29,228 nt of DNA, from positions 1 to 29,228 of the IMG/VR virus record IMGVR_UViG_3300034109_000116; one strand, written 5' to 3'. This DNA is from a virus. Lineage: Duplodnaviria; Caudoviricetes. A model generated the notes under the pieces. It saw only the letters and a program-made list of their open reading frames with translations, searched no databases and had not been told where the DNA came from. This document shows, one piece after another, positions 1-29,228 of this stretch (its first letter is position 1; every line of letters begins with the position of its first letter). The translations under genes were made by a program, and so were the position numbers.

Positions 1-1
1 C

Positions 2-244
2 TTTTATAAGTGAGCTATTATAATCATCTCTACTTGGCATAATATCTCCTTTTCTTCCAAATACAGAAGTAACCGGAGACAATGATTGTGTATTACTAAC
101 AAGTTGACTAACAGCTACTCTAGATATGATACCTCCAGCTCCTGCTACTAATACATGAGTTGGTGTAGTAGTAATAGTAGGATAACTGTTAGCAGCTATT
201 GCACCAGTAAAATAAATGTTGCCAAATGAATCAATATTAAACAA
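2..244 (-). CDS. Tail-fibre-like protein, 5' part only (runs off the window edge); absent from the ORF track
   Basis: Hand translation from TTG at 244-242 stays open to the edge: LFNIDSFGNIYFTGAIAANSYPTITTTPTHVLVAGAGGIISRVAVSQLVSNTQSLSPVTSVFGRKGDIMPSRDDYNSSLIK. VTSVFGRKGDI..DY matches the VTSFNTRTGAIT..GDY repeat of the neighbouring fibres. An in-frame TAA lies two codons upstream of the TTG. Confidence 0.7.
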   Translation of the reverse strand, partial: MFNIDSFGNIYFTGAIAANSYPTITTTPTHVLVAGAGGIISRVAVSQLVSNTQSLSPVTSVFGRKGDIMPSRDDYNSSLIK

Positions 245-264
245 AGCTTAAATAATTTAATAGT

Positions 265-3200
265 TTATAATTGTGATTCTAAAACTTCTACTTTGTTTTT
301 AAGTTCTTTAATAGCTCCTAAAAGAACAGGAATAAGTCCTGTGTAATCTAATGTTAAATAATCTGTTTTAGGATCTATTGCCACAAGTTCAGGAAAATGT
401 TCCTGTACCTCTTGAGCCACAAGTCCTATTCTATTTCTATCGTCTACAAAGTTATTAAAAGAGTAATATATTGGGTTGATGGATTCAAGCTTAGATAGAT
501 TATTTTCCATTAAAGAATGAATAGTCTTTATTCTTCTGTCAGAATGTGCAGACCAGGATTGAGCTCCATCATACTTAACCACACCATTGCCATTAGAACT
601 TAATACATAAACGTGATAGCCACCAACTATAGTTTCAATAACAGCATGTTGGCCAAATTGAAAATATCCACCAAATGAGCCAGAAGCACTACTCATTCTT
701 ATAGACCCACCTACTCCATTTGTTAAAAAATATCCATTGGCTATTTCTAACGAACCAGCTAAATATGACCCACCATTAGGATCAAGATAATACCCTGTAT
801 TACTTGCATCATAGAATATTGTAGCATCAATTCTAGATGGTGCATATATACCTTTATTTAAGTAAAGACTATAAGTAGAAGATGTAGAAGATGTACCAAC
901 CCCCATGCAGTCATTACCAAGGTGATAATAAAAATACCATCTACCATTAGCTTCTCTATATACTCCACCATTACCTCCACTATCGTACATTATTCCACTT
1001 ACAGAACTATAACTATCCCATATACCTCCATAGGAACCTCTTGAGCCATCAAGTCTAATTTGGGTGTGCGAAGTTGTTGTGTTTGCATAAATATGAGCTC
1101 CATTATTATTAGGCCAATAAATTCCATAAGCTCCATCTAACTGAATCCAGTTTCTAGGTCTAAAATATGCTGATCCTGCAAGTTCTAATCTATCCAAATA
1201 AGATAATCCATTTGGATTTAAATAATATCCTGTATCATCTGAATCATAAAAGATTGGAGCTCTAAATGAACTTGCTGCCCAGTTATTACCAGACATGTCA
1301 AGTTGCCATCTATTTGCAGAAGCTGACCATCCACCAATACGCATTACGTTATCAGAATCAAGTCCAAAGTTTACAGCGTAATATCCACCTCTATGGAATG
1401 CCATAATAGCACCACCGCTATCGTTTGAATAGGCTTGTAATGGAGGATCAGAAGAAGTTGTATTTCTATTTGATCTAAAATAATTTGAATTAGTCCAACT
1501 ATAACTTCCACCTACAGCACTACTTATACTATTTGTATTACCAGAAGTATAAGATGAAATGTTACCTGCATCAACTACATCGTGCCATGTACCAGAACCT
1601 CTATACTGCTTAAATCTTCCTTCTGCCCAATAGTTACCTCCTGCGTTAGCATAGTAGTCTCCACTTGTTATAATACGATAGCCAGTATTAATAGCTTGAC
1701 CTACACCAATATAATCAGCTTGAATATTAGCTATTCTAGATGCACTAGATGGATCTACGTAATATCCTGTATTATTTGAGTCATAGAATATTGGTGCTCT
1801 CATGTCATCTCTAGCTCTAATAGATCCAGATATAGCAGCCATAAATGTTCCGTTCTCTAAAAATAAAGCACCATGTGTATTCAAGTTACCAGCAACACCT
1901 CCGGCATTAGGATGAGACCATGTTATACCATACAAGTTACTAACACTAGTACCATCAATAGGTAGCTTATATGCATCACCCATTGCAAATACTCCCTGAT
2001 ATCGAGTAGATGTATAGGTACCTACTATTCCTGCTCCATAATCATTAAATCTAAGATTACCTCTTAATATACCAGACAATGTAGAATTAGGATCTAAATA
2101 ATATCCTGTATCGTTCCTATCATAAAATATAGGCGCTCTAAAAGATCCATTTGTCTCTAGATTTCCAGTAGAGTATGAACTACCACTAGAATAAAAGTCG
2201 TGCCCTGCTCCATTACCAGTCGCGTTACCTATGTGAGTAGTTGATCCATATATCCAGTTAGTTGTACCTGCTGTAGTAATTCCATTAGGGAAAAACGCTG
2301 AATCACTAGTACCCCATGCATTACCTGGACTAATATACCCACCTCTTGCATATATAATGTCAGAACTAGGATTTACATATACCTGAGCTGATCCATATAC
2401 ACTATTACCACTACCCCACAATAATTGATATGTAGAGTTTGAATCATTGTTGTAATTTATACTAACTTGAGAAGATGTAGTAGCAGTTGCAGAGTTACCA
2501 TTATATTGTGAACCATTAGCACTAATGAAATATGTGGCACCATTTAAATAAATTATACCATTACGATAATAATTTAAATACATAGATTTACCAGTACCAC
2601 TATCCATATGTAAATTGCCATCTGTAGCTTGAACAACAGCAAGATTAGCAATTGATCCTGGATCTCCATTTCCACCTAGTTGAATTCTAGCACCCCATGT
2701 AGCATTAGCTTGTGTTAAAAAACTAGAATTTTGTGCTGCTGTTGCAGTAGTAGCATTACCTGATAAAGCTCCACTAAACGTTGTTGCAGTTAAAGTACCA
2801 GTACTAGATTGAATAGTAACTGCAGCACAAGAATACGCTATAGTTCCTATACCATTTGTATAATTAGCTCCCCAAAGAACAGGATAAGCAGCTGAATCTG
2901 TTCTATTCATTAAGTATGTAACAGAACCTGCATTACCAGAAATAGATCCAGATGATGTAATATATCCACTAGGATTAGTATTATTATATGGTGTATATCC
3001 TAATGCACCAGTTACATCACCTGATGAAAGAGTAATAGCACCTGTTCTTGTATTAAAACTTGTTACACCTGCCGGAATAGTCCAAGTTCTATTAGCAGAA
3101 AGATCAAATGTGGTTCCGTTAATTGTTAATGTTCTAGATGTTGGAACATAACTATCAAGCTGAGTAAGTGTAACAAACTCATTTGAGTTAACAGCATTGC

Positions 3201-3840
3201 TTCCTATAACCCGTCCGCCAAAGTTAGCAACAACGCCAGATGGTAAGTCAGATATAGCACCTGTTGCAGCGTTAACAACTCCAGTAGTTTTACCAACAAT
3301 AATACCAGTAGAAAACTGTTGTACACCAGTATTGTAAGCATATACAGGATATCTACCAGATGGATTATTTGAGTAGTAGTCTAAAAGATTTGCATTTACA
3401 GATGCACTTAATAGTCTTTCTCCTGTAACAAGAACACCTCTAAAAAATGATACGGGAGTTACAGAAAATCCAGTGCCGTTTCTGTTGAATGTATTAACAA
3501 GACTCCATGTAGCTTCACCACTTTCAACCAACTCATTTTGGTTGTAAGCTACCTTTAGCCCATAAAGAGTATCTGTACCAATCTTAAAGTTTAATACATC
3601 TGTAGAAGCGCCAACTCTTACAATAGTCTTAAGACCTGTGATTGTTTGATCAGAGGCAAGCGTTACGTATCCCAAACTAGAAATAAGAGCTCTTACCCAT
3701 GCTGTAGTAGGAACTTTAGAATTATTATCCTCTGATCCCGGAGCTATGGTCAAAGTAAGACTAGCTGGTAACACAACGTGTCCATCTGCGTCATACTGAA
3801 ATACGTTAAGTATATGGGAGGTCTTCCTTTGTTTGTTCAT
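265..3840 (-). CDS. Long tail fibre / receptor-binding protein with C-terminal intramolecular chaperone (peptidase S74-like) domain
   Basis: 1191 aa, Gly/Ser/Thr/Asn-rich; VTSFNTRTGAIT and RTLTING..FDLSANR.W fibre repeats; four (R)APIFYD..TGYY.DP repeats; C-terminal SDRRIK...IGLVAQEV...PELV...LDY..LIP.L..AIKEL coiled-coil pattern at about 265-543. Confidence 0.88.
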   Translation of the reverse strand: MNKQRKTSHILNVFQYDADGHVVLPASLTLTIAPGSEDNNSKVPTTAWVRALISSLGYVTLASDQTITGLKTIVRVGASTDVLNFKIGTDTLYGLKVAYNQNELVESGEATWSLVNTFNRNGTGFSVTPVSFFRGVLVTGERLLSASVNANLLDYYSNNPSGRYPVYAYNTGVQQFSTGIIVGKTTGVVNAATGAISDLPSGVVANFGGRVIGSNAVNSNEFVTLTQLDSYVPTSRTLTINGTTFDLSANRTWTIPAGVTSFNTRTGAITLSSGDVTGALGYTPYNNTNPSGYITSSGSISGNAGSVTYLMNRTDSAAYPVLWGANYTNGIGTIAYSCAAVTIQSSTGTLTATTFSGALSGNATTATAAQNSSFLTQANATWGARIQLGGNGDPGSIANLAVVQATDGNLHMDSGTGKSMYLNYYRNGIIYLNGATYFISANGSQYNGNSATATTSSQVSINYNNDSNSTYQLLWGSGNSVYGSAQVYVNPSSDIIYARGGYISPGNAWGTSDSAFFPNGITTAGTTNWIYGSTTHIGNATGNGAGHDFYSSGSSYSTGNLETNGSFRAPIFYDRNDTGYYLDPNSTLSGILRGNLRFNDYGAGIVGTYTSTRYQGVFAMGDAYKLPIDGTSVSNLYGITWSHPNAGGVAGNLNTHGALFLENGTFMAAISGSIRARDDMRAPIFYDSNNTGYYVDPSSASRIANIQADYIGVGQAINTGYRIITSGDYYANAGGNYWAEGRFKQYRGSGTWHDVVDAGNISSYTSGNTNSISSAVGGSYSWTNSNYFRSNRNTTSSDPPLQAYSNDSGGAIMAFHRGGYYAVNFGLDSDNVMRIGGWSASANRWQLDMSGNNWAASSFRAPIFYDSDDTGYYLNPNGLSYLDRLELAGSAYFRPRNWIQLDGAYGIYWPNNNGAHIYANTTTSHTQIRLDGSRGSYGGIWDSYSSVSGIMYDSGGNGGVYREANGRWYFYYHLGNDCMGVGTSSTSSTYSLYLNKGIYAPSRIDATIFYDASNTGYYLDPNGGSYLAGSLEIANGYFLTNGVGGSIRMSSASGSFGGYFQFGQHAVIETIVGGYHVYVLSSNGNGVVKYDGAQSWSAHSDRRIKTIHSLMENNLSKLESINPIYYSFNNFVDDRNRIGLVAQEVQEHFPELVAIDPKTDYLTLDYTGLIPVLLGAIKELKNKVEVLESQL
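778..2139 (-). repeat. Four dispersed protein-level repeats (R/D)A(P/T)IFYDxxxTGYYx(D/N)P
   Basis: Copies begin at 2139, 1800, 1263 and 828 (spacing 113, 179 and 145 codons); synonymous positions differ between copies. Confidence 0.85.
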
Positions 3841-3908
3841 AACTAGTAGATATTTTATCTTATCTTATTTAATGTATTCTCTGTATAACAATTTTATGAG
3901 TGTTTTAA

Positions 3909-6131
3909 TTATATTCTTTTTATAGATAAACTTGGTGTTCCTGCTGTTATTCCTACAGTATGGTCTACCCATATTTGTAAATTAATAGGGTTTGCTGCAC
4001 CTAAACCAGCATCTCTAGGTCTTAGTCGCATTCTCATATTGACTCTACCTGACACAGGAGCAGTATGATATGATTCAACTACATTGTAGCCTTCTTGGCT
4101 AGTACCATCAGGTCTAATAGTTACGCCTCTTATACCATCATATACAGGTTCTTGATTAGCACCTGTTTGAAATATCCAAGCAGATGACTGTGTAATATAA
4201 CCATAGTTAGAATCAAGATTTGGTATAGTAATAGTTGCTAATCCAGAAAAACCATTAAAGTTAAATGTTGTAAGATTAAACCATGATCCAGCAGACATAC
4301 CTGCTAATGATATATTAAAAACAGTTGGTAAAACACTAGCAAATTGAACATTTCCTGGAATTAATATATTACCACCTGAAGTAATGTGCATACGTTCAGT
4401 GTTGTTAGTTTGAAAAACAATTCCTCCTCTACCTTCAACATTAGAACCACCAAATGAAACAGTCCAAGCAGAATCAACCGTTAATTGAGTATCTGTTACA
4501 GCTGTAACTGTTCTAGTCTGACTAAATGGTAAATCAATAATATCTCCTACTCTTACTGGAATTGAATTAAAACCAGTTCCATTTACAAAGGTTGGGTTTT
4601 GAGACGATACATTAGATAGTTGATAAGTCCTACCTCTTAAAGTAGGTGCTGTTAATGTACCATTTCCAATATCTAATCTAGTAGTTGGACTTGTTGTACC
4701 AATGCCTACGTTGCCACCATTTTTAACGGTCATTAAATTAGTAATCGAACCATTAACAATGTTAAAATCTCCAGTAGTTAATAATCTAACATTGTCAGTT
4801 CCTGAATCAATTCCTAAAGTTTGTATATATAATCCACCGCTTGATCTTTGAAGCCTTAAATATTTTCCATTATTTAAATAAATTTCATCACTTGACCTAA
4901 TTGCTCCGCTTACATCAAGCATATAACCTGAGTTAGATGGAGATGTCCCAATAAAAACATTACCATCGGAAAAAATACGCATTCTTTCAACAGCATTTGT
5001 GCCTGTTACGTCAGGACCTGGGTTTGTTGAAAATGATAATGCTGTTCCACTATACCAAAATGTTCCAGTAGATATAGCCCTAATGGTTGCAGCACCAATT
5101 GTTTGATCTGAAAAATATCCTCTGTTTCCTAAAAATAAAGTTGCAGATGTAGTATTTGCACTTTGATTACCTGTAGCAGAAGCTAAATTACCTGATGAAT
5201 ATACATTTCCCACAACTGTTGTTGCACCTGTATTAGTAATAGTAACTAGAGTAGAAAATCCTCCTGTTGGAGTTGTTCTACCTTGTATTTGAAAATTAGT
5301 TCCAGTTGAACCATTATCAACTCCTACTAATCTAATTCCATAATAATTGCTTGCAAAATAAGTAGGATCATTTAATTGAATAGTTCTAGTTGTTACAACT
5401 CCATCTGAATAAATACGCATTCTTTCACTAATATTAGTTTCTGCAGTACCTGCTCCAGCATTTGTTCCAAAAACTAAATCTCCAGTTGTTGTACCAGTAC
5501 GATTACTCCAAATTGCAGCTCCGTTGTTATCATAACTTTGAAAAACTATACCTGATCTTGCATTAGCAGTTAAACTATAGTTTATAATTTTTAAACCAGT
5601 AACTGTACTTGTTGAGTTGTTATTATCAGATATTTCTAATTTTTTGCTGGGAAATCCTGGTGCAGTACCAATTCCTACATCACCACCTGATGTGATTAAT
5701 AATCTATCAGCCCCATTAGTACTATCATATATAGTAAAATTACCATCAGCATTAATAATTGAATAATCAGAGTTATTATCTGTATCAATTAAATTTATTC
5801 TTGGATATGAATAAGACAAGTTTAAATTACCATTCATAGTAACCGCACCTGTAATTGTACCACCAGTAAGAGATAATTTACCTGCTATACTAGTAGTTAT
5901 AGTAGATGCAAAGTTAGCATCATCACCCAATGCAGCAGCAAGCTCATCTAATGTATCTAATAAAGCAGGTGCTCCGTTAATTAAGTTATTAATCTGAGTG
6001 GTTACATAGGATGTAGTAGCATATCCTACTATGCTTCCTGTAACAGTAAGATTAGCTGGTAATACAATATTACCACTACCATCGTATGCTACAAGGTTTC
6101 TTAAGTATCCGGTGTCTCTAGTATTACCCAT
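3909..6131 (-). CDS. Tail fibre protein (no S74 domain)
   Basis: 740 aa; APALLDTLDELAAALGDDANFA fibre motif, LSLTGGTITG, several ERMRI.S.G(N/D)V.IGT repeats and a distinct C-terminal tip domain. Confidence 0.85.
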   Translation of the reverse strand: MGNTRDTGYLRNLVAYDGSGNIVLPANLTVTGSIVGYATTSYVTTQINNLINGAPALLDTLDELAAALGDDANFASTITTSIAGKLSLTGGTITGAVTMNGNLNLSYSYPRINLIDTDNNSDYSIINADGNFTIYDSTNGADRLLITSGGDVGIGTAPGFPSKKLEISDNNNSTSTVTGLKIINYSLTANARSGIVFQSYDNNGAAIWSNRTGTTTGDLVFGTNAGAGTAETNISERMRIYSDGVVTTRTIQLNDPTYFASNYYGIRLVGVDNGSTGTNFQIQGRTTPTGGFSTLVTITNTGATTVVGNVYSSGNLASATGNQSANTTSATLFLGNRGYFSDQTIGAATIRAISTGTFWYSGTALSFSTNPGPDVTGTNAVERMRIFSDGNVFIGTSPSNSGYMLDVSGAIRSSDEIYLNNGKYLRLQRSSGGLYIQTLGIDSGTDNVRLLTTGDFNIVNGSITNLMTVKNGGNVGIGTTSPTTRLDIGNGTLTAPTLRGRTYQLSNVSSQNPTFVNGTGFNSIPVRVGDIIDLPFSQTRTVTAVTDTQLTVDSAWTVSFGGSNVEGRGGIVFQTNNTERMHITSGGNILIPGNVQFASVLPTVFNISLAGMSAGSWFNLTTFNFNGFSGLATITIPNLDSNYGYITQSSAWIFQTGANQEPVYDGIRGVTIRPDGTSQEGYNVVESYHTAPVSGRVNMRMRLRPRDAGLGAANPINLQIWVDHTVGITAGTPSLSIKRI

Positions 6132-6133
6132 AG

Positions 6134-6256
6134 TTAGTTATTTTCTAATACCCAAGTTCCATTGGTGTATACGTACCATTTTTCATAATATAATACTCTA
6201 TCACCTTCTTGAACTGAAGGAAATGGTAGCGAGTTAATATCTAATATTTCTTCCAT
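6134..6256 (-). CDS. 40-aa small protein between fibre genes (possible fibre accessory or chaperone); absent from the ORF track
   Basis: ATG at 6256-6254 to TAA at 6136-6134: MEEILDINSLPFPSVQEGDRVLYYEKWYVYTNGTWVLENN. Fills the gap (13 nt after the upstream stop, 2 nt before the next ATG) and has an A-rich leader. Confidence 0.75.
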   Translation of the reverse strand: MEEILDINSLPFPSVQEGDRVLYYEKWYVYTNGTWVLENN

Positions 6257-6269
6257 TTTATTTTATATT

Positions 6270-8762
6270 TTAAAATACACCTGATCCACTGTTTGAAGCA
6301 GTAGCTGCTGTTACCACTTTGTTTCTAAAATCATAAGGGTATGATTGGTGCCAATCTATCGAAATACCAAAATAAGTACCTGATCCTAATGCAACTACTA
6401 ATACAACAAATCCATCAGATGATGAGTATCCACCAGACCAAAAATTACCAGTAATTACAGGGTTATAGATTGTACCTGACCAGTTATGAAAACCAAAACT
6501 ACCTTCCCTAATATATTGACTACTATAAGAATATAAACGACCAGTAAAAAGAGACATAGTATAATCAACATTACCACTAGCACCAGAACTCATATTTGTT
6601 TTTAAATGTAAAAAAGCAAACCCGTCCCATGAATTTGTTCCATTCTGATACCAATTATATATTGAACGATTTACTCTTATAGATCCTTCTACTGATAATT
6701 TTTGCTGAGGATTAGTTGTACCTATGCCAAGATTACCATTAGCAGTAACGCGCATGCTTTCAGAAAATGATGCTACATTACCAGAAGTTCCAGATGGGGT
6801 ATTATAAAATGCAAAAGAACCATTACTTGTATCTGATCTAAGTAAGGTTGCAAAAACAGATTCTAAATATCTATAATCACTGCCATCAAAATAAATGTTT
6901 GTTGCTAAGTCTAATGTTTGATTATTATAACTAAATACTGAAGCACGATTCCCTAATTGTATAACTTTTCCTGCAGCTGGATTTGCCCAAGCTGCTGGGG
7001 CAACTCCTATGCCAATATTACCACCTGAGGTGATGGTCATACGAGATGAGCCCCCAGTTTTAAATGATAATGGAGTCATAACTCCAGAGCCAGCATTTTC
7101 AGTTTCGATAAAACCTTCTGTTCCTGTATGGTTCATTGAAATAAATCTATCATTTGAAGAAGAATAAACCCCTAATCCTTGATATGTTAATACTCCGTTT
7201 GATTTTACTGATAATTGATGGTAGTTAGTTATTCCACTATTTATAGAAACTGCCCCTCCCGAAGTAATACGCATACGTTCAACAGGAGTATTAGCAGAAG
7301 ATGCTGTAAAAAAGTTAATGCTATAAAATCCTCCATAATCACTTCTTGCTTTTAGGAGTAAAGAACCATATCCGGTTTGACCACCTGCTGTTCCATCACT
7401 TGTAAAAATACCGGCTATAGACGGAAGAGAGGAAGCTCCTAAATATGCAAAACCTATTCCATGAGATTCATGACCAATGTTTAATTGTGTAACTGGATTT
7501 GAAGTACCAATGCCAACATTACCACCTGGAGTAATACGCATTCTTTCTGATCCAACAGTAGTCTGCCCATTAGGATAAAATGTAATAAATCCAGATGATG
7601 ATGATCTATTGTCAATTCTTAACTCTCCAGTACTTGCACTACAAGAAATAAGTCCAGGAAAAGATTGATGTCCAAAAGCTATTGTTCCAGTATTAGCACT
7701 ATCTTGAACGTGAAGTTTATATTGAGGATTTGTAAATCCTATACCAATATTACCTGTTGTAGTATTAATATGGAACATAGGTGTTGCACTAGTTCCTAAA
7801 GAAATAGAATTATTACCTAGTATAAATCTAGATGAATTACCTCTTGAATTAAGAATATGAAATTCATATAAATTAGCAGCAAATTGACTTATAGAACGAC
7901 CAGTACCATCAGTATCGAAGTATAAATTATTACCAACTCCTGCTACATGAAGATTACCAGTTACACTAAGTTTTTCTAATGGAGTAGGTGTATTAATACC
8001 AACATTACCGGTTGAGGTAATAATCATTTTTGTAGAAGGTGCTCCTGCATTAGATGTTTGGAATAAAAGATTACCGCTTCTAGCAGTACCTACTTGGGAT
8101 AATCCAATATATGCTAATGAATTTTTTGATCCACCTCCATTGGTGTAAAATTGAATTCCATATCCTGCGTCATTAATATTTGCATTATGGTAAGTTGAAA
8201 TATAACCATCTTGAACTTCTAGTTTTTCACTTGGAGCTGTTGTACCAATACCAACTAATCCACCAGTAGTTAGTGTTATTTGTCCACCATTTACACCAAA
8301 AGCATAAGGTTGTGTGGCTATTCTTAACCTGTTGTTTGAAGCATCCCAATCTATAACACCGTATTGGTTTACACCTGTACCTTCTCCAATTAATGTGTAT
8401 GGACCACTACCACTTAATAATTCTAAATTACCATAGCCTTGTGTATTGCCATTAATGGTTAAACCACCACCAAGTGTACCACCAGTTAATGGTAAATAAC
8501 TTGTGTTATCATACGAAATAGTTGTACCAGAAATTTTTACAAAGCCAGTTCCTGATAAAGCAGCTTGATAACTACCAGAAGCTTGAGCTCCTATATCAGA
8601 TAATAATTGAGCAGCTGTTCTAAACTTTAGTACGCCAGAATCAGATACTAAAAATTTATCAGTATTAGATATAGCAGATGGTACAGTAGTAAATACTACA
8701 TTACCACTACCATCTACAGAGATGTAGTTAATTAATTCTGATATTTGTGTATTCTTGCTCAT
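6270..8762 (-). CDS. Tail fibre protein (no S74 domain)
   Basis: 830 aa; YLPLTGGTL motif and about seven (R)M.IT..GNVGIGT..P..KL.V repeats separating variable beta-rich modules; start overlaps the upstream stop (TAATG). Confidence 0.85.
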   Translation of the reverse strand: MSKNTQISELINYISVDGSGNVVFTTVPSAISNTDKFLVSDSGVLKFRTAAQLLSDIGAQASGSYQAALSGTGFVKISGTTISYDNTSYLPLTGGTLGGGLTINGNTQGYGNLELLSGSGPYTLIGEGTGVNQYGVIDWDASNNRLRIATQPYAFGVNGGQITLTTGGLVGIGTTAPSEKLEVQDGYISTYHNANINDAGYGIQFYTNGGGSKNSLAYIGLSQVGTARSGNLLFQTSNAGAPSTKMIITSTGNVGINTPTPLEKLSVTGNLHVAGVGNNLYFDTDGTGRSISQFAANLYEFHILNSRGNSSRFILGNNSISLGTSATPMFHINTTTGNIGIGFTNPQYKLHVQDSANTGTIAFGHQSFPGLISCSASTGELRIDNRSSSSGFITFYPNGQTTVGSERMRITPGGNVGIGTSNPVTQLNIGHESHGIGFAYLGASSLPSIAGIFTSDGTAGGQTGYGSLLLKARSDYGGFYSINFFTASSANTPVERMRITSGGAVSINSGITNYHQLSVKSNGVLTYQGLGVYSSSNDRFISMNHTGTEGFIETENAGSGVMTPLSFKTGGSSRMTITSGGNIGIGVAPAAWANPAAGKVIQLGNRASVFSYNNQTLDLATNIYFDGSDYRYLESVFATLLRSDTSNGSFAFYNTPSGTSGNVASFSESMRVTANGNLGIGTTNPQQKLSVEGSIRVNRSIYNWYQNGTNSWDGFAFLHLKTNMSSGASGNVDYTMSLFTGRLYSYSSQYIREGSFGFHNWSGTIYNPVITGNFWSGGYSSSDGFVVLVVALGSGTYFGISIDWHQSYPYDFRNKVVTAATASNSGSGVF
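7026..7040. repeat. 15-bp exact repeat TGAGGTGATGGTCAT, copy 1 (copy 2 at 9458-9472)
   Basis: Identical 15-mer in two different fibre genes, read as ATG ACC ATC ACC TCA (MTITS) on the minus strand. Confidence 0.85.
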
Positions 8763-11700
8763 TAGTTATTACTTTTTAATGCGTCTAACTCTAACTTAAG
8801 TTCTTGAATAGCCTTCACTAAATATGGAACTAAATAGTCCTGATAATATGATTTTACATCACCTAGTTCATCATCTTTCCAAGAATTAAATACAGCATCT
8901 GGTATTGCTTCTTCAACATTTTGGGCTGTAAATCCTGTCACTGTTCTACTATTTTCTAGTTCTCTACTCCATTTAAATTTGATAGGATTTAACTTCATTA
9001 CCGTGTCAATACCATTTTCAATATCGGCCACTTTTGTTTTTAGACGGGCATCTGAAGTATATGCTGCCCAAGCGTTTGTTCCGTGTTGTAGTTGAACTCC
9101 TCCACCTACGCTAGGGCCTCCTCTCCAAGTAAAATATACCGTTCTACCAGTACCAGTGCTTGAATCAGTTTGTCTAGCATTTTCAAACAAACATTGATTA
9201 ACAGTATCGTTGTACCAAGTAGCTCTAGTATATACACCTGTGCCTGGTCCAAAATTAGTAATAGTACCTATCAAGGCAGTTCCCCCTTGAATATAAAATG
9301 AATCTGATCCATCACATGAAAGTCTAACTGCTTGTGCTGAATTAGAGCCACTATGCAAAAGTATGTCACCTCCAAATCTTGTTTGTCCATTAACTTGCAT
9401 TTGTACAGCTGAAGCAGTAAATCCTGATATAGCACCATTTACCCAAACATATCCATTTGAGGTGATGGTCATTGCATTTTGGTCATTCCTTACATTAAAG
9501 TTAATAGTCTTTCCAACATTAGTATTGTTTGCATTTATAGCAAACTGACTATTATCGTTGTAAAAAACTGCATCGTAGTTTGCAGTTGTAGACCTACCTT
9601 TAAAAGATAAATCTCCAACTGAGGTAATGGTTAGTCTTTGAGCCCCTGCGGTTAAATCAAAAAAGCCTAATGAGCCAGCACCTCCTGTAAAAATGGCAAA
9701 GTTTCTAGCATTACCGTATAAATCTAATGATGCAGCTAAAGAGCCAGCTCCTGAAATAGCTAGAGAGCGAGTTCCAGCATCTCTTTCTGGTGAAGTTGTC
9801 CCAATCCCCACGTTGCCGCTGGAGGCAATAGCCATAGCAGCACTTCCTCCGTTGTTTGTTGAGAATAGTATTTTTTGACTATTTGTTGCTCTAATATTTA
9901 AATCACCTAAAGCAGAGCCAGCAATAATATCGCTTGTTGCTCCAGCAACACCAATCAAAGAATAAGATGTTCCCCCTATTCTGTAATTCATATAAGAAGC
10001 TCCTGACGATGGTGCTATTATAAAACCCTCATTTGCGTTTGTTGTAACACTACTTGAAAAGGTAGCTGCGCCTGTGGAGGCTATAGATAAAGGTGTAATT
10101 ATTGAACCTAAACCATTCCACAATTCAACTGTAAATGTTGTTTGTGCATCAACAGCATTGTTTGGAGTAAAATATAAACCTGAAACTTGAGGTCCCCAAT
10201 TAGATGCTGGGCTTTGATATCTATATCCTTTTTTAGACGCTGTAAGATTATTAATAAGATAATTATCTCCGGCTGTAATAGTATTAGAAAATATAGAAAT
10301 TGTTCCATTTAGCGTACCGGTAAGAGTACCACCAATTAAAGGAAGATATTGACTTAATGAACTTATTGTAGCATAAGTGCTGGATGCAGAAGATGTAGTT
10401 AAATATGTGCTATTATCGTATGTTACTGTAGTTCCATTTACCTTTACAAACCCTGTTCCATTAAGCTGTGCTTGTCCAGTAAACGCTCCTACAGAATAAG
10501 CATAAGCTATGATTTCTAATGCATCGTTTAGTACAGCTGCATTAGTTAAAACTACAGTTGTACCATTAGTAGCTGTATATTCAGAAGATGCTAGCTTAGA
10601 ACCATTGTAAAATACATCTATTAATCCTGGTGTATAACTAACTGTAAAAGTTGTCTGGCCCGCAGTAGCTGTAAAATATGTAACTTGTCTTAATGCATTA
10701 CTAGCCGTAAATGCTGATGTATATTTTACAATATCTACAATGTTATTTACACCAGTTCCAGTACTTAATACAACAGTAGTTCCGTCAGTTGCTGTAAAGT
10801 CAGCTGATGTTAATCTGACACCATTTATAAATACATCCACAAGTCCAACTACATATCCACCTGTTACAGTGAAGGTAGTCTGGGAAGCTGTAGCTGTATA
10901 AGTTTGTATTGTTCTAGCTGAAGGATTGACACCGACTGTCCAAGTACGATCTGCAGTTAAGTCATATGCTTCTCCATTAATTGTTAATGTTCTGGCATTT
11001 GTTACAGGTGTGTAACCAAGAGCAGTAGTAACATCTGTACTGGATAGTGTAATAGCCCCTGTACGAGTATTAAAACTAGTAACACCACCTTGATATTGCG
11101 GTATGTTAAGAACACCTGTAACGTTATCATATGTGGCTGCACCAGACGTACCGGTTGTAGTCAAACTAATTGCTAATCTAGCTCTAGCATCTGTGTAGTA
11201 TAAATTGCCAGATTCAGTAACTTGTGCGGTAGTATAATCTCCAGAAGCGGAAGTAATAGCCCCAGTTCTAGTGTTAAATGATGTAACACCAGAAGCTATT
11301 GTCCATGAACGATCTGCTGATAAATCATAAGTAGTTCCGTTAATTGTAAGAGTACGAGTTTGTGGAACTTTTGTGCCAATAGATGTTGCTACAGTAGTAG
11401 CAAAGTTAGGATCATCTCCAAGAGCAGCCGCTAACTCATTTAAAGTATCTAATGTACCAGGAGCAGCATCTACTAAATTAGAAACCGCTGTGTTTACATA
11501 AGTTTGAGTAGCGTAAGAATTATTTGTAAGATAGGTTCCTACACGTGCGTCCGTGTAGTATAAGTTAGTGCCCTCAGCTAAGTTAGTTGTACTCTTAGCA
11601 GCAAAGGCTGTATCAAATCTTCCTTGTGTGTAATAAAGGTTTGTTCCTTCTACAATGTTTGTAGTTGATGCAGCAACCTTAGTCCATAGACCTGTAGATG

Positions 11701-12976
11701 CTACATATTTAATCATGTCTCCATCTGATGGATTCTTTACAGAAAGATCATGAAGTTCATCTAACTCATATCCATTTTGTACCTTTACAAAAATCTCACC
11801 GTTGTTAGCATTTCTTCGTGTAACAACACCAATAAATACTAAGTGAGCTGGAGCTGAAGGTTTATTAGTTAAGCCATATATTAAATTACCATCTGTTCCT
11901 AACCATACAGGATCACCTGCTGCATTAGCTCCAGTAGTATCTAAACCTGCAAGTAAACCTTCTGTTACAACATTAGCTGTTCCATTTATAGCTACTGTAG
12001 ATTCTAAAAGACCCATTGTCTTACTAGACGTTGCTTCTGTAGCATTAGACGCTTTAGAAACAATCATATTAGTACCATCAGCAGATGATACATATACCGC
12101 TTGTCCTTTAGTAATAGCTTGAGAAGATTTTACTACATGTTTTACTTGACTTGTATAAGAAGCTGCAGGAGCTTCATTTATCCATTGAGCATTATAATCT
12201 GTACCATCCACCTTAGCTAATAATTGACCAGCTACACCACCAACTGGCAATGCAGACCAAGATCTATTAGCTGTAAGGTCATAAGTAACACCATTAATGG
12301 TAAGTGTTCGAGATGTCGGTACACCACCTAAACCATCTAAAGTATATGTTGGTACATTTAATACACCTGTAATAGAACTATATGTAGAAGCTCCTGATGA
12401 ACCAGTTACAGTAAGAGAAATAGCTGCTCTTGCACGAGTATTGGTAAAATAAAGATTTACAGAACCTTCAGGAACTTGATCTGTACTAGTTATAAATCCA
12501 TTATAAATTGGATTGTATACAAATATGTCTAATAGGTCATTAACTACAGCAGGATCTGCTAATGTAAAAGTAGTACCATTAGTTGCTGTAATAGCTGTTG
12601 GTGTAAGCAATACACCATTTAAAAAAACGTCAATGAGTCCTGGAGTATAACCACCTGAGACTGTAAATACAGTTTGACCTGTCGTAGCAGTAATTTGTTG
12701 TAAAGCTCTAATAGCTCCAACACCAGAAGCTGATACTGATAAAACACCTGTTCCATCAATAGCCAAACCACTACCTACTTTAACGCCACCAAGAGTAACA
12801 CCTGACGCAATTGGTAAAGAATATGGTGTAACAAACCCTCTAACCCAAGCGGTTGTGGCCAACTTAGTAGAGTTATCGTTAGCATCTGGAGTCTGACCTG
12901 TAGCTGTGTTATTAAATGTAACTACACCATCTACTACCAGACCAGCTTTAGCTAGTACGTCAGATAGAAATTTCAT
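8762..12976 (-). CDS. Large multi-domain tail fibre, probable hub fibre, with C-terminal S74-like chaperone
   Basis: 1404 aa; three ATxxQTxFTV...DVFxNGxxL...TATxGTT domains (about 12515-12712, 10721-10918, 10502-10693); four NLY(Y/F)T..R repeats; APGTLDTLNELAAALGDDPNFA; three RTLTING..YDL.A.R.W repeats; SDARLK...GFTAQ..E...LVKAIQEL at about 8762-9055. Confidence 0.88.
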   Translation of the reverse strand: MKFLSDVLAKAGLVVDGVVTFNNTATGQTPDANDNSTKLATTAWVRGFVTPYSLPIASGVTLGGVKVGSGLAIDGTGVLSVSASGVGAIRALQQITATTGQTVFTVSGGYTPGLIDVFLNGVLLTPTAITATNGTTFTLADPAVVNDLLDIFVYNPIYNGFITSTDQVPEGSVNLYFTNTRARAAISLTVTGSSGASTYSSITGVLNVPTYTLDGLGGVPTSRTLTINGVTYDLTANRSWSALPVGGVAGQLLAKVDGTDYNAQWINEAPAASYTSQVKHVVKSSQAITKGQAVYVSSADGTNMIVSKASNATEATSSKTMGLLESTVAINGTANVVTEGLLAGLDTTGANAAGDPVWLGTDGNLIYGLTNKPSAPAHLVFIGVVTRRNANNGEIFVKVQNGYELDELHDLSVKNPSDGDMIKYVASTGLWTKVAASTTNIVEGTNLYYTQGRFDTAFAAKSTTNLAEGTNLYYTDARVGTYLTNNSYATQTYVNTAVSNLVDAAPGTLDTLNELAAALGDDPNFATTVATSIGTKVPQTRTLTINGTTYDLSADRSWTIASGVTSFNTRTGAITSASGDYTTAQVTESGNLYYTDARARLAISLTTTGTSGAATYDNVTGVLNIPQYQGGVTSFNTRTGAITLSSTDVTTALGYTPVTNARTLTINGEAYDLTADRTWTVGVNPSARTIQTYTATASQTTFTVTGGYVVGLVDVFINGVRLTSADFTATDGTTVVLSTGTGVNNIVDIVKYTSAFTASNALRQVTYFTATAGQTTFTVSYTPGLIDVFYNGSKLASSEYTATNGTTVVLTNAAVLNDALEIIAYAYSVGAFTGQAQLNGTGFVKVNGTTVTYDNSTYLTTSSASSTYATISSLSQYLPLIGGTLTGTLNGTISIFSNTITAGDNYLINNLTASKKGYRYQSPASNWGPQVSGLYFTPNNAVDAQTTFTVELWNGLGSIITPLSIASTGAATFSSSVTTNANEGFIIAPSSGASYMNYRIGGTSYSLIGVAGATSDIIAGSALGDLNIRATNSQKILFSTNNGGSAAMAIASSGNVGIGTTSPERDAGTRSLAISGAGSLAASLDLYGNARNFAIFTGGAGSLGFFDLTAGAQRLTITSVGDLSFKGRSTTANYDAVFYNDNSQFAINANNTNVGKTINFNVRNDQNAMTITSNGYVWVNGAISGFTASAVQMQVNGQTRFGGDILLHSGSNSAQAVRLSCDGSDSFYIQGGTALIGTITNFGPGTGVYTRATWYNDTVNQCLFENARQTDSSTGTGRTVYFTWRGGPSVGGGVQLQHGTNAWAAYTSDARLKTKVADIENGIDTVMKLNPIKFKWSRELENSRTVTGFTAQNVEEAIPDAVFNSWKDDELGDVKSYYQDYLVPYLVKAIQELKLELDALKSNN
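9458..9472. repeat. 15-bp exact repeat TGAGGTGATGGTCAT, copy 2 (copy 1 at 7026-7040)
   Basis: Direct comparison of the two positions. Confidence 0.85.
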
Positions 12977-12986
12977 TTAGATTTTA

Positions 12987-14198
12987 TTATTTTTTGATGA
13001 TTACACGATACGCATTAGCTGAAGGAGCTACAGCAAAACTTACAGTTACTGTGTTAGCATCTGTAATTACTACATCTGTAAATACTTCTTCCAATGTTGT
13101 ATTATCTTTAATCATCACAATTACATCAATAGTGTTTAGGCCATGAGATAGAGCATATGAAGTACCTGCTCCACCAATGTTTGCTGCATAACCACCAGTT
13201 CTGTTATCTAATAAAGTTTTTAATTTAAGCGGAGTAACGATTCTAGCATCATCTGTACCTCCATCAGTCTCTGCTTGTGTTGCAATTTCTGCAATACCTG
13301 TACGAGTTTCTGTAGCTGTTCTAGAAGATAATGCTGCAGGAGTTACTGCTTTATTTGCATCTGTACCAGTTTGTGTTTCTGCGTTTGTGGCAAGAAATAC
13401 AAGACCTAAAATAGTTGTAGTGGCTTGATCTCTATTTACCTCTAATTGAATCCAATCAGCAGCAGAAGAAGTAGACGCATTATTAACTTTGGCAACAATT
13501 ACATCACCTACGTTAAATGCTACACTGCCTGTTGTTCCTGCTACAGATACATACCAGTAATCGCCAGCTTTAGTGCCAGCAACTGGGCTTGATCCTACAG
13601 GAAATGAACCAATAGATGCATCCCAAGCTCCTTCTAGATTACCTAAACTACCTACGTTGGCATCAATATAAGTTTTGATTGCTGTAGATGTGGCAAGTGT
13701 AGTAGAACTAGAGTTAGCCATATCTGTAATAATGGTAACTTCAGCTGGATTAGCAGTAGCTCCAGATACGTTACCAATTACTCTTAGATTGGCAATCTGT
13801 TGTAACTTATCAAAAGTTACAGCATTGGCATTAATCTTAATTGTTGTAACTGCAGAATCTGCTAGTTTACCAGTAGTAATACCAAGATCTTTAACTCTAA
13901 GACTATCAGAGTTAATTTCAATTGTAGCATTATCTACGTTTACATCTAATGTAATTACATCTCCATTAGCAGATGTAGATGCCGTAAGACCAGAACCACC
14001 AAGAACATCTTGGATGTCTCCTGACATGTCCACCCATTGGGTACCATCCCAGAAAAACATTCTTAAAACTGAAGGAGTAGTGTCAAAATAGATTTGACCA
14101 ACTACTGGACTAGACGGTGGACCAACTTTGTTGTGTACCGCTACGTTTAAAATCTGGTTTTGCGTTAGATCCAGATTGGTTAAAAACTTTTTAGACAT
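12987..14198 (-). CDS. Short or proximal tail fibre-like protein
   Basis: 403 aa; KLADSAVTTIKINANAVT repeats; two AT..E...GTD....VTP repeats of the T4 gp34/gp12 type (ATETRTGIAEIATQAETDGGTDDARIVTP); C-terminal HGLNT beta-sandwich domain. Confidence 0.8.
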   Translation of the reverse strand: MSKKFLTNLDLTQNQILNVAVHNKVGPPSSPVVGQIYFDTTPSVLRMFFWDGTQWVDMSGDIQDVLGGSGLTASTSANGDVITLDVNVDNATIEINSDSLRVKDLGITTGKLADSAVTTIKINANAVTFDKLQQIANLRVIGNVSGATANPAEVTIITDMANSSSTTLATSTAIKTYIDANVGSLGNLEGAWDASIGSFPVGSSPVAGTKAGDYWYVSVAGTTGSVAFNVGDVIVAKVNNASTSSAADWIQLEVNRDQATTTILGLVFLATNAETQTGTDANKAVTPAALSSRTATETRTGIAEIATQAETDGGTDDARIVTPLKLKTLLDNRTGGYAANIGGAGTSYALSHGLNTIDVIVMIKDNTTLEEVFTDVVITDANTVTVSFAVAPSANAYRVIIKK

Positions 14199-14214
14199 AG
14201 TATTTATATTATAA

Positions 14215-14742
14215 TTAGTTCACAAATGCTTTTCCACTGAATGGTGCAGAAAATTTAACTACTAAAGAATTAGCATTGGTATACTGAACTTCTCCAATAA
14301 CTTCTTCATTACTAGAATCAACTACAGAAACAGATGGGTATTTATTTAAATTATGAGTAATGTTCCACGTGGAAGATGATACTGTTTGATTATGAATATG
14401 AGAAAATTTATATGTCTCTTGTATAGAAAGTGTATCTCTGTACGTAAGAATAATTGTTCTATTTTCATTATCAGCAGTTACTGTAATATCAACTACAGTT
14501 TTATTAAAAGCTTCAGCTATTTGAGCTATTTGAGTAGAAGAAATACTTACTTGATCCCATTGATTACCATCCCAAGAAAATACTAATTGAAGTGTAGTGT
14601 CATATACAATAATACCAGCATCATTAGAATTATATCCAGATGCCAAAGCATTTCTTTCTGCAGTAGTTACAGGTTGTAACTTAGCATTAAGAATACTATT
14701 CTTATTAAAATCATAATCTACGTATATCTTCTGTAATGCCAT
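14215..14742 (-). CDS. Tail-associated structural protein
   Basis: 175 aa; TTAERNAL...GIIVYDTT...WDG..W motif typical of fibre anchor regions; C-terminal W.ITHNLNKYPSV.V.D domain shared with both neighbours. Confidence 0.7.
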   Translation of the reverse strand: MALQKIYVDYDFNKNSILNAKLQPVTTAERNALASGYNSNDAGIIVYDTTLQLVFSWDGNQWDQVSISSTQIAQIAEAFNKTVVDITVTADNENRTIILTYRDTLSIQETYKFSHIHNQTVSSSTWNITHNLNKYPSVSVVDSSNEEVIGEVQYTNANSLVVKFSAPFSGKAFVN

Positions 14743-15365
14743 TATGATAAGTATGCTCTACCTGCTACAGCTTGATTAAAATAAATTTTTAGCCTATTGT
14801 TATCTATATTTTCAATAACACCTTTTATATCAGTACCAGTTAAATCTTCTGTTCTTACATTTGGTGCTAAATTCATACCATGAACAATATCCCAAACTGT
14901 TGAAGGAGTTTGTTGTGTAAATACAAATGAACTATTTTGACTAATTGTAATAGCCGGGTTTAAATTAATTCTAGTCAAACAACCTCCAGAATTTACCTCT
15001 ATAATGTTTTGTGTCCCATTACCATACGTATAACCTACACCAACTTGTTGTGGTCCTGTAGCACTGTTTGATTTATAATAACCAGGACCCCAAATATCAT
15101 AACTAGTATCGTATTGTACAGAAGTATCATTTCTGTAACTAATTGGTAACCAGGTTGTATAATTGATATTAGTTTGAGATAAAGCTCCTTCATCTTCAAT
15201 AGCTTGCCAATCTACTATCTGCTTTCTCATTTCAATAAGATCGTCATCAAGATCAGGTCTGCATGAGTCAATACCATAACGCATTTTTTTACAAATTCTA
15301 CTTAAAGAATCTGCAAACTGCTTATAGTGTTTTTCTTTTTTAGAGAGAAGGTTTCTCATTTTCAC
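14742..15365 (-). CDS. Tail-associated structural protein
   Basis: 207 aa (start may be the second Met at 15359); C-terminal Q.TPS.VW.I.HGMN..P.V domain paralogous to the next gene; TAATG coupling to that gene. Confidence 0.7.
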   Translation of the reverse strand: MKMRNLLSKKEKHYKQFADSLSRICKKMRYGIDSCRPDLDDDLIEMRKQIVDWQAIEDEGALSQTNINYTTWLPISYRNDTSVQYDTSYDIWGPGYYKSNSATGPQQVGVGYTYGNGTQNIIEVNSGGCLTRINLNPAITISQNSSFVFTQQTPSTVWDIVHGMNLAPNVRTEDLTGTDIKGVIENIDNNRLKIYFNQAVAGRAYLS

Positions 15366-15537
15366 TATTTGTTTTAGAAGATGATGATATGTTTTGGAGA
15401 GAAGCTGAAAAATTATTTAAAATAATTTGAGCTTCATAGCTTCCAATACAATTAGCACAAACTCTTACACCGTTTGAAGCTATTCTGTCTTGGCATCCAC
15501 ATGTAATTGTGGTTCCGCAATTTGTACAAGTTCTCAT
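15340..15537 (-). CDS. Small six-cysteine putative metal-binding protein
   Basis: 65 aa; CxxC-x5-CxC-x11-CxxC within the first 30 residues; same strand as neighbours, fills the gap, AAACCAA leader. Confidence 0.7.
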   Translation of the reverse strand: MRTCTNCGTTITCGCQDRIASNGVRVCANCIGSYEAQIILNNFSASLQNISSSSKTNSENEKPSL

Positions 15538-15566
15538 ATATGTTGGTTTTTTATGAAATCTTTATT

Positions 15567-16112
15567 TTACGCACACTCTGTAGTATACTTATTTAATCTT
15601 TTTTGAGCATACATTAATAGTTCCATACCAGCAGATGGTTCATGGCAATATTCTACTTTAGCTTTAGCGGCATCAATAAAACTTTTGATTAGACGCAACT
15701 CTTCAAGCTTTTCTTTAACGTCAGCATCTGGTTCACAGGCTGCCATTTCTAAATCACAAAGTAAGTTAAAATATTTATTTGTTGTTTGTGTAGTTCTCAA
15801 ATGATTATATTCTACAAAAACATTTGTATTAGGACTAACAGAATAGTTAATCACATAAATACCATCAGGTAATGGTTGTGATGCTTCTGCACATCCGGTA
15901 CGTTGTAGTCCTAAACTACACGCATTTAAGACAATGTTAAAGTTAGGTAGAACTTCAATTCCTACAGGTAGGTTAAACCCAGGAGAAGTGATTCTTAGTG
16001 ATCCACAATCTACAGGCAAGCTTGTTGCATATATACTTGTGTCAAAAAGACGCAATACCTTAATATTGTTTGTGTCAGGAAGCTCTAAACTTAGCTGGTG
16101 TTTGCTTGCCAT
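15567..16112 (-). CDS. Hypothetical virion or tail protein
   Basis: 181 aa; beta-rich N-half with LPDGIY motif, helical C-half, seven Cys; first gene after the terminator and candidate promoter. Confidence 0.65.
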   Translation of the reverse strand: MASKHQLSLELPDTNNIKVLRLFDTSIYATSLPVDCGSLRITSPGFNLPVGIEVLPNFNIVLNACSLGLQRTGCAEASQPLPDGIYVINYSVSPNTNVFVEYNHLRTTQTTNKYFNLLCDLEMAACEPDADVKEKLEELRLIKSFIDAAKAKVEYCHEPSAGMELLMYAQKRLNKYTTECA

Positions 16113-16164
16113 AGCTGTAAACTTTAAATATTTATGTAGATCAGAGAATACAAGTTCTCAATAA

Positions 16165-16172
16165 TAATATAC
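16165..16172 (-). promoter_or_regulatory. Candidate late-promoter element GTATATTA
   Basis: The same octamer is at 22990-22997; both copies lie in long intergenic gaps, this one just downstream of a terminator where re-initiation would be needed. Confidence 0.4.
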
Positions 16173-16192
16173 TAATTTTTAGGGACATGTCC

Positions 16193-16228
16193 AAAAACAA
16201 AAAGGGAGGGACGTGTGTCCTCTCCCTT
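16193..16228 (-). terminator. Rho-independent terminator ending the head-gene transcript
   Basis: Minus strand AAGGGAG-A-GGAC ACAC GTCC-CTCCCTT followed by TTTGTTTTT, 22 nt after the stop at 16251. Confidence 0.85.
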
Positions 16229-16250
16229 AGTGTTTATAAACTAACTATCC

Positions 16251-17606
16251 TTAAACAGTCTCTAGAGCAACAGCGTTTCCAGCAGAAGTTGTACTAGATA
16301 CAATGAAGTTAGTAATTGAATCAGTGTTAGTACCAGCAGGTACGTGAATCACGATCAAATACTGATCATTGTCAAAAGTACTAGTAGGATTGTTAAAACG
16401 AGGAACATTGTGCAAGATCAAAACTTGATCATACAAAGCCGTTCTAGTTACAGCTGCCAAAGCTGGATCAGCTTCAATCTCACGCATACGTAAACTATCT
16501 ACGCGAGAGCTATCAGGATATGCATTTTGCAAATAACGTCCATCAAGGATCAATTCACGAAGTACAGTTTCTCCAAGACCAGATGCTTGCTTAGGAGCTT
16601 GAATCTCTGCAGATACAAAACCATTTACAGCACAAGGATCACCAGACTCATCTACAAAAGAAGTGTAGATAAACAATGGCTCAAGACCATAAAAATCAGT
16701 TGGAGTGAAAGTACAAGTACCAAAAGTAGTTTCAACATAAGCAGCAGTAATTTCTAGGTGAGAATCTACAGCAGCAATGTTATTAGCTACAGTTTGAGGA
16801 GAATAAGTACCAGTTGCAACTTCAGTAAAAATTGCAGCGTTACCATCTGCAGAATTTACAGCAGCTTTGCTCAACACAACGTTTGCGTTACCAGAACCAG
16901 CTGAATCAGCTGCTCCAACAGAAACTACCAAAGAGTTTGGTGCCAAAGAAGCATGAACTACTTTCTCACCAGCTTGGAAAAGAGCTGCATCAGCGTTAGC
17001 TACAACAATAGTTGCAGAAGCTGCAGTTGGGTTAATTGCTACAGAAGCAGTAGTTCTGTTCCATACCTTAGCTACTACAAAGTCTTTCAACAATGGAGCT
17101 TCATTAATTTGATCTTTCCACTTAAGCAAGATCACGTTCTGATCTACTGTGTTAGTAGTACCAGCAACAGTATCACAACCACTGTGAGCATCTAGAGTTT
17201 TGTAAAGATTGTGGCTCAAAAAACGAAGAGCTGGAGAACCTTTGATGTCTAGACGTAGACGATAAGTAGTGTCACTGTTAATTGTAGCTGCAGAAGGATC
17301 TACAGAAACAATCTGATTTTGTGCAACGTCAGAAGTTACTTTAATAAGACGACTAACATACTTAGGGTTAATCACTTTAGACTTCTTAGACTCTTTGTAT
17401 CCACCATGAACGGGACCAATTTTGTCAGAAGCAAAGCGGCTACCTTCAGCCAAAATAAATGGAGCAGCCTGAGCAGATACTACTTGGAAAGTTTTGGCAT
17501 CAAAGAAACCAATCTGTCCAGCAGACAAAGCAGCAGTTGATCCTGAGCTAGCAAGTGTAGTGCTAGCAGGCAAGAATGACTTGCGAAATGCATTAGGAAA
17601 ATACAT
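16251..17606 (-). CDS. Abundant virion protein, probable auxiliary capsid protein (crAss-like)
   Basis: 451 aa, Ala/Ser/Thr-rich; position in the crAss-like capsid module; C-ending codon usage resembling the capsid gene; shares a leader motif with the capsid gene; followed by a terminator. Confidence 0.6.
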   Translation of the reverse strand: MYFPNAFRKSFLPASTTLASSGSTAALSAGQIGFFDAKTFQVVSAQAAPFILAEGSRFASDKIGPVHGGYKESKKSKVINPKYVSRLIKVTSDVAQNQIVSVDPSAATINSDTTYRLRLDIKGSPALRFLSHNLYKTLDAHSGCDTVAGTTNTVDQNVILLKWKDQINEAPLLKDFVVAKVWNRTTASVAINPTAASATIVVANADAALFQAGEKVVHASLAPNSLVVSVGAADSAGSGNANVVLSKAAVNSADGNAAIFTEVATGTYSPQTVANNIAAVDSHLEITAAYVETTFGTCTFTPTDFYGLEPLFIYTSFVDESGDPCAVNGFVSAEIQAPKQASGLGETVLRELILDGRYLQNAYPDSSRVDSLRMREIEADPALAAVTRTALYDQVLILHNVPRFNNPTSTFDNDQYLIVIHVPAGTNTDSITNFIVSSTTSAGNAVALETV

Positions 17607-17610
17607 AATT

Positions 17611-17627
17611 TTTAAATTTAAGGGTTA
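17611..17627 (-). promoter_or_regulatory. Leader motif TAACCCTTAAATTTAAA shared with the major capsid gene leader
   Basis: Near match to TAACCCTTTAAATTAAA at 21659-21675. Confidence 0.5.
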
Positions 17628-17645
17628 TAGATAAATAAATAAATT

Positions 17646-18059
17646 TTAACTTAAGAACATTAACTTATACTTAGTTGAAGAAATCAAACTTTTCACCTCA
17701 TCTAGTTGGTTTACTACTTCAGAAAAAGGCATAATTTTTTGTAATTCTACAACTTCAGTATATAAATCTTTCATGTGAGAAATTGCTTCCTGTACAGAAC
17801 TGCACTTATACGCAGCAACCATTGGAAAATCTAAAAGCTTCTCACGAGCTCCTTGATACTGCTCAGCTACAGTGTCTACAAGATCTGGCATTGCATCATA
17901 AAATTCATTAAGAGCTTTATGAGCTGAATAAGAACCAGGCCCAGTAATTTTAAGATGCAACTGATGCATGCTAGTTGTCAAAGCTTGTGCATGAGCCAAC
18001 ATCATTGCTGTTTCAGCACATGGTCCCATCATACTAGGTCTTTGTAATTTCTGCATCAT
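17646..18059 (-). CDS. Dps/ferritin-like four-helix-bundle protein (DUF5856-like)
   Basis: 137 aa; HQLHLKITGPGSYSAHKALNEFYDAMPDLVDTVAEQ parallels the Dps signature HxxHWxxxGxxFxxxHxxxxExY...DxxAER, retaining the H, H, D, E ferroxidase-type residues. Confidence 0.75.
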   Translation of the reverse strand: MMQKLQRPSMMGPCAETAMMLAHAQALTTSMHQLHLKITGPGSYSAHKALNEFYDAMPDLVDTVAEQYQGAREKLLDFPMVAAYKCSSVQEAISHMKDLYTEVVELQKIMPFSEVVNQLDEVKSLISSTKYKLMFLS

Positions 18060-18763
18060 TAGCTATTTCTTTGTGCGTTTTGAACTTCTCTTTGGTACTG
18101 ATTCATAGACTCTATATCACCTGCTAAAATAGCAGCAGCTTCATCTACAATAATTTCACAAATATCATCTTTTAACTCACATTCTACATTAGTTAGAAAA
18201 GTTTGTCCTGTAGAAATATTTGTGCATCCAGCAATCTGAATATCTTTTGGTTTTCTGTAATACACTAATTTAGCATCATGGACAGTAAACAAACCATTAG
18301 TGTAAATTCTAATCTTGTCTCCAATAATTGTGCAGAAAGTTTCTGCCCACTCAAATGAAGGAGACTTAAAACTATCAGCTAATAACATATCTACGTTAGC
18401 TTCTTCAGCTTGATAAATTGTAGAAAGCACTCTTTTTGGACAGCAATCATTCTTTACATTAGCACCAACTCTTACGAAATGTAAGTAATTAGCTGGAATA
18501 ATTTCTGTTTCAAAGAACTTAAGTTGTTCTATACCACGTAGTTCTGTTTCAGTAAGTAATATTTGAACATCATCAACAACTGTTACACTTTGTTCAGAAG
18601 ATTCTCTTAAAGCATTTAGCCCATGCAATCTTCTTCTTACCCACTCAAGCTGAGCTTTATTAAAAGCTTCTTGGATCATCCAACATTCAATGTTGTCATA
18701 ATCAAATGAGCTAAGCTTGTTAAGCCTTTGCTTGATTTTAATTTGTAACAGATTGTTGTTCAT
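18059..18763 (-). CDS. Probable head-tail ring/adaptor protein (crAss-like)
   Basis: 234 aa; helical N-terminus with FNKAQ, a YYRKP motif and ELKDDICEIIVDEAA..L C-terminal helix, a pattern typical of podovirus adaptor/ring proteins; consistent synteny. Confidence 0.6.
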   Translation of the reverse strand: MNNNLLQIKIKQRLNKLSSFDYDNIECWMIQEAFNKAQLEWVRRRLHGLNALRESSEQSVTVVDDVQILLTETELRGIEQLKFFETEIIPANYLHFVRVGANVKNDCCPKRVLSTIYQAEEANVDMLLADSFKSPSFEWAETFCTIIGDKIRIYTNGLFTVHDAKLVYYRKPKDIQIAGCTNISTGQTFLTNVECELKDDICEIIVDEAAAILAGDIESMNQYQREVQNAQRNS

Positions 18764-18774
18764 ATTTTATAATG

Positions 18775-18808
18775 ACCTGGATGCTGTTCTTATAGTAAGC
18801 ATCCAGGT
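18775..18808. other. Perfect 11-bp inverted repeat (intergenic stem-loop)
   Basis: ACCTGGATGCT (18775-18785), 12-nt loop, AGCATCCAGGT (18798-18808); no U-tract on the coding strand. Confidence 0.75.
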
Positions 18809-18815
18809 ACTGTTT

Positions 18816-19832
18816 TTATTGATTCCAATACTTCTCAACCTTCTTAGTTAAGTCTACCAAAATCTCTTCGTTCAAAGGATTTTTCAAGTATTCTACACAA
18901 TCAGAAGGAGTTCGTCCTAACATTGTTGTAGTTTCCATGTGGTAGATAAACCCATCAGCTTTAGTTGCAATAAACTTAAAATATGATGAATCTTTAACAA
19001 TTGCTCTAATCTTTAAAGTTTCCATATCAAGTGTAGCAGCATCTAAGAATCTCTGAGCGGTTTTACGCTTATCTTTTTCTACAAGATCCCCATTGATGTA
19101 TTTATCCATGTTGTCATAGATAATATCATTAGGAGTAGACTTCTTATACTGAGCACTGTTTGCATCTAGCACTTTTGCTACATACAATAACTTATTCTGA
19201 TTCTTATCAAACAACTTCTGAAGTTCGGAAAGAGCTTTATTACGAAGCTTCTTAACTTCTGTTTGCACTGATGCAGTTTCTTCAAGCTTGTCCAAATAAA
19301 ACTTTGGAGGAACTGGCATTCTGCGTGCTTCTTCCAAGCTTTTAGCTACAATTGAAAATCCTCCTGCGTCAATAGCATATAATCTAATTAAATCATATGG
19401 ATCTTTATCAGGTTCTAGATAAGTAGGTTCGTTGCCGCATCTAATTTTAATCTTATCCCAAAACTCTGAATTATCAGGTTTCATTAATTTAATTTTGTTC
19501 CAGAACTGCTCATCAGTAGGTTCTACAACATTGGCAGCTAGTTCTCTTTCTAACTGAGCTACTACTACTCTAATCTGTTTGATTTTAGCTTCTTGATCTT
19601 CAGCAGGCAAATTTTTAACTTCAGGTGAAAACTCATTCAATCCTGTAATATATCGTTTGATACCGTTAATCTCAAGACAAGCTAGCTGTTCCTCATGAAA
19701 AGCTCCATCAAAAAGACTTAATCCATACTTCTGTAGTCCCATGTTATCTACCATTGGATCAAAGAATGGTCTAATGGCAATAGTGGACTTTTTGTTTTGT
19801 GGATACTTCTCCACGATTGTTACTCCGCTCAT
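18816..19832 (-). CDS. Conserved hypothetical protein following the capsid gene (crAss-like capsid module)
   Basis: 338 aa charged, helical ORF in the position of the conserved uncharacterised gene downstream of the capsid gene in crAss-like phages; function not readable from sequence. Confidence 0.6.
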   Translation of the reverse strand: MSGVTIVEKYPQNKKSTIAIRPFFDPMVDNMGLQKYGLSLFDGAFHEEQLACLEINGIKRYITGLNEFSPEVKNLPAEDQEAKIKQIRVVVAQLERELAANVVEPTDEQFWNKIKLMKPDNSEFWDKIKIRCGNEPTYLEPDKDPYDLIRLYAIDAGGFSIVAKSLEEARRMPVPPKFYLDKLEETASVQTEVKKLRNKALSELQKLFDKNQNKLLYVAKVLDANSAQYKKSTPNDIIYDNMDKYINGDLVEKDKRKTAQRFLDAATLDMETLKIRAIVKDSSYFKFIATKADGFIYHMETTTMLGRTPSDCVEYLKNPLNEEILVDLTKKVEKYWNQ

Positions 19833-19864
19833 GTTTGGTTTATTTGGTTTTTATTACAACTAGC

Positions 19865-20024
19865 GGTCGCATTTTGCGACCTCACGTTTAGAACCTATTG
19901 AGAGTTGCGAGCTCCCCATGTGATCACCATGGTACGCGTACAATAGGTGGCCCGCAGAGACTATCTACGGGGAGGCATTGGCATATCTTCAGCAGGGAGA
20001 CCTAAATCCCCCTGCATTAGATAT
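19865..20024 (-). ncRNA. Candidate structured RNA (four consecutive domains) between the capsid gene and the next gene
   Basis: GC-rich island almost fully paired: H1 19983-20024, H2 19951-19971, three-way junction 19893-19948, H4 19865-19881. Three non-Watson-Crick positions are G-U on the minus strand and A-C on the plus strand. Confidence 0.7.
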
Positions 20025-20031
20025 TATTTTA

Positions 20032-21651
20032 TTAGAATGATCCTCCAGTAACTGGGTTTCTCATGACAATCTTCAACACCTTGGTTGGGTCTTTAACCCA
20101 GATAGCTGGCATAGTTTGAGTCATGAATACACGGTAACCGTTGAACTGTCCAGAAGACTGGAAGCCTTGAGTACGTCCCATGTAATCCATAGTACCGTTC
20201 TGATAGAACCACTTCAATTGATTATCCCAAGAAAGCTTCAACAAGAAGATGTTGTCGTTAGTATTCTCAGTAATATCAAAGATAATGAAATTGTAAGAAG
20301 ACAATGGGAAACCATCAATAATTGGGTTCTCAATATCGTTAGTATGAATGTTATCAAACGCTGGGTTCAACACAAACTTAACGTTAGCCAAGAAAGGAAT
20401 AACGTACTGAGTATATGCAAATCCAAAGTTTAGATCCATTCCTTTACCAGTGATAGCACCTACTTCAGAAGCATTGATTACCAAGCCAGAGTTGATAGCC
20501 TCTTTCTTAATAGCTTCGTTAACAAGCTTCATACCACCAAGTCCAGTTTGTACAACCAATTGACGCTTAGGATCTGGACCTTGGAATTCAACTTTACCGT
20601 TGAAGAAGTTAAAGATCTCAGACTTAAACAAGTCAAGATTGAATGAACCTTTGTTGTAAATACGCTTGTAAGAGTTATCAAGCTGCTTCCAAAGACCTAC
20701 AGATAGACGGATATCATCAGGACCATCCTGCTTAACTTTACCACCCTGACCCCACATTAGGTAGGTCTCAATGTCATTAGCAATTTTGGTCAAATGAGCC
20801 GCTTCCATAGTAGTCAAGAATGTACGAGTCAACTGACCAGACTGGTAAGCTTTCTTTACATAATCTTTACCCATTTTAGAAGCCATGTCTTCTAGAGAAG
20901 AAACAGAAGGATCTGAGCTCTTGTCAAAGTTTCTCCAAAGTTCAATAACTGGAACTGTGCCATCAGCTTTCATTCCACCTTTCATCATCAAGTCAGCTCT
21001 AGAGCTTACAGAATAATGAACGTGAGCTTCAGCTCCACCTACATAGTTATAGAATTCACGGAATCCAGCGTTGATATTACCGATGTCAGAGAATCTTTCA
21101 CCATACTCACCACGAGCAGAACCTTTACGGAACACCTTAGTACCAACTTTAAGATACTTGTTATCCAAGAACTTAGCATTGTCATTGTTTACCAACTGAA
21201 CAGTGTAGATAAAACCGTCACCAGCAGGGATGATATCATCTGCAGTGATGTACATTTCAACACCATTGTACTTGTCATAAGTGATAATATCACCGTGACC
21301 AAAAGAACGCTTGTTCAATTTGATCTTGAAGGACTGACCATCAATACCTTTAGTAGCATTGCCTGATTCAATATCTTCAGTTACATAAGGAAGATCCTGG
21401 GTAACAGGAATCTGCCACTTGTACTCACCACGTGCGTTATCTACAGAGATAACGTTCTTACCGCCAAAGCTAGACATTTGGTACAAAGGCATTTCTACTT
21501 TTTGTGCCATTGCCCACAAATCTACTGGACCAAGGTCTGTAGGTTCTGCTGACTTAAGCAAGTTTGAAAGGTGGTAGCTGTCTACGTGTGAGCTAGTCTG
21601 ATAGCTGGTATCCCGTAGAAATATACCATTGTTCAAAACCGGAGTTGCCAT
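20032..21651 (-). CDS. Major capsid protein (crAss-like, HK97 fold expected)
   Basis: 539 aa; position after portal and scaffold; IETYLMWG...GLWKQL backbone-helix-like pattern, VVQTG.GG motif, strong high-expression codon bias (AAC, TAC, TTC, ATC). Confidence 0.8.
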   Translation of the reverse strand: MATPVLNNGIFLRDTSYQTSSHVDSYHLSNLLKSAEPTDLGPVDLWAMAQKVEMPLYQMSSFGGKNVISVDNARGEYKWQIPVTQDLPYVTEDIESGNATKGIDGQSFKIKLNKRSFGHGDIITYDKYNGVEMYITADDIIPAGDGFIYTVQLVNNDNAKFLDNKYLKVGTKVFRKGSARGEYGERFSDIGNINAGFREFYNYVGGAEAHVHYSVSSRADLMMKGGMKADGTVPVIELWRNFDKSSDPSVSSLEDMASKMGKDYVKKAYQSGQLTRTFLTTMEAAHLTKIANDIETYLMWGQGGKVKQDGPDDIRLSVGLWKQLDNSYKRIYNKGSFNLDLFKSEIFNFFNGKVEFQGPDPKRQLVVQTGLGGMKLVNEAIKKEAINSGLVINASEVGAITGKGMDLNFGFAYTQYVIPFLANVKFVLNPAFDNIHTNDIENPIIDGFPLSSYNFIIFDITENTNDNIFLLKLSWDNQLKWFYQNGTMDYMGRTQGFQSSGQFNGYRVFMTQTMPAIWVKDPTKVLKIVMRNPVTGGSF

Positions 21652-21667
21652 AAGGCTGTTTAATTTA

Positions 21668-21698
21668 AAGGGTTAATAATAATTTTATAAGGGTTAAT
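21668..21698 (-). repeat. 10-bp direct repeat ATTAACCCTT x2 in the capsid leader
   Basis: Plus-strand AAGGGTTAAT at 21668-21677 and 21689-21698, 21-bp period. Confidence 0.8.
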
Positions 21699-21702
21699 TT
21701 TT

Positions 21703-22956
21703 CTATCTTTTAAATATGTTTGCAGGTCTAGCAATCTTTCTAGATCTAGTATCTTCTTCTTCCTGATAAGTAGAAACATTCTTACGAGCTTGCTCAGTTT
21801 TTAACTGTCTCACAGTTTGTTCTACTGCTTGGTTCTTGCCCTGTTTTACAAGATTAGCTCTGTATTCATCAGGATTAGAAAGCAACCAAAGTGCTTCAGC
21901 AATAAGTGGATAATTTGGTTCTACAAACTGGTACTTCTCTAGAAGATGGCCTAACTGATTAGTTGGTCTACCGCTAATAGAAGGATAGTTTGGTTGAACT
22001 AGTCCACTATATAACTGAGCTTGAGTCTTTTTATCAAGCTTAAGTCCGTTAATCTCGGCTGGTCTAAGAGCTTCAAATACATTCTTCATGTATGCATCAG
22101 CAGCTTGTTCCTGCTGAATTTTTCTATTCTCTTGTTCAGCAAGTTGAGCTTGTACATACTCTTCTTGCATTTGATCCAACTTAGGTTTAAACTGCTTGGC
22201 TTTTTTCTCTAGTACACCTAGATCTCTCCAAGTAGCTAGTTCCTCATCAATCTCATCTTCTGAACCAAAACCAGTGGCTTGTAAATAACTTCTTACAATT
22301 CCCTCTTGGTCATATTCATTAGTAGGATCAAGTTGACGAACTTGTTCAACCTGAGCAAGAGCTTGGAAAAGACCTCTTAGATCTTGTCCTCCATCTGCTA
22401 CGTACTTAGCTGCATATTGCAACTCTTCAGGTAATGATTCAAAGAACTCTTGAGGAGTTTTAGCAGCAACTTCTTGTTTTAAGTTATCAATGTTGGCTTG
22501 CCATAGCTCCTCAACATCTTTCTCTCCAAGACCACTTAAATAGTCTTCTAAAGACTGCGTCTTCTCATCGTAGTCATCAAAGGCAAACATTTCCTTTGAC
22601 TCAATGCGTTTCTTAAGAAATTCTACTAATCCAGACTTTTCTGTCTTAGGTCTTCCTCTTCTAGACTTAGAAGAATCTTCATCATCTTCTTCCTCATCTA
22701 CATTTACAAGATCATCAATAAACGTTTTAGCAGCTTCAGGATTAATATCCTTTTTTGCATCTTCAGTTTCATCATCTTCCTCATCTAGAAAGTTTGTATC
22801 AAACTTTCCCTGACTAAAGATGTTTGGCTTCTGTTCTTTCTTTTCTTCAGTGGAAGGAGTTACAATGCTTTCCGCACCAGGGGCTCCTAACCAACTATCA
22901 ATATCAAGATCTACTTGCTGTACAGATGTCTGTACATTTGTTTGATTGTCATTCAT
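21703..22956 (-). CDS. Acidic scaffold-like protein between portal and capsid genes
   Basis: 417 aa; D/E-rich low-complexity N-terminus, coiled-coil middle, basic C-terminal tip; canonical scaffold position; the only gene here ending in TAG. Confidence 0.65.
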   Translation of the reverse strand: MNDNQTNVQTSVQQVDLDIDSWLGAPGAESIVTPSTEEKKEQKPNIFSQGKFDTNFLDEEDDETEDAKKDINPEAAKTFIDDLVNVDEEEDDEDSSKSRRGRPKTEKSGLVEFLKKRIESKEMFAFDDYDEKTQSLEDYLSGLGEKDVEELWQANIDNLKQEVAAKTPQEFFESLPEELQYAAKYVADGGQDLRGLFQALAQVEQVRQLDPTNEYDQEGIVRSYLQATGFGSEDEIDEELATWRDLGVLEKKAKQFKPKLDQMQEEYVQAQLAEQENRKIQQEQAADAYMKNVFEALRPAEINGLKLDKKTQAQLYSGLVQPNYPSISGRPTNQLGHLLEKYQFVEPNYPLIAEALWLLSNPDEYRANLVKQGKNQAVEQTVRQLKTEQARKNVSTYQEEEDTRSRKIARPANIFKR

Positions 22957-22989
22957 TTTTGTTTGGTTTTATGTGTATCTCTACATATT

Positions 22990-22997
22990 TAATATAC
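22990..22997 (-). promoter_or_regulatory. Candidate late-promoter element GTATATTA
   Basis: 33 nt upstream of the scaffold start, beside an 8-bp inverted repeat ACATAAAT/ATTTATGT (22999-23021); second copy at 16165-16172. Confidence 0.4.
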
Positions 22998-23065
22998 AAC
23001 ATAAATCTTAAAAATTTATGTATAACGCATCTTTTTTATCTAAGGTGCGGATAATAGAGCTATAG

Positions 23066-25822
23066 TTATTTCCCTTTCTTGCCAGAAACTTTTCCTCCTG
23101 AGTCATACTTATTTTTATTCTCACGAGCAATCTGTAATTGCTTATCAGCAATCTCACGCTGGGTTTGAAGTCTTTCACGTTCAATCTGTAATTTTTGACT
23201 TCCTTGTTCTTTTCTAGTTAGCTCAGATTCACGTTTTAAGTTCATTTGATCTTGATAACGCTGCTCACTACGAATACCTTCTAAAGCATCCTGGTAATCT
23301 GACATTTGATTTTGGTTAATGTCCACAGCAGCACCATATCCAGCACCTCTAATTTCAGCTACAGTAATTTGAGTTTGTCTATCAAGATTAGCTTGTTCTG
23401 CTCTAAACTGCATATCCATTTGCTTTTGACGTTCTTGAGACTCAATCATTTCTTGCTGCATCTGTTGTTGCTGCTGCATTTCAGACTGTTTAGCCTCCTG
23501 AGTTTTCTGTTCAGCATTTTTAAGAACACCAGTAAGTTCTGCAATAGACTCAGATTTAATTACATTACCAAGATCGTAAATAGAAGCACCAGTAGTATTG
23601 TTACTAAGAGCAAGTTGTTTAAGTTGCTCCATTACAGCACGAGAGTTTGTTTTAGTTGTACAGAATATATTCAAGTCTCTCATCAATAAATCAGTACCAT
23701 TAACCTCAAAATTAACCTTCTCATCTTTAGAAGTGATGTACTGAAGACGTAGATTAGGTTTCTTAGAGTGATAATACTGAGCCAAATCTGTACGCATTTG
23801 ATGCACACGTGGCATTAAATTATCAGAGTGTTGAATAAAATACTGTTCTGTTTGTGCGTAAGAAGCATTCATTGCTTGCTCTACCCCTGTAGCAGTTTGC
23901 TGCTGAGATATTACTTGACCCATACGTTGAGGGTTCAAACCAATTACTTCAAAAGCTTGGTTTTTAAAATAACTAGCAAGGTTAACACGAGAAAGCAAAC
24001 GATTAGTTTGTTCTAGGTTCAACACTTGATAATGCTGAAAGTTAAGAGCATTCTCGGTGTTTGTAATAGATGTATCCAAAGGAAGCATCTGGAAATTTTT
24101 CATAGCCACATAAGCTTTGGCTAGATTGTTTTTACCCCAATCTTCTCCCAAAGAATGACGAGGTAGAGAGTTTTGATCTAGTAATATAACTGTTCCTAAT
24201 TCATCTACTAAAATATCAGCAATTTGGTTATTAACAATATTATAACCAATTTGATAAGGCTTCATTAAGTCTACTAAAGAAATACTTCTTGTGTTTCTAT
24301 CACCAAATACAGATCCTTCTACAGGAAGTTTACATCCATAAAGTGTTGCATCTCCTTTAAACTGGAAAGGAATCCGTCCTGGTTTACCACCATTGAGACC
24401 TAAATAAATAGGATTAATTCCTCCAGGGTTATTCATACCCCAGAATGCCGGTCTGTTAGGTCCAATCTTTATACCACCCCAAGTTTCATTAATCCAAATC
24501 CAATCAATGTGTTCACCAAAGATTAGATTATCTTTTGACTTTTGTTTATAAATAGTAGTATTATAAATAGGTTTATCTGTAACCTTGTAGCTTTCTGAAA
24601 TAATATCTTGAATAATTTCTCCTTCTTCAGTAATCTTAGTTAAGTGTCCAATCTTACGCTGAGACTTCCAATAGATAGTAGCTACGCGTAACAAATGAGA
24701 CTTACCAAAGTCTACAGTGTCTTCTGAGTCTGCAAGAATCCACTCTACAATATCTCCTGTACCAAACTTAGTATCGTACAAAGACGCATATTGTCTATAT
24801 CCCAAGGATGGCATTTCTGTGTTCCAATCATGGGATTTGGTAGGATCATAATATGTTCCATCATTCTGGTATCCTTGTACAGCATATCCTGCTGAACGGA
24901 CCGGATAAATGGCTTCTAGAGACTCTAACTGATCTTGAGTCATCATCCATCCATACTTGTCAATAACGTCTGATACAGACAACATATCGAGCTTACCGAC
25001 CCAGTTACCCTGAGAGATGTATCTAACGTCTGGAGACTTGTGATAGAACGTAAGCAATGGATTCCATAGCTCAACATCATAGTCGTCCTCATTCATTTTA
25101 AAATGCCAAAATTCACGGTCAGTAATAAGCATGTCTCTAAAGCCACGCTCTTCTAACTCCTGCATTTTAAATCTTTCTTCATCTACTGACATCTGGTGGG
25201 TAGCCCACTCTTCAATCATAGATCTATAATCTTTTCTAAAAAATCCTTCAATCTCTGGAAGTTGCTGTAGGCTCTCTGGAGCTGTAGCTTTCTGCATTTC
25301 CTCAGAATCTAGCTCAATACCCATTGCCATCATTTCCATCATCATCTTCCTCTCAGCGTCTTGTAGAAGAACTTTCTCTATCATAGAACGCTTTTCTTCC
25401 ATCATTTCGTTGTATGAAATATCATCAACGGCTTTAAACATAATGCGTGAGCTTCTCTTAGAAAACTCATTACACAATACGTTAATTACATTAGGAATAA
25501 TGGGATAGAACTTAAGTTCTAGTGCAGACTCGTCCTCTTTAGTTAGCGTATCAATAAGATCCGCCATTTCATTGTCTTCCTCAACAATGTAATCTGCTTT
25601 GTCAATAATGCCTTTAGCAAGCTTGTAGTTCTTCATTAGTCTACGAGCATTGCGTCTAAGTTGCTTCATACCTTGGAACTCTAGCCAATCTAGGTTCCAT
25701 GCTCTCCATTCATCATCTTTTTCCTTTTCAGGCAAAAACTGGATAGGCTGGGTAAGTGTACCCATTTTATTATAATCCGCCTTTTTACCAGATTTGAGAT
25801 CTAGAGCATTATATATCTGCAT
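23066..25822 (-). CDS. Portal protein (crAss-like)
   Basis: 918 aa after terminase; YPIIPNVINVL..E, SLVDLMKPYQ..YN, IGLNPQRMGQ and TATGVEQA portal-type motifs; Q/E-rich C-terminal coiled-coil. Confidence 0.85.
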   Translation of the reverse strand: MQIYNALDLKSGKKADYNKMGTLTQPIQFLPEKEKDDEWRAWNLDWLEFQGMKQLRRNARRLMKNYKLAKGIIDKADYIVEEDNEMADLIDTLTKEDESALELKFYPIIPNVINVLCNEFSKRSSRIMFKAVDDISYNEMMEEKRSMIEKVLLQDAERKMMMEMMAMGIELDSEEMQKATAPESLQQLPEIEGFFRKDYRSMIEEWATHQMSVDEERFKMQELEERGFRDMLITDREFWHFKMNEDDYDVELWNPLLTFYHKSPDVRYISQGNWVGKLDMLSVSDVIDKYGWMMTQDQLESLEAIYPVRSAGYAVQGYQNDGTYYDPTKSHDWNTEMPSLGYRQYASLYDTKFGTGDIVEWILADSEDTVDFGKSHLLRVATIYWKSQRKIGHLTKITEEGEIIQDIISESYKVTDKPIYNTTIYKQKSKDNLIFGEHIDWIWINETWGGIKIGPNRPAFWGMNNPGGINPIYLGLNGGKPGRIPFQFKGDATLYGCKLPVEGSVFGDRNTRSISLVDLMKPYQIGYNIVNNQIADILVDELGTVILLDQNSLPRHSLGEDWGKNNLAKAYVAMKNFQMLPLDTSITNTENALNFQHYQVLNLEQTNRLLSRVNLASYFKNQAFEVIGLNPQRMGQVISQQQTATGVEQAMNASYAQTEQYFIQHSDNLMPRVHQMRTDLAQYYHSKKPNLRLQYITSKDEKVNFEVNGTDLLMRDLNIFCTTKTNSRAVMEQLKQLALSNNTTGASIYDLGNVIKSESIAELTGVLKNAEQKTQEAKQSEMQQQQQMQQEMIESQERQKQMDMQFRAEQANLDRQTQITVAEIRGAGYGAAVDINQNQMSDYQDALEGIRSEQRYQDQMNLKRESELTRKEQGSQKLQIERERLQTQREIADKQLQIARENKNKYDSGGKVSGKKGK

Positions 25823-25827
25823 GATAT

Positions 25828-26121
25828 TTAAGTATTTAAGTCAGCTGAGTTTTCAGCAATTAAGTCAGTTGATGAACTAAAAGTTACAGTTCCATTTGAG
25901 CCAATGGTCATTCGACTAGTTGGAGTAGTAGTACCTGTTCCTATTGTACCATTTGCATAAACATATCCTGTAAGAGGAAGGCTTGATGTTTTAATATTTT
26001 CTTCTTTTTCTTCTTCCCCTTCTCTTAAAAGAAGGAGAGCCTCCTCTAATGTAAGAGAGCTCTCTTTAATTAATCTAGAAAGAATAGTTACTTTTTCAGC
26101 ATGAAGTTCTTTATCTAACAT
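25828..26121 (-). CDS. 97-aa hypothetical protein: SHOCT-like helical N-terminus plus a tail-fibre-like segment
   Basis: Fills the terminase-portal gap with 2-nt and 5-nt spacers; ILSRLIKESSLTLEEALLLL followed by NGTIGTGTTTPTSRMTIGSNGTVTFSSS. Confidence 0.7.
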   Translation of the reverse strand: MLDKELHAEKVTILSRLIKESSLTLEEALLLLREGEEEKEENIKTSSLPLTGYVYANGTIGTGTTTPTSRMTIGSNGTVTFSSSTDLIAENSADLNT

Positions 26122-26123
26122 AA

Positions 26124-28316
26124 TTATTTTATATTTCTAAAAGGATTTCTTGTTGCTTTTATACCAGAGGAACTACCTTTTGAACCTCCAATATGTCTAA
26201 AGGGGCTCAAGTTTAATTTACTAAATTTCTGGGAGTTATCCAAGTTTTCTTTTGTAACTTCCACACGTTTAGCCAAGCCTCTGTTACTCTGCTGCACTTT
26301 TGCAAAGGCTATAAGAGCACAAAATGCTACTAACCGGTCAACGTTTAGTCCTTCTCTATAAGCCTGCATTTCTTTAAGAAGCATAATGTCTGGTATACGT
26401 TCTACGCCATACACTGTTTTTACAATGTCTCCGTTTTCTTTAGTCTCGTAATCTAGTTCTTCTTTTAAGAATTCAATACCGTAAGATAGTACATTTCCTT
26501 TAAATAATGTACCAACGTTCTTCCAACCATACTCTTGAAAAACGTTTCTGTTTGCTCCAATATCTTTTAGGAACAAGATCATATCTTTTGGCACAAGGTA
26601 TCTTTGTTTCTTTTTACTAATCATGTATTGAATAAACAAAGCTACGTTATTTTCTACTATTGTCCAGGCATTATACCATTCTATAAGAAGCTCCAGTCTT
26701 TCATGAGTTTTGTTAAGATCATCAAAACGTCCACACCATGATGCTACAATCATGTCACGTTCTATTTCGTTTTTTACTTTTCCGTTCCCTTCATCCTTAA
26801 TAATCTCAACAGGGTTTTTATATACATATATAGAACATAGTGATTCAGACGTGGTGGTCTTTCCTTCTCCAACGGGGTCCACAGAAGCGTAGTACATCCC
26901 AAATGTAGGATCTTTGTGCGGTCTTTCGTAAACACAGATTACACCTTCTTTATCTTCTGTTTTTTTGGATATAGGAAAATCCATAATAGGTGTTTTCCTA
27001 GATGGCTTATCTATTATTTTGCCTTCTGCATTTCTAGAAAGCTCTAAATATTCTATAGGATACTGCCTATCTTGAATCCTTTGCATTTGTTTAGCCACCA
27101 AGTGTGGAGGAAATACACTTATCTTACGTGTAGCAAATGCTTCTTCAATACATCTTGGCTGCTGAGATACTGTTAACTGATAAGCTGCTGGATCAAGATC
27201 CTTTTTCATCTTATCAAATTCCTTCTCTAAAGCCTCTAAAGCTTCCTCCACTTTAGAGTTGCCGTATTTGTCAATATAAGGGGGCATAGACCACTGTTCA
27301 GGAATAAATAGTCCTGATATACCAGTTGTTCCATCCTTGTCTATAAGGTCAGTTTCTACCCCGTAGAAGCCATTCTCTTCTGGGTGTAGAATATACTCCT
27401 TCATTGGCTCACATTGATCAAGATCACCGACAGATCCGGCAGCAATAAATTGACCCGTAATCATGTGACCAGACTTAAGAGCTGGTTTCATGAATCCGTA
27501 TGTATCATCCATCTTTGGAGCAATACCAGCTTCCTCATGAAAGAAATAAGTTACAGGTCCACCGACACCATGGGTTGGATCTTTTTCAAAAGAATAGAGA
27601 TTAATCGTAGATTTAAGTCCTTTATAAGTATCACGACCACCAATCCTCACTTTAATTTGCTGCTGCCATGCCCCCACCTTGTCAGGTTCAGCTGGTCTAT
27701 ACCAAGCAGTGTGCTCATTTAAGAAGTTTTTATACTCATTAAGGAATTTCCATGAGCCCTTCTCGTTAATATAATCCTTTAGAGAAGCACCAATCTTTAA
27801 TACAGCTCCTTCTTCAAACCAATATTGGTTTATCAACTTAGCCATGTGGAAATAAGAAGAGGCTATTTGACGCTTTTTTAGAATGATGGCATGCTTGTAA
27901 TGCATCTCAGCTAGATGTTCGTACAACGCCATGTGATACTGTGCATCTCTTACCTTAGCAAAGTCAAATCTTTTTTCCTCTTTGTCATAAATTGGAAGAA
28001 AGTTTAACCACATGTAGTAGTCTCTACTTACATACCAAGAATAATCACCGTCTTTTACAATAATACCGTTACGACATTTTCTTTTCTGATCGTCCCAGTA
28101 TGCAATAAAATCTTTGGTTTTTACAGGAGCTGCACAATAAAACCCCTGTTTCTGAAACTTTCTACCCTCTTCGTTAAAAATTTTACTAGTCTCATTAAAC
28201 TCGTATTTTCCAGGCTCCTTAAAAATAGACAAGAGGTAATCCTTAAATTCTTCTCTAGTATCAAATGTTGTTACACTCCAACTACCATTTTCGTATGTAG
28301 GTATTTCTTTAAACAT
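26124..28316 (-). CDS. terL: Terminase large subunit
   Basis: 730 aa; ATPase region ILKKRQIASSY (deviant Walker A) and YFFHEEAG (Walker B); RNase H-like nuclease motifs YYASVDPV, IVENN and NVDRL; upstream of portal. Confidence 0.88.
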   Translation of the reverse strand: MFKEIPTYENGSWSVTTFDTREEFKDYLLSIFKEPGKYEFNETSKIFNEEGRKFQKQGFYCAAPVKTKDFIAYWDDQKRKCRNGIIVKDGDYSWYVSRDYYMWLNFLPIYDKEEKRFDFAKVRDAQYHMALYEHLAEMHYKHAIILKKRQIASSYFHMAKLINQYWFEEGAVLKIGASLKDYINEKGSWKFLNEYKNFLNEHTAWYRPAEPDKVGAWQQQIKVRIGGRDTYKGLKSTINLYSFEKDPTHGVGGPVTYFFHEEAGIAPKMDDTYGFMKPALKSGHMITGQFIAAGSVGDLDQCEPMKEYILHPEENGFYGVETDLIDKDGTTGISGLFIPEQWSMPPYIDKYGNSKVEEALEALEKEFDKMKKDLDPAAYQLTVSQQPRCIEEAFATRKISVFPPHLVAKQMQRIQDRQYPIEYLELSRNAEGKIIDKPSRKTPIMDFPISKKTEDKEGVICVYERPHKDPTFGMYYASVDPVGEGKTTTSESLCSIYVYKNPVEIIKDEGNGKVKNEIERDMIVASWCGRFDDLNKTHERLELLIEWYNAWTIVENNVALFIQYMISKKKQRYLVPKDMILFLKDIGANRNVFQEYGWKNVGTLFKGNVLSYGIEFLKEELDYETKENGDIVKTVYGVERIPDIMLLKEMQAYREGLNVDRLVAFCALIAFAKVQQSNRGLAKRVEVTKENLDNSQKFSKLNLSPFRHIGGSKGSSSGIKATRNPFRNIK

Positions 28317-28345
28317 TATTTTTCCATTAGTATTAGGAACATTTG

Positions 28346-28455
28346 CTGTAGAGGATGGAGTCGAACCACCAAGTGGACTTTAGGGATAATTCCTTTATCA
28401 GTTGTTCCACACCCACGAGACAGGTGGGTACGTCTGCCAATTTCGTCACTCTACA
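28346..28455 (-). tRNA. Atypical tRNA-Asp(GUC)-like gene with 41-nt variable region
   Basis: Minus strand folds as acceptor TGTAGAG/CTCTACA plus G73; D-arm ACG-AAATTGGCAGA-CGT; anticodon arm CCCAC-CTGTCTC-GTGGG (GTC at 28421-28419); T-arm GGTGG-TTCGACT-CCATC; no encoded CCA. Confidence 0.85.
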
Positions 28456-28464
28456 TGGTACTAT

Positions 28465-29115
28465 TTAACAATTATACTCGTATTCTAGTATTTTACCTAC
28501 AATATCACTACGATGGTTTTCTTTAAGCTTTACCCATTTAATTTCTTCAATCTTTTTAGATAGCTCTATTGCATAACTTAAACCCGTTACCCCATACTTA
28601 GTGTCTTGTTGTTCATTATCACCATTGATAATAATCTTTCCAGTTTTACCTAGACGTGTCAAAATAGCTAGCATTTCTGTTTTAGAAAGGTTTTGGGCTT
28701 CTTCTACAACAAGAATATCATCAATTGTCTTGCCACGAATAAATTGTACGGGATAGGCAATAATCTTATGTTCTTTTACTAGGTTCTCCACCCTAACTTT
28801 TTCAGTGCACTTTACTAAGTTTTCCTGAAATGCTTCTAGATAGGGATTAAACTTATCATCTAGTGTACCTGGAAGAAAGCCTAGTGAAGACCCCACCTCG
28901 ATAGTAGCACGTGTTACAAAGATTTGATCACACTGTTTTTTGTTTAGGAAATCTAATGCTGTTAGTGCACATACTAAACTTTTACCACTACCTGCTCTTC
29001 CTGTAATTATAACTATCTGATTATCAATGATTAAACGCTTTGCTTCTTTTTGCTCATCATTAAGCGTAACATTGTATTTAATTTCTGACTTACGTTCTCT
29101 GTTTGGTTCTCTCAT
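28465..29115 (-). CDS. phoH: PhoH-family ATPase
   Basis: 216 aa; GRAGSGKS P-loop, LGFLPG.LDDK..PY, FIRGKT, EEAQN, LTRLG, GD..Q.D and HRS motifs. Confidence 0.93.
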   Translation of the reverse strand: MREPNRERKSEIKYNVTLNDEQKEAKRLIIDNQIVIITGRAGSGKSLVCALTALDFLNKKQCDQIFVTRATIEVGSSLGFLPGTLDDKFNPYLEAFQENLVKCTEKVRVENLVKEHKIIAYPVQFIRGKTIDDILVVEEAQNLSKTEMLAILTRLGKTGKIIINGDNEQQDTKYGVTGLSYAIELSKKIEEIKWVKLKENHRSDIVGKILEYEYNC

Positions 29116-29119
29116 AATA

Positions 29120-29227
29120 TTATTGATCGTATGCTAAATTCTGTCCTCCTCTAACTTGTGATTGTTGTTCTTCCATCAAGTCTCTATACACTCCTTTAAA
29201 ACTTTGTCTAACAGAGTCAAATCTTTC
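29120..29227 (-). CDS. 3' end of an upstream gene (partial; terminase small subunit candidate by position only)
   Basis: Open frame from the window edge: ERFDSVRQSFKGVYRDLMEEQQSQVRGGQNLAYDQ-stop (TAA at 29122-29120), 4 nt before the phoH start. Confidence 0.65.
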   Translation of the reverse strand, partial: ERFDSVRQSFKGVYRDLMEEQQSQVRGGQNLAYDQ

Positions 29228-29228
29228 A

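Follow-up and report, generated by a model that had tools for sequence, protein, structure and literature searches.

What is the structured RNA that follows the major capsid gene in this phage, and does it form one molecule or several? The window, i.e. the whole stretch of DNA analyzed here, is a 29-kb virus record (29,228 nucleotides) in which all long genes, among them those encoding PhoH, the large terminase, the portal, the major capsid protein and tail fibres, are located on the minus strand. The candidate element sits in the 3' spacer of the major capsid gene (Table 1), and the Pfam Crass_capsid match of the upstream gene agrees with an earlier sequence-only reading of this DNA, which had placed the element right after a major capsid gene. 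The nearest annotated phages show less than 30% identity to the capsid protein, uncultured relatives number in the hundreds, and RNA runs containing part of the stretch are mainly labeled freshwater or aquatic. The phage itself is counted among a large, uncultured group of crAss-like freshwater phages. The 338-aa protein encoded by the next gene did not yield any Pfam, PHROG or PDB match and matches only unnamed viral clusters. Based on the phage group, whose hosts are presumably Bacteroidota, and on a tRNA-like gene that also occurs on Cytophagales chromosomes, we infer a Bacteroidota host. This tRNA-like gene (28345-28455, minus strand) is located between the PhoH and large terminase genes and was not called by ARAGORN or Rfam. 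It contains a 7-bp acceptor, a class-II-type D arm, a canonical T loop, a G73-C74 tail, the loop CUGUCUC with a pyrimidine at position 37 and a long variable region, and its folding z is only -0.78. Six viral matches, some with longer inserts, and at least 120 matches among genome contigs were found; the 80 genome matches listed are all from Bacteroidota, mostly Cytophagales. The gene is thus a host clue as well as an unexplained RNA in its own right.

Table 1 Features of the capsid gene region, with coordinates in the window.
Feature	Coordinates	Strand	Description	Basis
Major capsid protein gene	20032..21651	-	Crassvirales-like phage, 539 aa	Pfam Crass_capsid E 3.8e-31; PHROG major head protein
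H1	19983..20024	-	Long hairpin with internal loop, without U-tract; swapped for other hairpins in relatives	Fold and relatives
H2	19951..19971	-	Hairpin after C-rich tract; frequent but optional 5' neighbor of the core	Fold and relatives
Core	19891..19948	-	Predicted mini-tRNA-like pseudoknotted element, 58 nt, +1 (19948) to C74 (19891)	Covariation and model
P1	19893..19948	-	Acceptor-like stem, 8 bp, 19948-19941 with 19900-19893, stacked on P3	Two-sided changes at 8/8 pairs
Mini D arm	19933..19940	-	Closing pair U19940-A19933; loop holds A19939 and triplet GCG 19937-19935	Alignment
P2	19916..19932	-	Anticodon-position arm, 5 bp, 7-nt loop with palindromic center GAUC; optional in relatives	
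P3	19901..19915	-	T-arm position, 4 bp, 7-nt U-turn-type loop CUCGCAA	P3 pairs share 13/13 and 11/11 tree changes
3' tail	19889..19892	-	U73-C74-U75-A76, tRNA register	C74 in 50/53; real tRNA genes alike
H4	19865..19881	-	Hairpin ahead of next gene	Fold and relatives
Next gene	18816..19832	-	Conserved phage protein, 338 aa, no assigned function	Sequence searches

The four hairpin elements described earlier, namely H1, H2, a junction (19948-19893) and H4, are all present on the minus strand. Folding of the 160 nt yields -62 kcal/mol with a z of -4.13, and 0 of 200 shuffles folded as well. As had been noticed, the 199-nt spacer is the longest of the gaps between listed minus-strand genes, followed by one of 148 nt. 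The element does not contain the GC stem followed by a U-tract that marks an intrinsic terminator, no terminator-like site was called in the spacer and the core tail reads UCUA, in line with the initial view that the missing U-tract argues against a simple terminator. Elsewhere in the window, the minus-strand spacer 16113-16250 contains a GC-rich hairpin followed by a T-run, by eye the clearest coding-strand terminator-like site, which the terminator scan called on the plus strand only. The proposed Infernal search against Rfam likewise left the element without a known family: there was no match at gathering score in the window, none at E<=10 on 19800-20060 and none at E<=1 in 12 related loci, and ARAGORN called no tRNA in the element.

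The idea of a single RNA of ~160 nt did not survive comparison with relatives. There, insertions of up to ~1.8 kb separate H1, H2, the core and H4, and short ORFs, longer genes and other structured motifs often interrupt the stretches on either side of the junction, toward H1 or toward H4, one of them a likely homing endonuclease gene recognized by eye in L014. One 160-nt RNA was rejected on these grounds, and the four elements are therefore best described as separable modules. The junction starts 55-1852 nt past the capsid stop codon and ends 25-819 nt ahead of the next conserved gene; since the latter spacing varies so widely, the suggested cis-regulator of downstream genes is unlikely in the form of a fixed-distance regulator of the next gene. 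H1, H2 and H4 vary freely in sequence and the conserved unit is the junction. In 62 of 66 loci, a hairpin is found no more than 45 nt upstream of the core, and in 44 of 66 one of -4 kcal/mol or below follows within ~50 nt downstream. H1 is likely a 3'-protective stem of the capsid message and H4 likely a 5'-protective stem of the downstream message.

Several further elements populate these spacers. In the window, the 338-aa gene is followed by a hairpin module (18767-18812, minus strand) whose lead-in is AACAGUA, whose loop has 12 nt and whose tail is UCAUU; the same module takes the place of H1 directly behind the capsid gene in some relatives, for example L013, L018, L020 and L024. Ten loci (L003, L009, L010, L011, L014, L016, L017, L019, L044, L098) have a second covarying motif inserted between H1 and the core, which spans ~65 nt with several stems and is closed by ACUCAG/CUGAGU; it had no Rfam match among the loci scanned. 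A third motif, a hairpin whose loop contains the palindrome UCAUGA, is found in L012, L016, L023 and L042, whose cores are without P2. Very lysine-rich short ORFs, not present in this window, are located between H1 and the core in L016, L018, L020, L024, L025, L032, L038, L041 and others; read by eye, they possibly encode nucleic-acid-binding capsid cargo. L014/L015 and L052 carry a long ORF directly past the capsid stop codon that looks homing-endonuclease-like by eye.

Capsid-gene loci were gathered by protein search together with a motif pattern, and 126 were kept after removing duplicates and cut capsid genes. The core could be identified in 74 of these 126 non-redundant loci. The automatic parse had returned 79 cores, of which five (L047, L049, L067, L080, L181) were removed as false, and six loci (L012, L014, L017, L024, L140, L187) were re-parsed by hand. 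Among the 52 loci without a core call, 38 have short spacers and almost all of these represent one sister clade; L040 is truncated inside the motif, and the L067 contig contains the motif ~2.7 kb downstream. The H1 of L047 and L067 (3633-3668 in both) consists of a plain 12-bp hairpin that shares the CUCGUAA loop and the UUCU tail with the core but has no junction, and is possibly an ancestor or remnant of the core. All 57 matches of the first pattern have the capsid gene upstream. In a later, overlapping set of 56 pattern matches this is true for 52, with only the next gene found for one and neither gene within the flank for three. Model R2 identified a single strong match in the window (77.8 bits, against 15.5 for the runner-up) and one copy in each of five long core-bearing phage records, with no extra copies in any of these. 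Five Bacteroidota-type genomes, with 150 candidates scored in each, did not contain a copy above E 0.8, and the sole genome-contig match (L137) is a 5-kb phage-like contig carrying the capsid gene.

Judged by alignment of these relatives, the core is a conserved, covarying structured element. In an alignment of 57 rows, chosen by a structural descriptor that favors nested helices, 94.1% of 1059 cells pair and two-sided changes are found at 19 of 20 pairs; 0 of 500 shuffles reach the observed pairing and slid structures reach 33-42%. The covariation check proposed earlier thus turned out positive for the P1, P2 and P3 helices, and also for a feature that had been overlooked, a 3-bp pseudoknot between the mini D arm triplet and CGC (19909-19907) in the P3 loop. 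The parse score left this triplet out, and all three positions are still paired in 51 of 62 unique strings when the parse ignores it; L012, L014 and L017, where the triplet position was chosen by eye, are therefore not independent tests of the pseudoknot. Of 861 column pairs, its third pair (T3:loop34) has the highest corrected mutual information; by parsimony on the capsid tree, the two positions of this pair share 14 of 15 changes and those of the middle pair 5 of 5. The combinations seen are GCA/UGC, GCG/CGC, GCC/GGC, GUA/UAC and ACG/CGU, plus wobbles; the first motif pattern fixed one triplet, which inflates that state, not the changes. Among 53 variants, the three triplet-loop pairs are formed in 52, 53 and 52. 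The nested minimum-energy fold forms the triplet-loop pairs in place of the P3 helix.

Sequence is conserved at a CC/GG foot of P1 and at a near-invariant junction A (19939), present in 51 of 53 variants. The closing pair of the mini D arm, formed between the first junction base and the base two past the triplet, is found in 50 of 53. The junction is built differently in two subtypes. In a second subtype, the mini D arm is lengthened to a 3-bp stem with the triplet in a small loop kissing the P3 loop. Many relatives have a reduced P2 or none at all. Where it is present, the four central nucleotides of its loop are palindromic in 48 of 49 unique arms (GATC in 45, GGCC, GTAC and TTAA in one each), the three variants being multi-base changes that are still self-complementary.

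The several palindromes of the core, together with the GG-UUCU/UCUU foot shared by H1-type hairpins, could be read as DNA, that is, as a DNA-level element or as an unusual terminator or promoter for a phage polymerase. However, there is no U-tract, GATC is about as frequent in the window as expected (0.97), and G-U outnumber A-C combinations by 31 to 9, which favors RNA on the minus strand. A covarying pseudoknot combined with an excess of G-U on one strand argues for single-stranded RNA, and we consider action at the DNA level highly improbable.

The core shows the arm order of a tRNA. Its predicted fold consists of P1, the mini arm, a 5-bp arm with a 7-nt loop and a 4-bp arm with a 7-nt loop stacked on P1, with contact between the first and third loops, which would amount to a reduced cloverleaf. 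The tRNA geometry recognized from the sequence alone, 12 stackable base pairs arranged as 8+4 or 7+5, is well founded: the stack is 8+4 here and 7+5 in L016 and L052. The description as D-armless is imprecise: a mini D arm of 1-3 bp is present and carries the kissing triplet, and the dispensable arm is the one at the anticodon position, not the one at the D position. Using standard tRNA position numbering with the P3 loop numbered 54-60, comparison with the T-loop consensus gives G53-C61 in 43 of 53 variants, U55 in 52 and a purine at 57 in all 53. U54 (C in 32 of 53), C56 (variable) and A58 (C in 48 of 53) are missing, so the loop is indeed non-canonical, and its sequence is closer to that of an anticodon loop (Y32, U33, A37). 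The D arm has no G18-G19 and, with 1-3 bp and a variable triplet, falls short of the usual 3-4 bp. The anticodon-position arm, obligate in tRNAs and there carrying U33 and a purine at 37, is optional here, and its commonest loop, CUGAUCA, has C at 37. With neither Rfam nor ARAGORN calling a tRNA, and given the T loop and D arm, the core was rejected as a true tRNA; model R2, in turn, had no match in 31 tRNA-bearing loci.

The 3' end follows the tRNA pattern. The +1:72 pair is formed in 49 of 53 variants and is followed by N73-C74. Position 74 is C in 50 of 53 and shows 3 tree changes compared with 11 at position 73 and 19 at position 75; in the three exceptions, the stack is one base shorter and a C is found at about the same place past the stem. 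As a control, a C two bases after other hairpins of these spacers is found in 20 of 82 cases, and C makes up 16% of downstream bases. Position 75 is U or A, and position 76 is A in 44 of 52, A being common downstream in any case. The lack of CCA noted earlier is correct in that most loci encode only C74 and only L016 and L033, among the 53 variants, encode full CCA. It is no argument against a tRNA mimic, however, because most tRNA genes parsed from such phages and from a Bacteroidota genome likewise encode C74 alone. In G011, a freshwater Bacteroidota genome with 40 tRNA matches in all, C74 is found in 29 of 30 parses at 29 loci and full CCA in 10; in three phage records (G006, G007, G009), C74 is found in 14 of 15 parses and full CCA in none. 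The one non-C74 parse in each set looks like a false parse. The predominance of C74 over full CCA in these tRNA genes (L405-L452) is an observation in its own right, for which no description was found in the literature, the accessible part of PMC10275265 containing nothing on Bacteroidota tRNA 3' ends; the C74-only tail bears on how Bacteroidota finish tRNA 3' ends.

We hypothesize that the core mimics a tRNA and serves as a processing signal at which the late transcript is split, replacing the U-tract terminator of the sister clade, a proposal that we regard as having about an even chance of being correct. P1 and P3 would stack like acceptor and T arms, and the Watson-Crick kiss would take the place of the D-loop/T-loop elbow. 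RNase P would measure from this elbow and cut before 19948, and the host 3' pathway would trim to N73/C74 (19892/19891) and may complete CCA. Such tRNA-maturation cuts would separate the capsid message from the downstream message, leaving H1 and H2 to protect the 3' end created on the capsid mRNA and H4 to protect the 5' end created downstream. The clade would thus punctuate by processing and the sister clade by U-tract terminator. A run of at least five T after the first hairpin is found in 35 of 38 short motif-less spacers compared with 8 of the 66 motif-bearing loci in which a hairpin was called (8 further loci had none); as one clade is compared with its sister, this contrast amounts to a single independent comparison. 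The earlier suggestion of a processing signal or tRNA mimic coincides with our best reading, and the predicted tRNA-like fold is conserved, with processing itself remaining the putative part.

According to the accessible text of PMC4919913, the elbow is the point from which RNase P measures a fixed distance, a loop resembling the T loop is required whereas the D loop is dispensable, and tRNA-like RNAs that are not tRNAs are also cut. C74 pairs with the RNase P ribozyme, it is through this pair that activity is fully rescued, and precursors without CCA are cut by RNase P in vivo, as described in the available portion of PMC1874595. The known substrates named in the accessible part of PMC4919922 include t-elements, MALAT1/MEN-beta, polycistronic mRNAs and phage RNAs. 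On the other hand, in Bacillus RNase Z is blocked by 3'-CCA (PMC4919913 and PMC1874595, in the same accessible portions), which we counted against the processing proposal. Also against it, +1 is mostly A and not G, position -1 is able to pair with 73 in about half of the variants, and the leader after H2 is only 2 nt long in 22 of 66 loci, including this one. The P3 loop lacks the T-loop bases listed above, L187 has lost the pseudoknot, and the bare hairpin of L047 and L067 has the same loop and tail. The palindromic P2 loop is left unexplained by processing.

Should tRNA-style processing prove correct, a phage would have swapped a terminator for a tRNA-style punctuation of its capsid operon, a strategy best known from organelles and mammalian long RNAs. 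Because the canonical T loop has been dropped and a sequence-variable three-pair kiss is used instead, the core would offer a natural system for finding out which features of the elbow are required by RNase P. With a length of only 58 nt, natural compensatory variants and a predicted cut site, it could be tested in vitro without phage culture.

Assembled RNA data make transcription of the element plausible, although such contigs reveal neither ends nor levels. In 21 RNA runs, 13-32% of the words of a 701-nt stretch were found, shares that count only for the four runs, out of 24 listed and from four studies, that were placed as contigs and that mostly cover capsid coding sequence of relatives. 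A contig from run X2, belonging to a relative (19722-20175), covers the end of the capsid gene, the element and the next gene without a break. It therefore represents uncut RNA or DNA, which counts against processing, and may be precursor RNA or DNA. The end of a single contig from run X7, at 19939, falls within the core, 9-10 nt past the predicted 5' cut, and was counted neither way. The bridging contig would suit a pseudoknot that stays uncut in the mRNA, where it could block exonucleases or serve as a binding site for a phage protein, e.g. the capsid protein, that sets the ratio of capsid to downstream products. The strict 3' linkage to the capsid gene, the conserved CC/GG foot of P1, the near-invariant junction A and the non-canonical T loop would also fit such a role. 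The constant ~12-bp stack and the unpaired C that matches C74 of real tRNA genes would be left unexplained, however, and we consider an uncut pseudoknot rather unlikely.

The late transcript could also be split by the RNA itself if the core represented a new class of small self-cleaving ribozyme with the invariant A, U and C as catalytic residues. The compact pseudoknotted junction and its near-invariant unpaired bases would be in keeping with this, and self-cleaving ribozymes are known to cluster near particular gene classes, as reported in the accessible part of PMC5737381. Yet no covariance model of the self-cleaving ribozymes or riboswitches in Rfam 15 matched the window or the 12 related loci, the fold does not include the invariant C, which occupies tRNA position 74, and the junction is rebuilt in different ways in two subtypes. 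The core did not fit the HDV-like, twister, pistol or hammerhead topologies. Self-cleavage thus appears very unlikely.

The P2 palindrome draws attention to the RNA that processing would release. The same processing would be needed if selection acted on the RNA itself, with the mini-tRNA as an abundant late small RNA that serves in trans as a decoy for host proteins binding or cutting tRNAs, or as a head-assembly scaffold. It could possibly carry a CCA tail and dimerize via its palindromic loop. The near-constant self-complementarity of the P2 loop, with its multi-base variants, speaks for such a product, as do the hairpins with a 6-nt palindrome in their loop found just upstream in some P2-less lineages (L012, L016, L023, L042) and the two loci encoding full CCA; the position behind the capsid gene would presumably raise copy number. 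However, P2 is missing or reduced in many relatives, the element is absent from the sister clade, no free 58-nt RNA stood out among contigs, which show such RNA poorly, and the P3 loop triplet is variable (UGC, CGC, GGC, UAC, CGU) and paired. A decoy for one anticodon nuclease fits poorly because of this variation and pairing, and reading the P3 loop as an anticodon decoy or an aminoacyl-tRNA-synthetase operator was rejected for the same reasons. A released RNA as the selected product is unlikely in our estimate, if still worth considering. Both ideas could be combined: a mini-tRNA with a Watson-Crick elbow, cut by RNase P and the CCA pathway, would punctuate the operon and also accumulate as a self-dimerizing decoy titrating host tRNA-surveillance or anti-phage tRNA-targeting proteins, a scenario we view as rather improbable.

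In the phi29-type pRNA model, packaging RNAs form a ring on the portal. The core lies within the head operon, and both the triplet with its loop and the palindromic loop would be able to pair in trans, so that triplet-loop pairing between molecules could in principle build such a ring. The large terminase is present in this phage, though, and 3-bp contacts are short for a ring. Model R2 found no copy in any of five records from the sister clade, of which a single one reaches 90% completeness, and sister-clade capsid proteins are 81-85% identical. A packaging RNA, as proposed in the sequence-only reading, is therefore unlikely, and one of the phi29 type in particular is extremely so.

We conclude that the core is a real structured element without an Rfam family and a putative variant of tRNA-like processing elements rather than a tRNA. 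A literature search, mainly of open-access sources, did not find a description of it. The searchable supplements of Fremin et al. 2023 (PMC10690425), which reports 8495 candidate structured RNAs from IMG/VR, contain no match, and the element may be listed anonymously among these candidates.

Individual features of the core have parallels in several known systems. In the dicistrovirus IRES pseudoknot I, a U-turn loop pairs with a triplet in cis, and retroviral dimer-initiation loops have a self-complementary center; the core shares both properties. In contrast to the IRES, its triplet is located 5' of the loop and is followed by P2 and P3 and not by a reading frame, with 25-819 nt to the next gene. 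The Mu-gpT-DE motif is an RNA motif that, like the core, is located downstream of a phage head gene; the Rfam scans gave no match for the core. T4 species 1 RNA and P4 CI RNA are phage RNase P substrates and, like the proposed product of the core, non-coding RNAs matured by host tRNA enzymes, but they differ in host and gene context, their sequences having been compared via Rfam scans only. "Phage-induced regulatory RNAs" are also named among RNase P substrates in the accessible part of PMC4919922. The canonical tRNA (RF00005) shares with the core its arm order, 12-bp stack, 7-nt loops, G53-C61, U55, purine 57 and N73-C74. It is set apart by the length of the core of 56 nt to position 72, the D arm of 1-3 bp without GG, the absence of a variable loop and of U54, C56 and A58, and the mostly pyrimidine position 37. 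The closest parallels are mascRNA (MALAT1), menRNA (MEN-beta) and plant mitochondrial t-elements, which, as described in the accessible portions of PMC4919922 and PMC4919913, are likewise small tRNA-shaped units in longer transcripts with reduced arms, an acceptor/T-like stack and a proposed role in defining the ends of their neighbors. For the core, a tRNA-like shape within a longer transcript is a covariation-based prediction. It differs from these elements in being located in a phage late operon, in its 8+4 stack and non-canonical T loop, and in having an elbow predicted to consist of three covarying Watson-Crick pairs together with an optional palindromic arm.
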